Source: Obrimoposthia wandeli
Lineage: Eukaryota
Length of the DNA stretch: 64,000 bases
Direction of reading: 5' to 3'
Assembly: GCA_977020255.1 (NCBI GenBank)
Contig: CDROCS010006702.1
Coordinates: forward strand, 1 to 64,000
Position 1 is the first letter of the stretch, and the number at the start of each line of letters is the position of its first letter. Positions 1-64,000 of this stretch are shown here, in pieces. A program made the position numbers and the translations under genes. A model generated the notes under the pieces. The model did not search any database. It saw nothing but the letters and a program-made list of their open reading frames with translations, and was not told the DNA's origin.

Positions 1-48
1 GGCAGCCGTTGCCCAATCATTTTCGGCAAAATGTTCTGGAATATACAT
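1..48 (-). CDS. paiB: N-terminal 16 codons of a PaiB-family FMN-binding negative transcriptional regulator (runs off the window start)
   Basis: Minus strand reads MYIPEHFAENDWATAA from ATG at 48, with TAAGGA RBS at 60-55. MYIPxHF is the typical PaiB N-terminus, and the gene is divergent from a MocR regulator. Not in the ORF track. Confidence 0.7.
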   Translation of the reverse strand, partial: MYIPEHFAENDWATAA

Positions 49-239
49 CAGCAATCCTTATTTGAAGCAAGGAGCCTATCGGACTCACCACCAATCTTAT
101 TTTTCTCACGACATCGGCTAAGCTCAATAGGATCCTAGGTTTTATATAGCGCTAGATTATGTTTGAATTCTGGTATAGTTAAAACAACCAAAAATTAATT
201 ACTAGATAGACCAACGTTTATCTAATATGAGTCACTTGT

Positions 240-1832
240 ATGAACCATCTAATATTAAATATTGCACCACAGCATGCACTTGAGAAAAAGGCGTTTTATC
301 TTCGACTGGCTCAAGCAATCATCAACAGCATTCAACAAGGGCAAGTAAAGCCTGCTGAAAAACTGCCCACCGCCAGATTGTTAGCAGAACAGCTACAAGT
401 TAATCGACACACTGTGATGCGCGCCTATGCAGAGCTTATTGCTCAAGGCTGGGTTGAAAATTTTGAACGTAGTCATTACCAAGTCAGCAGTACCCTACCC
501 ATTTTTATACATCCAATTCATAACACGCAACCTGCAAAAATAACACAAGGTGCACAAAATCAAGCTGTGCCAGTTAAAGATGATGAAGATGATAATAAAG
601 GACAGCAGTTTGCATGGGACATACAAAAAACAATTCATACATCTAACTTTATAAAATCAACGGGCCACTTTAAGTATAGCTTTGCAGGAGGTCAGCCTGA
701 TCACGACCTATTTCCATTTGATGAATACCGCGGCCATATTAATGATGCTTTAAAAAACCCCAGTGCTGACAAGCTTAACTATGGTCACAATCAAGGTGAC
801 ACTCTGTTAATTGAACAAGGCCTCACTTATCTTCGCCGCTCTCGCAATATACATAACAAACAGCTGATGATTACCAATGGCTCACAAGAAGCGTTGTATT
901 TAGTGTCGCAACTATTACTTAAAAAAGGTGCGAATGTCGCTGTTGAATCTTTTGGCTACCCACCTGCATGGCATGCTTTTCGCAGCGCTGGGGCAAATTT
1001 AATTGCTATAAAACAAGACAGTCAAGGCCTGTGTACTGAGCATTTAGAAGAACTCGCTCAACACAACCAGCTCACTTGTATTTACCTCACTCCACTTCAT
1101 CAATACCCAACAACTGTCACATTAAGCACCGCAAGACGACTGGAAATATACCGCATTGCTAAGGACTATAATTTATTCTTGATAGAAGATGACTATGACC
1201 ATGAATTTCATTATGCCTGCCAACCCCTCGCCCCTATGGCTGCATCTGATGATGCTAACTTAGTGATCTATTTAGCTTCGTTTTCAAAGATTATGTTTCC
1301 TGCAGCACGCGCTGGTATGCTGGTTATCCCTAACGCATTACTAGAGCCACTAGTGCACCTTCGCACCACCATTAACCATAAACCGCCTGCCTTGTTACAA
1401 GAAGCGCTTGGCCGTTGGATGGCCAGCCCAGGCTTTGAGCGCCACATTAGGCGTTGCACAAAAGCCTACCAACTACGCTATCAAAATGCGCAGTTACAAA
1501 TACAAAAAGCACAGCATTTAGGTGCTAATCTGCACTGCTTAATACCTGATGGTGGTATGGCCTTGTGGATAAAAACCTCTATCGACTCACAGCAATTAGC
1601 GCAGCGACTTGCCTTGCACAGTATTTATATTCAACATCAAAATGAATTCTGTTATACACAGTTTCACATAGCAGTAGAGACTGACACCAATCACCAAGTT
1701 GCTGAACATAAAACGACAGCGGCGCAGCATTTCAGGCTGGGCTTCGCGGGTCAAAGCATTGAGAAATTTAATGCTGGATTCACCAAAATCATTGATGTGG
1801 TTCTTGTCATGCAAAATGAAAATTCAATCTAA
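240..1832 (+). CDS. MocR/GabR-family regulator (GntR HTH + PLP aminotransferase-like domain)
   Basis: N-terminal wHTH (KLPTARLLAEQLQVNRHTVMRAYAEL), IEDDYD motif, SFSK PLP-lysine motif. Confidence 0.92.
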   Translation: MNHLILNIAPQHALEKKAFYLRLAQAIINSIQQGQVKPAEKLPTARLLAEQLQVNRHTVMRAYAELIAQGWVENFERSHYQVSSTLPIFIHPIHNTQPAKITQGAQNQAVPVKDDEDDNKGQQFAWDIQKTIHTSNFIKSTGHFKYSFAGGQPDHDLFPFDEYRGHINDALKNPSADKLNYGHNQGDTLLIEQGLTYLRRSRNIHNKQLMITNGSQEALYLVSQLLLKKGANVAVESFGYPPAWHAFRSAGANLIAIKQDSQGLCTEHLEELAQHNQLTCIYLTPLHQYPTTVTLSTARRLEIYRIAKDYNLFLIEDDYDHEFHYACQPLAPMAASDDANLVIYLASFSKIMFPAARAGMLVIPNALLEPLVHLRTTINHKPPALLQEALGRWMASPGFERHIRRCTKAYQLRYQNAQLQIQKAQHLGANLHCLIPDGGMALWIKTSIDSQQLAQRLALHSIYIQHQNEFCYTQFHIAVETDTNHQVAEHKTTAAQHFRLGFAGQSIEKFNAGFTKIIDVVLVMQNENSI

Positions 1833-2032
1833 AGCGGTTAGTTATCGGCATTCCTCAAGCATAAAAATATCTTACAATAAAAGCCATTGAATAGCGTTTA
1901 TTACTGCATTATTAACTTTTAACATGAAATAACACTGATAAAACACGAAAATAAAGTATTTACAAAACGCTTCATTTTGCTATTCTAAAGTCAGACAGTT
2001 TATAAAAAACAATAAATTATAGGACTACTACT

Positions 2033-3147
2033 ATGTTAATCGGCGTACCTAAAGAAATTAAAAACCACGAATACCGCATCGGCATGACACCTGCAGGCGT
2101 CAGAGAAGTTATTGCAGCTGGCCATCAAGTGATGATGCAAAAAGATGGTGGCACTGCTATTGGTTTAACCGATGAAATGTACACAGCAGCAGGCGCTAGC
2201 ATTATTGAATCAGCAGAAGAAATTTTTGCTAAAGCCGATATGATTATCAAAGTAAAAGAGCCACAGCCAAACGAATGTAAAATGCTAAGATCTGGCCAGA
2301 TCTTATTCACTTATCTACACCTTGCACCAGACCCTGAACAAACCAAGTTGCTAGTTGATTCTGATTCAGTTGCTATTGCTTATGAAACGGTAACAGATAA
2401 CAACAGAGGCTTACCTTTGTTAGCGCCAATGAGCGAAGTCGCTGGTCGTATGGCTATTCAAGCAGGTGCTCATGCACTTGAAAAAGCCCAAGGTGGTTTG
2501 GGTACTCTTTTAGGGGGTGTTCCAGGTGTAGCACCTGCTAAAGTCGTTGTTATTGGTGGTGGTGTAGTCGGTGTTAACGCTGCACGTATCGCATTAGGTA
2601 TGGGCGCTGATGTCACAATCTTAGATAGATCACTTACACGCCTAAAAGAGCTAGACTCTTTACACGGCCCTGCACTTAAAACACTTTACTCAAATACAGA
2701 GTCACTTGAATCTGAAGTATTAGCCGCTGACCTAGTGGTAGGCGCAGTACTTATTCCAGGCGCTGCAGCACCGAAACTTGTAACGCGTGAAAACTTGAAG
2801 AGCATGAAAAAAGGTGCGGTTCTTGTTGATGTTGCCATTGACCAAGGTGGTTGTTTTGAAACATCTCGTGCTACCACTACCAAGACCCTATTTACAACGA
2901 AGAAGGCATTGTGCACTACTGTGTTGCTAACATGCCAGGTGGTGTTGCACGCACCTCCACTTTCGCACTAACCAACGCTACTTTACCTTTCATTTTGAAC
3001 TTGGCAAACAAAGGCTACAAGAAAGCGCTAGCTGATGATAAGCATTTGTTAAATGGTCTAAATGTTCACCGTGGTGATATTACCTATGAAGCGGTAGCAA
3101 ACAACCTAGGCTATGCATACGTTACACCGAGCGATGCAATCGCTTAA
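2033..3147 (+). pseudogene. ald: Alanine dehydrogenase split by a single-base deletion near 2879 (true pseudogene or sequencing error)
   Basis: [15 protein letters not shown] start and GGGVVG NAD motif. The frame changes after ...TSRATT; restoring one C (act [c]ac caa gac) gives [21 protein letters not shown] and a continuous 371-aa Ald ending at 3147. Confidence 0.9.
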
Positions 3148-3166
3148 CAAGCCCTTGCTTGTAAAT

Positions 3167-3195
3167 AAAAAAGGCAGTGATTCACTGCCTTTTTT
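3167..3195. terminator. Intrinsic terminator after ald
   Basis: AAAAAAGGCAGTGA-T-TCACTGCCTTTTTT inverted repeat with A/T tails. Confidence 0.85.
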
Positions 3196-3364
3196 TATGC
3201 CTTCTATTTTATTTCTTATTTCTTTGTACTCACTTTCGCCCTCACTTTTTTATCTATAAATAGGCCTGCATCAATACAGGATACATTTTAGGTTGAATTC
3301 AGTGACATGATTATCTAAGCTTGCTTTCTATTTTACTATTCAATGGCTTTAAAAAGGAAAGACT

Positions 3365-4084
3365 GTGTTTACTGGCATTATTCAAAGCATCGCGCAAATC
3401 GTAAAAATAACAGATCATCAAGGCATTAGAACGTTTGAAATTGAATTTCAAAGCGGCTTTTGTGATAACTTAGAAATTGGTGCCAGTGTTTCAGTTGATG
3501 GTGTTTGCCTCACCGTCACCACATTGTTATCTGACACGCTTGCCAGTTTTGATGTCATGCTGCAAAGCCTACTTGTCACCACATTAGGTGAATACAAAGA
3601 AGGCAGTTCAGTCAATGTTGAAAGAGCGGCAAAAGAAGGTGTTGAGATTGGCGGACATCCTTTATCAGGTCATATCGATTTTCATGCACCTATTGCAGAA
3701 ATAACATTGATGCAAGATAACTACCGTTTACGTATTTGCATGAGCAAGCAATGGCAGCGCTACATTTTTGCTAAAGGCTACATCGCCATCAATGGTGCGA
3801 GTTTAACGATAGCAGAGGTGAATAAAAAAGCCGGTTGGTTTGAGATATGGCTGATTCCTGAAACTCTTCGCATGACCGTTTTTAAAGATAAATCTGTGGG
3901 TCAGCACCTTAATATTGAAATAGAGCGCAGCACACAAGTGGTTGTTGATACCGTGCGCGATACGCTTGAGGAAAATTTAGGTAAGCTTTATCCGTTGCTT
4001 GAAAAACTGCTTCAAGAGCAGAATATCGATATCCACGCCTTGGCCCCCTCACCTGTGCAAATACAAGAAGCTAAAAAGAAATAA
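3365..4084 (+). CDS. ribC: Riboflavin synthase (alpha chain)
   Basis: MFTGII N-terminal motif, two lumazine-binding repeats (GVCLTV, SGHID, GASLTI, NIEIE); GTG start. Confidence 0.9.
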   Translation: MFTGIIQSIAQIVKITDHQGIRTFEIEFQSGFCDNLEIGASVSVDGVCLTVTTLLSDTLASFDVMLQSLLVTTLGEYKEGSSVNVERAAKEGVEIGGHPLSGHIDFHAPIAEITLMQDNYRLRICMSKQWQRYIFAKGYIAINGASLTIAEVNKKAGWFEIWLIPETLRMTVFKDKSVGQHLNIEIERSTQVVVDTVRDTLEENLGKLYPLLEKLLQEQNIDIHALAPSPVQIQEAKKK

Positions 4085-4145
4085 CCACCGCTTTACAAAG
4101 AGAATTAATTAAAAATACGCTTAAAAAAACAAACATAGGTAATCA

Positions 4146-4679
4146 ATGATAAGAGCCGCCAGACTAACAGATTGTTCTAAATTGGCGGCGCTCTCTATTC
4201 AAACTTGGTTAAATACCTATGCACGTGATGGGATAAACCAAGCGGGTGCCTGCTTTGTACTAAATACTTTTACCCCCACCTACTTTAAGAAAAAGCTAGC
4301 GCAAAAGAATTATCATATCTATGTCTTTGAAGAAGATAATTCTCTTCATGATGGCTGCCTTGTGGGCTTTTGTGCTATTGATTTAGAGTCTAAATGCAGT
4401 GTTACCGGCAGCGGCTTTGAAATCGACACTTTATATGTACAAGACAGACATCAAGGTAAAGGAATAGGCCGTATGCTACTCGCGCATATAGGTGCACTGC
4501 ATGGCACTGACTATTGGCTAACCACTTGGGTTAATAATGTGGATGCCATCAGTTTTTACCAGCACTTAGGCTTTAAAGATATCGGCACCCGCTATTTTGA
4601 GCTAGACAATGTACAACATGAAAACCGCTTATTGAGCCACAAACACGCAGCAGACTCACTAACGAAAGCTGCGCACTGA
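4146..4679 (+). CDS. GNAT-family N-acetyltransferase
   Basis: LYVQDRHQGKGIGRMLL acetyl-CoA motif A and NVDAISFYQHLGF motif B. Confidence 0.85.
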   Translation: MIRAARLTDCSKLAALSIQTWLNTYARDGINQAGACFVLNTFTPTYFKKKLAQKNYHIYVFEEDNSLHDGCLVGFCAIDLESKCSVTGSGFEIDTLYVQDRHQGKGIGRMLLAHIGALHGTDYWLTTWVNNVDAISFYQHLGFKDIGTRYFELDNVQHENRLLSHKHAADSLTKAAH

Positions 4680-4707
4680 GCTAGCCTTTAATACAGCGAA
4701 CAATTAA

Positions 4708-5049
4708 TTACATTCTAGATTTTATAGAAGGTATTTTAGTATTTGTCATGCCTTCATAAGCTGAAGCTTCGCCTGCATTTAACATCACAGCGTCACCATA
4801 TTGGTTATCAAATCCTGGATCTATTTCACCTCGCTTTACAAATACCGCCTGGGTAAAAACAAACTTACGAAACCCTTCTACCGGCACATCGATTAAATAA
4901 CCTCCTTGTAGAAAAAAAGCAGTGTGTGACATATAAAACTTCAAATAACCTGGGCCTGATTTTATATCTGTTTCAATTTTATTCATATTTGACATCTTTT
5001 CATTCCATTTAATAAGACAAGTGATTTTATGACTCACTGCTACTAGCAA
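4708..5049 (-). CDS. Hypothetical protein (true start may be an internal Met, e.g. MSNMNK)
   Basis: 113-codon ORF filling the gap between genes; no motif recognised. Confidence 0.55.
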   Translation of the reverse strand: MLVAVSHKITCLIKWNEKMSNMNKIETDIKSGPGYLKFYMSHTAFFLQGGYLIDVPVEGFRKFVFTQAVFVKRGEIDPGFDNQYGDAVMLNAGEASAYEGMTNTKIPSIKSRM

Positions 5050-5244
5050 GCCAATCCTCTCAGTTAATATTATTTAAATTTGAATAAAAAAATTTAGCAG
5101 TCATGTCATAACTAAAAGTAAGCTGCTTATTTAGTAATCATTCTTGAGAAGACACTCTTTGCACATACCTATTTATCAGTGAACGGAGTAGAATTAAAGA
5201 TGCGATGAATGTTTATTGAAGGCAACTTTTTAAGGAGTTTTTTT

Positions 5245-5514
5245 ATGCAACTTGATCTTGATATCCACAATTTTTATGAGCATTTAGTGATAGAACACTT
5301 AGAGACTAATAACTTAGCTCAACGACACGATAAGGAGTTTCTTGCAGATTTATGCTGTTTGACGCTCACCAGCTTACCCGCTAGGTATATTCGTCATGAC
5401 ATTGATATGGCTTTTTATTTAGGTACCCTTGAGCGAGAGAAGATGAGCTTAGAGGTGGATGATGCGATTGCTAAATCTTTCGCGTATTTAGAAGCTAAGC
5501 AAGCTCAATCTTAG
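5245..5514 (+). CDS. ComFB-family (late competence development) protein
   Basis: HNFYEHLV...DLCCLTLTSLPARYIRH pattern typical of ComFB; AAGGAG RBS at 5232-5237 favours ATG 5245 over the track start 5209. Confidence 0.78.
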   Translation: MQLDLDIHNFYEHLVIEHLETNNLAQRHDKEFLADLCCLTLTSLPARYIRHDIDMAFYLGTLEREKMSLEVDDAIAKSFAYLEAKQAQS

Positions 5515-5629
5515 AGGATCCTGCAAACTTGGGTAAGTGATGTCGCAGTTTATTATTCAAAGCACATCACTACTGTGATCTAGCGAAGTGCTTTTGCCAC
5601 TGCTTGATTGATAAATGAATAAATGAAAA

Positions 5630-5974
5630 CTATCTGTTTTTCCCATCGTATTGGCGCACTTTGTATTGCGCTAATAATTCGCTATCAAGTAGCAAGAAAT
5701 TAACGGCTACTTGGTTGCGCTCAGTCAGATCAGTGGTTAAGTAATGTGTGGTGCAGCCACACATTTTACAATGATTAAACGCCATTGTTTTTGCTCCCCA
5801 AAGGTAGCTCCCACTCTCGCCTTGTTGCACGTTGATATGCACATCTTCTGGTGAGAAATAGGCCCATAAGGCGCCTACTTTAGAACAAATACTGCAATTA
5901 CAACGCATGACAGAATCTGTTGTCACTTTTATATCAAGTGTAATATTTTTACAGTGACAACTGACACTCAACAT
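5630..5974 (-). CDS. GFA/CENP-V family Zn-binding protein
   Basis: CHC, CNCSIC and FNHCKMCG cysteine motifs. Confidence 0.85.
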   Translation of the reverse strand: MLSVSCHCKNITLDIKVTTDSVMRCNCSICSKVGALWAYFSPEDVHINVQQGESGSYLWGAKTMAFNHCKMCGCTTHYLTTDLTERNQVAVNFLLLDSELLAQYKVRQYDGKNR

Positions 5975-6049
5975 CGCTTATATCCTGTCTGCATTCAGCA
6001 TTATTTTTAGCGTGCTATAGCACTCTCAGTGATCTGTGCTATACCCGCT

Positions 6050-6766
6050 TTATTCTTCTGACATTTGTGAATATAAGCTCTCACCGCCAGACTTTTTATC
6101 GAGCAACTTTATAAACACTTGATGCGCTTCTAATTCTTCTTCTGTTGGCTTAAGAACTTTAAGATTATCAAAAGATTGGGTAAGTTTTTTCACATCAACC
6201 GCCCCGTCAGCATTTAAACCATCTTCTTCTGCCGCTAGCATTAAATCTGTTTGGCCACCGGTAATCATTAGGTAAACGTCAGCTAGTATCTCTGAGTCTA
6301 ATAATGCGCCGTGTAACTCACGATGTGAGTTATCAATGCCATAACGTCGACACAATGCATCTAAGTTATTTTTTTGCCCTGGGTGCTTTCGTCTGGCCAG
6401 CTTTAAAGAATCAACAATTGAGCAGATATCTTCAATTTTTTCATTGCAGCCATTGCGCTTAAGCTCAGCGTTTAAAAAGCCGACATCAAAGGGTGCATTA
6501 TGAATAATCAGCTCAGCGCCACGGACATATTCTAAAAAATCAGCTGTGATATCACGAAACTTGGGTTTATCTGCCAAAAAATCATTAGTGATACCGTGAA
6601 TACGAATAGCCTCTTCATCAGAGTCGCGATCAGGCTTTATGTATTGATGATAATTATTGCCCGTTAAGCGGCGCTTGAACATCTCAACGCAACCAATTTC
6701 AATGACATTATGCCCTTGGGATGGCTCTAAACCGGTGGTCTCTGTATCTAGTACTATTTGTCTCAT
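6050..6766 (-). CDS. dnaQ: DNA polymerase III epsilon subunit
   Basis: MRQIVLDTETTG ExoI, HNAPFD ExoII, HGALLDSEIL ExoIII. Confidence 0.97.
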   Translation of the reverse strand: MRQIVLDTETTGLEPSQGHNVIEIGCVEMFKRRLTGNNYHQYIKPDRDSDEEAIRIHGITNDFLADKPKFRDITADFLEYVRGAELIIHNAPFDVGFLNAELKRNGCNEKIEDICSIVDSLKLARRKHPGQKNNLDALCRRYGIDNSHRELHGALLDSEILADVYLMITGGQTDLMLAAEEDGLNADGAVDVKKLTQSFDNLKVLKPTEEELEAHQVFIKLLDKKSGGESLYSQMSEE

Positions 6767-6818
6767 GATTTACTCTTTTATCAGTGTATGCTGCTTTTTA
6801 GCTTCCGTAATACGATAC

Positions 6819-7265
6819 TTACAAGCCAGAACCAACATTGTCTTCAACACCTTGATTGGCTAAATCATCCGCTAATTCGTTATCAGGATGACCACTGTGC
6901 CCTTTGACCCACTGCCAATCAATTTCATGCTGCTTTGATTGCTCATCAAGAAGCTGCCATAAATCGGCATTTTTAACTGGCTTTTTAGCCGCTGTTTTCC
7001 AACCGTTGCGTTTCCAACCGGTTATCCATTCGCTAATTCCCTTGCGTACATATTGAGAATCCGTTGTTAAAATAATCTTGCATGGCTGCTTTAATATGGA
7101 TAATGATTTAATAGCTGCCATTAACTCCATGCGGTTATTAGTTGTGTTTTGCTCGCCGCCAAATATTTTCTTTTGCTTGTCCGCATAATACAGAACCGCT
7201 CCCCACCCTCCTGGGCCTGGGTTTCCTTTACATGCGCCATCTGTATATATTTTAACTTCTTTCAC
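6819..7265 (-). CDS. rnhA: Ribonuclease HI
   Basis: [47 protein letters not shown]. Confidence 0.97.
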
Positions 7266-8019
7266 GCAATTGTCCTCTCGTTGCGGGCTTTCTTACGGGT
7301 AATGTATAGAAATTTCGTGAAAATTTCATCCGTTTAACCGGTGTCATCCCCTCTATATCTTTACGTGCTAAGGTCAGGGTAAACGCGCCATTTTTAGGAA
7401 TAGATCGTCGGCCATAGGCCTGTATTTTTTTAAAGCGATGACGCCACTTCTTAGATGCAAATGGTGGTAAATAATAGTCAGTCAGCGTGCGTTGATGCGA
7501 TAAACCTAATAAGCTCATCCAATCATTTAAGCGATGTTGTGAAATAAACTGGCCACTTTGCCAAGGCGCTCTCATTCTGCGCTGACAATAACGACGTACT
7601 CCCCACCAAGAAGCTGGGTTAAAACCTACCACTATTAAATAGCCACCGGGCCTTAAAATACGAATAGCTTCTCTTAACACTTGATGTGGGTTATCGGTAA
7701 AATCTAATGAGTGGTGCAGTAAAACCACATCGATACTGTTGTGCTCAAAGGGCAACTCTGTTGATTCACATAATACGGCGTTATCAGGCAAACCTAGTGA
7801 CACCTTATTTGCCACTATCACTTTGTTTCTGATTAAGCTTTCATGCGCTAAATCCATTTTTGGATGAACTGGCAACTCAACTAAAAAATAGCCAAACAAA
7901 TCGGGCAGCAGTCTATTAATTGCACGTCGTTGAGCCGTCAATAACTCTTCTCCTATGGGAGAATCAAACCACTGTTCAATTGTTTCTACTGCTGGTGTGT
8001 TTGCGATCTCTTTCATCAA
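7252..8019 (-). CDS. Class I SAM-dependent methyltransferase-like protein (YafS family)
   Basis: [19 protein letters not shown]...[21 protein letters not shown]; conserved position upstream of rnhA. Confidence 0.85.
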
Positions 8020-8155
8020 TTAACTATATAACCTGACTATTGTTGCTCTAATCTTACCAGTAAATTTTTAATGCTTGCTAAAAAAAAGCCGATTAACGAT
8101 AAAATCATAAATATTTTTTAAATAAATCTAAATATTGTGCAACCGTTGCTCAAAT

Positions 8156-10048
8156 TCATTGGTTTTTGATCCATATTTTATCAGCCAAACCGCTCGATCT
8201 TTTCGTCACGCGCTCAATAGATTGTTCAAGTAAATGTATAAAGCCTAAAAAGCTAAAGCGTTTTTTTGCGCGCGTAATAGCCGTATAAATTAACTCTTTA
8301 TTCACTACTTTAGCGCTTTGATTAAGTACTAACATGACATGTGCAAACTCTGACCCTTGGCTTTTATGTACTGTCATGGCGAAAACACTTTCGTGTTGCG
8401 GCAAGCGGCTAGGCAATACACCACGAAGCTCTCCGCCTTGCTCAAACCACACTTTCATCTGCCCTGTTTCTGTATCTAAGCAAGTAACACCTATGTCACC
8501 GTTAAACAGCTGCATTTGATTGTCGTTGCGCGTGATCATGATCGGGCGACCAATATACCAGCGGTTATCGAGCGCTTTGATTTCTAGTTTCTCAAAATAT
8601 TGCTCAATTTTTTGATTGATCTGCTCAACCCCTAACACACCAACCCTGAGCGCACATAACACCTGATATTGATTGAAACACGTGATGAGCTCTTTAGGAT
8701 CAAGAGCGCTATTTGAATCAGCACTAAAATGCGTTTGTATTAAAGCTAAATAATCTTGATAGCCGGCGAATACTTGCTTGAGTACTTGTTGCTCATCTTG
8801 TGAGGGCAACAATGCTTCGATGTCTTTAAAACCTGATTTAAAAATATTACCAAGCGCTTTAACATCACCTGTATTGCAAGCTTTTGCTAAAGAACCTATG
8901 CCACTGTCGTGGGAAAAGCGGTAACTTTTTTGTAAAAATGCGAGTCGATCTGCAAACGGATATTGAGAAATGGTGATTGCGTTAAAACCACAGCAAATGG
9001 CCAAGTAATCAGATTGTGCTTGTGAGTAACATGATATTTGCGGTACATCGCAAATATCACCCAACACACTGCCCGCTTCAACTGAGGCTAGTTGATCTTT
9101 GTCGCCAATAAGCACTACCCGTGTTTGGTTTGATAATGCATCAACAATGCTGGCCATCATCGGTAAATCAATCATCGATGCTTCATCTATGATCAATAAA
9201 TCTAACGCTAAAGGGTTATCAGCATGATGGATAAACTGATTACTTTTCGCTCTTGAGCCTAACAAACGATGCAATGTTTTACCTTGCTCAGGTATTAGTG
9301 CGAGTACTTGCTCTGATAGCTGTAGGCCATCTTTTGCCTGTGCAATAGACTCTGATAGCCGTGCAGCCGCTTTACCTGTCGGTGCCGCTAGCGCAATAAT
9401 GGGCTTTCTGTTTATGGCTATCTGACTTTCAATATAAATAGCCAGCAATTTAGTAACGGTGGTAGTTTTACCCGTACCGGGTCCGCCACTTATAATGCTT
9501 ATTTGATGGCGCGTTGTTATTGCTGCTGCTACACGCTGCCAATCTGGGTTTTCATCGCTGCTAAAATATTTACTGAGCTGCTTTTGTAAGTACTCACTTT
9601 CTAAAAGCGCTATAGGCTGCGCATTACTTGAGAGTAATTTATCAGCTACTTTGCACTCGTACTGCCAATAGCGATACAAATACAAACGATTGTTATCAAT
9701 CACTAACGGCGTAATATCACTGCCATCACCCATGATCTGCTGATCTAATAGCTGTGTTGCTGATAGCTCAATTACATCACAGTGATCTGCCATAAATAAG
9801 CTGTGCGCGCTTTGTTGTAATGCCACAGGCCAGCGCTCTATGATTGAAGGCACATCATCAAGCGCCACACAAACATGCCCATCGCCTAACTCACTACTAA
9901 CAATGGCACTGAGTAATAGCTGCGTATTATTAGCGTGTGTTAATTGCATAGCGAGCCACTGGCTCAATTTCACATCGATATTTCTTAATAATTGCTGGTT
10001 TGATAACTGCGTTAGTAGATCAAACAATGGTGACCTTTCAAGGCTCAT
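8156..10048 (-). CDS. recD: Exodeoxyribonuclease V alpha subunit
   Basis: GGPGTGKT Walker A, DEASM, GDKDQLASV, TVHKSQGSEF. Confidence 0.97.
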   Translation of the reverse strand: MSLERSPLFDLLTQLSNQQLLRNIDVKLSQWLAMQLTHANNTQLLLSAIVSSELGDGHVCVALDDVPSIIERWPVALQQSAHSLFMADHCDVIELSATQLLDQQIMGDGSDITPLVIDNNRLYLYRYWQYECKVADKLLSSNAQPIALLESEYLQKQLSKYFSSDENPDWQRVAAAITTRHQISIISGGPGTGKTTTVTKLLAIYIESQIAINRKPIIALAAPTGKAAARLSESIAQAKDGLQLSEQVLALIPEQGKTLHRLLGSRAKSNQFIHHADNPLALDLLIIDEASMIDLPMMASIVDALSNQTRVVLIGDKDQLASVEAGSVLGDICDVPQISCYSQAQSDYLAICCGFNAITISQYPFADRLAFLQKSYRFSHDSGIGSLAKACNTGDVKALGNIFKSGFKDIEALLPSQDEQQVLKQVFAGYQDYLALIQTHFSADSNSALDPKELITCFNQYQVLCALRVGVLGVEQINQKIEQYFEKLEIKALDNRWYIGRPIMITRNDNQMQLFNGDIGVTCLDTETGQMKVWFEQGGELRGVLPSRLPQHESVFAMTVHKSQGSEFAHVMLVLNQSAKVVNKELIYTAITRAKKRFSFLGFIHLLEQSIERVTKRSSGLADKIWIKNQ

Positions 10049-13000
10049 ACCCCCTCCTCGAATAGCTGATCTAAGTGTTCTATTAATGCTTTATCAGGCT
10101 TTGTGTAAAAAACACCGGTAGGCGAATCTGCTTGTAAGCCACGTAAAAATAAATAGAACACGCCACCAATATCTTTTTCGTAGTCATAATTCAATAAACG
10201 GCTTCTCAAAAAACGATGCAGCGCTAATGTATACAGCACATATTGGAAATCATAACGATGCTCTATCATCGATTCTGCCATTGATTCTTGTTGATAATTC
10301 TCAACAGCATCTCCTAAATAGTTAGATTTATAATCCACCACATAATATTGATTATTGTGACGTAACGTTAAATCTATAAAACCTTTTAACATGCCCGATA
10401 CTTGATGAAACTTCAGCTCACCGGCGCGTTTAGCCAGTGGATCAAAACGTTTGAGTAAGCTATTTATTGCCGTGTGGTGCACCGTCTTAAACGGTAAGAC
10501 GAACTCCATTTCTACTAGCCTATCTACTGGTGCAATATCCTTTAAGCAAAAAGCTGAGGCATTGTTGTTTGCCTCTTCGCCATCATTAGTTATATGAAGA
10601 GGCACATTCAATGACTGCTGCACAAAAGCCGCCAAGCTCGGTACCCATTCAAGATCAAAGCCACTTAATGGCAAGCGCTTTTCTAATACAGCAATAATTT
10701 CATCTATACCCTCAGGCTCACCTGCGGTTGAGAAATCAATCTCTTCATAAATGGTATGTAAAAATGTACCTGCTACAGCGCCTTTTGCAAAAGTGAATAT
10801 ATTTTTATCCGTCAGTAATTCTGCATCTTTTTGATGTGCCTCAGCGGCGACTTCTAAATCAAGACGGTCATTATCTAAAGCGGATTTTGAAACTTCGTTA
10901 TTGGTATTATCAGAGTATTGCGTATGGTTTTGAGATAACGCTGAATAGCTGGTCACACGCCATTGATGCTGCATTCTTCTATTAAAAGCTCTCACACTCA
11001 AAGCAGGTGCTGAAGACTTCTCAACAGGGTTTTGATTTGTAACTAAATCGTCACCAAATAAATCAGCTTGCGCTAAATCTATTTTCCCTGTGTTAATCAT
11101 CTCTATATGCTCATTCTCACCTGCTAGCTGGGTTAAGGCTTGCTCTACACTGATGCCTTCAAGCCAAGTGCTTTCATTATTTTGGCTAATCAGTGTCAGT
11201 AAATAACCAATCGCTGTTTTTTGCCAAACGCTTTTATTGCGTAAACAAACATCCGCCATACCAATGAAGCATCCGTGGGCTGCACGGGTAATTGCGACAT
11301 ACAACAATCTTAAATCTTCTGCTAATTGCTCTTTTTCAATCGCTTCTTTATGCAAAGAGCTACTGGCGTTTGCATCAAGAATTGCTTGCCCGTCATCATC
11401 ATGAAATAACTGGTTTTGCGCACTTTTATAACGACATGCAAAAGGCAGATAGACTAAATCATATTCTAAGCCTTTTGATTTATGTATTGTGATCACTGTT
11501 ACTCGTGAACGGTCACTGTCTAAACGCAGCTGCTGCTCTTGTGCTGAATTAGCGCTTTGATGACGCTTATCTTGTAAAAAGCGCATTAACGCTTCATTTG
11601 ATTCAAGCTCAGCACTTGCTTGTTGTAACAGTTCTGCCAAGTGCAAGTAATCAGTTAATCGACGCTCTCCACTGTTTTTGCCGCTCTGTGAGCTCAGCCA
11701 TCTTTGCGCAAGCTTACGCTGTTGCAATAAAGCATGCAGCATGGCTAATACACCGCTGCGCCACCATATTTTGCGATAGTTAATAAACTCTTCTACCAAT
11801 GACTCCCACGCTTGTTCATCTTGGTTTAGCTCAAACAGCTCTTTACCCGTTAACTGAAAAATAGTGGTGGCTAATGCGGTACGTAAAAAACGCTCATTAC
11901 TGGGGTCATTCACCGCTTGTAGAATGTATTGCAACTCACGAGCAACATCCATGCTGTAAACATTTTCACGGTTTGACATAAACACTGAATCAACATGCAC
12001 TTTAGTCAGCGCTTGTTGTATTAAGCTTGCCTCTTTTCTATCACGCACTAATACCGCGATATTTGCAGGCGTTACCGGCTGTTGATTAATTTCGCCGTGC
12101 TCTAACATTCGGCTTATGTGAGCTGCACAAATCGTCGCATAGTCTGTTAAATATTGATCATTATTAACACTTTTATCACTGAGCCAAAAAGACATAGCTG
12201 ACACAGGCTGTTTATATAAACTCAGTGTTTGCACTGATTTATTAGCTGCACTGACCCGATAAAATGGAATATCTTTTTTATATAAAAAAGGCGCTGGTGA
12301 GCGTGAAAAAAGTTGATTCGTGGCGCTGACCATAGCACTTGATGAGCGCCAATTGGTACCTAGCGTGTAATGTTTAGTGACTTGTCTGCGCGCTGTCATA
12401 TAGGTAAAGATATCGGCGCCACGAAATGAATAAATTGACTGCTTAGGATCTCCAATCATCAACAAACCAAGGGTATTAGCAGGCACTGGCTTTATTGGCG
12501 TAAGTTCACCGCTTTCTGCTGGTTCGCTATCTGCTAGTACATCGTTAGAGCTATAAAGCGTTGAAAAAATAGCGTATTGCTCAGGGTCTGTATCTTGAAA
12601 CTCGTCAATTAATGCAAAAGGATATTGCTTGCGAATAGCATTCGCCAGCATATCACCGGTGTTTGATTGCAACGCGCCTGCCAGCTTTTGTAATAAATCA
12701 TCAAAGCTTAGCTGTTGCTGTTTGTGCTTTTCTAAACGCATATTACGTTTCACAGCGGCTAATGCTCTACAAAATATAACCGCTTTAATATTTATTTGCT
12801 GTGCGCAAAACGCTTCTATTTTTTCAAATATGTGATGTCTAGCAACCTCATCTGTTTTAGAGTTTTCAACAAGATGTGATTGGGAGAATTTCATCAACTC
12901 TTTAAAGGGTGCTTTTTCGCCTTGCGCAAATAATTGTAATTTTGCATACCAAGTCGGTAAGTTCTTCTTGGTATAACTACGCTTGTTGGCTGAGGAGTTT

Positions 13001-13821
13001 TGAATCAATGCCTGTAAATCATCACCTGGGTCAGTACTTAGAAAAACCTGCTGTAATTCAATGCGTAGCTGTACTTGCTCAGCTTGAAATAATTGCCAAT
13101 TTTCTGCTAATGCAAACTCTTGATAATCAGGCTCTAACTGTAAGCCGCTTAAGCCTAAGTAGCTTCTAATTTGACTTAATAAACGATCAGGTGTGGCATA
13201 AGCACTCAGTATTTCGTGCGCTAATTCATCTGGCGCCAGATACACTTCTTGGCGCCAATAATCTAATAGTGCTTGGCGTACGATGGCACTGTCATCATTA
13301 ATTAACTGTGCATTGAAGTTAGCACCTGATTCAAAGGCATGCTGTTTCAACATACGCTGGCAAAAACCATGAATCGTAAATACTGCGGCTTGATCCATTT
13401 CAGAGGCTGCAAATTCTAAATCTAAGACAGCGCGTTCGTGATCTTGGTGTAGTGCTAGCAGCTGTTTAATAAAATGGTCTTCACTCTCACCTAATACAAA
13501 GGCAACCCTTGCCTCTTGGATACGCGAGCGAATTCTTTCGCGTAACTCTTGCGTAGCTGCATCTGTAAAGGTCACCACTAAAATGCGATTAACCTCTAAA
13601 GGCGATGGCGTACCAACACCTAATAACAAGCGCAAATACAACGCCGCTAAAGTATAGGTTTTGCCGGTACCGGCACTGGCTTCTATTAACGCTTGCCCGG
13701 TTAATGGCATATTGATTGGATCAAGAATTTCAGGCGCTAGTAATTGCTCTGTCTCTGCTTCTATCTCGACTTCTATTTTCTCTTCGAGACTGTTTTCAGG
13801 CTGATCATCAATAGAATGCAT
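10045..13821 (-). CDS. recB: Exodeoxyribonuclease V beta subunit
   Basis: EASAGTGKT, DEFQDTD, GDPKQSIYSFRGAD, TIHKSKGLEY, and C-terminal nuclease GFIDL...VDYKSN. Confidence 0.97.
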   Translation of the reverse strand: MHSIDDQPENSLEEKIEVEIEAETEQLLAPEILDPINMPLTGQALIEASAGTGKTYTLAALYLRLLLGVGTPSPLEVNRILVVTFTDAATQELRERIRSRIQEARVAFVLGESEDHFIKQLLALHQDHERAVLDLEFAASEMDQAAVFTIHGFCQRMLKQHAFESGANFNAQLINDDSAIVRQALLDYWRQEVYLAPDELAHEILSAYATPDRLLSQIRSYLGLSGLQLEPDYQEFALAENWQLFQAEQVQLRIELQQVFLSTDPGDDLQALIQNSSANKRSYTKKNLPTWYAKLQLFAQGEKAPFKELMKFSQSHLVENSKTDEVARHHIFEKIEAFCAQQINIKAVIFCRALAAVKRNMRLEKHKQQQLSFDDLLQKLAGALQSNTGDMLANAIRKQYPFALIDEFQDTDPEQYAIFSTLYSSNDVLADSEPAESGELTPIKPVPANTLGLLMIGDPKQSIYSFRGADIFTYMTARRQVTKHYTLGTNWRSSSAMVSATNQLFSRSPAPFLYKKDIPFYRVSAANKSVQTLSLYKQPVSAMSFWLSDKSVNNDQYLTDYATICAAHISRMLEHGEINQQPVTPANIAVLVRDRKEASLIQQALTKVHVDSVFMSNRENVYSMDVARELQYILQAVNDPSNERFLRTALATTIFQLTGKELFELNQDEQAWESLVEEFINYRKIWWRSGVLAMLHALLQQRKLAQRWLSSQSGKNSGERRLTDYLHLAELLQQASAELESNEALMRFLQDKRHQSANSAQEQQLRLDSDRSRVTVITIHKSKGLEYDLVYLPFACRYKSAQNQLFHDDDGQAILDANASSSLHKEAIEKEQLAEDLRLLYVAITRAAHGCFIGMADVCLRNKSVWQKTAIGYLLTLISQNNESTWLEGISVEQALTQLAGENEHIEMINTGKIDLAQADLFGDDLVTNQNPVEKSSAPALSVRAFNRRMQHQWRVTSYSALSQNHTQYSDNTNNEVSKSALDNDRLDLEVAAEAHQKDAELLTDKNIFTFAKGAVAGTFLHTIYEEIDFSTAGEPEGIDEIIAVLEKRLPLSGFDLEWVPSLAAFVQQSLNVPLHITNDGEEANNNASAFCLKDIAPVDRLVEMEFVLPFKTVHHTAINSLLKRFDPLAKRAGELKFHQVSGMLKGFIDLTLRHNNQYYVVDYKSNYLGDAVENYQQESMAESMIEHRYDFQYVLYTLALHRFLRSRLLNYDYEKDIGGVFYLFLRGLQADSPTGVFYTKPDKALIEHLDQLFEEGV

Positions 13822-16800
13822 TATGTATCCTCCGATGTATCAATCACTAAATATTGCGATAATGGCTCAAAAATCTCATGGTTAATGCGTTGTAACCCAG
13901 GAGCTAAGTCTCTCCATTTTGGATACACGCGTAAGATATAAGGATCTTCAAATAAATTATAATTCTTCTCTATCTTCTGCATTGTTTTATCAATGTCTTC
14001 AGTGCTTTGTAACTGCCAACCTATATCAGGTAACCAGGCTAGAGGCTTAGCTAAACCTTGTTTGAATAGCTCTATCAAGGTGGCCAAATACTCTATCGCT
14101 TGTGAAGGTGCTACTGGCTTAAAATGAAACTGCTCGTTTATGGCTCTAAAATAGGTGGTATGTTGACAGCCATTGGCGCATGCACTGAGATGCTCTATCC
14201 AAGTACTGATATAAATGCGTCCACTGCTATTAGCGGCACTGTATTTGACCACGCCACTTTCAAACAAAGGCTCTATCCACCCTTGTAACTGCACCTCAGC
14301 AATCGACAAATCAAAGGCTAAGCGATGTGCTGACCCTTTCATTAAAGGCTGTATTTTTTCACAAAGTTCAGTAGCATCTCGACAGTTTTTAGTGACATTT
14401 TTATCACCCGCCACACCTAAGGGCATTACACCCGATGCTTGCAGGTAACGGCTATAGCTAGCGGTTGATCTATTGCATAACGCGGTATTTAATAATCGAT
14501 CTCGTACAATGTAATTATCTAGCCCGTTTAGTTCAAAGGGTTCTTCATCATCTATTTGTGCAATTTCTTCTACAAAGTTTACTTGTAACGTGTGCTGTAA
14601 AAAATATTTAATAGGCTGCTTAAAAAAAGCCGTTAAATCTTTTAGCTGAACAACTTCTACTATCGGCAGTGGCAATGCGTGAGAGAAATCATCGCTCGCC
14701 AGTTGATCATCATTTTGCTGCGCATTTAAATTCGCGATAGGGAGCCATTGCTTAGCGTAGCTAAATAGATCATTACTTTGATCAAAATAACTCATGTGGT
14801 AAGCCGTTAATGGGTGTTCTGTGGTTAAGTGCGCCAATAGCGCTTGCCCTTGGCGCTCTATCATTAAAATAGTGGCTTCATTCTCACCTTTCATAGCTGA
14901 GCTTTCTAAAAAGAAACCTTGCTGAATGTATTCAAATAATTCACTCACTAACACTGACGGGTTACGCTGGCTATTATCTGTTAACGAGTGGCCGACATAG
15001 CTAATGTACAAGGCCGATCTGGCTGATAATAATGCCTCTAAAAATAGGTATCGGTCGTCATCTCTTCTTGATCTATCGCCTTTTCGGCTGTGCTCGACCA
15101 TTAAATCAAAACCCATGGCCGGTACTGACCGTGGGTAATCAACATCATTCATCCCTAACAAACACACCACTTGAAAAGGTATTGCGCGCATCGGCATTAA
15201 CGTGCAAAAGTTAATTTTACCCGATAAAAAACGCTGACTTGAGCGCTGTGCACTCAAGTTTTGTTGCAAGTAATCTAAAATTATTTCAGCACTAATATCT
15301 TGGTCGTAATGCACTTCATCAAGAGTGGTTTGCAATGTTTCTAAGGCGTTATAAATCAGCTCTAGTGCGGCGAGATCTTCATCGTCAGCTTGATAGATAT
15401 CATTGAGTAATTGATGAAAAAACTCAACCCAATCAGATAAACTACAACAGCGAGTGAACTGTGTTTTACAGCGCTGTAATACATCAAAGAAATAATATAG
15501 CTGGCCTAAGCTTTCAGCTTCTAAACCTGCTATTTCACTGTAAGGAGAAATGCCTTGCCACGTTTGCTTTATATCTCCCAATACAAAACCTGCAAACATT
15601 CTATCTAGCCCGAACTGCCAGCTATTTTGGTTAAAACTAGGTAATTCAAGTACCTCACGGTTTTGTGCATCTAAGCCCCACTTTATGCCTGACTCAACAA
15701 TCCAGTGCCTTACTTTTTCAAAGGTCACTTCATCAAACTCAAGCGTGCGTAAAATGGCAGGTAATGACATTAGTTCTAATATTTGCGAGCAGCCGTAGCG
15801 GCTTTTAGATAGGTTTAACAGGTTTAGAAAATTGGCTATTAAAGGCGACTCTTGTTGTGCATTACGATCTGATATTGAAAAAGGTAAATACTTTTCATTA
15901 CTGGCTTGGCCAAACACCGCCTCGATAAAGGGGCTGTATTTTGAAACATCGGGCACCATAACAATAATGTCACGCGCCTCTAACTGTGTGTTGTTCTCTA
16001 GCATCGCCAATAACTGATCTTGCAATACTTCAACTTCGCGCATCGGGCTATAACAGCTGTGTAACTCAATGCTCGCATCAGTGCTTTTTACACTTAAGCG
16101 TGCGTTATTAGTCAGTGAGCTATCGAGCAAATCATCATTTTCCTCGAACTTTCTATTTTTAAGCGATAAAATATCGCTTTGTAATGACGATAATAAACTC
16201 TCATGATTATCATCACTAAACAAGTCTACTTCAGGCAGCTCTAGCTGCGTCAACATATACAGATAATCACGCCCAAGCTTACCCATCGATGCCAATAACG
16301 GGTTACCTTGCTCATACATCGTTAATTTAGATATTTGTTCATTGTGCAGTGTTTTATCAGCCACGTATTCTTGGCGCAATAAGCTTCCTAAAAATCGCTT
16401 ATCAACAATATCACTCCAAAATTGTCGGCATGGGTTTGCGACCATTAAATGAATGTCACATCGCTTACCTAAGCGCACCAATGCTTGTAGATAATTATCG
16501 GGCAACGCCGATATGCCAAAAACAAATAAACGCTGCGGTATATTACTATCTGGCGCCTCATCAATGGCTTGAATAAAAGCATCATACATATTTGCGCGAT
16601 GCCAATGCGGTAGCTCTCTGCGTTTGTTATCACTCACAATAGCGCGCCATAAAATTGGCTGCCACAATTGCTCTACATCTGCCGGTGCGTTGTCATCTTT
16701 TTCCCAAGCGCCTATCCAATCTGGGCGATAAACTAGATATTGATCAAACAAATCGGCTATCTGCTCACACAACTGATACAAGCGAATAGGTTCAGGATCT

Positions 16801-17150
16801 TCGGCTAAATATTGAGTTAGTGATTGAAACTCTGCTTGCGCTAAATAGTTAGGCAACACACTCATCAGTATCCAGGTCATACTCTCTTTTGAGTAAGCTG
16901 AGCGCTCTGGTACATCGATCAATAACTGTGAGAAAGTGCGCCATAAGAAGCTGGCAGGTAGCGGAAATTCAATATTGGCTGCTATACCAATGCGTTGCGC
17001 TAGCTCTAATTTGAGCCATTGCGCCATACCTGGGCTTTGAACCAGTATTTGTTCTGCACAAAAAGGGTCAGCGAGAGGCTCTCTAGCGATCATCTCAACT
17101 AAGACATCGCGCAGCGTGCTAAGGGAATTGGAGTGATATACTTTTAACAA
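13821..17150 (-). CDS. recC: Exodeoxyribonuclease V gamma subunit
   Basis: MLKVYHSN start, ILVQSPGMAQWL, FCTLMPMRAIPF; operonic with recB and recD. Confidence 0.96.
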   Translation of the reverse strand: MLKVYHSNSLSTLRDVLVEMIAREPLADPFCAEQILVQSPGMAQWLKLELAQRIGIAANIEFPLPASFLWRTFSQLLIDVPERSAYSKESMTWILMSVLPNYLAQAEFQSLTQYLAEDPEPIRLYQLCEQIADLFDQYLVYRPDWIGAWEKDDNAPADVEQLWQPILWRAIVSDNKRRELPHWHRANMYDAFIQAIDEAPDSNIPQRLFVFGISALPDNYLQALVRLGKRCDIHLMVANPCRQFWSDIVDKRFLGSLLRQEYVADKTLHNEQISKLTMYEQGNPLLASMGKLGRDYLYMLTQLELPEVDLFSDDNHESLLSSLQSDILSLKNRKFEENDDLLDSSLTNNARLSVKSTDASIELHSCYSPMREVEVLQDQLLAMLENNTQLEARDIIVMVPDVSKYSPFIEAVFGQASNEKYLPFSISDRNAQQESPLIANFLNLLNLSKSRYGCSQILELMSLPAILRTLEFDEVTFEKVRHWIVESGIKWGLDAQNREVLELPSFNQNSWQFGLDRMFAGFVLGDIKQTWQGISPYSEIAGLEAESLGQLYYFFDVLQRCKTQFTRCCSLSDWVEFFHQLLNDIYQADDEDLAALELIYNALETLQTTLDEVHYDQDISAEIILDYLQQNLSAQRSSQRFLSGKINFCTLMPMRAIPFQVVCLLGMNDVDYPRSVPAMGFDLMVEHSRKGDRSRRDDDRYLFLEALLSARSALYISYVGHSLTDNSQRNPSVLVSELFEYIQQGFFLESSAMKGENEATILMIERQGQALLAHLTTEHPLTAYHMSYFDQSNDLFSYAKQWLPIANLNAQQNDDQLASDDFSHALPLPIVEVVQLKDLTAFFKQPIKYFLQHTLQVNFVEEIAQIDDEEPFELNGLDNYIVRDRLLNTALCNRSTASYSRYLQASGVMPLGVAGDKNVTKNCRDATELCEKIQPLMKGSAHRLAFDLSIAEVQLQGWIEPLFESGVVKYSAANSSGRIYISTWIEHLSACANGCQHTTYFRAINEQFHFKPVAPSQAIEYLATLIELFKQGLAKPLAWLPDIGWQLQSTEDIDKTMQKIEKNYNLFEDPYILRVYPKWRDLAPGLQRINHEIFEPLSQYLVIDTSEDT

Positions 17151-17301
17151 AAATCAGCCTGCTATTATTAAAAAACATGGCAATAAAGCAACGCTATAGC
17201 GTAAAGAATTTCTCTTTTGTGGTCGCATTGATAAGCGTTAAAAGAAACCGCCTTACTTTAGATATTTATGCGTAATCTCTATTTAAACAATAAGGCAATA
17301 A

Positions 17302-17526
17302 TTAGGGCTCTGCATCATCATTGACACATTGCGGCTCGATTGGCGCAATCACTGCAGCCGTTGGCAAAAAACCTTCTTCAAGGGTCCAAATATCTTTGCC
17401 CATTTCAACTTTCACCACACCGAGAAAACGCTTACCTAAATACGCGACGGCATCTTCTAATGTATCGATATCACACAACATCACACCGCCACGATCATTC
17501 TCTGTACTAAAAATAAAACTTTTCAA
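17302..17526 (-). CDS. Small hypothetical protein (74 aa)
   Basis: ORF co-oriented between the MFS gene and recC with natural-looking composition; no motif recognised. Confidence 0.55.
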   Translation of the reverse strand: MKSFIFSTENDRGGVMLCDIDTLEDAVAYLGKRFLGVVKVEMGKDIWTLEEGFLPTAAVIAPIEPQCVNDDAEP

Positions 17527-17619
17527 TCTGTGTTATCTCTATTAATTGTTTGTATTTGTGTTAAATGATACCAATTTTCCACGTTAATCATCTAGCTTTA
17601 ACCGTCATGTTAGCCGTTT

Positions 17620-18795
17620 TTATTTGGTCAATACTAAATCTATTTTACGCGATAAATACCATACAACCATGATAGCGATTACCACAACGCCTATCATTAT
17701 TAAATTCATATTTGTCCAGCCTATCGTCGCCTCTAACCAGCCAGAGCTAAGCGCTGATAAAGCCACCATTGAAAAGAGAATAAACTCATTAGCTGCCTGA
17801 CTTTTCGCTTTTTCATGTGGCTTGTACGCTGAAGTGACAATGTGGGTGGCACTGATAAACATAAAGTTCCAGCCTAAGCCTAAGAGTACTAAAGCACTCC
17901 AAAAATGCCAGAGGCTCTGCCCATCATTATTGATAGCGATACAGCCAAGAATAAACACTGAGCCTATCTGTATTAATTTTACAGCACCAAAGCGTACGAT
18001 CAATTTACCCGTAAAAAATGAGGGTAAAAACATACCTAGCACATGCCATTGAATAACCCAGGCTGAATCTGAAAAACTAAAGCCATGATGGTGCATCGCT
18101 AACGGTGTGGCCGACATGAGTAAGTTCATCACAACATAACCTACCGTAGCGGCGACCACTGCTAATGTAAATATCGGCTGAGTAATAATAGTCCAAACAG
18201 AGCGCTGCGGCTCTTGCGAATCAGCTTGTAATGTTGCTTCTGGAAAATCAGCTTGAGTCAGCAAAATAAACGCTAATATATTTAGACCTACCACGCCTAG
18301 AAAGGAGCCGACAAAAGGCGTGCCCTCTATCCAATCTTTACTTTCTACCGCTAAAGCAGGGCCTAAAAAAGCGGCTAACACGCCACCTAACATAACAAAT
18401 GAAATGGCTTTGCTTTTTTCTGCTATTGAACAAGATTCAACCGCAGCAAAACGATACAAAGTACCAAACCCTATTCCTATTCCCAGCATAAAAGAGCCGA
18501 AACAAAAGCCTATAAAGCTATTAAACACCAGCGCAATAGCACAACAAACAGCACCCAAAATACCCAAAGAATTACCGAGATAAAAACCTTTACGACGGCC
18601 TAACTTTTTCATTATTAATGAGGCAGGTATGGTGGCACTCATCAAACCTATAAATTGAAATGCGAGAGGCATCGTTATAAAAGCGTCAGAGGGAGCTAGG
18701 CTTTGTCCTATCAATGCGGCCATAGCCACCAGCAAGATATTACCGGTGCCTAATAGCGCCTGACAGAGCGATAATATAAAAACAGTTTTGTTCAT
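17620..18795 (-). CDS. MFS transporter
   Basis: About 12 hydrophobic helices; MKKLGRRKGF motif A-like loop and YRFAAVE motif. Confidence 0.88.
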   Translation of the reverse strand: MNKTVFILSLCQALLGTGNILLVAMAALIGQSLAPSDAFITMPLAFQFIGLMSATIPASLIMKKLGRRKGFYLGNSLGILGAVCCAIALVFNSFIGFCFGSFMLGIGIGFGTLYRFAAVESCSIAEKSKAISFVMLGGVLAAFLGPALAVESKDWIEGTPFVGSFLGVVGLNILAFILLTQADFPEATLQADSQEPQRSVWTIITQPIFTLAVVAATVGYVVMNLLMSATPLAMHHHGFSFSDSAWVIQWHVLGMFLPSFFTGKLIVRFGAVKLIQIGSVFILGCIAINNDGQSLWHFWSALVLLGLGWNFMFISATHIVTSAYKPHEKAKSQAANEFILFSMVALSALSSGWLEATIGWTNMNLIMIGVVVIAIMVVWYLSRKIDLVLTK

Positions 18796-19145
18796 AAATG
18801 CACACTTAAGAGGTTAGTAAAATGACGTTTTTTGAAATGCTATGATCCGTGTAAGGCCTAGTTTCTATTAATTATTATGCTAGGTATACCTTTAAACTCA
18901 TTGTTTTGTTTTTTTACTCAATTTTAAAATTGCTTCTCATGAAATTTGACTTAAGCCAATTAATTGACTTTAATCAGTCGCATATGGGGATTTTATGTCC
19001 TATTATAATAAAGTACTTTGTTTTACTCAGTCATCATTTTTATGCTCTATAATAAATAGAGACCATATCTGTTAGCTTTATGAACATCACATTAGGCTAG
19101 TGGTAGGCTTTTTCAAATCCTGCTGCATATAGTACGAGAACTTAT

Positions 19146-19940
19146 ATGAATTTAAGCAATATGTTAGTTGTATTAGTAGAACCTTCCAATTTACAGCGTT
19201 CTATTATTAGAAAGCATTTAATTAATTTTGAAGTCACTGAAGTTGAAGAATTTGTGTGTGGTGAAGATGCACTTACCTTTATGAATACGCAAATACCCGA
19301 TATTGTTATCAGCTCTATGCATTTGCCTGATATGACCGCGACTGATATCGTTAAAAAGATGCGTGAGGACTCTCGACTCGAAGAAACTACTTTCCTTCTA
19401 ATCTCTTCAGAAACGCATTACCGCTTTTTAGAACCGGTTCGCCAAGCAGGTGCTATTGGTATATTACCCAAACCTTTTAGTGAAAAAGATTTGGCTAAAG
19501 TACTACACAGCACATTAGATTATATTGGTGATCATGAAACAGAAGTGAGCGATGAAGAATTCGAGAACTTAAGTGTACTGATTGTTGATGATAGTCGCTT
19601 ATCACGTACCTATTTCAAAAACATTTTAAGTGGTTTAGGTGTAAAGAACTTAGTTGAAGCAGAAGATGGTGCTCAAGCTTACGATATGTTTACACAACAG
19701 CATTTTGATTTGGTCGTTACTGACTACAACATGCCTAATGTAGACGGTAAAGAGCTGTTAGAACTGATTAGGCAAAGCAAAGATAAATCATCTGTGCCTG
19801 TAATGATGGTGACCTCGGAGCAAAACGAATCATCACTTGCTGCTATCGAAAGCTCTGGTGTATCTGCATTATTGAAAAAGCCAATCACTTATGATGTGAT
19901 AAAAAGAATTATTATCGAACTTGTCTTTAATGATATTTAA
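19146..19940 (+). CDS. Tandem receiver-domain response regulator (no output domain)
   Basis: Two CheY-like repeats: the first has ISSMHLPDM (no phospho-Asp), the second LIVDDS...VVTDYNMP...MVTS...KKP. Confidence 0.85.
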   Translation: MNLSNMLVVLVEPSNLQRSIIRKHLINFEVTEVEEFVCGEDALTFMNTQIPDIVISSMHLPDMTATDIVKKMREDSRLEETTFLLISSETHYRFLEPVRQAGAIGILPKPFSEKDLAKVLHSTLDYIGDHETEVSDEEFENLSVLIVDDSRLSRTYFKNILSGLGVKNLVEAEDGAQAYDMFTQQHFDLVVTDYNMPNVDGKELLELIRQSKDKSSVPVMMVTSEQNESSLAAIESSGVSALLKKPITYDVIKRIIIELVFNDI

Positions 19941-19954
19941 TTAACGACTAGCCA

Positions 19955-19987
19955 ATAAAAAAGGCCATATTAATGGCCTTTTTTTAT
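19955..19987. terminator. Bidirectional intrinsic terminator
   Basis: ATAAAAAAGGCCAT-ATTA-ATGGCCTTTTTTTAT between convergent genes. Confidence 0.85.
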
Positions 19988-20051
19988 GCTTTCATTTTAG
20001 CTTAAACCTTATAGCTTACATCTTATAAGCCGAGCATTGAAAACGCCTAGA

Positions 20052-22199
20052 TTAAGCTTTATGGCGAATTTCATAACATTTGTGAATACGTGTATTGCGT
20101 TTAAAATCAGGATCAATCGTTCTTGGTGTGATTTCGACAATATCGAACGCGCCCAGTAACTCATAATCTAATTTGAATTTACGATAATTATTAGAAAATA
20201 TCAGCAAACCATCGCGGCGCAATAAGCGCATGCTTGAGCTAATCATACGCACATGGTCTCGTTGTACATCTAACACATCTTGCATACGTTTTGAGTTTGA
20301 AAAGGTCGGTGGATCCATAAAAATCAAATCATATGCAGGTTGACGCTGCTTTTTTAACCACTGCAGACAGTCCGCTTGAATAAAGTGATGCTGGCTATCG
20401 TTAAAGCCATTCATCGCCATATTCTTAGCAGCCCAGCTTAAATAAGTTGCAGACATATCAACACTGGTTGTCGATTTTGCCCCACCTATCGCAGCATGTA
20501 CCGAAGCAGAGCTGGTGTAGGAAAACAAATTAAGGAAATCTTTATCAGCAGCTTGCTGCTGAATCTCTAACCTTATTGGCCGGTGATCTAAGAACAGACC
20601 AGTATCTAAGTAGTCTTTTAAGTTAATTCTGAAACGACAACCATGCTCTTTAACATCGAAAAACTTACCTAAGTGACCATGCTTTTCATATTGCTGCGTG
20701 CCACTTTGACGTTTACGCTGCTTAAGCACTACCCTTTTAGGATTGATGTTTAACACTCGCGGAATAGCGATCATCACTTCTTTTAAGCGTTCGAATACTT
20801 TAACTTGATCAATGGTTTTAGGCGCTGCATATTCTTGCACATGCACCCATTCATCGTACACATCAACCGCAACTGCAAATTCAGGGATATCGGCATCGTA
20901 TAATCGATACGCGGTGATCGCTTCTTTTTTGCGCCACTTGGACAATGATTTAATGTTCTTTTTCAGACGATTAGCAAACATTTCACCAATTTCAGAAAGC
21001 GGCTCCATCTCATGATCTGCTAACGCGGGTTCAACGCCGGTTCGCTCAGCATAAATATGATAGTTAAACAGCTTACTTTCAAGCGGACCATTGTTCAGCT
21101 TATAGGCTTTATCTGGCTTAAGACCAATCACTTGGCACAGTTCTGGGTTACCTGTGAAGATGGAAGCTTTCCACCCTCTAAAGCGCTCTTTTAATTGATC
21201 ACCTATGCTGCGATACATAAACATCAATGTAGAGCTGTCACCTAAACGCTCACCATAAGGTGGGTTTGAAATCAATAATCCGGGAGAATCATTAGGAGGT
21301 AACATTTTTTCAACCTGACCCACCTTATATTCGATCAAATGGTCTAGGCCGACATTTTTACTGTTCAAGCGTGCATTTTCTAGTACTTTAGCGTCAATAT
21401 CAGCGCCAATAAACTTAGCGGTGTTATTTTCAAGCCCTAATACACGGCGTTTTTCTGCTTCTTCTAATAAGGATTCCCACATGACAGAATCGTGCTTTTT
21501 CCAATGCACAAAACCCCAGTGCGCTCGATCAAGCCCTGGCGCTATATCAGCCGCCATCATTGCCGCTTCGATCAATATGGTGCCCGATCCACAAAGGGGA
21601 TCAAATACTTGGGGAAACTCGTCTTTCATTTTCGGCCAGCCAGCGCGCATTAATAATGCTGCTGCTAGGTTTTCTTTTAAAGGAGCTGTTCCTGCATATA
21701 ATCGATAACCACGACGATGCAAACTAGAACCTGATAAATCTAATGACACCGATAACCGCCCGCGGTAAAGGTGCGTGTGTACACGAATATCAGGTGTATC
21801 TTTCTCAATGACCGGTCGAACACCCGTACTTTCTCTGAATTGATCGACAATAGCGTCTTTAACTTTTAGCGCACCAAAATGCGTATTATTAATCGCTTGA
21901 GAGCTACCGGTGAAGCTAATAGCCAAAGTGTTTGATGCCTCCATATGCGTCAACCAATCAATACTTTGAATAGCTTGGTAAAGCTCTTCTGCACTTTCAG
22001 CGGTATCGCTTAGTAGTGGAAGCAATACTCTGTTTGCCACTCTTGACCATAAACAAGCACGATAGGCATGTTCAATTTCACCTGAAAATTCAACACCAAC
22101 CGCAGTTTGCTTTACTTTTAAAGCACCAAAACTAGTCAACTCATCAACTAGCAGCGGCTCAAACCCTTTTGGACAAGTCGCTAAAAACTTATGTGACAT
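20052..22199 (-). CDS. rlmKL: Bifunctional 23S rRNA (G2445/G2069) methyltransferase
   Basis: THUMP region, LHRRGYR, APLKENLAA, DPLCGSGT, NPPYGER, then second MTase with DTGLFLDHR, LNLFSYT, DPPTFSNSKRM; 715 aa. Confidence 0.96.
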   Translation of the reverse strand: MSHKFLATCPKGFEPLLVDELTSFGALKVKQTAVGVEFSGEIEHAYRACLWSRVANRVLLPLLSDTAESAEELYQAIQSIDWLTHMEASNTLAISFTGSSQAINNTHFGALKVKDAIVDQFRESTGVRPVIEKDTPDIRVHTHLYRGRLSVSLDLSGSSLHRRGYRLYAGTAPLKENLAAALLMRAGWPKMKDEFPQVFDPLCGSGTILIEAAMMAADIAPGLDRAHWGFVHWKKHDSVMWESLLEEAEKRRVLGLENNTAKFIGADIDAKVLENARLNSKNVGLDHLIEYKVGQVEKMLPPNDSPGLLISNPPYGERLGDSSTLMFMYRSIGDQLKERFRGWKASIFTGNPELCQVIGLKPDKAYKLNNGPLESKLFNYHIYAERTGVEPALADHEMEPLSEIGEMFANRLKKNIKSLSKWRKKEAITAYRLYDADIPEFAVAVDVYDEWVHVQEYAAPKTIDQVKVFERLKEVMIAIPRVLNINPKRVVLKQRKRQSGTQQYEKHGHLGKFFDVKEHGCRFRINLKDYLDTGLFLDHRPIRLEIQQQAADKDFLNLFSYTSSASVHAAIGGAKSTTSVDMSATYLSWAAKNMAMNGFNDSQHHFIQADCLQWLKKQRQPAYDLIFMDPPTFSNSKRMQDVLDVQRDHVRMISSSMRLLRRDGLLIFSNNYRKFKLDYELLGAFDIVEITPRTIDPDFKRNTRIHKCYEIRHKA

Positions 22200-22607
22200 T
22201 ACATTTTACCTTTTATAGTGGCGCTGACAGTAGCCCACCGATTATTAATCTAAAAACTCAATGACATCAATGAGATGTAATTGAATTCATAAAAAAAACA
22301 AAAAGCATGATTATTTTTCATTGCTTTTTTGTCTTTTCAAAAAAACTTTAACTTACTGAAAAAATTACTTTTTTATTTCTTACTTTGTTTGAATGATCCA
22401 AACAACTGTTTAAAAATCACACAGCGTGTTATTTGTTTGATATAACTATACGCGGATAATAAGTTCATGGCTTATTATATGTACACGTAGGGAACATATA
22501 AACAAATCTTCTATTTACTGTATTACACAGGCCTGTTTGAAACGTTTACCTGCTCACCAACGCATACATAGAAAGCTAAACCAATGTAAACTATGAGGCT
22601 AAAAAAT

Positions 22608-22814
22608 ATGAAGAGACAAAAACGCGATAAGTCTTCTATTCTATTTTCCAGAGGATTTAGTGCAGGCTTAACAGGAAAATCCAAAGATATGTGTCCTGTC
22701 AAAGCAGATGAACAAAGGTGCCTATGGCTTGGCGGCTGGCGAGAAGGCCGCGAAGCACATTGGGATGGCATGGCGGGTGTTTCGGCTATTCAAATAAATC
22801 CAGCCCTTCACTAA
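22608..22814 (+). CDS. rmf: Ribosome modulation factor
   Basis: MKRQKRDK...RGFSAGLTGKSKDMCP...WLGGWREG; GAGG RBS at 22595-22598; usual position between rlmKL and pyrD. Confidence 0.92.
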   Translation: MKRQKRDKSSILFSRGFSAGLTGKSKDMCPVKADEQRCLWLGGWREGREAHWDGMAGVSAIQINPALH

Positions 22815-22817
22815 CCT

Positions 22818-22856
22818 AATCAATACAAGGTTTTCTTAGAAAGCCTTGTATTGATT
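22818..22856. terminator. Terminator hairpin between rmf and pyrD
   Basis: AATCAATACAAGG-TTTTCTTAGAAAG-CCTTGTATTGATT, 13-bp perfect arms. Confidence 0.8.
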
Positions 22857-22945
22857 GCTCTACATTACATCTTCACACTGATTATTTCTAACTGCCTGCT
22901 ACAACAGCCTCTTGCCTTACTATTGCTTCTCTTACTATGCTTATT

Positions 22946-23980
22946 TTACAGCCCTTTGCCCGGTAACGATTGTATCGCTCTGACTGACTCAGAAATCAAG
23001 CTTGGCCCTTTATAAATAAAACCACTGTATATTTGTACTAAGCTAGCGCCTGCTTCAATTTTTTCAGCAGCATCAAAGCCCTCTGTAATGCCTCCTACAC
23101 CAATGATAGGTACACTACCTTGTAATTCACGTGCCAATGTTCTAATCACTCGAATTGATTGGTTGCGCACTGGTGCTCCAGATAGCCCGCCTGCTTCATG
23201 CTGCAAAGGTGAATCTTCCACTCCTTGTCGAGATAACGTGGTATTAGTGGCAATAACACCATCTATTTCATACGTTTTAAGCGAACTAGCGACCATTGCA
23301 ACTTCTTCTTCTGTTAAGTCTGGAGCTATTTTCACCGCAATAGGTACATATTTATCATGTAATATAGCTTGTTTTGCTTGCTCATTTTTCAACACTTCAA
23401 GCAAACTATTTAATGATTCGCCAAATTGTAAAGTGCGTAAGCCTGGGGTATTGGGTGAAGATAAATTAATCGTAATGTACGAAGCACGTGAGTACACTTT
23501 TCTTAGACAATACAAATAATCATTATTTGCTTGCTCATTAGGGGTATCTTTATTTTTACCAATATTTATACCTAACACACCGCTAAAACGTGCTTTATCA
23601 ATATTTCTCAATAAAGCATCAACACCTTGGTTGTTAAAACCCATGCGATTAATAATTGCATTGTGCTCTGGGATTCTAAAGATGCGCGGTTTCGGATTGC
23701 CATCTTGCGCCTTAGGCGTCACGGTACCTACTTCTAAAAAACCAAACCCCATACTCGCCAAGCCGTCAATCGAGGCTCCATTTTTATCTAAGCCTGCAGC
23801 TAAACCAACAGGATTAGGAAATTTAATGCCCATTACCTCAACAGGTGCATACAGCGCTTGTGCACCTAACAACTTCGGCACACCAAGTACTGCAGCTAAA
23901 TTCAATCCCTTTAATGCAAGATTGTGTGATGCTTCAGCTTCTAAGCCGAACATTAACGAACGCGTCAGTGGATATAACAT
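22946..23980 (-). CDS. pyrD: Quinone-dependent dihydroorotate dehydrogenase
   Basis: [49 protein letters not shown]. Confidence 0.97.
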
Positions 23981-24446
23981 AAGAAATAAGATTACCTTGC
24001 AATTTTGCGCCCATTATATGCCAAACATCGCAATATATATAGACGCTTTTAACGCTTCAATTTTTTTACCAATGCCATCGGCAATCTCTCTTAGTTTAGC
24101 CTGATTTTTCGACCAAAACTTAGCAATTAATCGTACAGTATCTTATGTGTCAATCAACACGCTTATCAGCTAAATAAATTTGAATATCTTACTGATTATA
24201 TCGCTACCTCTATAGCTGAAAATAATAATTCAAATACTTTTTATACGCCAATCCATTGACTCCCTTAGGCTTGCGATCAAATGCAAAGCCAAACTCATCA
24301 GTACAGGCTCTGGTTACAACGCAAAAACGGTTTCTACTGCTATTATGAAATTAGTATCAATTTTTACATCTTTAATTAATAACCAGCTTTTATAAAATAG
24401 AAAAGTGGTTGTATCACTAAGAACTTATGCAGTTTAGGAGAAAGCT

Positions 24447-26420
24447 ATGGAAAGTTTTAGCTTACAATATAAAAATTCAGAACAGCTGAAAGCTTTCGTC
24501 GAGAGTAACATCCCCGTACATTACAGCGACATATTGATCCAAATATTCTCAGGAGTCATTGACCCAGATTATTTAACGTCGGTGTCACGTGAAATACACC
24601 AAGTGCTACCTCGAGCTAAAGTCATTGGTGCGACGACTGCTGGAGAGATAGTTAACGGTGAGTTGATGGATGAAACTGTTTGTATCAACTTCAGCGTATT
24701 CCAGAAAACACAAGTATCTACTCATTTCTTAGCGGCTGCTGATTATGATCAAAGCTGCCAATTCGCCAAAGAAAATCTCAAGCCCAATACCAAAGCACTT
24801 ATTTGTTTCACTGAGTGTTTTAGTTTTGATCCTGGAGATTTGTTCAGTGCTATTTATGATTTAAGCCCACAAATTCTAATCTCAGGTGGAGCTGCGGGTG
24901 ATAATGGCGCTTTCACAAAAACTTATATCATGCATGATACTGAAGTTCACGAGGAAGGCATTGTGTTATGTGCTTTGCATTCTGATGAGCTAAAAATTGC
25001 AACAAATATGGCCTTGAATTGGATTTCTATCGGGCGTCAAATGGAAATCACCAAAAGTGAGGGCAATGTTGTATACGAAATTAACAATCAACCTGTCTTA
25101 GATGTATATAAATATTACCTTGGCGGCAACATTACTCTTGACCGGCCCTACGAATTCCCTTTAATTAAAGTAGATAATGGTGTAGAAATCGGCCGCTCTT
25201 GCATCGGTATAAACCCTGACAACTCTTTCGTCTATGCCGGCCGCTTAGACCATGGCGATATGGTGCGCTTTTCAGTTGGTAATGCTGATGAGGCTGAACA
25301 CCACGCTGTAGAACTTCAAGCAGAAGTAAATATGCAAGCCAGTGAAGCCATCTTCACCTATTCTTGTTTTGGTAGAAAAACATTTTTTGGTGAGAATATT
25401 GCTAAAGAATTTCTCTATTTGCAACAGATTGCTCCGACGACTGGCTTCTTCTCTTTTGGTGAGTTTTACAGTACGGGTCTATCCAATCAAGTACTGAGCA
25501 ACACCACCACAGTGCTCTCTTTGTGTGAAGATTCAACTAAAAAGCCTACCATACTTGATGATACGGCTAAACTCGAACCTTTCCAAAACAGAATGATGTC
25601 ACTGACTTGTTTAGTTAACGTGACACAACGAGAACTACAAGACAGCATAGAATTACTTAACTATGCCCAAGATCAATTAATAGAAACCGAGAAAATGGCC
25701 TCTTTAGGCTCATTAGTCGCAGGTGTTTCTCACGAAATAAACACACCCGTTGGTGTCGCGCTAACAGGTAACTCACAAATCGGTTACGAAATAGGCCGCT
25801 TAAAGCAACTGTTCGAGACTAATAAACTAAGTGAAGAGGCGTTACAACGCTTTATCACAACCTGTACTGAGTCCTCTCAAACGGTGAGTAATAGCCTGCA
25901 AAACGCAGTAAATTTAGTAAATTCTTTCAAAAGTATTTCAGTTGATCAACACTCTGGTGAAATACGAAAGTTCAACTTCAGACAATACGCGAATGAAATA
26001 TTTACCAGTTTCAAGAGCGAATTACGCACTAAAGACGTCTCCATTAAGAACGAAATACCTGATGACATTGAGTTAGAAAGCAGTCCTGGTATTTTTGCTC
26101 AAATATTCTCAAATTTAATAATGAACGCTCTGCGCCATGGATTTGATGAAGATGCAGATGATAATCACATCACCGTATATACCACCTATAATAAACATGA
26201 AGATCAGTTAGTGTTCCACTTTTCTGATAACGGCAAAGGCGTCCCTAAAGAAAATATTAAAAGCATATTTGATCCTTTTTTCACGACTGCTCGCGGACAA
26301 GGTGGCAGCGGTCTTGGCTTAAATGTGGTTTACAATTTAGTCACCCAATCATTGAGCGGACGATTAGAAGTGATTGATGATGAAAAACAGGGTTTTCATT
26401 TAGCGATAACTCTTAAATAA
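24447..26420 (+). CDS. Cytoplasmic FIST-N/FIST-C domain histidine kinase
   Basis: FIST motifs (IGATTAGEI, ISGGAAGD, YSCFGRK, GFFSFGEF); H-box VAGVSHEINTP, N-box NLIMNA, DNGKG, FDPFFTT, GSGLGL; no obvious TM helix. Confidence 0.88.
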   Translation: MESFSLQYKNSEQLKAFVESNIPVHYSDILIQIFSGVIDPDYLTSVSREIHQVLPRAKVIGATTAGEIVNGELMDETVCINFSVFQKTQVSTHFLAAADYDQSCQFAKENLKPNTKALICFTECFSFDPGDLFSAIYDLSPQILISGGAAGDNGAFTKTYIMHDTEVHEEGIVLCALHSDELKIATNMALNWISIGRQMEITKSEGNVVYEINNQPVLDVYKYYLGGNITLDRPYEFPLIKVDNGVEIGRSCIGINPDNSFVYAGRLDHGDMVRFSVGNADEAEHHAVELQAEVNMQASEAIFTYSCFGRKTFFGENIAKEFLYLQQIAPTTGFFSFGEFYSTGLSNQVLSNTTTVLSLCEDSTKKPTILDDTAKLEPFQNRMMSLTCLVNVTQRELQDSIELLNYAQDQLIETEKMASLGSLVAGVSHEINTPVGVALTGNSQIGYEIGRLKQLFETNKLSEEALQRFITTCTESSQTVSNSLQNAVNLVNSFKSISVDQHSGEIRKFNFRQYANEIFTSFKSELRTKDVSIKNEIPDDIELESSPGIFAQIFSNLIMNALRHGFDEDADDNHITVYTTYNKHEDQLVFHFSDNGKGVPKENIKSIFDPFFTTARGQGGSGLGLNVVYNLVTQSLSGRLEVIDDEKQGFHLAITLK

Positions 26421-26435
26421 CTTAAAGGTGGTGAC

Positions 26436-28154
26436 ATGGGTACCTTCAATTTTTTCAGCGAAAGCGATACCGTAGAAGAAGATACTAGTAATAGAAGAAA
26501 ACATAAAATGTTGATTGTCGATGATGATGAATCAATCCATGAAATAACCAGGATTGCCATCAACTCTATTGATATCATTGACGTTGAAATAGAAGTATTA
26601 ACAGCCTATAGCGCAAAAGAGGCGAAGATTATATTGAATCAACAACCCAATATAACCTTAGCTTTACTTGATGTTGTGATGGAAACGCCAGAAGCTGGCC
26701 TTGAGCTGGTTGACTATATACGCCAAGAAAAAAATGACAGCATGATTCGTTTGGTCATGCGTACCGGTCAAGCTAACCGTTTTCCACCGCTTGAAGTTGT
26801 GCAAAAATACGACATCAATGACTTCAAAGAAAAAACAGAGCTCACTATTGAAAAGCTTTATACCACTATCAGAAATTCAATAAGACAGTACGAGCAATTA
26901 CAGGAGCTGAAGTCTAAATATCAAGACACTTATCAACAACTAGTAACCAACAATTTAACGCAAGCGCCTAATAGAACAGCGCTCAGAGCACGTCTTGATG
27001 GCTCAAATACAGATTGTACTTTAGTCCTCATTGATCTTATTGGCTTTAGCATGATTAATGAAGCGAGTGGCTTTGAATCTGGTGATCAATTTTTGATTTC
27101 TTTTTGCGAGTTTTTGAAAAAATATGAAGTACAACACTATGATGTATTTCACTTACACGGTGATCAATTTGCATTGCTCATCAATCAACATAATGATGAT
27201 TTACTGACTGAAAAAATCGAAAGAATCTACCAAGACATTATCATTCATAATTTTAGTTTCTCTAATATTCATCGTAAAGTACTAGTACGCATTGGTGTGG
27301 CAACAGGTAATGATTGCGAAATATTAAGACAAGCAGAGTTGGCGCTCAAAGAATCAAAATCATCTTATGTTAACCCTATCTCTTATTTTTCACCTGATTT
27401 AGAAATAATCAAGACGATTAATCGCAACAGCCACTGGACACCCATTGTACGACAAGCTCTAGAAAAAGGCAGTTTTGTAGCCTATTACCAACCTATTTTT
27501 AACTTTAGAACAGGAGAAATAGATAAACACGAATTACTGGTACGTTTAAATCATGAAGGTGTCGTATATACACCGGATAAATTTTTAAGTGTTGCTAAGT
27601 ACAATGGCTTATTAATTGATATTTTTAATCTCATGTTTGATGACGCTTGTCGTCAAGCCACCAAATTCCAGAAAGGGTTTACCGTTAACATACTCGCCAC
27701 TGATTTCACATCTACTGGTTTAGTAAGTTTTATTCATCAAACATTAGCCAAACACAGAACGGATCCTAAACTGCTTACCTTAGAAATATTAGAAGATGTT
27801 TCAATCAATATTGATAGTAATATCCGCGAAAATATTCTTGAAATAAAATCACTCGGCATCAGCATTGCCATTGATGATTTTGGGGTAAACTGCTCAAACT
27901 TCGGCCAATTAGACTCTCTGCCTATAGATTTTATTAAAATTGATGGGTCTTTTGTGCGTAATGTTCACAATTGTGCGAACAGCCAAATTGTCATGAAAAC
28001 CATTAAAACCTACGCTCAAGACAAGAACATTAAACTCATTGCCGAATTTGTCTGCGATCAGGATGTTTATGATTTTGTTAAAGATTTTGATATTGATTAC
28101 GGCCAAGGCTATCACATAGGAAAGCCTGAAGCTCAAACGATTTATGTAAAGTAA
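26436..28154 (+). CDS. REC-GGDEF(degenerate)-EAL response regulator, probable c-di-GMP phosphodiesterase
   Basis: REC LIVDDD...LLDVVME; GGDEF site reads HGDQF; EAL domain keeps HELLVR, LEILE, DDFG, IKID, AEFV, QGY. Confidence 0.88.
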   Translation: MGTFNFFSESDTVEEDTSNRRKHKMLIVDDDESIHEITRIAINSIDIIDVEIEVLTAYSAKEAKIILNQQPNITLALLDVVMETPEAGLELVDYIRQEKNDSMIRLVMRTGQANRFPPLEVVQKYDINDFKEKTELTIEKLYTTIRNSIRQYEQLQELKSKYQDTYQQLVTNNLTQAPNRTALRARLDGSNTDCTLVLIDLIGFSMINEASGFESGDQFLISFCEFLKKYEVQHYDVFHLHGDQFALLINQHNDDLLTEKIERIYQDIIIHNFSFSNIHRKVLVRIGVATGNDCEILRQAELALKESKSSYVNPISYFSPDLEIIKTINRNSHWTPIVRQALEKGSFVAYYQPIFNFRTGEIDKHELLVRLNHEGVVYTPDKFLSVAKYNGLLIDIFNLMFDDACRQATKFQKGFTVNILATDFTSTGLVSFIHQTLAKHRTDPKLLTLEILEDVSINIDSNIRENILEIKSLGISIAIDDFGVNCSNFGQLDSLPIDFIKIDGSFVRNVHNCANSQIVMKTIKTYAQDKNIKLIAEFVCDQDVYDFVKDFDIDYGQGYHIGKPEAQTIYVK

Positions 28155-28275
28155 TGTATGGGTAACTTTATATAATTAAACACTAATAGAGATATTTGTG
28201 GCAACGCAATTGATGCTTTAGGAATTTGTGTAAGTCTTTTTTAGCATAAAATATATGCATACTAAAATATAAACG

Positions 28276-28309
28276 AAAAAAAACACAGATGATTCATCTG
28301 TGTTTTTTT
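28276..28309. terminator. Bidirectional intrinsic terminator
   Basis: AAAAAAAACACAGATGA-T-TCATCTGTGTTTTTTT between convergent genes. Confidence 0.85.
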
Positions 28310-28318
28310 AAGTGATGA

Positions 28319-28753
28319 TTAACGCTGTAAACTGATAACCGTCTCATCTTGCTTGTTTGTTAACAGTAACTGCTCATCTTTAATCAAGAAATGCTCAATT
28401 TTTGATAGTGCACTATTAAAGGCTTTTGCATCAGCAGTTGCTAGCGAATCACACGCTAACTTGGTACGTGAGAATTTTTTCAAATTCAAATGATCTTCAA
28501 CGGGTCTAAATGTACCCTTAAAGGTATTACAACCGTTAGAGCCTGCCACTTTGCCATCGCTCAAGAAAATCATTTTAGCCGCATCATTTGATATGCTGCG
28601 CCCCTCAACATCACTGATAGTCCAGCTACCAAGCATTGCACTGTGTTTCTCCTTAATGGGATTAGAGCAAGCACTTAATAATAATGCACTGGCTAAAACA
28701 ATACCCACTTTTAATTTATTCGCTGCTAACAACTGCATGTTATTCCCTATCAT
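28319..28753 (-). CDS. META-domain (HslJ-like) lipoprotein
   Basis: Lipobox LLLSAC; GSNGCNTFKG and TKLAC motifs of the META domain. Confidence 0.85.
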   Translation of the reverse strand: MIGNNMQLLAANKLKVGIVLASALLLSACSNPIKEKHSAMLGSWTISDVEGRSISNDAAKMIFLSDGKVAGSNGCNTFKGTFRPVEDHLNLKKFSRTKLACDSLATADAKAFNSALSKIEHFLIKDEQLLLTNKQDETVISLQR

Positions 28754-28854
28754 TGCTTAAAAAGAAGCATTATAACAACTTAGTTAGCGCTAAGAAACAC
28801 ACACAAGCATGACTATTAATTAAGCTTCTTAACGCTGTTTATTAACTCTGTCGC

Positions 28855-30255
28855 TTAACTTGCTAGCGCAAGCAAACATTGATCAATCGATAGCGTTTCC
28901 ATTTGCTGGTAAAGCGAAAATTCATTCGCCACTGGCGCGCCTAAATCTTGCTCAAATTGTGCTTGATTAGGATTTTGAGAAAAATCTTGCTCGCCCTGCT
29001 CTCCAAGGTTTGACTGAAATATGCCCGCAGCGCTTACCGGAAGAAAATCTTCGTAGGTAATTGGATCAAAACGCACCACACCTTGTGCAATAAGCGTTTT
29101 AATATCCATTTGCGAAAGGTCATTACTAGCAACTGTTTGCGCATTCACACTGTATTTAAAGTACGCCAAGCCTTGTGCTTGCATCTGCTCATAATCATCA
29201 GGAAACGCACTAAACACCTGTTTAATCTCAGCTAAATACTCTGCTAAGTTAGAGCCGTCGTTTAAAGGCCTTGTTAGTGCACGTGTTTTGCCTAACAGTT
29301 CATCGTATAATGCTCTTCCTTTAGGCGTTAAAGCACAGCCACGCTGCTCTATTTCGCCAAATCTTGCGGCATGATTTATTGCTTGAGATTGCTTATCGTC
29401 ACCTATGAAATTAACTTGCTCTTTTATCGCTAAAAAAGCAGTTTGGCGCAATAAAATAGGACATTCACGCTGAGGAGGCCCTTCAATAACAGCTTTAGCA
29501 GCAGCACCTGTGGTATGTATTTGAGTTTGCACCCAATCAATATCCAAAGTACGCGGTGTTAAATGATTAATATGTGGGCCTTTAAAAGAGACGACATCTG
29601 CTACTAGAGGGTGCTCAGCTAGTAGCTCTAAATAATCAGCATTGCTGATTGCCGCATCGCTGTGCCAGCGAAATACATTGACAATTTCTTTTACGAATTG
29701 CTCTGCTTGCTCCTCATTTAAGCCGTTGTTTTTTTCTGCCAACTCCACTATTGCTCGAACTTCATCACTAAAAATATCGCGCTTTGCTAGTATTTTTTCA
29801 GCTTTGTCACGCAGCTTCACATCTTTAATCAGCTCTAAGCGTAATAATGAGGTAAATACACGAAATGGATTAGCACGTAATGATTGGCTATCAATTGCTC
29901 TAAAGGCCGTAGAGTGCACTGGCACATTAGCCACACTTAAATCATAGTACCCTACTGGAAACATACCCATGATTTCAAAAATGCGACGCATCATTGCCAA
30001 CTCACTGGCTTTACCAATACGAATAGCGCCGTGACGTTGGTCAGACAATGTCTCTATATCTTCAACTTGCTTTAAACGCTCTACCAAAGTGGTGTTATTG
30101 GCCAGATGTTGGTTGTTATTTTTCACCACTAAATCAAGTAACGCGCCGTACGCCGGTACTTCTTTACGATACATATCAGACATCGCACTTGAGAAACGGG
30201 TACGAATACTATCGCTTGAAACAGAATCTGTTGGAAAGGTAACGGCTTGGTTCAT
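28855..30255 (-). CDS. hglS: 2-oxoadipate dioxygenase/decarboxylase (YdcJ/DUF1338, hydroxyglutarate synthase)
   Basis: FSSAMSDMYRKEVPAYG, RHGAIRIG, PHINHLTPR, VIEGPP, ARFGEIEQRG and YEDFLPVSAAGIFQSNL motifs of the YdcJ/HglS family. Confidence 0.88.
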   Translation of the reverse strand: MNQAVTFPTDSVSSDSIRTRFSSAMSDMYRKEVPAYGALLDLVVKNNNQHLANNTTLVERLKQVEDIETLSDQRHGAIRIGKASELAMMRRIFEIMGMFPVGYYDLSVANVPVHSTAFRAIDSQSLRANPFRVFTSLLRLELIKDVKLRDKAEKILAKRDIFSDEVRAIVELAEKNNGLNEEQAEQFVKEIVNVFRWHSDAAISNADYLELLAEHPLVADVVSFKGPHINHLTPRTLDIDWVQTQIHTTGAAAKAVIEGPPQRECPILLRQTAFLAIKEQVNFIGDDKQSQAINHAARFGEIEQRGCALTPKGRALYDELLGKTRALTRPLNDGSNLAEYLAEIKQVFSAFPDDYEQMQAQGLAYFKYSVNAQTVASNDLSQMDIKTLIAQGVVRFDPITYEDFLPVSAAGIFQSNLGEQGEQDFSQNPNQAQFEQDLGAPVANEFSLYQQMETLSIDQCLLALAS

Positions 30256-30279
30256 AAATTTGCGCTCATTAATTCAGTT

Positions 30280-30435
30280 TTAATAGAGATGAATTAGGCG
30301 GAGCCTAAATCATCAAAGGGTTAATTCTCCGCCCCTTGGGCCGTGAACTTAATTAGAACCCTAAGTCCCTAAAAACACCCCGCTTTGCAAAGTGAAGTCA
30401 AGTGTAGCGAGAGTGCTGCCCAGGGATCTTTAATA
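30280..30435. repeat. ~156-bp dispersed non-coding element, copy 1
   Basis: Aligns over its whole length to the reverse complement of 62134-62290 (shared TTAATAGAGATGAATTAGGCGGA, CTAAATCATCAA, CGTGAACTT, ACCCCGC, AAGTGAAGT); TTAATA at both ends. Confidence 0.85.
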
Positions 30436-30531
30436 TAGGTTATAATTGCACCTTGATGCATTTTGGTAATAATATATTACTGCAGACGGATTTTATATTG
30501 ATAAATAACCATGAGTTAATGAAAATATCAC

Positions 30532-31419
30532 ATGAACTTACTTAAAAAGCACATTCCCAATATTCATAATTTACAAAGTTTTGTTTGCGCCGCTAAACAT
30601 AATAGTTTTACCCAAGCTGCTCTTGAGCTGCATTTAACTCAAAGCGCTATCAGTAGACAAATAAAAGACCTTGAAAATCAATTAGGCGTGACGCTGTTTA
30701 AAAGAGTGAGACAACGTGTTGTGCTAACCGATACAGGTGAGCGTTTCTTACAAGATGCACAGAAAATTTTGCATATTACACAAGATGCCATGCTAAGAGC
30801 AATGTCGGTCGGTGCAAAATCTTCCCTTAACATTGCTGCATTACCGACTTTTACCAGCCGTTGGATTATTCCAAAATTATCTAGTTTCATTAGCCAGAAT
30901 CCAAACATTGCGTTGAGCTTTAATTCCAAAACTGAGCCCTTTACCTTCACCGATAAAATGGCAGATTTAGCCATTCATTTTGGAAAACCTAATTGGCCAC
31001 AAGCCAGTTGCTTTTTAATCTGTAAAGAAGAGATGATTCCGGTAGCCAGCAAAGAGTACTTAATAAGTAACCCTATCAATGAATCACATGATTTAGAAAC
31101 GCTAAACTTGCTACAGCTGACTAGCCGTTTAGGAAGTTGGAAGTTATGGTTTGATCAGCACGATTTAGATATTAGCCAAAACAATCATTTAAGTTTTGAT
31201 CAATTTTCAATGATTATTGACGCACTCAAAGCAAATTTAGGCATCGCCTTATTACCAAAATATTTTATCGATGCCGAGTTAGCAGAAGGCTCAATGGTGC
31301 AACTAGGCAAAGCAATAACCACTGATGATTGTTATTACTTAGTGATCCCCGATGATAAAGCAGAGAATGAACAAGTAATCTGCTTTAAACAATGGATTTT
31401 ATCCATCGCTCAAGAGTAG
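30532..31419 (+). CDS. LysR-family regulator (GcvA-like), divergent from hglS
   Basis: HTH SFTQAALELHLTQSAISRQIKDLE; ALPTFTSRWIIPKL. Confidence 0.92.
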   Translation: MNLLKKHIPNIHNLQSFVCAAKHNSFTQAALELHLTQSAISRQIKDLENQLGVTLFKRVRQRVVLTDTGERFLQDAQKILHITQDAMLRAMSVGAKSSLNIAALPTFTSRWIIPKLSSFISQNPNIALSFNSKTEPFTFTDKMADLAIHFGKPNWPQASCFLICKEEMIPVASKEYLISNPINESHDLETLNLLQLTSRLGSWKLWFDQHDLDISQNNHLSFDQFSMIIDALKANLGIALLPKYFIDAELAEGSMVQLGKAITTDDCYYLVIPDDKAENEQVICFKQWILSIAQE

Positions 31420-31426
31420 TTGCTGA

Positions 31427-31804
31427 TTAATTTATTGTTTTCTTCCACACCGCAAACTCATTGCCGTTGGGGTCATTAAAATGAAAACGCGTGCCCCCTG
31501 GGAATGAAAATATATCTTTTACAATTAATCCACCCTGCGCTTTTATTACGCTCATAGTTTGTGCTAAATCGTCACTGTAAAGCACTACAAGCACGCTACC
31601 ATTTTCAGGGGTTGATACTTTGTCTGATAAGTAAAACCCGCCATCAAGCGTAGCATTATCAATACTGCAGTACTGCGGCCCATAATCGGTAAAATGCCAA
31701 TCGAACACGGCACTAAAAAACGCCTTAGTCGCCGCTATATCTGAGGCCGGTATTTCTATGTAATTAATTTTATGATGTTGTGACATATAAACTCCTGCAT
31801 CCAT
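31427..31804 (-). CDS. VOC/glyoxalase-family protein
   Basis: INYIEIP...FFSAVFDW...FPGGTRFHFNDPNGNEFAVW. Confidence 0.88.
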   Translation of the reverse strand: MDAGVYMSQHHKINYIEIPASDIAATKAFFSAVFDWHFTDYGPQYCSIDNATLDGGFYLSDKVSTPENGSVLVVLYSDDLAQTMSVIKAQGGLIVKDIFSFPGGTRFHFNDPNGNEFAVWKKTIN

Positions 31805-31837
31805 TGTCTGTGTTGCTAAACATTACGTCCATTACCA

Positions 31838-32902
31838 CTAGTTACTATAACTTATTGATAACGAGCCGTATTTTTGAGCTTCACTTTGTCCATTAAACTC
31901 TTTTGTGCGATAAACATGTGAGTAACTTACATTCCAACGTTTATAGGTAGTACTGACACCTACGGTGATATCTGCTACTAACCTTTTTTTATCCACGCTA
32001 TGACTTTGCGTAAAAGTATTGCCATCTAAAAATATATTTCGGCCAACCAAGCGAGCATCCCCCGCTAAAAAAGCATGTACTTGCAAATCCCGCTTATTAG
32101 GATCACCAGTGCCTGGGTTATTACTATCACCTCCAGGTCTTAACGTTGACGTGCCAAAATCTTGTGCTAAAGTACCGCCCACACGCCATTCAGCACCTGC
32201 GTTCACATAGGTGGCAACATTGCCTATGCTTGCTCCCCAATGGGAGATAACATCAGTATCTAGCACATTAAACACTTTGCCTTTAAGCGGTTTAAAACGT
32301 CGCTTACGCTCAAAAACTAATTGTACACCTAGCTCGTTTTTTAATTGATTGTCCCAGCCATGAAATCTTTCAATTGAGCGCGCATCGTGTATCAAATTTT
32401 GTGACTCTTGAGCTAATGCAGCAGGCCCAACAACCCCCAAATTCAGTTCAAAACTGTGCAGTCTATTAGCTGTTCTCGCTTGGTAACCAATACCACCGTA
32501 TAACCAGCCCGCATAAGGGCGGTCTGTTTTATCTAAAACTCTCTTTTGTTTGTCTTTAGGCGTAAACATTAACTGGCCAACACTGACAACTATGTTTCTA
32601 TGAACCGTCTCATTGGAAGAGAGTTCAGGATGAAGTGGCTCTAATAGAGTATTTATCTCTTCAACCCATTGATAAGTCTTCTGCTGATTATCCAAAAAGC
32701 TAGTCACATCTGGAGACACCCATGAAGCTCTCACTCCATTGGTATAATTCAAATCGGTATCCGCAAACAAGTCATTTTCAAGATGCAAATTGAACGTCCA
32801 TGCATCCTCGTCTGCCAACACGGGTAGGGAAATTATAGTCATCACTATCAAGTTAAAGATGACGCTTATTTTTTTATTCATATTATTAAGTATATCTAGC
32901 AA
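31838..32902 (-). CDS. lpxR: Lipid A 3'-O-deacylase LpxR family outer-membrane protein (DUF2219)
   Basis: Signal peptide, ENDLF...YTNG, GQLMFTP, DRPYAGWLY, GWDNQLKNE, FLDGNTF, beta-strand C-terminus. Confidence 0.78.
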   Translation of the reverse strand: MLDILNNMNKKISVIFNLIVMTIISLPVLADEDAWTFNLHLENDLFADTDLNYTNGVRASWVSPDVTSFLDNQQKTYQWVEEINTLLEPLHPELSSNETVHRNIVVSVGQLMFTPKDKQKRVLDKTDRPYAGWLYGGIGYQARTANRLHSFELNLGVVGPAALAQESQNLIHDARSIERFHGWDNQLKNELGVQLVFERKRRFKPLKGKVFNVLDTDVISHWGASIGNVATYVNAGAEWRVGGTLAQDFGTSTLRPGGDSNNPGTGDPNKRDLQVHAFLAGDARLVGRNIFLDGNTFTQSHSVDKKRLVADITVGVSTTYKRWNVSYSHVYRTKEFNGQSEAQKYGSLSISYSN

Positions 32903-33184
32903 TAATTAAGGTGGCTCTAACGGCTCAGTGCAGCATGTTTAGCGCTGTTTCATTATAAATGACAATTGTTAAGGCCTAAGCTCTTTGCCATAAGCTTTAT
33001 AATATCAATGAAGCTAAAACAGAGACAAGTACTTACCTACTCATCTTGCAAAATCAGTGCAATTCCCCGTGCTGTTACCAAAACAAATCCTTATAATAAG
33101 CGTCATTTACAGACAACTAAAATTGTTTGGGTAAATCATTAAGCTTTATATTTTTATAAAGACTTAATTCAAGGTCTATATACT

Positions 33185-34201
33185 ATGTCGACTCAAGATT
33201 CTTCAACGCTTACGCCCGCTCAATCATCAAGCTTTATTTTGAACTACCCTATATTTGCAGATAATTTAAATGACGATGTATATTCAGTACTCACTTATTT
33301 GCAGTTGCATATGCCACTATTGAGCTATGAAGAGATTACACAGTGGTCTGCTAAACACGATATCTTAATTGATAATGCGCCTGCCAACTTAGAAGACCCT
33401 GTACTAGCCGATCAAATACTAACTATCGTTGTTCATCAACATTTCGAACAAAAGGTCGATACTCAATGGCATATCGTGTGGCAAAACGATGAAATCATGG
33501 CCGTTTATAAACCAGCGCCCTTAGCTGTTAGCCGTACTACGCGTAATTTATATGACACCTTAATAAATTTAATCAGAAGACAAACACCTTTCTATCGCGC
33601 TCAGCTATTGCATCGTTTAGACATCGAAACGAGTGGGTTAATATTGATCGCTAAAAATAAAGACAGTGATGTTAAATACAAAAAGATATTAAAGCAGCTG
33701 ATTGAAGTAAAAATATACCATGCCATTGTGAAAGGAAAACCTACATGGGCGGAGCATTTATGTACTAATGAGCTCGCAGAAAAAAATGACAGTGATATTC
33801 GCTGTAAAATGTATGTAGTCAATCCTCTAGAGCTTAGAGAGCATTATAAAAAACCAAAAGAAAGCCAAACATTATTCAAATTTATAGAATCTTCTGGTGA
33901 CTATTCGCTAATAGAATGCCAATTGTTTACAGGAAGAAAGCACCAGATTCGCGCACAACTAGCAGATCTTGATTTACCCATTGTCGGCGATAAAATTTAT
34001 AACCACGATGGACACTTTTTTCTAAAGCGTTTAGCACATGTACAAGGCTTAGATGAGGGTGATTATGAAGTGCTGGGGACTAAAAACCACTTATTAAAAG
34101 CAGTTAAAATCGGCTTACGATTGCACCTTGATGAGCCTCTTATTGATATTGAATGTGAGGGTTTATCTCAAGAACTAAACAAGTTGAATATTGAGCATTA
34201 A
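33185..34201 (+). CDS. RluA/RluD-family RNA pseudouridine synthase
   Basis: VYKPA, HRLDIETSGL (catalytic Asp), TGRKHQIRAQL, PIVGDKIY. Confidence 0.88.
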   Translation: MSTQDSSTLTPAQSSSFILNYPIFADNLNDDVYSVLTYLQLHMPLLSYEEITQWSAKHDILIDNAPANLEDPVLADQILTIVVHQHFEQKVDTQWHIVWQNDEIMAVYKPAPLAVSRTTRNLYDTLINLIRRQTPFYRAQLLHRLDIETSGLILIAKNKDSDVKYKKILKQLIEVKIYHAIVKGKPTWAEHLCTNELAEKNDSDIRCKMYVVNPLELREHYKKPKESQTLFKFIESSGDYSLIECQLFTGRKHQIRAQLADLDLPIVGDKIYNHDGHFFLKRLAHVQGLDEGDYEVLGTKNHLLKAVKIGLRLHLDEPLIDIECEGLSQELNKLNIEH

Positions 34202-34292
34202 ACAACCTAGGCACCAGCTTTTATATGTAAAATTTTGCGTACAGATTCTATTTTTTAAATCTATATTTTTCACTCTCTGTTGGCCATATCTT

Positions 34293-35495
34293 TTAATAAA
34301 AAGTGAGTGTCGCTGTAAACTGTTGCTCACATTTTTGTGTAGTAAACTGCCAGTTATTTGCATCGCTAATTCGTTGTACTATTTGTAAACCAACGCCGTG
34401 CTGAGCATCATACGCCATGTTTATGGCATCATTTTTAATACTCAGTTGATTACTGTTCGCTATTATCATGATTCCTTTATCGCCATGGCGTAAAGCATTT
34501 CGTAATAAGTTATCAACAACCATCGATAGCATTTCAGGCTTAACGAGCCAATCAATCTCGCTCAATTGCAACTGGATATCATCTCGATCACTGGCTGAAA
34601 CGGTATCTAATACATGTTCAATCAACAATTTCAGCTTTGATGTATTAACTTGTTCGACTATAAATTTATCTTCTTTCTCGTCTTCACGCCCCAGCCATAA
34701 AAACACTTCTATTAAACTGTTCATACGATTAACAGCAGTATCTAAGCGTTGTAATACTCGTGTGTTTAAATCATTTTTGGGAATTGTTTGTTCCAAAAGA
34801 TCCAAATTACCACGAATGACTGTGACAGGTGTACGAAGCTCATGACTTGAAAAGCGCGTAAAATCACGCTCGCGCTGAGCAAAATTACGCAGTTTTGTTA
34901 CCAGCTCACTAAAATGGTTACTCAGTTCACCGATTTCATCTTCTCTTTGCAGTATTGGTAACTGATCTGAGTCGATGTCTATATTCTTCACCACTTCTTG
35001 TAACTCTATTACTGGGGAAGTAAGTTTCTTAGCCATATATAGCACTATAAAAGCGACGATAATGCTGGCTAAAACAGCCACTAAAAGCACAAAGAATATA
35101 TCGTCCCACTCTTCTTCTAAAAAGCTGCTCTCATCATCTTCAATATGGATAACTAAATAGTATTTCAGTTTGCTACTTGGGTTACTCCCAACAATTAATT
35201 GCTCGCCTACTGTTGGTGAATAAAAGCCATATTCGGTAAAACCCTTCAGCTTTTCAGGAAGCGCTTCATTGTCATAATACAAGTCGAAAATATCAGTTTT
35301 AATAGTTTGCTGCGTAGTCGCTGTTTCAATCAATACTTGAGCTATATTCTTATTCAAAGCATCATTTAACTCATCACCATGGCCGCTTTCAATCACTTCA
35401 AATAATACCCATAGCGCGATAAGAGTTAGAGTCACTAATAAAAAAGTGTAAGCGCTAATAACTAGGGTAAAACGCTGTCTATAATTGAGTTGCAT
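34293..35495 (-). CDS. Membrane sensor histidine kinase (HAMP-HisKA-HATPase)
   Basis: Two TM helices, HAMP (DEIGELS), H-box SHELRTP, N-box NLLRNA, HGVGL G2; G1 box not recognisable. Confidence 0.88.
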   Translation of the reverse strand: MQLNYRQRFTLVISAYTFLLVTLTLIALWVLFEVIESGHGDELNDALNKNIAQVLIETATTQQTIKTDIFDLYYDNEALPEKLKGFTEYGFYSPTVGEQLIVGSNPSSKLKYYLVIHIEDDESSFLEEEWDDIFFVLLVAVLASIIVAFIVLYMAKKLTSPVIELQEVVKNIDIDSDQLPILQREDEIGELSNHFSELVTKLRNFAQRERDFTRFSSHELRTPVTVIRGNLDLLEQTIPKNDLNTRVLQRLDTAVNRMNSLIEVFLWLGREDEKEDKFIVEQVNTSKLKLLIEHVLDTVSASDRDDIQLQLSEIDWLVKPEMLSMVVDNLLRNALRHGDKGIMIIANSNQLSIKNDAINMAYDAQHGVGLQIVQRISDANNWQFTTQKCEQQFTATLTFY

Positions 35496-35552
35496 GTACG
35501 TTACTCATTCTTGAATTCTGGTGTTTAGCTTCTATTACTAAAACGACGAAAG

Positions 35553-36266
35553 TTACGGTTCATTTTTTAGCTCATCCTTTTTTAGCTCATCCCTTTTTAA
35601 CAAGCGATACCCTTGACCTCTGAGAGTTTGTAACAAATCATCATCAAAAGGCTTATCTATAATTTTTCGTAATTGATATAAGTGACTTCGCAGCACATCA
35701 TTATCAGGTAATTCATCTTGCCATACTACATGTTCAAGCTGCTCTCGTGTAATCACTTTAGGAGCTTGAGTCATTAAACAGCGTAATATTTTAAATTGAA
35801 TTTTGTTTAAGGTTAGCTCAACGCCTGCTCGGTTAACTCGCTTACCTTCTAAGTCCATTTCTAAATCGCCATAGCGTAAATGTGATAAAGCCTGGCGTGA
35901 AACACGATTACCTAATGCATGAATACGACACAACAGCTCATCCATGGCAAAAGGCTTTACTAGATAGTCATCGCCACCAGTTTTAAAACCGCTCAACTTA
36001 TCTGCAAGTGTATCTCGTGCGGTCAAAAATATAATGGGGGTGGTGCATCCGTTTGCTCGCAGCTGTCTACACGTTTCTAAGCCATCAATGCCAGGCATCA
36101 TCACATCTAATACGATTACATCGTAATGATTCTTAGCCACTAGCGCGATGCCTTGTTTTCCATTTTGCGCGCAATCAGCCACAATATCGTTAATTGTTAG
36201 CTGATCTACTATCGTCGATAATATATCGCTTTCATCATCAATCACTAATACTTGCATATTGCACAA
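35553..36266 (-). CDS. OmpR-family response regulator
   Basis: LVIDDE, VLDVMMP, FLTA, DDYLVKPF, C-terminal winged helix TLRGQGY. Confidence 0.93.
   Translation of the reverse strand: MCNMQVLVIDDESDILSTIVDQLTINDIVADCAQNGKQGIALVAKNHYDVIVLDVMMPGIDGLETCRQLRANGCTTPIIFLTARDTLADKLSGFKTGGDDYLVKPFAMDELLCRIHALGNRVSRQALSHLRYGDLEMDLEGKRVNRAGVELTLNKIQFKILRCLMTQAPKVITREQLEHVVWQDELPDNDVLRSHLYQLRKIIDKPFDDDLLQTLRGQGYRLLKRDELKKDELKNEP
35563..35592. repeat. Perfect 15-bp tandem duplication in the 3' end of the response regulator gene
   Basis: TTTTTTAGCTCATCC twice, encoding DELKK-DELK. Confidence 0.85.
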
Positions 36267-36332
36267 CCAGCTAATTTATTACTAACTATATTAATATCGA
36301 TTAAAGGTTTTGTCATCTCGTAATATTCCTAC

Positions 36333-37100
36333 TCAAATTCTAGTGTTTAGCTCATGACTAAGTTCACTTTTACTGCTCCAAATAGAGAGCCGCGGCTTAA
36401 TTCTCATACCCCATAACAATGGGGATAAAGCACAAGCCATTGTCCAGCAGATCGCTAAGGTCCATAAATCATGTGATAAAAAATGCGCACCTCTAATTTG
36501 TTGAACACCACCTAACACCACGCCCAACAATATAACGCCAACAAGCGCTACCCTTTTTAAATTGGGCATATATTTTAGAGACACGAAATACAAACCGATC
36601 CAAGCATAACCTGAGCTAGCATGGCCGGCGGGAAAACAATTACTATCAGGATAAAACGAGGGCCTTAACTCATAGATTGAAAAGTAAGGTATATCACCGC
36701 CAAAATTAGTAATATACCAAGGGCAATCAACTTGTGTAAGCTGCTTTGTGAGCGATACGATAGAGATTGAAATTAGTATCGTAAGCATTAAATACCCTAA
36801 TCCCTCTTTATATTTCATTAAGTTGTTAATTGCTGTAAATGTGGGTGTTTTTGATGAAATGTAACAAATAATCCAAAATACTATCAAGCTCAAAGCGATA
36901 ACAATCAGCCATTGACGCGCACCGTTGTGTAATACATCTTGTAACAACCAATGATCTTTTAAGAGCCATTGTTCACCTTGAAGCTGATATAGAAATGTTG
37001 CTAGCTTTAAATCAACATCAAATATTTCAACGCTTATTATTAATAGGGCTAAGCAGCTCAATGGTTTAATTAAATACGCAGTCCAGTATTGCATTTGCAT
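36333..37100 (-). CDS. PAP2-family membrane phosphatase
   Basis: KQLTQVDCPW (C1), FPAGHASSG (C2), QQIRGAHFLSHD (C3). Confidence 0.88.
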   Translation of the reverse strand: MQMQYWTAYLIKPLSCLALLIISVEIFDVDLKLATFLYQLQGEQWLLKDHWLLQDVLHNGARQWLIVIALSLIVFWIICYISSKTPTFTAINNLMKYKEGLGYLMLTILISISIVSLTKQLTQVDCPWYITNFGGDIPYFSIYELRPSFYPDSNCFPAGHASSGYAWIGLYFVSLKYMPNLKRVALVGVILLGVVLGGVQQIRGAHFLSHDLWTLAICWTMACALSPLLWGMRIKPRLSIWSSKSELSHELNTRI

Positions 37101-37102
37101 CG

Positions 37103-38764
37103 CTAAGCACCTGTATCATTTTGCTTTGTGCAGGTAGCAAACACATCAAGCTTACTATCGTAGAGCTTGCTCTTTACCCCCATTAGCCCTAATAGTGAAT
37201 GGAATAAATTATCGTGTGAAATGCTGTTATTTTGCGTATCTGCTAAGCAGCCTCCATCTATTTTAAATGTCTTTTTAAACTCTTGTGAAAACCAAGCCAT
37301 AAACGGTATTTTATATTGCACCTCTGGCGCCATTGAATAAGGTAAGCCATGTAGGTAAATATTATTTTCACCTAATGATTCACCATGATCAGACACGTAC
37401 AACATAGCCGTAGTATATTTATCACTGCGCTGTGCTAAGAACTCAATCGTTTTATTAATAAAGTGGTCTGTGTATAAAATAGTATTATCATAACTATTGA
37501 TAATACTTTGTTGAGAGCAGCTACTTAAATCTGAGCTTTCACAAACCGGAGTGAATTTTTCAAATGCTTGCGGATACCGCTTATAATACGCTGGCCCATG
37601 ACTACCATTTTGATGTAATACGATAACAGTATTTTTATTATTTCGTGCTAAGTATTGATCAAGGTTGGACAGTAATACCTCATCAAAGCAGCGCTGTCCG
37701 TTACAAAACTCTTCAGTTTTGAAAGCTGCTTGTGCTTGTGTTTCGACCCGATCGCAAACACCCTTGCAGCCGGAGTTGTTTTCTCGCCACATGACATCAA
37801 AACCCACTTTTTTAAAAATATCTAGCACATTTTCTGAATTTTTAGCCTGCCAATTATTAAAGTTATTTTTCGTTTGATACGAAAACATACAAGGCACAGA
37901 TACGGCGGTTGCAGTACCACACGAACTAGCATCACGAAAATTAATAATAGATTGTTGCGCAAGTTTTGGATTAGTTTTTCGTCGATATCCATTTAAAGAA
38001 AAATTCATAGATCTTGCTGTTTCACCGACAATGACGATAGTAACAACTTTTTTATTACTCTTTTCTTGCAATTTTTGCCACTGCGGTTTTATAGACGCAT
38101 TGGAATCTAGTATTTCAAAATCTGCGTCACGCTGCTCATAAGCGCCTGATAAATATCGTACGCTATAATAGATATAACTCGATGGCACAATAACATTGCG
38201 TATCTCACGATTATTGCGAAAAGTAGAAGAATAATCCTTATAAAAAACCGCTAAATTAATAGCAATCATTAAGACACAGCCAAAGGTAATAATAGATCCC
38301 TTTTTAAGCTCTTTAAAAAAGGAGTTATATTCAATTTTACACCACATTACCAGTGCTGAAGGTAGCAAACCAAACAATACGAAGTACATCAACATATTCA
38401 TACTAAAGATATCGAGCACCTCTTTAGTATCTGTCTCTAATGTGTTTTGAATCATGGTTTTATCAAACACAATCCCATAAGAATTCATAAAAAAAACAGC
38501 AAAGAATGCGCTTATAAAAAGGGTAATAGCCAATGGCTTTTGGATAAACTTAACGCTAAAGCAGGTTAAAACAAAAGTAAAAGTAGCTACCAAAAAAACA
38601 GCGAATGACACGATAAAAAAGAGCGACTTAATACTGTGAATATCATTGTCACCAATCAACAAACGCCATAGCGGTTGATTATATAAAGCAACCAAAGCAA
38701 TAGAGATAACCAAGTTGAATGTAAAACTTGATAAATATAGAGGTTTGACTCGCAGTTTTGTCAT
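37103..38764 (-). CDS. eptA: Lipid A phosphoethanolamine transferase
   Basis: Five N-terminal TM helices; VGETAR, CGTATAVSVPCMFS (catalytic Thr), HQNGSHGPAYY, SDHGESLGE. Confidence 0.93.
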   Translation of the reverse strand: MTKLRVKPLYLSSFTFNLVISIALVALYNQPLWRLLIGDNDIHSIKSLFFIVSFAVFLVATFTFVLTCFSVKFIQKPLAITLFISAFFAVFFMNSYGIVFDKTMIQNTLETDTKEVLDIFSMNMLMYFVLFGLLPSALVMWCKIEYNSFFKELKKGSIITFGCVLMIAINLAVFYKDYSSTFRNNREIRNVIVPSSYIYYSVRYLSGAYEQRDADFEILDSNASIKPQWQKLQEKSNKKVVTIVIVGETARSMNFSLNGYRRKTNPKLAQQSIINFRDASSCGTATAVSVPCMFSYQTKNNFNNWQAKNSENVLDIFKKVGFDVMWRENNSGCKGVCDRVETQAQAAFKTEEFCNGQRCFDEVLLSNLDQYLARNNKNTVIVLHQNGSHGPAYYKRYPQAFEKFTPVCESSDLSSCSQQSIINSYDNTILYTDHFINKTIEFLAQRSDKYTTAMLYVSDHGESLGENNIYLHGLPYSMAPEVQYKIPFMAWFSQEFKKTFKIDGGCLADTQNNSISHDNLFHSLLGLMGVKSKLYDSKLDVFATCTKQNDTGA

Positions 38765-39172
38765 TAAAAGCCTGTGTACGGGTAAGTGAATCGAACCCTA
38801 TAGTAGAACAAAGGATGTGAAGTAAAGGTGAAATAAATAGTCGTTTTTTCTCAGACTGCTGCTACAATTTATTATATAAAAGTACTATCAGTATGTTACG
38901 CAATTTTGTGTTGCTTTTTTTGATAATCATTGCCAAAACCACAAATTTACGTATGTTTTTATTTAGTTTTAGATAAATTTCATCATGGTGAAAAAGGTAT
39001 CCTTTCTATTTGATTTTATAGAATATTATTTTTTAATTGTAGTGCACTATGTTACTTCAGTATTGCCTTAAGAATATCTTAACTTTTTAAGATAATCTAC
39101 ATCGGACACGGGATGCATATGCAATTTAGAAACGCCAACACCCACCTAATAAGCCTTACGCTCCCCTTAGCA

Positions 39173-39970
39173 ATGAGGTTATTTTTAACTTTATTGAGCA
39201 CTTTATTTTTTCCACTCACGGTGAATGCCGCTACGTTTTCATACTCAGGAGAAAGCCCTTTCGCCCAATTACACATTAAAGGGGAGATACAAAAAGGGGA
39301 TTACAACAAAATGCTTGTGCTGATGAATAAACAACAAGATATCCCTTACCTGCTAAAACTGCACTCCAGAGGCGGCAACGTAATGGAAGCTATTAAAATC
39401 GGCTCATTTGCGCGCAAATATCTCATTCGTTTTGAGTCAACTAAATGTAACAGCGCTTGTGCTTTTATTTTATTAGGCAGCGTATATGAAAGCGATAACA
39501 AACAAGGCGTAATAGGGTTACATCGCCCTAAATTCAATAAAAATTTCTTTTCTAAATTAAACTCTCAACAAGCAACTCAAAAATATCAACGTTTACGCTC
39601 TACAGTCGAGAGTTACATGCGAGCGATGGGAGCAAGATCTCCATTAATCACAAAAATGTTTTCTATTCCTTCAGGTTCAATGGAGTACCTGCCTAAAATA
39701 CAAGTTTACAATATGATTAATACCCCACCTGAGGGCTACTCTGAATGGATTATCTCTAAATGCGGCGATGACTTAACCAAGCAGGAGTATCATGATTTAA
39801 TGGCTTATCACAAAGATCGCACCCTTTTTAGCCAAACATACTTTAATTATCTCGATGGCAAATCAACAGCTCACTTTGGCTGTGAGCTAGAATCTGTCAG
39901 AAATGAGCAGGTACGATTGTTCAACCAAGATTTCAAATTAGTGGGCAAACAAACCTCTTTCAAGCAATAA
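39173..39970 (+). CDS. Secreted ClpP/crotonase-fold hypothetical protein (COG3904-like)
   Basis: Signal peptide from ATG 39173 (MRLFLTLL...VNA); LHSRGGNVMEAIKIG, CNSAC and GLHRP motifs. Track start is 39113. Confidence 0.65.
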   Translation: MRLFLTLLSTLFFPLTVNAATFSYSGESPFAQLHIKGEIQKGDYNKMLVLMNKQQDIPYLLKLHSRGGNVMEAIKIGSFARKYLIRFESTKCNSACAFILLGSVYESDNKQGVIGLHRPKFNKNFFSKLNSQQATQKYQRLRSTVESYMRAMGARSPLITKMFSIPSGSMEYLPKIQVYNMINTPPEGYSEWIISKCGDDLTKQEYHDLMAYHKDRTLFSQTYFNYLDGKSTAHFGCELESVRNEQVRLFNQDFKLVGKQTSFKQ

Positions 39971-39975
39971 CTACC

Positions 39976-40036
39976 TAGTTTTCATCCAGAAACAGGGCAG
40001 TCACGAGAGCGATTCAATGATTAGAGATGGGCACTA
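39976..40036. mobile_element. 61-bp TA-flanked MITE-like element (short form)
   Basis: TA-GTTTTCATCC...GATGGGCAC-TA with imperfect terminal inverted repeats; shares GTCACGAGAGCGATTCAATGATTAGAGATGGG exactly with 52937-52968. Confidence 0.75.
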
Positions 40037-40918
40037 CTTAATACTTTCTTTCACAAACTCAATAAAGCTTTGCAATAATGGGCTGATGTATCGCCCCTTC
40101 AAATACACTAAATAAAGCTGTCGAGTACAGGTATATTTCGAATCCATTTTTATTAAACGTTTATTATCAAATGCATCAGCGACTGACAAATTTGACATAA
40201 ACCCTAACCCAATACCAGAAGCCACTGCGCTAATCACCGCTTCATTGGAATTGAACTCAAGCCCTAATGACCACTGTTTCAAGTAAGGTGCTACCTGATG
40301 ATCAAACTGCTCTCTGGTACCTGACTTAGGCTCTCGTAACACCCACTTTTGATCATTATAGTTCGTAGCAATAATCTCTTCGCAGCGTTTTTCTGAAAAC
40401 CTAGCACTTGCTACTACGTGCATCTCATCTTGAATCCAAGGGAGCACGACTAAATCATCATTAGCAACAAAACCCTCAACCAATGCTATGTCTAATTGAT
40501 AATCATATAAACACTGTATTAAATTTGCGGTATTGGCGATGTTTAACGTCGGCCTTTGACATTCGCTCATTGTCATAAAATCAGCCAGAAGCGAGGGCAA
40601 CAAATGGTTACCAATCGTGATACTGGCACCAATACGCAACACCCCTGTCAATTGTTGAGGGTTAAAAAGTGTTTCTATACTTTGCATGCGCGCCAGCAAC
40701 TCTTCGGCCATTGGCAGTAGCTTCATGCCTTGAGCATTGAGTAGTAACCGGTTTTTAACACGATCAAACAACGGTTGTGCCAACTGCTCTTCCAAGGTTT
40801 GTAAAGCAATAGAAACGGCTGCTTTAGTGACACATAACTGTTGCGCCGCTTGGGTAATCGATCTGTATTTGACGATGCTTGTGAACACCTTCAACTGCTT
40901 AATAGTGATGTTATTAAT
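40034..40918 (-). CDS. LysR-family regulator, YeiE/CysL-like (start probably upstream of track TTG 40894)
   Basis: ITIKQLKVF HTH start; LRIGASITIGNHLLP, WVLREPKSGTRE, NSNEAV motifs. The in-frame ITIKQL lies upstream of the first canonical start. Confidence 0.88.
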   Translation of the reverse strand: MNNITIKQLKVFTSIVKYRSITQAAQQLCVTKAAVSIALQTLEEQLAQPLFDRVKNRLLLNAQGMKLLPMAEELLARMQSIETLFNPQQLTGVLRIGASITIGNHLLPSLLADFMTMSECQRPTLNIANTANLIQCLYDYQLDIALVEGFVANDDLVVLPWIQDEMHVVASARFSEKRCEEIIATNYNDQKWVLREPKSGTREQFDHQVAPYLKQWSLGLEFNSNEAVISAVASGIGLGFMSNLSVADAFDNKRLIKMDSKYTCTRQLYLVYLKGRYISPLLQSFIEFVKESIK

Positions 40919-41083
40919 AACGCACCTATATGAGTAGATGTTGGTAAATATGGATTAAGGAAACACAAAACTTGTTAAATAAAACTTAACCTATAGTAAA
41001 AAATGTTTAGCTATATTAACAGTAGTTTTCAAGTTAAATTACAACCTCTGCTCTGCTCACTATAGAAAAAGGTGTTTATAGAA

Positions 41084-42073
41084 ATGTCATTAGCTCTTGC
41101 CAAGTTTGATAGCAACTTAAAAATTAATCGCTTCCCTACTCCTGCTGCAGGTTTAGCATTAGGTGTCGCTAGTAGCGGTAAATTGCTCTCGCTATATAAT
41201 ATTGATCAGCAAGTGACGACTGTCATTGCCATCTGTTTGGTGGCTTTTGTGGTGCTTAAGTTTCTACTAACACCGAGTTTACTTCATCAAGATTTATCAC
41301 ATCCCGTACTTGGCTCTATTTTGCCAACACTGGCGATGACCTTAATGCTGTTAAGTGATGCGTCTCAATTGGGTGTAATTGTTTGGTATGTTGCTGTGAG
41401 CCTGCACGTTATTTTGTTAATCAGTTTTATCTATTTTCAAAGTAAACAGTTTTCACTTAGCAAGGTATTACCTAGCTGGTTCGTACCCCCTGTTGGTCTT
41501 GCGGTTGGGGCTATGACTTGTCCAGACCAAAGCAGCTTATTTCTAGCTCAATGTTTATTGTATTTCGCTATTGCTATGTACTTTATATTGCTGCCAATTA
41601 TTTTATATCGATTGATATTCATCCCTATAGCACTTGATGCGTTTAAACCGACTATCGCCATTTTAGCCGCACCACCCAATCTATGTTTAGCCGCCTATTT
41701 AACCTTTATAGAACAACCTTCTATCATCTTGGTTTCTGCTTTTATTAGCTTAGCGTTACTCATGACATTGCTGGTCTATATTTCATTAATCGCCTTACTT
41801 CGATTGCCCTTTAGCCCAGCGTTCGCATCATTTACATTCCCATTGGTAATTAGTGCAACAGCGATGACTAAAAGTGTCGATTTTTTAAAGGTGACAATGG
41901 CTGGAGATAACAGTCTTGGATGGTTGGCGTTAGTCGCGAATATTGAAATGGTGATTGCTTGTGCAATGGTCAGTTACGTTTTTTATCGATACTTAACATT
42001 CTACGCAGTTTTTTCGCTACTCATACCGCCCTATTTTCAACAAAAGATGGGCTTGGGTAGCGTTAAAAACTAG
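41084..42073 (+). CDS. TDT/SLAC1-family anion exporter
   Basis: FPTPAAGLALG, PSWFVPPVG, AILAAPPNL, FSPAFASFTFP; about 10 TM helices; AAAGGTG RBS favours ATG 41084. Confidence 0.88.
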   Translation: MSLALAKFDSNLKINRFPTPAAGLALGVASSGKLLSLYNIDQQVTTVIAICLVAFVVLKFLLTPSLLHQDLSHPVLGSILPTLAMTLMLLSDASQLGVIVWYVAVSLHVILLISFIYFQSKQFSLSKVLPSWFVPPVGLAVGAMTCPDQSSLFLAQCLLYFAIAMYFILLPIILYRLIFIPIALDAFKPTIAILAAPPNLCLAAYLTFIEQPSIILVSAFISLALLMTLLVYISLIALLRLPFSPAFASFTFPLVISATAMTKSVDFLKVTMAGDNSLGWLALVANIEMVIACAMVSYVFYRYLTFYAVFSLLIPPYFQQKMGLGSVKN

Positions 42074-42090
42074 TGCTTTAGCAAGAGTGA

Positions 42091-43089
42091 TTACCTTGCG
42101 CGTTGTTTCTTAGTTTGTGTAGGCTTAACGCGGGCGCGTTTAGTAACCGTAGCAGTTTTCTTTTTAGTAAATGGCTTAGCTGTAGAAGTACTACGTTTTT
42201 TGGTGGTGCTAGGTTTATGGGAATTTGTCTGCGGCTTATAAGGATTTGTCGGTTTATGACGCTTAACATCCGCACCATCTGCTGTTTTTTTAATGGCTGC
42301 TGTTAATGATTTCGATTTCTGATTTGATTTCTGATTCGATTTTTTTGCAGTACTCCCCTCAACATCTGAGATAGAATCTTGCGTCAAAGAAAAAATAGTT
42401 TTGAGCTCATTATCTGTTAAATCACGCCAATCACCAACGCTCAGTCCTTTTAAACTAACATTCATAATACGTGTACGCTCGAGCTGTTTAACTTCAAAGT
42501 TAAAGTGCTCGCACATGCGGCGAATTTGCCTATTTAAACCTTGTACCAAAGTGATGCGAAAAGCATATTGAGATACCTTTTCCACCTTACATTTCTTGGT
42601 AACGACTCCTAAAATAGGAACGCCGTTACTTAGACCTTGTATAAATGATTCAGTAACAGGCTTATTAACCGTGACGATATATTCTTTTTCATGGTGGTTG
42701 CCTGCACGTAATATTTTATTAACCATATCGCCATTATTGGTTAATAAAATAAGTCCTTGTGAGTCTTTGTCTAAGCGACCTATCGGAAAAATCCTGGCAC
42801 TGTGCCCCACAAAATCAACAATATTATCGCGCTCATTGCCTTCAGTGGTGCTGACAATGCCTACGGGTTTATTAAGTGCTATAAAAACCAGTAACTCTTC
42901 TTCTAAAGGTTCTATTTGCTGCCCATTAACCAGCACGCGATCACCCACATTTACGCGATCGCCAATATCTGCTCGCTGGCCATTAAGCGATACATTCCCC
43001 TGCTCTATAAAACGATCAGCGTCTCTTCTTGAGCACATACCGCTTTGTGAAATGTATTTATTTAATCGAACGCTAAACAAGTCTGACAT
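42091..43089 (-). CDS. rluF: 23S rRNA pseudouridine(2604) synthase
   Basis: [20 protein letters not shown]4 domain, [26 protein letters not shown], Lys-rich tail. Confidence 0.92.
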
Positions 43090-43485
43090 GCTATTGGTTT
43101 ACTCATCACAAGGGAATTTAAGTGCAGTATTGTACAAGGGATATTAATTTGAAGCTATTTTTCTGTGCCTACCACACACTAACTTATTATCTAAGCTAAC
43201 GAAATTTAGTGATAAGCGCATTACCTATGAGATAAGCAACATTTCAAATCAATCAAGAGCTTAATATATCTACTCACTCAATCTAACTACCCTTCATTTT
43301 CAGGGCAATTATAATGCGAGTTACATAAGACATCGGCGAGTAATATTGTTAAAATAACCTTCAATAATTTGACCTCAGCCACGTAATATTTCTGATTACT
43401 TATGAAGCTAACACCTTGATATATTAGCCTCAAACCATCATCAAACGCACTAAGTAGTACGATTTAATGCATTTAGGAGTAAAGA

Positions 43486-44331
43486 ATGAAGTTTAAAGGT
43501 AGTGAGCGATACGTCGCCACCGATGATTTACAAATTGCAGTCAATGCTGCCGTGACATTACAGCGCCCACTGCTTATCAAAGGTGAGCCTGGCACAGGTA
43601 AAACAATGCTGGCGCAAGAAGTAGCCAGTAGCTTAGGTAAACCTCTTTTGCGCTGGCACATAAAATCTACCACCAAAGCGCAACAAGGTTTATATGAATA
43701 CGATGCAGTGTCTCGCTTAAGAGATTCACAATTAGGTGATGAGAGTGTTCATGATATCAGCAATTACATTAGAAAAGGCATGCTCTGGCAAGCGTTTTGC
43801 GCTGATGAGCAAGTGGTTTTATTGATCGATGAAATTGATAAAGCTGATATAGAATTTCCAAACGATTTGTTAGTTGAACTCGATCAAATGGAATTCAGTG
43901 TATATGAGACAGGCGAGCGCATTGTAGCTAAGCATCGCCCAATTATTATCATCACTTCAAATAATGAAAAAGAATTGCCCGATGCCTTCCTACGTCGCTG
44001 CTTTTTTCACTTCATTCAATTTCCTGATCGCGACACCATGCAACAAATTGTTGATGTACATTACCCTAATCTACAAAACGATTTAGTCAAAGAAGCATTA
44101 GATATTTTCTTTCAGGTACGCTCAGTTAATGGCCTAAAGAAAAAGCCTTCTACTTCAGAGCTCATTGATTGGTTAAAATTATTAATGGCCGATAGCATTT
44201 CTCTGGAAACATTACAAAATGCAGATAGTAATAGCGCTATTCCACCGCTGCACGGTGCACTAGTTAAAAATGAGCAAGATGTGCACATGTTAGAGCGATT
44301 AGCCTTTATGTCACGTCGCCATCAGCGTTAA
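43486..44331 (+). CDS. MoxR-family AAA+ ATPase
   Basis: GEPGTGKT Walker A, LLIDEIDK Walker B, TSNNEKELPDAFLRRC. Confidence 0.93.
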   Translation: MKFKGSERYVATDDLQIAVNAAVTLQRPLLIKGEPGTGKTMLAQEVASSLGKPLLRWHIKSTTKAQQGLYEYDAVSRLRDSQLGDESVHDISNYIRKGMLWQAFCADEQVVLLIDEIDKADIEFPNDLLVELDQMEFSVYETGERIVAKHRPIIIITSNNEKELPDAFLRRCFFHFIQFPDRDTMQQIVDVHYPNLQNDLVKEALDIFFQVRSVNGLKKKPSTSELIDWLKLLMADSISLETLQNADSNSAIPPLHGALVKNEQDVHMLERLAFMSRRHQR

Positions 44332-44333
44332 TT

Positions 44334-45509
44334 ATGTTAATAGATTTCTTTAGTACGCTGCGAAAAGCAGGCGTACCGGTCGCATTAAACGAGTTATTCA
44401 CCTTGTTAGATGCGCTTAAACAACACTTAGCGTTTGCAGATATCCACGAGTTTTACATTTTAGCCCGTGTCTGTTTAGTGAAAGATGAAAAGTATTTTGA
44501 TCGTTATGATCAAGCATTTGCCCATTATTTTAAGGGAGTTGAATTGCTTGAGCTGTTTCCTCAAAATCAAATACCTGAAGACTGGTTAACCGCTGAATTT
44601 CTTAAAAACTTATCAGATGAAGAAAAAGCACAAATTGAAACTTTAGGCGGATTAGACAAACTCTTAGAAACTTTAAAGCAGCGTCTAGAAGAACAAACAG
44701 AGCGCCATGCTGGAGGCAATAAATGGATTGGCACCGGCGGTACATCACCTTTTGGCCACAGTGGTTATAATCCTGAAGGCGTTCGCATTGGCGGTAAAAG
44801 CGTGCATAAGCGGGCTATTAAGGTATGGGAAAAGCGCCAGTTTAAAAACTTAGATGACCAGGTTGAGCTGGGCACGCGCAACATGAAAGTGGCCTTGCGT
44901 AAATTACGCCAATTTGCCCGAGCAGGCGCCGCCAACGAGCTAGATCTTAACGATACTATTCAAAGCACTGCCAACAATGCAGGCTTGCTTGATATTAAAA
45001 TGATACCTGAGCGCCATAACGCAGCGAAGGTATTATTGTTTTTCGATATTGGCGGCTCAATGGATTCATACATCCATTTGTGCGAACAGCTTTTTTCGGC
45101 GGCGCGTACTGAGTTTAAGCATCTTGAGTACTTTTATTTTCACAATTGCATTTATGAAAAGTTGTGGAAAGATAACCATCGCCGATTCGATGACACTGTA
45201 TCTACTTTAGATGTTATCAACAGCTATAGCGCAGATTACAAAGTGATTTTTATAGGCGATGCCGCGATGTCGCCCTATGAGCTATTTAGCCGTTTCGGAA
45301 GTGTCGAACATATGAACGAAGAAACGGGTGAAATCTGGTTACAGCGCATTATCGACATGTGGGATAAAATAATTTGGCTAAACCCTACGCCTAAAAACCA
45401 CTGGCAATATACACAAACAACCCTGGCTATTGAGCAGCAGCTTTCAGGTCAAATGTATCCACTAACGCTTGAGGGCGTGAGTGAAGCGATCAATTTTTTA
45501 TCTAAATAA
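44334..45509 (+). CDS. vWA-domain protein (CoxE-like), partner of the MoxR ATPase
   Basis: GGNKWIGTGGTSPFGH motif, FFDIGGSMD MIDAS-like motif, FIGDAAMSPYE; starts 2 nt after the ATPase stop. Confidence 0.9.
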   Translation: MLIDFFSTLRKAGVPVALNELFTLLDALKQHLAFADIHEFYILARVCLVKDEKYFDRYDQAFAHYFKGVELLELFPQNQIPEDWLTAEFLKNLSDEEKAQIETLGGLDKLLETLKQRLEEQTERHAGGNKWIGTGGTSPFGHSGYNPEGVRIGGKSVHKRAIKVWEKRQFKNLDDQVELGTRNMKVALRKLRQFARAGAANELDLNDTIQSTANNAGLLDIKMIPERHNAAKVLLFFDIGGSMDSYIHLCEQLFSAARTEFKHLEYFYFHNCIYEKLWKDNHRRFDDTVSTLDVINSYSADYKVIFIGDAAMSPYELFSRFGSVEHMNEETGEIWLQRIIDMWDKIIWLNPTPKNHWQYTQTTLAIEQQLSGQMYPLTLEGVSEAINFLSK

Positions 45510-45544
45510 CAAAATAACAATTTCAGCTATAAAATCAAAAACAA

Positions 45545-45592
45545 AAAAAACGGCAGTACCTTTATTTGTATCAAGGTAACTGCCGTTTTTTA
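45545..45592. terminator. Bidirectional terminator between the vWA gene and dctM
   Basis: AAAAAACGGCAGTACCT...AGGTAACTGCCGTTTTTT near-perfect inverted repeat. Confidence 0.8.
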
Positions 45593-45689
45593 TATTCTTT
45601 TATTACCTAGCCACTAACCACCAAATAAAGCAGCCACCAAAAAAAGTAGCCAGCTAATTATACTAATTAGTTGGCTGATTTTATTGATG

Positions 45690-48356
45690 TTAGAAGTTTA
45701 ACGAAACATCACGATGAACCGAGAGGCAACTTGCAATGCTCTTGGCTTGATCAAGCGTTAGCTTTTCTTGCAACCTAGCACCAATAGTGCCCTTAATCGC
45801 ATCGTTATAGCTTTCAAGCTGTGGTAACAACTCAGTTTGTGCTTTAGTGCGCCACGCCAGTTCAGCTGTTAAGAAACCAATCGCTTTTTCAAACTCAGCC
45901 ATAGCCTTAGCAGTCTTCACTTTCTTTAACGCTCTTCGCGCTTTAGATAGTTTAGATTTAATTGAACTAGAGGCACTCACACCACTGAGCTTGCTTTCTA
46001 CTGCTTTAATCGCGAGCATAGCAGGCTTTGCATCTGCTTTAGAGCTTACCCCACTGATCACTTCTCTTAACGCCAATATAGAAGGCTCAATCGTGGCTAG
46101 CTTATCAACCGCATTAATCGCCTTTGATACTTCAATAATCGGGTCGTACGCCATATCAACATTATTACGATATTTTGAGCGTGCTTTTTTCAACGTTTTA
46201 GCAAGCGCTACGTATTTAGCCCGCTCAACCGTCCAAGCTGCTGGAACCTCAGATTTTAGCTGTGTGATTTCAACATCCATCTGCTTGTTTTCTATGATCA
46301 GCTCAGCAACAATTGCATTTTGGCTGTCATCCCCTTCAGCTCTAGAGATTGTTTTTAGGTTCTTTTTCGTCTTTTTAGTTAAACGGCGTACTTTCTTTTG
46401 AATAGCACGTACTTCAACATGCAACGGCTTATAGCTTGGAGAGTACACATCTAGTGCTTCTTGTGCCGCTTTAACGCCTTCCACTAAAGCAAACGTGTTA
46501 GCTGCTTTTGCAAAGCTCTCAACCAATACCTTTTTCTGCTTTTTAGGTAAGTAGCCTAAATCAACCGCCTTCATTGTGCTGATACTGGCACTTAACGCTG
46601 TTTGTGTGCTGCTGTATTGATTAAACACAAAAGATTCTAAACACCCTTGAATACGAGGATTCATCGGTGGTGGCGCTGTTTCAGAGGTTAACGCAGTTCT
46701 ATTAGGCAAATAGTTAACTAGCGGTGGGTAAGTACCAGCAATTATCAGTGCTACGATTTGCAAACCGATGAAAACAACTGCGCCTTTGTAGATATCGAGT
46801 GTTTTTACAATCTTTGGAGCGACGCCTCGTAAATAGAATAGCGCGAAGCCAAATGGAGGCGTTAAAAACGATGTTTGGATGTTCAAACCAATCATCACAC
46901 CTAACCAAACGGCTGTAATGTTAGCCCCTGGATCTGCCATTAAAATTGGCGCAACGATAGGCACCACAACAACCGCTATTTCGATGAAATCTAGAAAGAA
47001 TCCAAGCAAGAATATAACGATCATGACGACAACAAATTGCGTCCAAAAGCCACCAGGCAAGCTTGACAAAAATTCTTTAACTAAGTGTTCACCACCAAAG
47101 CCACGAAATGCAGTAGTCAGCATGGCAGCACCAATGAGTATAATAAATACCATTGACGTTGTTTTAGCCGTTTCAACCATCACTTCTTGCAATGTGTTTT
47201 GAATCTTAAAGGTACGCCAAGTGCTCCAAGCAACCGCAATTAATAGCCCACATACTGCTATAACGGCTAACATTATGCCGAACTCATCCCCTTCTGCTTT
47301 GCTGCTCTTAACATTTAAATCATAGTTCGCACTTAACACACCGATTGCCACAATCGACACTAAGGCTAAAGCAGCAGGATAATAGCGGTTCTTTTGATCT
47401 CCTACTAAGCGATACCCTCCCATTATCATCGCACCGACGGCGCCTATAGCACCTGCTTGGTTAACGGTTGCGACACCTAATATGATTGACCCCAAGACGA
47501 TAAGTATCAAACCTAAAGGAGGTACTAACGCAAATAATACCGTCTTTAAAAACTTACCATCGTATTCACCTTCAAAAGGTACCGGTGGCGCTAGTGATGG
47601 CTTAATTATCGCCGTCACTAATATATAGAGAATATATAAACAGACTAATATGGCACCAGGCACCATGGCTCCCATGAACATATCACCCGCACTAGCAGAG
47701 GCTATATCAAAGGTGGATGGCATGGTTAATTCGCCGGTTATTTCTTTATAATCCGCTTTTCTGATAGTCGCTGCTTGATCTGCAGCACTTGATAGCTGAT
47801 CAGCTAAAATGATGAGTACGATTGAAGGAGGTATTATTTGCCCTAAGGTTCCTGAGGCGCAAATAATGCCAGAGGCGAGGGGTTTAGAATAATTATTACG
47901 CAGCATAGCAGGCATAGAAATAAGCCCCATTGCAATAACAGTAGCACCCACAATACCGGTTGTAGCGGCAAGTAACGCACCTACGATAACGACTGATATA
48001 CCCAGACCGCCAGGAACAGGCCCAAACAGCTGTGCCATTGCGACTAATAAATCTTCAGCAATTTTAGAGCGTTGTAACATGATACCCATAAAAATGAACA
48101 GTGGAATAGCAATCAGCGTATCACGCTCAACATCCCAATATAAACTTCGTATATTGGTGACCCCCGCACTGAGCCATTGCACTGGGCCCCCTTGGGCAAA
48201 ATATGCATCCGGATTTCCGGTAAAAAGCCAGCCACACAATGCGGCGAGTGATATTGCTATAATGGCAGAACCTGGCAGCGCAAAAGCTACCGGAAAGCCT
48301 GAAGTTAATGCCACTATCATCAGCAGCACTAGCAGTAAAAGGAAAAACAATTCCAT
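45690..48356 (-). CDS. dctM: TRAP transporter large permease with ~330-aa soluble C-terminal extension
   Basis: AIPLFIFMG, ASGTLGQIIPPS, FFLDFIEI, NIQTSFLTPPFGFALFYL; hydrophilic Ala/Lys-rich region after PPPMNP (~46670). Confidence 0.9.
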   Translation of the reverse strand: MELFFLLLLVLLMIVALTSGFPVAFALPGSAIIAISLAALCGWLFTGNPDAYFAQGGPVQWLSAGVTNIRSLYWDVERDTLIAIPLFIFMGIMLQRSKIAEDLLVAMAQLFGPVPGGLGISVVIVGALLAATTGIVGATVIAMGLISMPAMLRNNYSKPLASGIICASGTLGQIIPPSIVLIILADQLSSAADQAATIRKADYKEITGELTMPSTFDIASASAGDMFMGAMVPGAILVCLYILYILVTAIIKPSLAPPVPFEGEYDGKFLKTVLFALVPPLGLILIVLGSIILGVATVNQAGAIGAVGAMIMGGYRLVGDQKNRYYPAALALVSIVAIGVLSANYDLNVKSSKAEGDEFGIMLAVIAVCGLLIAVAWSTWRTFKIQNTLQEVMVETAKTTSMVFIILIGAAMLTTAFRGFGGEHLVKEFLSSLPGGFWTQFVVVMIVIFLLGFFLDFIEIAVVVVPIVAPILMADPGANITAVWLGVMIGLNIQTSFLTPPFGFALFYLRGVAPKIVKTLDIYKGAVVFIGLQIVALIIAGTYPPLVNYLPNRTALTSETAPPPMNPRIQGCLESFVFNQYSSTQTALSASISTMKAVDLGYLPKKQKKVLVESFAKAANTFALVEGVKAAQEALDVYSPSYKPLHVEVRAIQKKVRRLTKKTKKNLKTISRAEGDDSQNAIVAELIIENKQMDVEITQLKSEVPAAWTVERAKYVALAKTLKKARSKYRNNVDMAYDPIIEVSKAINAVDKLATIEPSILALREVISGVSSKADAKPAMLAIKAVESKLSGVSASSSIKSKLSKARRALKKVKTAKAMAEFEKAIGFLTAELAWRTKAQTELLPQLESYNDAIKGTIGARLQEKLTLDQAKSIASCLSVHRDVSLNF

Positions 48357-48377
48357 GAAAATACCCTTATTATTCTA

Positions 48378-49451
48378 TTAGTATGCAGGTGTTTGAGTCG
48401 GATTATCTAATTCAGGCTCATCACGTAAATCTGCGATATTGTTCAGCAGATAACTACAAAACTGCACCATCATTGACACTGAAAATATAACGAGGTAACC
48501 CACCATTATATATTTCACATATAAGCCGTAACCACTTTGGGAAATTTCAAAACTTAACAATGGGCTGTTAATACTATTACCTTTGCCCCACATTCCCATG
48601 GTCAAAATGACCCAACATAAAGGGATACCTAATAATAATAAACCGAAGGTATTTGACCATGCCTTGGTTTTTTTAGTGAACCCTGCATAAAGCACATCAA
48701 CACGCACGTGCCCATCAGATACTAATGTGTAGGAGCTTGCGAATAAGAATAACGCAGCGTACCAAAAACGTACTAAATCTCCCATGAACGCTTGTTCATA
48801 AGAAAAAATAAAGCTGAGTAATACGATTTTAAATTCGGCTATAACAATTAACAATGCCAACCAAGTAAAACCTAAAGAGCGTGTAAATAATGCGATAACC
48901 AATGCTAAACCGATCAGCGGGTAATGAATATTGGTGCCCCTTTCTATCGGTCTACCTAGCGAGTTAATCGCCTCAGTATCCATAAAGTAATGAAGCAACT
49001 CTTCTACACGTAAAAATGAGATGGCCATATCGGCTAAACCGACTAGGAAAACAGCCCAAAACGAAGCTCTTATAATGTAGCGAGCTAATGAAGATAAAGT
49101 TTGAGCATCTGCTCTTAATTGTCTTTTTGGCGTCAATGCAATAAAACTAGCGATTGCCATAATGACGGCTATATAACTGAGTGTTTGCCACCAACCTAAT
49201 TGCATCGCTTGCTCTGTTAATGCTGTTCTAGGTGCTTGTAAACCAAACCACTGCATTTGTGATAAATATTCCAACATGCTTGGCCACTTTAACCAATATG
49301 TTAGATATACATTGAATAAAAATGCGAAAGTGATGGCTACAATTGAGCCTGCTAATAAGCGGGAGATCTTGTCAGAGACGGAATTGGAGATGTACGGGGT
49401 TTTGGATGAGTTATTTGCTTTCTCATCTTCACATAATGTTGAATCATTCAT
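48378..49451 (-). CDS. dctQ: TRAP transporter small permease with N-terminal membrane extension (357 aa)
   Basis: C-terminal DctQ core (WYAALFLFASSYTL, DGHVRVDVLY) preceded by ~190 extra residues containing several TM helices. Confidence 0.85.
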   Translation of the reverse strand: MNDSTLCEDEKANNSSKTPYISNSVSDKISRLLAGSIVAITFAFLFNVYLTYWLKWPSMLEYLSQMQWFGLQAPRTALTEQAMQLGWWQTLSYIAVIMAIASFIALTPKRQLRADAQTLSSLARYIIRASFWAVFLVGLADMAISFLRVEELLHYFMDTEAINSLGRPIERGTNIHYPLIGLALVIALFTRSLGFTWLALLIVIAEFKIVLLSFIFSYEQAFMGDLVRFWYAALFLFASSYTLVSDGHVRVDVLYAGFTKKTKAWSNTFGLLLLGIPLCWVILTMGMWGKGNSINSPLLSFEISQSGYGLYVKYIMVGYLVIFSVSMMVQFCSYLLNNIADLRDEPELDNPTQTPAY

Positions 49452-49565
49452 ATTATAGCGCCGGACTAGTACAAAAAATTAAACCTTAACTGGGTAAGCT
49501 AAGTACCTATTGTAATATCCATTTACTTAGAAAGTTAGATAGTAACTTAAGATAGGTATTAAACG

Positions 49566-49593
49566 AATATGCGAGGCAATAGCCTCGCATATT
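49566..49593. terminator. Stem-loop between dctP and dctQ (terminator or mRNA-stabilising hairpin)
   Basis: AATATGCGAGGC-AATA-GCCTCGCATATT perfect 12-bp stem. Confidence 0.7.
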
Positions 49594-49604
49594 AAACAGC
49601 GCTT

Positions 49605-50699
49605 TTACAAATCAAGTACACGGTTACGTTGACGTACGTATGCTTGATCAGATAGTTTAGCCCATGAACCAACACTGGTACGTGAAGCTACAAAGCTTTC
49701 ATGTATTCTATTTGCTAAATCACTGTGTGATTTAACTGTTTCAAATACTTCTTCAGCTGCTTCACCAAATGCATCATAAATGTCATCGTTGAACTCACGT
49801 ACTTTAACGCCTTGCTCATTCACTAACTTATCTAAGTACAAACCGTTTTTAGCGTTGTATTCAGCCATCATTACATCATTTTCCATAGATGACGCAGCTT
49901 CAATTATTAATTGATCTGCTTTAGATAGGCTCTTCCACCACTCATTATTCATGCCGATTGCAAGCATAGCGCCTGGCTCATGCATACCTGGGAAATAATA
50001 GTACTTAGCAGCTTCATAGAACTTCATGATGCTGTCATTCCAAGGACCAACCCATTCAGTTGCATCAATTGCACCAGAAACTAAGTTTTCATAAATTTGG
50101 CCTCCAGGTAATGATACTGGCGAACCACCAAGCTTAGCTAACACGTCGCCACCCAAACCAGGCATACGCATCTTCAGGCCTTTAAAGTCATCAACAGAGT
50201 TGATTTCTTTACGGAACCAACCGCCCATTTGAACACCAGTGTTACCACACATAAGGCCTTTAAGACCATATTCTCCAGATAACTCATCCCATAATTGCTG
50301 GCCGCCACCAAAGCGAATCCAAGCATTCATTTCAGTATAAGTTAAACCGAAAGGTACTGACGTGAAGTAAGCGAAACCAGGATGTTTACCTTTCCAGTAG
50401 TACTCTGCACCGTGGTACATTTGAGCATTACCTGAAGCAACTTCATCAAACGAGTCAAAAGCTTTAACTCTTTCGTTTGCTGCAAAGTAATTCACAACCA
50501 TGCGACCATCAGTCATATCAGTTAAACGTTGTGCAAAGCGCTGTGCACCAGTACCTAGACCTGGAAAATCTCTTCCCCAAGTAGCTACCATATTTATTTC
50601 CATACGCTCTTTAGCGATAGCCGGTGCTGAAATAGCAGTAGCAGCAGCAACGCCACCAATACCTGCTAAACCAGTTTTTAAAAGATCACGTCTTTTCAT
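49605..50699 (-). CDS. dctP: TRAP substrate-binding protein (TakP/2-oxoacid-binding type) with Tat signal
   Basis: MKRRDLLK twin-arginine leader; GNTGVQMGGWF, GLKMRMPGLGG, DATEWVGPWND. Confidence 0.9.
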   Translation of the reverse strand: MKRRDLLKTGLAGIGGVAAATAISAPAIAKERMEINMVATWGRDFPGLGTGAQRFAQRLTDMTDGRMVVNYFAANERVKAFDSFDEVASGNAQMYHGAEYYWKGKHPGFAYFTSVPFGLTYTEMNAWIRFGGGQQLWDELSGEYGLKGLMCGNTGVQMGGWFRKEINSVDDFKGLKMRMPGLGGDVLAKLGGSPVSLPGGQIYENLVSGAIDATEWVGPWNDSIMKFYEAAKYYYFPGMHEPGAMLAIGMNNEWWKSLSKADQLIIEAASSMENDVMMAEYNAKNGLYLDKLVNEQGVKVREFNDDIYDAFGEAAEEVFETVKSHSDLANRIHESFVASRTSVGSWAKLSDQAYVRQRNRVLDL

Positions 50700-51362
50700 G
50701 AAGCTAAACTCCTAATTATTATTGTTTACCCAATGGGTATTTTTTCTGCTAATGCATATTTTTCAGACACACATCATACTCTATAACGGCATCAGTACAG
50801 CAGAAATACTGTGCAGAGTAAATTAGTTTTTTAAATACACTTAGCAGTGTTTTTTATAACTGCCTAAATATCATTCAACCAAATACGTCAAAAGCAATGA
50901 GAATTCGTCGTATTGTGTCACGTAAGCGTTATTGTTGCCTTTTTACCAAAAAAATTCACCCCTTTTAAACTAGTACTTTAGTATTAGTCTGTCATAAATA
51001 TTTAACATTTATGCCTGGCTTGGTGCGCTTCAAAAGAAGCCATGTGATGGCAGAACTGTTACATAATAGAGCTACAAGTCTTTTTTAATTGAAGTTTTTT
51101 ATTTTTAGGTAAAAACGAGCTTGGCTTTGATATGTAACAGTACTCATCTATACACTGTGCCAGCTAACGCTGAAATATTTACTAAACAAATCAAACGCGC
51201 TGTTTATTGAGGGGATTAACAAGAAGTATCATGATAAAAATCAACCTCTTAATTAATCATACCTTTGTTGATATAAATCTATTAAGAGGTTGTTGAAAAA
51301 TATTCACCGTTGATCAATTACTGCAATAATCAACGGCATAGTTCAGTGTTTACAATTCCCTT

Positions 51363-52868
51363 TTAAGGAGATATAAAACTTGAGGCCTGTATCGCTATCA
51401 CCTTTTGCTGATCACTTGATCTAATAATAAAGTTAAATGCTTGGGCCCTGGTTGAAATATCATCTTCATTCATTCGTACCCTAACCACTAAGGTATCGAT
51501 CTCTCCAGGTTTTGCATAGACCTCTGAACTAGTCACCATAGTGAGTGCTGATGTGCTATCAACTTCTAATTCAAAATGCTCTGCTGAGGCCGATTTATTA
51601 TTAATTTTCACCGTGTACACGTTTTCTATAGCGCCCTCTACATATTGATATAGCACACCTGAACGATCGCGTATCACATCAATTGATAACGGATCTCGAA
51701 CAAGAATAGTATAAACAAATGCACAACAAGCGATGACACTGATTAACGTAAATAATAACGCTTTAGGCTTTTTGAGCAAAGCTGTTTTATTGTTAGGGTC
51801 ATTACTGGAACTAAATCGAATGAGGCCTTTTTCATAGCCCATTTTATCCATCACACTATCACAAGCATCGATGCATAACCCACAGTCAATGCAGGGGTAC
51901 TGCAAACCGTCTCTAATATCTATATCAACAGGACAAACTTGCACACAGAGAGAACAATCAACACAATCACCTAAACTCTTACTCTGCTCAGAAGTGTCAC
52001 CCTTTTTACGATGCCCTCTGTTTTCTCCTCGTACTGCATCATAAGCGACTACCAAGGTATCTTGTGTATACATTACCGCTTGAAACCTTGCGTAAGGGCA
52101 CATATGCAAACAAACTTTTTCTCTTAACCAGCCGGCATTAAGATAAGTTGCTACCGTAAAAAACAGCAGCCAAAATGCACCTAAATAGTGAACCGAAAAT
52201 GTAGCCGTATCATGTAATAAACTTTGAATCGGATAAAAATATCCAACAAAGGTATACGCTGTTATGAGAGAAATAATGGTCCATAAAATATGCTTGGCAC
52301 TTTTACGTAGCCATACAACATTGTCCCATTTTTTTTGATCTGTTTTAATGCGCTGATTACGATCACCCTCACACTTATCTTCTACCCACATAAACAAAAA
52401 TGTCCACACGGTTTGCGGGCAGGTAAAACCACACCAAGCTCTACCTACAACAAGCGTCGCGGCAACTAATAACAAAGTTGCTAACAACAATAAATAGACG
52501 AGATAAGCAGCATCGTGTGTCCAAAAAGTAGCAGTAAAAATGTGAAATTTTTGCTGTGCTAAATCAAAATAAACTGCAGGTCTATTATCAATTTCAAACC
52601 AAGGTAGTAAAACAAATAGTGCTAGTAATATATAGCTCATATTTTTACGTAGCTTTTGAAAATAGCCCTGCACTTTTTTGGTGTAGATTTTTCCTTTATA
52701 AATCGACGACCCTAGCGCTTTTGTATCAGCTTTTGATTTTACCTTAGCGCGCTCATACATCTGAACACTTGGCTTGCTTAGCGTTTGTGTTTCGCCTACC
52801 AGCGCAGCACTTTCTATCGTTTGGCTAGCTTGCGAATCTATCGTAGCTAACGGTATTTTTTCTGACAT
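51363..52868 (-). CDS. ccoG: CcoG/RdxA-family 4Fe-4S membrane protein
   Basis: GRAWCGFTCPQT, EKVCLHMCPYARFQ, CVDCSLCVQVCP and CIDCGLCIDAC clusters, C-terminal Ig-like domain. Confidence 0.9.
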   Translation of the reverse strand: MSEKIPLATIDSQASQTIESAALVGETQTLSKPSVQMYERAKVKSKADTKALGSSIYKGKIYTKKVQGYFQKLRKNMSYILLALFVLLPWFEIDNRPAVYFDLAQQKFHIFTATFWTHDAAYLVYLLLLATLLLVAATLVVGRAWCGFTCPQTVWTFLFMWVEDKCEGDRNQRIKTDQKKWDNVVWLRKSAKHILWTIISLITAYTFVGYFYPIQSLLHDTATFSVHYLGAFWLLFFTVATYLNAGWLREKVCLHMCPYARFQAVMYTQDTLVVAYDAVRGENRGHRKKGDTSEQSKSLGDCVDCSLCVQVCPVDIDIRDGLQYPCIDCGLCIDACDSVMDKMGYEKGLIRFSSSNDPNNKTALLKKPKALLFTLISVIACCAFVYTILVRDPLSIDVIRDRSGVLYQYVEGAIENVYTVKINNKSASAEHFELEVDSTSALTMVTSSEVYAKPGEIDTLVVRVRMNEDDISTRAQAFNFIIRSSDQQKVIAIQASSFISP

Positions 52869-52912
52869 AGTGATCCGGTGCTCTTTGCTCGCTACTTAAT
52901 AAAGTACTTAAC

Positions 52913-53075
52913 TAGTGTCCATCCATAAACGGGGCCGTCACGAGAGCGATTCAATGATTAGAGATGGGGGCTACTAGATATGGGCGTTTGGTTATTCCAA
53001 ACAACTAGATCTAGTCGTGCTCAGATCGGATCAGTGAAGCGTTCGCAGTAGGCATCTGTTTGTGGATGGGCACTA
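52913..53075. mobile_element. 163-bp MITE with terminal inverted repeats and TA flanks (long form)
   Basis: Left TAGTGTCCATCCATAAAC versus reverse complement of right end TAGTGCCCATCCACAAAC (16/18); no ORF; homologous to 39976-40036. Confidence 0.8.
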
Positions 53076-53163
53076 ACTACATCCAATTATTGTTAAAATA
53101 ATCTTTGAAGGCCTTTTAAAGTAATCATAATTAATATCACACACATTCTAATCTTATTAAATC

Positions 53164-53254
53164 ATAGGTACAGACACACAAAAAACTATATTTTAGTGCA
53201 CAGACAGGCAATACTAGCTCCTGTCCTTGCCTTTTTTAATTAATCTGTACCTAT
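53164..53254. promoter_or_regulatory. Candidate operator for the MocR regulator
   Basis: Perfect 11-bp inverted repeat ATAGGTACAGA (53164-53174) / TCTGTACCTAT (53244-53254), plus direct-repeat ACAGAC at 53170 and 53200. Confidence 0.55.
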
Positions 53255-53273
53255 AAACCGTGACTAATGACTA

Positions 53274-54692
53274 ATGACTAAGTACTTATACCTAAAGCTA
53301 GAAGAACAGCTGCGCGAACAAATTCGTACTGGTCAATTAAGTGTGGGTCACAAACTACCATCGATACGCGATGTGTGCAAAATCCACCACATTTCAAAAT
53401 CAACAGTATTGACTGCTTTTGCACGTTTAGAAGCCGAAGGTTTGATAGAAGCTAGAGCAAAATCTGGCTATTACGTATGCCAGAAAAAGAACACTAACCT
53501 CACACAACTCAAGAAAACACCACCGAGCAAGCCTAATACTGAGCCTCAGTTAATCTCTAGTACTCACGTTATTTTAGATATTATGAATAGAGGCGCGGCT
53601 TTTGATTTAATTGCCAACAGCAAAGAAGACCCGTACAACGAACCATTAAGACGTAGCTTGTCTCGAGCACTACGCCAACAAAATAGCGTTGAACAATTAT
53701 ATTACGATAAACCTCAAGGAATATTACATTTAAGAGAACAGCTGGCAAACTGTGTTAATCAAGGAGCAGGAGATACCTCTGCCAATGATGTCATTATAAC
53801 CAATGGGTGTCAGCATGCGATGATGCTTGCCTTGATGGCAACAACTAATCAAAACGATGTCGTCGCTATTGAATCCCCTTGCTTTTTTGGCGCCATACAA
53901 TTACTTGAAGCACTTGGGCGCAAGGTAATTGAAATCCCCAGTAGTGCTGATACAGGCATAAGTTTAGATGCGCTTAAATTGGCCGTTAGCCACTGGGATA
54001 TCAAAGCCATAATGGTATCACCCAGCTTTTCAACGCCTACAGGCGCCAGTATGCCTGAAGCTCACAAGCAGCAATTAGTAAAGCTAGCGCAAGCACACTA
54101 TTTTTGCATTATTGAAGATGACATATATGCAGAACTGCATTTTGATACCAAACGCGCACGAACTGTTTATTCATACGATGACAGCGGTTGTGTGATTTTA
54201 TGCTCTTCTTTATCAAAAACCTTATCCAGAGATCTTCGCATTGGCTGGATAGTTTCAAAAAAATACCACCAGCATATTTTGTCTTTAAAAGTTGCTACCA
54301 CAATGGCCAGCAGTATCAGCCACCAGCTAGGTGTCGCCTATTTTATTGAAGAAGGTAGTTTAGATAAACACCTAAAACTTAGGCGTCAGCAATTACGTTT
54401 TCAAAAGAAGCAATTAGAACAATTAATTCTTCAGCATTTACCTATGATTCTCAGTGCCAGTCAGCCTAAAGGCGGCATGACAATGTGGATTGAGTTACCT
54501 TCGCAAGTAAACACGTTAGAGCTGTATCATCAAGCGCGAAAAGAAAAACTGACAATAACTCCCGGCAGTTTATTTAGTGCACAAGATACCTACCAACATT
54601 ATATTCGTTTGAGCTATGCGCACCCATGGACTCAAGAGCGCCAACTCGCATTGCAAAAACTCGCGCAATTGATAGATCAACAAATTTCTTAA
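53274..54692 (+). CDS. MocR-family (YdcR-like) regulator
   Basis: KLPSIRDV...STVLTAFARLEAEG HTH; IITNGCQHA, IEDDIYAEL, SSLSKT. Confidence 0.92.
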   Translation: MTKYLYLKLEEQLREQIRTGQLSVGHKLPSIRDVCKIHHISKSTVLTAFARLEAEGLIEARAKSGYYVCQKKNTNLTQLKKTPPSKPNTEPQLISSTHVILDIMNRGAAFDLIANSKEDPYNEPLRRSLSRALRQQNSVEQLYYDKPQGILHLREQLANCVNQGAGDTSANDVIITNGCQHAMMLALMATTNQNDVVAIESPCFFGAIQLLEALGRKVIEIPSSADTGISLDALKLAVSHWDIKAIMVSPSFSTPTGASMPEAHKQQLVKLAQAHYFCIIEDDIYAELHFDTKRARTVYSYDDSGCVILCSSLSKTLSRDLRIGWIVSKKYHQHILSLKVATTMASSISHQLGVAYFIEEGSLDKHLKLRRQQLRFQKKQLEQLILQHLPMILSASQPKGGMTMWIELPSQVNTLELYHQARKEKLTITPGSLFSAQDTYQHYIRLSYAHPWTQERQLALQKLAQLIDQQIS

Positions 54693-55082
54693 CGATACTA
54701 CTTTGTAAATAGCAGTTCCCTCATCTCTTAATAGCGATTTTTATTAGCTCTTTTTACGTTCATTTCTCTTTTTCCGATTTTCTTACATTAATACTCAAAA
54801 ACATATTAGCAACCATTAAGAGACGCTATATAATTTTATTTATTTTGCCTTAATTTATTAATGTATCCATTAAGAAACAATTATTATTTAAACGCTTAAA
54901 TTCAAACCAATTCTATAATAAAAACCATTTAAATCAATTATTTAAATATCAAATTCAAACAAACTAGGAATATTAATTAAACATTAACAAATATTAATTA
55001 ACGCTTGCCTTTGTTCAGCTTAAACTTATACTTTGTTCACGTTTCATTCATAAACAAAGTAAGCAATAAGCCAAGGAGCATT

Positions 55083-55865
55083 ATGTTAAATTTTTTAAAA
55101 GTGACTGCGCTAATCAGTAGCCTCTTAATTGCTTTAACAGCTCACGCAAAATCGAATGATTGGCAAAACCCAGCTTACATATCTAACAGCTTTATTGAAG
55201 TGGCTTTAGGTAACGAATACGGTAAAGGCGATCTGCGCATTCGTAAATGGGTTAAAGCGATCAAAATATTTGTACAGCACGATGTGGGTGACAAGCAATT
55301 ACAAGATCAATTAGTCGATGCGCATATTCAACATTTAAGTAACATTACCCAATTAAAAATTCAGCGTGTCAGCAACATTAAGCAAGCTAATCTTAAATTC
55401 TTTTTTACTGATCAAAAAAGCATGAAGCGTTTATCAGATAAACATTCGGGTAAAAGCGTAGCGCGCGTAAATACGACAAAAACTTGTATCGCAAATATCA
55501 AGCTAAATGCAAAAGCAGAAGTAAACAGTGCCCAAATCTACATCCCTGTAGATTTCGCTTACCAAAATGGCAGCCTTGTTGGCTGTATCGTTGAAGAGCT
55601 GACCCAAGTGTTAGGTCTACCTCGTGATTCAGATAAGGTTTTCCCTTCTATTTTTAACGACAAATCAACTGACCAATTATTAACAGGTTTAGATGAGACG
55701 CTAATACGCATTTTATATAACCCTAAGGTCAAAGCAGGGATGAGAAAGAACGCACTAGCGCGTGTTTTAAAACCCATTATTAACCGTTTAAACGCTAAAG
55801 GCATGATTTCAACAGCAAACCTAAGAGTGAGAAAAACACAACTCTACGCTATGCTCGGTTATTAA
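55083..55865 (+). CDS. DUF2927-family exported protein (zincin-like)
   Basis: AGGAG RBS before ATG 55083, signal peptide; IRKWVKAIKI, CIVEELTQVLGLPRDS, PSIFND, LTGLD motifs. Confidence 0.75.
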   Translation: MLNFLKVTALISSLLIALTAHAKSNDWQNPAYISNSFIEVALGNEYGKGDLRIRKWVKAIKIFVQHDVGDKQLQDQLVDAHIQHLSNITQLKIQRVSNIKQANLKFFFTDQKSMKRLSDKHSGKSVARVNTTKTCIANIKLNAKAEVNSAQIYIPVDFAYQNGSLVGCIVEELTQVLGLPRDSDKVFPSIFNDKSTDQLLTGLDETLIRILYNPKVKAGMRKNALARVLKPIINRLNAKGMISTANLRVRKTQLYAMLGY

Positions 55866-55916
55866 TTTTAGCTTTAGATTAAGACTAATATCCACTCGAT
55901 TATTATACATTACTCC

Positions 55917-56309
55917 GTAAGCGTCTAACCAACCACATGCTATCCAGCTCGCAGCCACCTCCATTACACTAACTTCTTTATTTAAAGAGTAGTGAAAACT
56001 TCACGATAGATCAGCGCTATGAGATAAGGCAAAAGCAATCCAAAGAGATACTGAGTCAGTTGCGCAAGTGGCTCGATAAAGCGATTGCTAATACTCCTCC
56101 TAAAACAGCAATCGGTAAAGCAGTGCAGTATTTACAGAGTCAATGGTTTCAATTAACAGGCTATGTTGAGATTGGAGAATACCCAATGGATTAGAGCCGT
56201 ATGCGTACCTTAAACTGCTATTTACAGAGCAGCCTTTAGCTGAAACGATGGAAGACATCGATCAGCTTCTTCCTTGGAGATGCAAGGGTGTAGTTGGTTA
56301 GGCGCTTAC
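55917..56309 (+). mobile_element. Internally deleted IS66-family element (left, 393 bp)
   Basis: TIRs GTAAGCGTCTAACCAACCACA / TGTAGTTGGTTAGGCGCTTAC; TnpC fragments QRYEIRQKQSK...KTAIGKAVQYL...EYPMD and NGLEPYAYL...DQLLPW. Confidence 0.9.
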
Positions 56310-56383
56310 GGTTCATTCATACATAGTAGTGATAAACAGAGCATGCCGACAGCGTTCAAACCGACAAGCTCCACCAAGCTGGG

Positions 56384-57412
56384 TTAAGGGGTAGTATAGT
56401 TGCGAGCAATCTTACGCAGCTCTTTCAACGCTCCTGCTGCATCAACATTTCGACCGGCTACACGCTTAAGATATTCTTCATCCATACCTTTAATCAGGGT
56501 CTGGAATTCAATATCGATAGGGTCACCCGGCTTAACCTCAAGGATAGAAACGCCAGCTTCTTTCGCAATTTTCAGACCTTCGGTGTCGCCTGCATCCCAA
56601 GCCCGACCGGCCAGAGCTGAGAGTTTCTCGCCGGAAACAGCCATAATAGCTTTCTGGTCAACTGGGCTCAGGCCAGACATAAAGTCCGGGTTAAGAAATA
56701 TTGAGAAGCTCATGGTATACATACCACCTGGCAACAGCACCAGCTGTTTGGTGACCTCTTTGAGGCGCAAAGTTTTTTGCTCACCGGCAGGAATAAAAAC
56801 GCCGTCTACTACCCGTTGCTGCATCATCTCATACACTTTAGTTGCTGGTGCCCCAACCGGAGTGACCCCCATGCGCTCACCTAACTCAGACTGGATGCCG
56901 CCACCCAGGCGGATCTTACGGCCTTTCAAATCCGCCAGGGAGCTGATAGGTTCAGCCAGATGAATCTGGCCCGGGCCATGGGTAAACAATGCCGCCAGAG
57001 TCAGACCATCATGCTCATTTGCTTGCTTGTAGTATTTATTGCTTACCCGCCACAGAGCAACCGATGCCGCTTCTGCACTGGCATTCAGATTAGGCAGCTC
57101 TGCCGATTCGGTGAGTTTAAAACGCCCTGGGATATAGCCGTGCACACTCCAACTGGCATCGACCACGCCGTCTTCAACCAGCTCGAACATGGTTTTCGGA
57201 TGCCCCATACCGTATTCAATGACCATTTTCACCCGGCCATCGGTGGCTTCATCTATCCATTTCCCCCAAGTATCGAGCACAACTGCGTTCTGAGGATGGG
57301 TTGGCGGAAGCCAGCTGGCAACCCGCATCTTAGTTTCAGCCAAAGCGCTGTTCGATAAAGCCACACCCAATGCAAGGCAGGCTAGTGGTTTGAAAAGAGT
57401 TTTCAATTTCAT
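56384..57412 (-). CDS. dctP: TRAP substrate-binding protein (orphan; cargo of the composite element)
   Basis: Sec signal peptide; MRVASWLPPTHP, FTHGPG, DLKGRKIR, VVDG; about 57% GC in a 60-nt spot count. Confidence 0.9.
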   Translation of the reverse strand: MKLKTLFKPLACLALGVALSNSALAETKMRVASWLPPTHPQNAVVLDTWGKWIDEATDGRVKMVIEYGMGHPKTMFELVEDGVVDASWSVHGYIPGRFKLTESAELPNLNASAEAASVALWRVSNKYYKQANEHDGLTLAALFTHGPGQIHLAEPISSLADLKGRKIRLGGGIQSELGERMGVTPVGAPATKVYEMMQQRVVDGVFIPAGEQKTLRLKEVTKQLVLLPGGMYTMSFSIFLNPDFMSGLSPVDQKAIMAVSGEKLSALAGRAWDAGDTEGLKIAKEAGVSILEVKPGDPIDIEFQTLIKGMDEEYLKRVAGRNVDAAGALKELRKIARNYTTP

Positions 57413-57853
57413 AATAAGGACCTTCTTTTGATTATTATGCCTTATATAAGGCTTTGGTTTCGGTAATTAAAGGGATTAGTTTAGGCTTGCTTACGGTGGC
57501 GTGATCGCAGTTATTTCTAGGTAAAAAGCAACTCACACCACTGCAATCATGATTTTGAATAAATAAAAATATATATTGATTATGACATCCCATACTTAAA
57601 CCTAGAATTAGCAGTTGGATTCCTTTTTAGGGGTTGATAAATTTTGTTGTAAGTAGGCGCATATTGCAGTAAATGTTTGTTCTCTTTAAAAAATATGTAA
57701 TGCCCCTACAACGAAATTTATCAAGTATAAAAGGGAATAGCTCACTCAACGAGTGAGGTGTCGACGAATACTTTATTAAGTGTTCAACTGTTGACTCTAG
57801 ATTAAAAGAGACGCGATATTGAACATAATATAATAATATGGAATAGGCGTTTT

Positions 57854-58825
57854 TTAGCGTTTTGAAATACCATTACGCCCAGGGAAATCTGCAGCCAGCT
57901 CTCTAGCATTTGGCATCTTCAGCCATAATCTATACAAATGTCGTCTGCGTTCAAGCTCGTCGTAATCTTCGAAACTGGTGCGGGAATGGAAGATGGCATA
58001 GTTATTTGCGAATTGGATATCACCGGGTTCCATCATCATATCTAAACGAATATCTAGATTATTTAAAATCGAATCAATAAGGTCTAAAGCTTCAACTTCT
58101 ACATTCGATAACGGCAAGCCAGCATTTTCCTGGGCTATCTCTATATATTGGCGCAAATATCGAGCGCTTAGCTTACCCTTGTGATGACTAAAAATTGGTG
58201 TTAAGCCAACGTCACCATCATTAAGATGCTCTAACAGAAAAAGGCGGTGAAGAAGCCCTAGATACTCTGGGTGTTTTTCCAGGATTTCATTATAGAGCGT
58301 CATCGCACTTGAAAGGCTGCTCATACCTCCTGACTTCGCTTTACGTAGACAAAGTAAACCAACAACATCCGACAAATCGGCGTGATAAGGCAGATATTCA
58401 TTCGTCTCATACACACGAACGTGCTTTGTATCTATTGCCTCAATATTTTTCACATCCCCTAACATGTCGCCTTTTAAGTTTTGAGAAACCGGAGTACCCA
58501 TATGAAGGCCTAGACCGTAGTAAATAATGGCTGCTTCAGCATCCGAATATCGTTCAATTGGCAAGCCGCGAATGACTATGAAACCCTTACCATTTTCCAG
58601 CTCTTCATTAAAGTAACTGATCTCTTCTGAGAGTTGAGTAATTGGGAAGTCTTCTTTAGTAAAATTGGGGACTTGTAGCCCTTTTTGCTTGATGTTTTCT
58701 AAAGCTTTTTCGAGAACGTTAATTGATTCATCAGACCAATGATAAATCCATGAACCATCATCCTTTATATCCTTTCCTTTCCATGCTGATGGACCTTCAA
58801 TTTTTTCTTTAAGAATGACGCTCAT
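57854..58825 (-). CDS. TauD/TfdA-family Fe(II)/2-oxoglutarate dioxygenase (cargo)
   Basis: HxD motif in PYHADLSDVVGLLC, GDIQFANN...HSRTSF, RHLYRLWL. Confidence 0.88.
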   Translation of the reverse strand: MSVILKEKIEGPSAWKGKDIKDDGSWIYHWSDESINVLEKALENIKQKGLQVPNFTKEDFPITQLSEEISYFNEELENGKGFIVIRGLPIERYSDAEAAIIYYGLGLHMGTPVSQNLKGDMLGDVKNIEAIDTKHVRVYETNEYLPYHADLSDVVGLLCLRKAKSGGMSSLSSAMTLYNEILEKHPEYLGLLHRLFLLEHLNDGDVGLTPIFSHHKGKLSARYLRQYIEIAQENAGLPLSNVEVEALDLIDSILNNLDIRLDMMMEPGDIQFANNYAIFHSRTSFEDYDELERRRHLYRLWLKMPNARELAADFPGRNGISKR

Positions 58826-58980
58826 TATCTATTCCTCTAAAAAGCCATATTGTTATTATTTTATGCTGCCTACAAAGGCTGGTGACTCAACCAACAGGGC
58901 CGTATCAAGCCAGATGAGAAGCTACTTATATTATTATAATTGTGATTTCCTATTAAAAAAAATACATAATAAATATAGCT

Positions 58981-59003
58981 AGCCATATAAAAAAAGTATG
59001 GCT
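58981..59003. promoter_or_regulatory. Candidate LysR recognition site (T-N11-A palindrome)
   Basis: AGCCATA-N9-TATGGCT between the divergent dioxygenase and LysR genes. Confidence 0.55.
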
Positions 59004-59034
59004 TGGACTTTAGTGTCGTTATGGGAGCGCGAAG

Positions 59035-59979
59035 ATGAAACTCAATCAGCTTAAATATTTTCATAAGATCGCCGAGCTGGGCAGCGTTTCAGCTGCTGCC
59101 CGGGAGCTTTTTATCGCTCAGCCAGCCCTGAGTAATCAGGTCTCTGCGCTGGAAAAAGAGCTTGAAGTCGCATTGTTCATACGCACAGTGAAAGGGGTCC
59201 AGCTGACCCCCGCCGGGGAAAAGCTTCTGCACCATGCTGGCCTGATTCTGCGCCAGGTTGAAAACGCCCGTGCCGATGTAATTTCCGATGCCGTCTCGCC
59301 TCGGGGTGAGGTACGGCTAGTGGTGGATGCGTCCAAGGCCTACACCCTGTTGCCGCTGCTGGTCACCGAAACTGCCCGGCGCTTTCCCGAGATGCAGCTT
59401 AACGTGTCTGATGCGATGAGTCTGGTGGCAGCCCAGCATATAGCCGATGGTAAGGTCGATCTGGGCTTGATCCCCAATGCGGCGGACCTGAGTAATGTTG
59501 AGGTGCTGCCAGTGTATCGCGAGTCGATGTACCTGGTGGGTAAAAATCTGGCTGGGAAGGGTTCGAGGCATAATGGCCAGACGATTTTGTTTGAACGGCT
59601 TTCGGAATACCCCCTGGTGGCACCGTCTCGACCGCACAACATCCGCATGCATATCGAACAAGCTGCCCTGGAAGCCCGACGACCGCTGAATATTCAATAC
59701 GAACAGAATACGGGGTTGGGCCTGCGTTGCCTAATCAACAACGGTATCGCCAACGCTATTATTCCACGTGATGTGATGAACGCCGAGTTGCAGCGAGGTG
59801 AGCTTGACGCCCTGAAAGTTATCCAGCCTTCGATCGATCGGATTCACTCACTAGTACGCTTGAAGGACCGTCCGGTGACCACCGCCTGCCGTGCAATGGA
59901 AGGGTTGATTATTGAGCTCATAGGAACCTTGTGTAGACAGAATTTACTCAATGGCGATGCGATGATTCGGCCGAAGTAA
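59035..59979 (+). CDS. LysR-family regulator, Nac-like (cargo)
   Basis: MKLNQLKYF...AQPALSNQVSALE HTH; about 57% GC in a spot count; stop TAA is within the IS66 TIR. Confidence 0.9.
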   Translation: MKLNQLKYFHKIAELGSVSAAARELFIAQPALSNQVSALEKELEVALFIRTVKGVQLTPAGEKLLHHAGLILRQVENARADVISDAVSPRGEVRLVVDASKAYTLLPLLVTETARRFPEMQLNVSDAMSLVAAQHIADGKVDLGLIPNAADLSNVEVLPVYRESMYLVGKNLAGKGSRHNGQTILFERLSEYPLVAPSRPHNIRMHIEQAALEARRPLNIQYEQNTGLGLRCLINNGIANAIIPRDVMNAELQRGELDALKVIQPSIDRIHSLVRLKDRPVTTACRAMEGLIIELIGTLCRQNLLNGDAMIRPK

Positions 59980-60376
59980 GCGCCTAACCAACCACATACT
60001 ATCCAGCTCACAGCCTCCTCCATTACACTTACTTCTTTATTTAAGAAGTAGTGTATGAATCGTAGATCATCATCAGATTGGAAAGTAATCGTTAAACAGC
60101 AACTCAGTAGTGGGCTCAGTGCCTCTGCTTTTTTGCCGTGAGCACAACTTCAATCAAAAACATTTCAGCTACTACACAGGTAAGCTTAAAAAAACCAGAG
60201 CCTGCCTTTACCAGATTAAAGCCAAAATCTATCGATACACCGATAACCTCAAATGTTCATACGCTGATGTGCAATGGTGTAAGTTTTCAATGTGAGGCAA
60301 TTAATCCGTTTAGGCTGTTGGGCACATGCGCGGCGTAAGTTTATGGATGCAAGGGTATAGTTGGTTAGGTACTTAC
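59976..60376 (+). mobile_element. Internally deleted IS66-family element (right, 401 bp)
   Basis: TIRs GTAAGCGCCTAACCAACCACA / TATAGTTGGTTAGGTACTTAC; frameshifted TnpA (ATG 60055, WKVIVKQQLSSGLSASAF-CREH...) and TnpC fragment LGCWAHARRKFMDA (60310-60351). Confidence 0.9.
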
Positions 60377-60489
60377 ATTACTCCTTGATCACTTCTTCTC
60401 TCTCATGAAGTTATTTTCATTAAGATATTTTGCGCCCCGCCTTTATTTAAAGGATAATTCCTACTTCTAAATTTGATACGAGCATATCG

Positions 60490-61218
60490 ATGAAAAAAGT
60501 AGCTATCGTTACCGGCGGATCTAAAGGCATAGGTTTTGCCATTGTTAAACTATTTATAGCATCAAATTACACCGTTTATAATTTAGATATAAACACCGGA
60601 GAACAAGGCATACATATTCAATGTGATATGAGTGATTTTTCACAAGTTCAGCAAAGTATTGCGCAAGTGATTGAAAAAGAGCAACGTATTGACACACTCA
60701 TTTGTAATGCGGGTGTTCACCTATCAGCCAATATAGAAGACACTACAGAACATGCATTTGATCAGCTCTTCGCTATTAATGTGAAAGGCGCCTATGCAGC
60801 GATACAAGCAACGCTGGCCACTATGAAGCAACAAGAATCAGGCTCGATTGTGATCATTGCATCTGATCAATCAGTCATTGGTAAAACCAATTCATTTGCG
60901 TACAACTTATCAAAACATGCCCTCGCCTCTCTTTGTAAAACCACTGCTTTAGATTACGCTGCCTTTAATATTCGGGTCAATGCGCTGTGCCCTGGCACAA
61001 TAGAGACACCGCTATATCACAATGCTATTGAACGCTACTGCCAGCAATCAGGAGCCGACAAAGAGCAAGTGCATCAACATGAAGCTTCAATGCAACCGTT
61101 AGGGCGCCTAGGCAAGCCTGATGAAGTAGCGCAATACGCACTATTTTTAGCCGGTGAGAACGCCAGCTTTGTGACGGGTAGTTTGCAACTAATTGACGGC
61201 GGCTACACCACAGGTTGA
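60490..61218 (+). CDS. SDR-family oxidoreductase
   Basis: TGGSKGIG, CNAG, YNLSK (YxxxK), NALCPG, GRLG, DGG. Confidence 0.93.
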   Translation: MKKVAIVTGGSKGIGFAIVKLFIASNYTVYNLDINTGEQGIHIQCDMSDFSQVQQSIAQVIEKEQRIDTLICNAGVHLSANIEDTTEHAFDQLFAINVKGAYAAIQATLATMKQQESGSIVIIASDQSVIGKTNSFAYNLSKHALASLCKTTALDYAAFNIRVNALCPGTIETPLYHNAIERYCQQSGADKEQVHQHEASMQPLGRLGKPDEVAQYALFLAGENASFVTGSLQLIDGGYTTG

Positions 61219-61227
61219 ACCACACTT

Positions 61228-62130
61228 ATGATTAAAATCATTGATCCTCATTTACATTTTTTTGATACGACACAAGGTGATTACGCTTGGCTAAAGCCTG
61301 AAAACCCACCTTTTTGGTCTGATAAATCGGTTATTAATCACAATTTTTCATATTCAGATATTGCACTAACAGCTCCCTTCAAACACGAAGGCATTGTGCA
61401 TATTGAAGCTGGCTTTAACAATCAACAGCCATGGCAAGAAACACAGTGGCTAGAATTATTAGAAAATACTGCAGAAGATATAGCCCCACCGCCATTGCGT
61501 ACTATTGCCAATGTTGATCTCACCTTAGAGGATAATCTCTTTGATGCACTACTTTCTAAGTTATTAACCTACCAATCAATTGTTGGCTTTCGCCATATTT
61601 TAGATGATCAAGCAGCACAGTTACTCGCTTGTGAGCAAGTGCAGCGCAACTTACACAAAATTGCTCAAAGTCTTAAAATATTTGAATGTCAGTTAGACGG
61701 CTGCGACACTCATGCCATTAGCCTACTAAGCACTTACCTAACAAAACCAGCAATAGACAGCAAAGCGCGCCAGATACCTGCATTACAAATAGTCATAAAT
61801 CATGCGGCGTTTGCTGATCCTGATTCAACTTCTTTTACTACATGGCAAGAAAACATGCAGATACTGGCTAGTTTTGAAAACATCAGTGTAAAAGCCTCTG
61901 GTTGGGAAATGGTGAATAGGCAATATGAGCAACGCCACTTACACACAATCATTGAACAACTGATACGCTTGTTTGGTAGCCAAAAAGTGATGCTTGCCAG
62001 TAATTTCCCATTATGTTTGTTTAGTACTCCTTACCAAAAACTATGGCAAAGTTACCAAGACTTGCCTATTAATGCGGAGTATAAACATCAATTAATGTAT
62101 GCCAACGCAAAACGGATTTACCAATTTTAA
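61228..62130 (+). CDS. Amidohydrolase_2 family protein (sugar-lactonase-like, COG3618)
   Basis: IIDPHLH, HIEAG, GFRHIL, INHA, VKASG, ASNFP. Confidence 0.82.
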   Translation: MIKIIDPHLHFFDTTQGDYAWLKPENPPFWSDKSVINHNFSYSDIALTAPFKHEGIVHIEAGFNNQQPWQETQWLELLENTAEDIAPPPLRTIANVDLTLEDNLFDALLSKLLTYQSIVGFRHILDDQAAQLLACEQVQRNLHKIAQSLKIFECQLDGCDTHAISLLSTYLTKPAIDSKARQIPALQIVINHAAFADPDSTSFTTWQENMQILASFENISVKASGWEMVNRQYEQRHLHTIIEQLIRLFGSQKVMLASNFPLCLFSTPYQKLWQSYQDLPINAEYKHQLMYANAKRIYQF

Positions 62131-62133
62131 GCG

Positions 62134-62290
62134 TATTAATGATACCCGGGACAAGCCCTCTGCTTAACCTCAACTTCACTTACGCATGCGGGGTATTTCT
62201 AGTGACTATTAGTGCTATCAAGTTCACGCCCTAAAGAGTGGGGAATTAGCCCCTTGATGATTTAGATTCCGCCTAATTCATCTCTATTAA
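62134..62290. repeat. ~157-bp dispersed non-coding element, copy 2 (inverted relative to copy 1)
   Basis: Reverse complement aligns end to end with 30280-30435; TATTAA at both ends. Confidence 0.85.
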
Positions 62291-62416
62291 TACACTTAAT
62301 ATTCTGGTTACTACTAGTAAATAAACATAAGAGACGCTAATTTAGCGCTTATAAAACAAACATCTTATAAGGCGATACTAAATATCGATTTAGATCGTCA
62401 TATCGAGGCACCGACA

Positions 62417-63556
62417 TTGAGCAAGAAAATAGCAGCAGATGAGACAATATTAGCCAACGGCATGGGCTACATGGACGAGCAGTATTTGGGTGTTATTCCG
62501 GGTATTTTTCCAAGTACCACTTATGAACGCTCTGCCGATAACAGCTATCCTAATGGCAAAGTCTACACCCGCGATCACAATCCAAACTATGAACAACCTG
62601 AGAAGATTTTGGCCACCCTTGAAAAAGGAGAAGATGCCATGCTGTTTTCATCAGGAATGTCTGCTGCCACTTGTGTTTTCATGTCATTAAAACCTGGCGA
62701 TCATGCCATTATACCTAAAGTTATTTACTGGTCTTTTCGTAACTGGCTACTCACTTTTGCTAAAGACTGGGGCATTGAAACAACTTTTGTTGAAAACGGT
62801 AACCTTCAAGCAGTTAAAGATGCTGTCATTGTAGGTAAAACAAAGCTTCTTTGGATAGAAACGCCCGCCAACCCTACATGGGAAATTGAAGACATTGCCG
62901 GGTGGGCAGCCATTGCCAAAGATATTGGCGCACGCTTAGCGGTTGATAACACCATAGCAACACCTTTGCTTTGTAACCCACTTGAATTAGGTGCTGATAT
63001 TGTTATGCACTCTGCTACTAAGTACTTAAACGGCCATTCAGATGTATTAGCCGGCGCTCTTATTTGCAAAACTAAAGATCAGCATTGGGATAAAATGCGT
63101 AGCATTCGTGCTTCAGGTGGTGCTGTATTAGGCCCTTTTGAAGCTTGGTTACTAATGCGAGGTATGCGCACCTTATCCGTACGTGTAAACCAAGCATCAG
63201 CCAATGCTATGGCGTTTGCACAAGCTTTTGAAAATCACCCACAAGTAGAAGAAGTTCTCTACCCGGGCTTACCCAGTTTCAAAGGCCATGCACTGGCTAA
63301 ACAGCAAATGAAAAATGCCTTCGGTGGCATGCTTAGTATTCGTATCAAAGGCGGCGAGCAAGCAGCCATTGATGTGGCTGCTAAGTTGCAAATATTTAAG
63401 CGCGCAACCTCATTAGGAGGCGTTGAAAGCTTAGTAGAACACCGCGCCAGTGTTGAAGGCCCTGGAACCCCCTGCCCTGATGATTTATTACGCATTTCAA
63501 TAGGCATTGAAAACGTCAATGACCTAATTGATGATATGCAACAAGCAATGCTTTAA
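62417..63556 (+). CDS. Cys/Met-metabolism PLP enzyme (cystathionine gamma-synthase/lyase family)
   Basis: STTYER, FSSGMSA, WIETPANP, VDNT, HSATKYLNGHSD (PLP Lys), SLGGVESL; TTG start with GAGG RBS. Confidence 0.9.
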   Translation: MSKKIAADETILANGMGYMDEQYLGVIPGIFPSTTYERSADNSYPNGKVYTRDHNPNYEQPEKILATLEKGEDAMLFSSGMSAATCVFMSLKPGDHAIIPKVIYWSFRNWLLTFAKDWGIETTFVENGNLQAVKDAVIVGKTKLLWIETPANPTWEIEDIAGWAAIAKDIGARLAVDNTIATPLLCNPLELGADIVMHSATKYLNGHSDVLAGALICKTKDQHWDKMRSIRASGGAVLGPFEAWLLMRGMRTLSVRVNQASANAMAFAQAFENHPQVEEVLYPGLPSFKGHALAKQQMKNAFGGMLSIRIKGGEQAAIDVAAKLQIFKRATSLGGVESLVEHRASVEGPGTPCPDDLLRISIGIENVNDLIDDMQQAML

Positions 63557-63616
63557 CTGCCTTTACGTATAGCCGCGCACAGGTTGAATAGTGATGTAAC
63601 ACTCATCTACGCAGTG

Positions 63617-64000
63617 TTACTCTCTTTCTATTAGTCCTTCCTTTGCTCCTTCATTTACTCCCTCATGCATTAATGAAGCAAGTGTATCTTTTAGCCACTT
63701 ATGGCGTTGAGAAGCATTATTTCTAACGTGCCAAATATTCACAATATTAAAGCTTGGTATTTTAAATGGCAGCACATGATGTGAAAAGTTTTTAAAGATT
63801 GAACTCGCTAAACCGGCCGGCATAGCTACAACAATATCAGTCCCCTCTATCATGGCAGCCAGTGCAGAAAAGTTAGGAGCACTAGTCACCACTTGGCGTT
63901 TAAACCCTTGTGATGCCAAAAAGTAATCTATTTCAGTTTTTTGATTACTATTAAAAGACACAATCGCATGAGGCAAACTGCAATACTGCTCAATTGTTTT
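63617..64000 (-). CDS. C-terminal part of a LysR-family regulator (enters from the window end)
   Basis: Frame stays open to base 64000; effector-domain tail (APNFSAL...DIVVAMP...WHVRNNASQRHKWL). Confidence 0.75.
   Translation of the reverse strand, partial: KTIEQYCSLPHAIVSFNSNQKTEIDYFLASQGFKRQVVTSAPNFSALAAMIEGTDIVVAMPAGLASSIFKNFSHHVLPFKIPSFNIVNIWHVRNNASQRHKWLKDTLASLMHEGVNEGAKEGLIERE

What the first reader, a model, noticed from the sequence alone, without database searches (positions are those of the whole stretch)
55909..60384. Composite transposon built from two transposase-dead IS66 miniatures, with an intact 8-bp target duplication
Seen: two ~400-bp direct-orientation elements with ~21-bp GTAA-type TIRs bracket 3,666 bp of cargo. 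The identical 8-mer ATTACTCC lies just outside the two outer ends, and the inner junctions (GGTTCATT, CGGCCGAA) do not match. Established: IS66 ends begin GTAA, make 8-bp duplications and need TnpB/TnpC. Inference: the 4,460-bp block inserted as one unit, either mobilised in trans as a non-autonomous mini-IS66 gene shuttle or as a full composite that later decayed. A metabolic cassette carried by paired mini-IS66 ends is the best candidate for an undescribed mobile system here.
Basis: partly seen in the sequence, partly recalled or inferred. Interest (0 to 1): 0.85.

Follow-up and report, generated by a model that had tools for sequence, protein, structure and literature searches.

The report
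Decayed IS66 composite transposon with cargo
Two broken remnants of IS66-type jumping genes bracket a three-gene nutrient-use cassette taken from an Amphritea-like bacterium, and the 4.46-kb block was pasted as one piece between two host genes; this is a worn-out example of a well-known kind of mobile element, not a new mobile system.

Summary
Two same-orientation IS66 remnants (55917-56309, 393 bp; 59976-60376, 401 bp) flank 3,666 bp of cargo. The only two ATTACTCC octamers in the window sit exactly at the outer ends.

Unit insertion is well supported:
- Three relatives have DUF2927 directly followed by the SDR gene.
- The cargo LysR and DctP genes are 51-54% GC in a 39.7% GC host.
- The cargo matches a conserved Amphritea-type operon (LysR / TauD-GlcDEF-DctP), here lacking GlcDEF.
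- Full-length 2.27-kb IS66 relatives with the same ends make perfect 8-bp duplications.

The claim of an undescribed mobile system is not supported. The architecture is a classical composite transposon. Cargo bounded by miniature elements and moved in trans is already described for Tn3-derived elements (TIME-COMPs).

The two miniatures are not copies of one MITE. They are different multi-deletion wrecks that share only 78 + 31 bp, at about 90% identity. The outer right end carries changes at two near-invariant tip positions. No second copy was found. Whether the IS copies were whole or already miniature when the block moved stays open.

Caveat: an independent assembly of the same sample shows a different interior for the left remnant.

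Verdict: real, ordinary, a fossil; new member of a known kind.

The parts
55005..55865 (+). Host gene on the left of the insertion: DUF2927 protein
   Evidence: Pfam PF11150, E 4e-55. Orthologues at 69-82% identity are followed directly by the SDR gene in L001, L002 and a JGI contig.
55909..55916 (.). Left copy of the 8-bp target-site duplication ATTACTCC
   Evidence: it abuts the outer left end.
55917..56309 (+). Left IS66 remnant (393 bp). It consists of LE plus leader (IS positions 1 to about 78), TnpC aa about 357-426, and TnpC aa about 466-502 plus RE. There is no TnpA, no TnpB and no catalytic core.
   Evidence: TIRs. tblastn against full-length IS66 of L006 and L046. blastn mapping onto L046, L040 and L132. 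Pfam PF03050 E 1e-12 and PF13817 E 8e-11. An alternative interior exists in the Logan contig.
56310..59975 (.). Cargo, 3,666 bp, of foreign origin
   Evidence: GC of LysR is 0.54 and of DctP 0.51, against a window mean of 0.397. It is 88% identical in nucleotides over 2,132 bp and 78% over 1,112 bp to the L030 operon.
56384..57412 (-). TRAP-type solute-binding protein (DctP family), full length, with no DctQM partner in the cargo
   Evidence: Pfam PF03480. 88% aa identity over the whole length to L030 and L031 DctP.
57413..57853 (.). Spacer carrying the scar of the GlcDEF deletion (between about 57497 and 57441) and a ~200-bp AT-rich insert (57600-57801) with an 18-bp inverted repeat
   Evidence: blastn: window 57599-57497 aligns to L030 11021-11127, just upstream of glcD. 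Window 57441 onward aligns to L030 15022 onward, just upstream of dctP. L030 11127-15022 has no counterpart. The inverted repeat is I3.
57854..58825 (-). TauD/TfdA-family 2-oxoglutarate dioxygenase, full length
   Evidence: Pfam PF02668. 94% aa identity to P0122 (L030) and 91% to Amphritea balenae.
59035..59979 (+). LysR-type regulator, full length, divergent from TauD. Its stop codon TAA lies in the first bases (GTAAG) of the right element's LE.
   Evidence: Pfam PF00126 and PF03466. 88-89% aa identity to L030 and L031 LysR, with C-termini aligning residue for residue. The native L031 sequence also reads GAGTAAG at the stop, so the exact junction is ambiguous by up to 5 bp.
59976..60376 (+). 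Right IS66 remnant (401 bp). It consists of LE, the N-terminal part of TnpA with a premature stop at 60139 (IS positions 1 to about 315), TnpC aa about 308-329, and the last 31 bp including RE. There is no TnpB.
   Evidence: Pfam PF03050 on the 22-aa piece, E 3e-5. The RE tip reads GTAAGTA against GTAAGCG in 165 of 166 related ends.
60377..60384 (.). Right copy of the 8-bp target-site duplication ATTACTCC
   Evidence: It is spanned by a separate Logan contig, 60341-60467.
60490..61218 (+). Host gene on the right of the insertion: short-chain dehydrogenase, first gene of the SDR-amidohydrolase-Cys/Met-PLP group
   Evidence: Pfam PF13561 and PF00106. The same gene order is found in L001, L002 and the JGI contig.

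Best explanation
This is a fossil IS66-family composite transposon. In a donor related to Amphritea (about 50% GC), two IS66-family elements came to lie at the very edges of a LysR / TauD-GlcDEF-DctP operon, one at the lysR stop codon and one 74 bp past dctP. An IS66 transposase then acted on the outermost ends, the LE of the left copy and the RE of the right copy. It pasted the whole IS-operon-IS unit into the 156-bp spacer between the DUF2927 and SDR genes of this 40% GC host and duplicated the 8-bp target ATTACTCC. Shown here: the anatomy, the duplication, the foreign origin, the empty site at gene-order level, and the 8-bp duplication habit of this IS66 subgroup. Inferred: that transposition rather than recombination made the insertion, and that most of the decay came afterwards. 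That decay comprises at least two internal deletions in each IS copy, loss of GlcDEF from the cargo, and point changes in the tip of the outer right end. Today the block encodes no transposase and has a damaged outer end, so it is probably immobile. The three cargo genes remain intact.
For: (1) Identical 8-mers lie exactly at the outer ends and not at the inner junctions. (2) Seven full-length relatives (2.27-2.51 kb) with the same 21-bp ends carry perfect 8-bp duplications: L040, L132, L101, L060, L008, L009 and L013. These relatives encode TnpA, TnpB and TnpC. (3) The relatives L001 (DUF2927 82% identical), L002 and a JGI contig have GntR-aminotransferase / DUF2927 / SDR / amidohydrolase / Cys-Met-PLP with nothing between DUF2927 and SDR. 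(4) The cargo GC and its internal GC pattern, including a low-GC TauD, copy those of L030 and L031. aa identity is 88-94% and nucleotide identity 78-88%. (5) The IS ends hug the operon, so they capture exactly one regulatory unit. (6) Signs of decay: the two remnants have different deletion patterns. The RE tip is changed at positions 6 and 7, which are C and G in 165 of 166 related ends. GlcDEF is missing while the spacers on both sides of it are kept. (7) Depth over the right remnant and over the left remnant's LE is flat at the single-copy level in the source sample. No element with the same deletion structure occurs among 135 loci carrying this TIR.
Against: No close relative exists, so the empty site cannot be read at base level. 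The best DUF2927 match is 82% aa and the intergenic DNA does not align. No second copy of the block was found, so mobility is inferred from one insertion. The shared ends of the two remnants differ by 9-10%, which is more than expected for two fresh copies of one IS. Either the insertion is old or the two flanking elements were different isoforms from the start. The order of the deletions relative to transposition is not determined. The interior of the left remnant differs between the window and an independent assembly of the same sample.
Confidence: 0.62

Rival explanations
1. The block is a trans-mobilised pair of miniature IS66 elements, an IS66 counterpart of TIME-COMPs. The two remnants were already transposase-less when the block moved, and a full-length IS66 elsewhere in the cell supplied TnpA/B/C, which recognised the outer LE and RE.
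For: All four TIRs survive despite at least four internal deletions. The source sample holds contigs at 41x and 11.5x, against 6.8x for this locus, that continue into full-length IS66 TnpC sequence. One of them is about 95% identical to the left remnant. Another note of this scan reports an IS66 transposase fragment elsewhere in the assembly (s1-208478, unchecked). A 980-bp internally deleted derivative that keeps both ends exists in Marinomonas algarum (L022). The principle is proven for Tn3-derived miniatures (PMC4133298, PMC13367494).
Against: The two miniatures are not members of one homogeneous family, because their interiors are unrelated. No other copy of either was seen in the sample or in 135 related loci. 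The deeper IS66 contigs were not shown to have matching ends or to belong to the same genome, and no contig at 90% or more was laid on the LE/TnpA part. The outer RE tip is mutated at near-invariant positions. No experiment shows IS66 acting in trans on miniatures.
Confidence: 0.2
2. The block arose in two steps without composite transposition. A single IS66 inserted at ATTACTCC. Later a circular or linear DNA carrying an IS66 copy plus the operon recombined homologously with the resident IS. The cargo ended up between two hybrid IS copies, and the original duplication stayed at the outside.
For: This gives the same end state: outer duplication and unmatched inner junctions. The 9-10% difference between the shared ends fits two IS copies of different origin. 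Multicopy IS66 in the sample offers recombination partners, and the left remnant's interior shows a conversion-like patch.
Against: This needs more events. Homologous integration through an IS is well documented for IS26-type elements but not for IS66 (my own knowledge). Nothing in the sequence distinguishes hybrid IS copies from non-hybrid ones.
Confidence: 0.13
3. The pattern is chance or artefact. The matching octamers are coincidental, or the arrangement is a mis-assembly across repeated IS ends.
For: ATTACTCC is AT-rich, and two copies somewhere in 64 kb is unremarkable. The left remnant's interior is assembled differently by Logan.
Against: A match at two fixed positions has a probability of about 2e-5. 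One Logan contig runs from the left flank through both remnants and the cargo to 60370, and another covers the RE, the duplication and the right flank. The lysR/LE junction is also present, 527 of 528 bases identical, in a 2018 run of another study.
Confidence: 0.03

Closest known systems
Classical composite transposons (Tn5, Tn10, Tn9 type; definition as in PMC10969869)
   Same: Two IS copies flank accessory genes. The target duplication brackets the whole unit and not each IS. The flanking copies may be defective; IS50L of Tn5 is defective.
   Different: Here both flanking copies are wrecks of about 400 bp with no transposase at all. They belong to the IS66 family and carry a catabolic/regulatory cassette rather than a resistance gene.
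[quoted passage not shown]
   Same: The cargo is bracketed by two short non-autonomous elements that keep their TIRs. Movement would need a transposase supplied in trans.
   Different: TIMEs are multicopy, homogeneous families, and their trans-mobilisation has been shown experimentally. Here the two miniatures are unlike each other inside, appear single-copy, and nothing shows they moved in the miniature state. The transposase family is different: IS66 TnpABC against the Tn3 DDE transposase.
IS66-family elements that carry or flank cargo: tIS66 such as ISPa75-fosZ (PMC12888890), and the 8-kb guuH/bguH region flanked by IS66 on Pseudomonas plasmids (10.1101/2025.04.28.651035)
   Same: The family is IS66, with GTAAGCG-type ends and 8-bp duplications, and it is associated with passenger or catabolic genes.
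   Different: In tIS66 the passenger sits inside a single intact IS. Here the cargo lies between two separate remnants, each with two ends. The Pseudomonas case involves full IS66 copies on plasmids.
Full-length IS66 of marine Gammaproteobacteria with the same TIR (L046 9706-11973, L040, L132; 2,268 bp; unnamed metagenome copies)
   Same: The 21-bp ends are the same. TnpC fragments are 79-86% aa identical, and the DNA is 72-80% identical over the retained parts.
   Different: These encode TnpA (97 aa), TnpB (118 aa) and TnpC (503 aa). The window's elements retain 17-18% of that length.
E622, a 611-bp MITE of Pseudomonas syringae shown to mobilise a bla gene (cited in PMC10969869; original paper not held)
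   Same: It is a miniature element able to carry a gene when transposase is supplied.
   Different: Its relation to IS66 is only my recollection and was not checked. E622 is multicopy and has long TIRs.

Membership tests
IS66 family insertion sequence (the two remnants) | Terminal inverted repeats of about 20-30 bp beginning GTAAGCG | tested here: met
   All four ends begin GTAAG. Three match GTAAGCGYCTAACCAACYACA with at most 1 mismatch, and the fourth has 3-4 changes. The same ends bound full-length IS66 elements in L006, L046, L040 and L132.
IS66 family insertion sequence (the two remnants) | 8-bp target-site duplication | tested here: met
   ATTACTCC flanks the composite. Seven full-length relatives have perfect 8-bp duplications. 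Neither remnant has a duplication of its own.
IS66 family insertion sequence (the two remnants) | TnpC DDE transposase with PF03050 and the IS66 C-terminal element | tested here: met
   Only fragments are present: PF03050 E 1e-12, PF13817 E 8e-11, PF03050 E 3e-5. They map to TnpC aa 357-426, 466-502 and 308-329 of L046. This is homology, not function.
IS66 family insertion sequence (the two remnants) | Autonomy: intact tnpA, tnpB and tnpC | tested here: not met
   No TnpB trace was found in the window. TnpA is cut short by a premature stop. TnpC lacks the zinc-finger and leucine-zipper domains and most of the DDE domain.
Composite transposon | Two IS copies (here remnants) flank the cargo, with usable outer ends in inverted orientation | tested here: met
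   The outer LE at 55917-55937 and outer RE at 60356-60376 are inverted relative to each other at 82% over 17 nt (I7).
Composite transposon | The target duplication brackets the whole unit and not the individual IS copies | tested here: met
Composite transposon | Empty site in relatives | tested here: met
   Met at gene-order level in three relatives. Base-level comparison is impossible because the spacers do not align.
Composite transposon | Cargo foreign to the host and traceable to a donor locus | tested here: met
Composite transposon | Observed mobility: the same unit at a second site, or excision or insertion products | tested here: inconclusive
   No match in PLSDB plasmids. No joints skipping the block in the contigs of 4 runs. 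The lysR/LE junction seen in a 2018 run (X2) most likely comes from the same bacterium, because a sister run of that study holds host flank sequence.
MITE-bounded composite (TIME-COMP-like) | The flanking miniatures are members of a multicopy, homogeneous non-autonomous family | tested here: not met
   The interiors are unrelated. Contig depth is flat over the right remnant and the left LE (contig depth is a weak measure). No element with the same deletion structure occurs in 135 loci carrying this TIR.
MITE-bounded composite (TIME-COMP-like) | An autonomous partner with matching TIRs in the same genome | tested here: inconclusive
   Deeper contigs with full-length-type TnpC sequence exist in the source sample. 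Their ends and their host genome were not seen, and the rest of the genome was not available.
MITE-bounded composite (TIME-COMP-like) | Transposition of the unit with transposase supplied in trans | not testable with these tools
   This needs a trap-plasmid or mating-out assay.

The most novel reading that the evidence does not exclude
The block moved while its flanking elements were already about 400-bp miniatures, driven by a full-length IS66 elsewhere in the cell. That would make it the first IS66-family counterpart of TIME-COMPs. It would show that TnpA/B/C needs nothing from the element beyond about 80 bp at the left end and about 30 bp at the right end.
Probability: 0.2. Interest if true: 0.5.

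Novelty: new member of a known kind. Interest (0 to 1): 0.3.

Why it matters
It is a clean, datable example of how an IS66 pair lifted exactly one regulatory unit (regulator, enzyme genes, binding protein) out of an Amphritea-like genome. The pair dropped it into an unrelated, AT-richer marine gammaproteobacterium that sits on a bacterial contig of an assembly also holding eukaryotic sequence.

The finding gives a lower bound on what remains when such a transposon dies: all four ends survive, the transposase genes go first, and part of the cargo goes too.

It does not open a new mechanism. The only point of wider interest is the minimal-end question for IS66 transposition, which the two remnants (78 + 31 bp shared) would frame if trans-mobilisation were shown.

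Tried and rejected
- Exact-protein look-up of the SDR gene found nothing on record, so the genome itself is not in that collection.
- The left remnant and the whole block were searched against PLSDB plasmids. Only distant TauD genes matched.
- A 22-mer specific for the two left ends had no hit in the metagenome contigs. The broader 21-mer TIR gave 108 loci, none closer than about 80% to the remnants. The parental IS66 was therefore not found.
- Base-level search for an empty site failed. The spacers of L001 and L002 are too diverged to place ATTACTCC.
- I first read the near-identical lysR/LE junction in run X2 (another organism label, 2018) as possible evidence of spread. I rejected this because a sister run of the same study (X5) holds 7% of the host flank words, so the same bacterium is probably present there at low depth.
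- I first read lysR as truncated by the IS. I rejected this because the C-terminus aligns residue for residue with native LysR, and the native sequence also reads GAGTAAG at the stop.
- The low GC of TauD could suggest a mosaic cargo assembled in this host. I rejected this because the same low-GC TauD sits in the high-GC operon of L030 and L031.
- The E622 paper (PMC3256676) is not held, so its family assignment was not checked.

Full report
**Observation**

The region was read directly and searched for repeats. Two elements in the same orientation lie at 55917-56309 (393 bp) and 59976-60376 (401 bp). Each is bounded by inverted ends of the type GTAAGCGYCTAACCAACYACA. The 21-mer occurs three times in the window with up to 3 mismatches, against none expected in 100 shuffles. 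The fourth end, the outer right one, reads GTAAGTACCTAACCAACTATA and needs more mismatches.

Between the elements lie 3,666 bp. ATTACTCC occurs exactly twice in the 64-kb window, at 55909-55916 and 60377-60384, each touching an outer end. Two copies anywhere in the window is not unusual (40 of 100 shuffles). Identity at two fixed 8-bp positions has a chance of about 2e-5 at this composition (my arithmetic). The inner junction octamers, GGTTCATT and CGGCCGAA, match neither each other nor the outer ones.

**What the two elements are**

They resemble each other only at the ends: 78 bp at the left (91%) and 31 bp at the right (90%). The interiors do not align.

A scan of species-representative genomes and of metagenome contigs for the end motif gave 27 and 108 loci. 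Many hold full-length elements of 2.19-2.51 kb bounded by the same ends.
- L006 and L046 encode the canonical three IS66 proteins. TnpA is 95-97 aa. TnpB is 118 aa (PF05717, E 8e-40). TnpC is 502-503 aa with the leucine-zipper, zinc-finger, DDE_Tnp_IS66 and IS66 C-terminal domains.
- Seven of the full-length copies carry perfect 8-bp target duplications. The 8-bp rule therefore holds for this subgroup.

Mapping the remnants onto the closest full-length copies (L046, L040, L132, L102; 72-80% nucleotide identity) gives the following:
- Left remnant: IS positions 1 to about 78, then TnpC residues about 357-426, then TnpC 466-502 plus the right end.
- Right remnant: IS positions 1 to about 315 (leader plus a TnpA N-terminal part broken by a premature stop at 60139), then TnpC 308-329, then the last 31 bp.

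The fragments hit PF03050 and PF13817. No trace of TnpB is present anywhere in the window. Each remnant has therefore suffered at least two internal deletions, and the deletions differ between the two. These are not two copies of one miniature element.

**Evidence that the block came in as a unit**

The flanking DUF2927 protein has no close relative on record; the best match is 82%. The three nearest contigs whose context could be read are L001, L002 (a 4.9-Mb genome) and a 30-kb JGI contig. All have the order GntR-aminotransferase, DUF2927, SDR, amidohydrolase, Cys/Met-PLP enzyme, with a spacer of only about 200-400 bp between DUF2927 and SDR. Removing 55917-60384 from the window leaves a 156-bp spacer, in line with these. 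The spacers are too diverged to locate the octamer. The empty site is therefore shown at gene-order level, not at base level.

**Origin of the cargo**

The cargo encodes a DctP-family TRAP binding protein (56384-57412, minus strand), a TauD/TfdA dioxygenase (57854-58825, minus strand) and a divergent LysR regulator (59035-59979).

The TauD protein has relatives at 87-94% identity in Amphritea, Neptunomonas and marine metagenomes. In L030 (metagenome contig) and L031 (Amphritea balenae) the locus is LysR, divergently TauD, then three glycolate-oxidase-like genes (GlcD, GlcE, GlcF types), then DctP.

The window's proteins are 88-89% (LysR), 91-94% (TauD) and 88% (DctP) identical to these, over their full lengths. 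The DNA aligns at 88% over 2,132 bp and 78% over 1,112 bp.

The three middle genes are absent. The short spacers just upstream of glcD and just upstream of dctP are both retained (57599-57497 and 57441 onward), so this is a deletion of about 3.9 kb from a five-gene operon.

GC content supports a foreign origin. LysR is 0.54 and DctP 0.51, in a window that averages 0.397. The low GC of TauD (0.40) is also seen in the donor-type loci, at 0.42-0.46 within 0.53-0.57. The cargo is therefore foreign and Amphritea-like.

The IS ends sit tightly around it. The right remnant's first bases provide the lysR stop codon. The native sequence also reads GAGTAAG there, so LysR is complete and the junction is ambiguous by a few bases. 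The left remnant ends 74 bp past dctP.

**Independent support for the assembly, and a caveat**

Logan contigs of the run that holds 97% of the region's words are probably from the source sample. They include one contig that runs from the left flank through both remnants and the cargo to 60370. A second contig covers the right end, the duplication and the flank. That second contig carries two differences. One of them restores C at TIR position 6, so a second haplotype also has the insertion.

Inside the left remnant the Logan contig differs from the window by 18 substitutions (56016-56139) and about 134 extra bases at 56183-56191. This is exactly where the window lacks TnpC residues about 427-465. 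At the 18 positions the window agrees with a 41x contig that continues into full-length TnpC sequence. Either two haplotypes exist (gene conversion by a multicopy IS66), or the window's consensus was influenced by reads of that multicopy element. The ends, junctions and cargo are unaffected (1 difference in 4,188 bases).

A 2018 run from another study holds a 528-bp contig across the lysR/left-end junction with one difference. A sister run of that study holds 7% of the host flank words. I therefore read this as the same bacterium at low depth, not as spread of the element.

**Mechanism**

The most economical reading is a composite transposon. Two IS66 elements landed at the edges of the operon in a donor. 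A transposase acting on the outermost left and right ends then moved the whole unit into ATTACTCC in this host.

What cannot be settled is whether the flanking copies were whole at that time.

Observations favouring later decay:
- The remnants differ in structure.
- Both appear single-copy in the sample, and no element with either deletion pattern occurs among 135 related loci.
- The outer right tip carries T and A at positions 6 and 7, where 165 of 166 related ends have C and G.
- The cargo itself lost 3.9 kb.

Observations favouring movement in the miniature state:
- All four ends survived.
- Deeper IS66 contigs are present in the same sample.
- A 980-bp two-ended derivative exists in Marinomonas algarum (L022).

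A third possibility gives the same end state: a lone IS insertion followed by homologous recombination with an IS-plus-operon molecule. It fits the 9-10% difference between the shared ends.

**Comparison with what is known**

The layout is that of classical composite transposons (definition in PMC10969869). IS66 elements with passenger genes (ISPa75-fosZ and other tIS66, PMC12888890) are reported. So is an IS66-flanked 8-kb catabolic region on Pseudomonas plasmids (10.1101/2025.04.28.651035). Composite structures bounded by two miniature elements and moved in trans are established for Tn3-derived TIMEs (PMC4133298, PMC13367494).

The finding is therefore a new, decayed member of a known kind. 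It fails the defining MITE feature of a homogeneous multicopy family. It fails the autonomy criterion for an IS.

**Verdict**

- Observation confirmed.
- Unit insertion well supported.
- The claim of an undescribed mobile system is not supported.
- Interest is modest.

Noticed in passing
window 56016-56191; read laying: The interior of the left IS66 remnant differs between the window and the Logan contig of the same sample: 18 substitutions and about 134 extra bases. At those positions the window agrees with a 41x multicopy IS66 contig. This is either gene conversion or a polishing artefact.
   Followed up: partly
window 57413-57853; L030 11127-15022; L031: In Amphritea balenae and a metagenome relative the operon is LysR / TauD-GlcD-GlcE-GlcF-DctP. 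The window's copy has lost the three glycolate-oxidase-like genes cleanly and keeps both adjoining spacers. This bears on the scan's separate note about the orphan DctP module.
   Followed up: yes
window 57600-57801: A ~200-bp AT-rich insert lies in the TauD-DctP spacer and is absent from L030 and L031. It contains an 18-bp inverted repeat (57634-57651 / 57707-57724). It is not repeated elsewhere in the window or in any fetched locus.
   Followed up: partly
L144 8001-11277; L141 8001-13502; L032: The same TauD gene (89-92% aa identity) occurs in other genomes without GlcDEF-DctP, and in L144 and L032 without the adjacent LysR. It sits next to IS3- and IS5-type transposase genes. It is low-GC inside high-GC neighbourhoods, so the gene itself looks frequently transferred.
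   Followed up: no
L022 22-1001 (Marinomonas algarum, NZ_JAJATW010000031.1): A 980-bp IS66 derivative has both ends and fragments of TnpA, TnpB and the TnpC C-terminus. It has no target duplication. This is another internally deleted two-ended remnant of the same IS66 subgroup.
   Followed up: partly
L100 4451-4471 and 4544-4564: Two IS66 left ends lie in tandem, 93 bp apart, on a metagenome contig. Many contigs of sample Ga0233426 begin or end about 105-125 bp inside this IS, which points to a high-copy IS66 there.
   Followed up: no
window 56290-56323; read laying, record 4: An 11.5x contig from another IS66 copy matches the left remnant's right end and also the 14 bases beyond it, with 3 mismatches in 34. 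I have no explanation for why the similarity extends past the IS end.
   Followed up: no
The search of earlier findings: Other pieces of the same assembly carry eukaryotic elements (a Polinton-like element and an intron-bearing hAT transposase). This window is therefore a bacterial contig inside a host-plus-microbe assembly.
   Followed up: no
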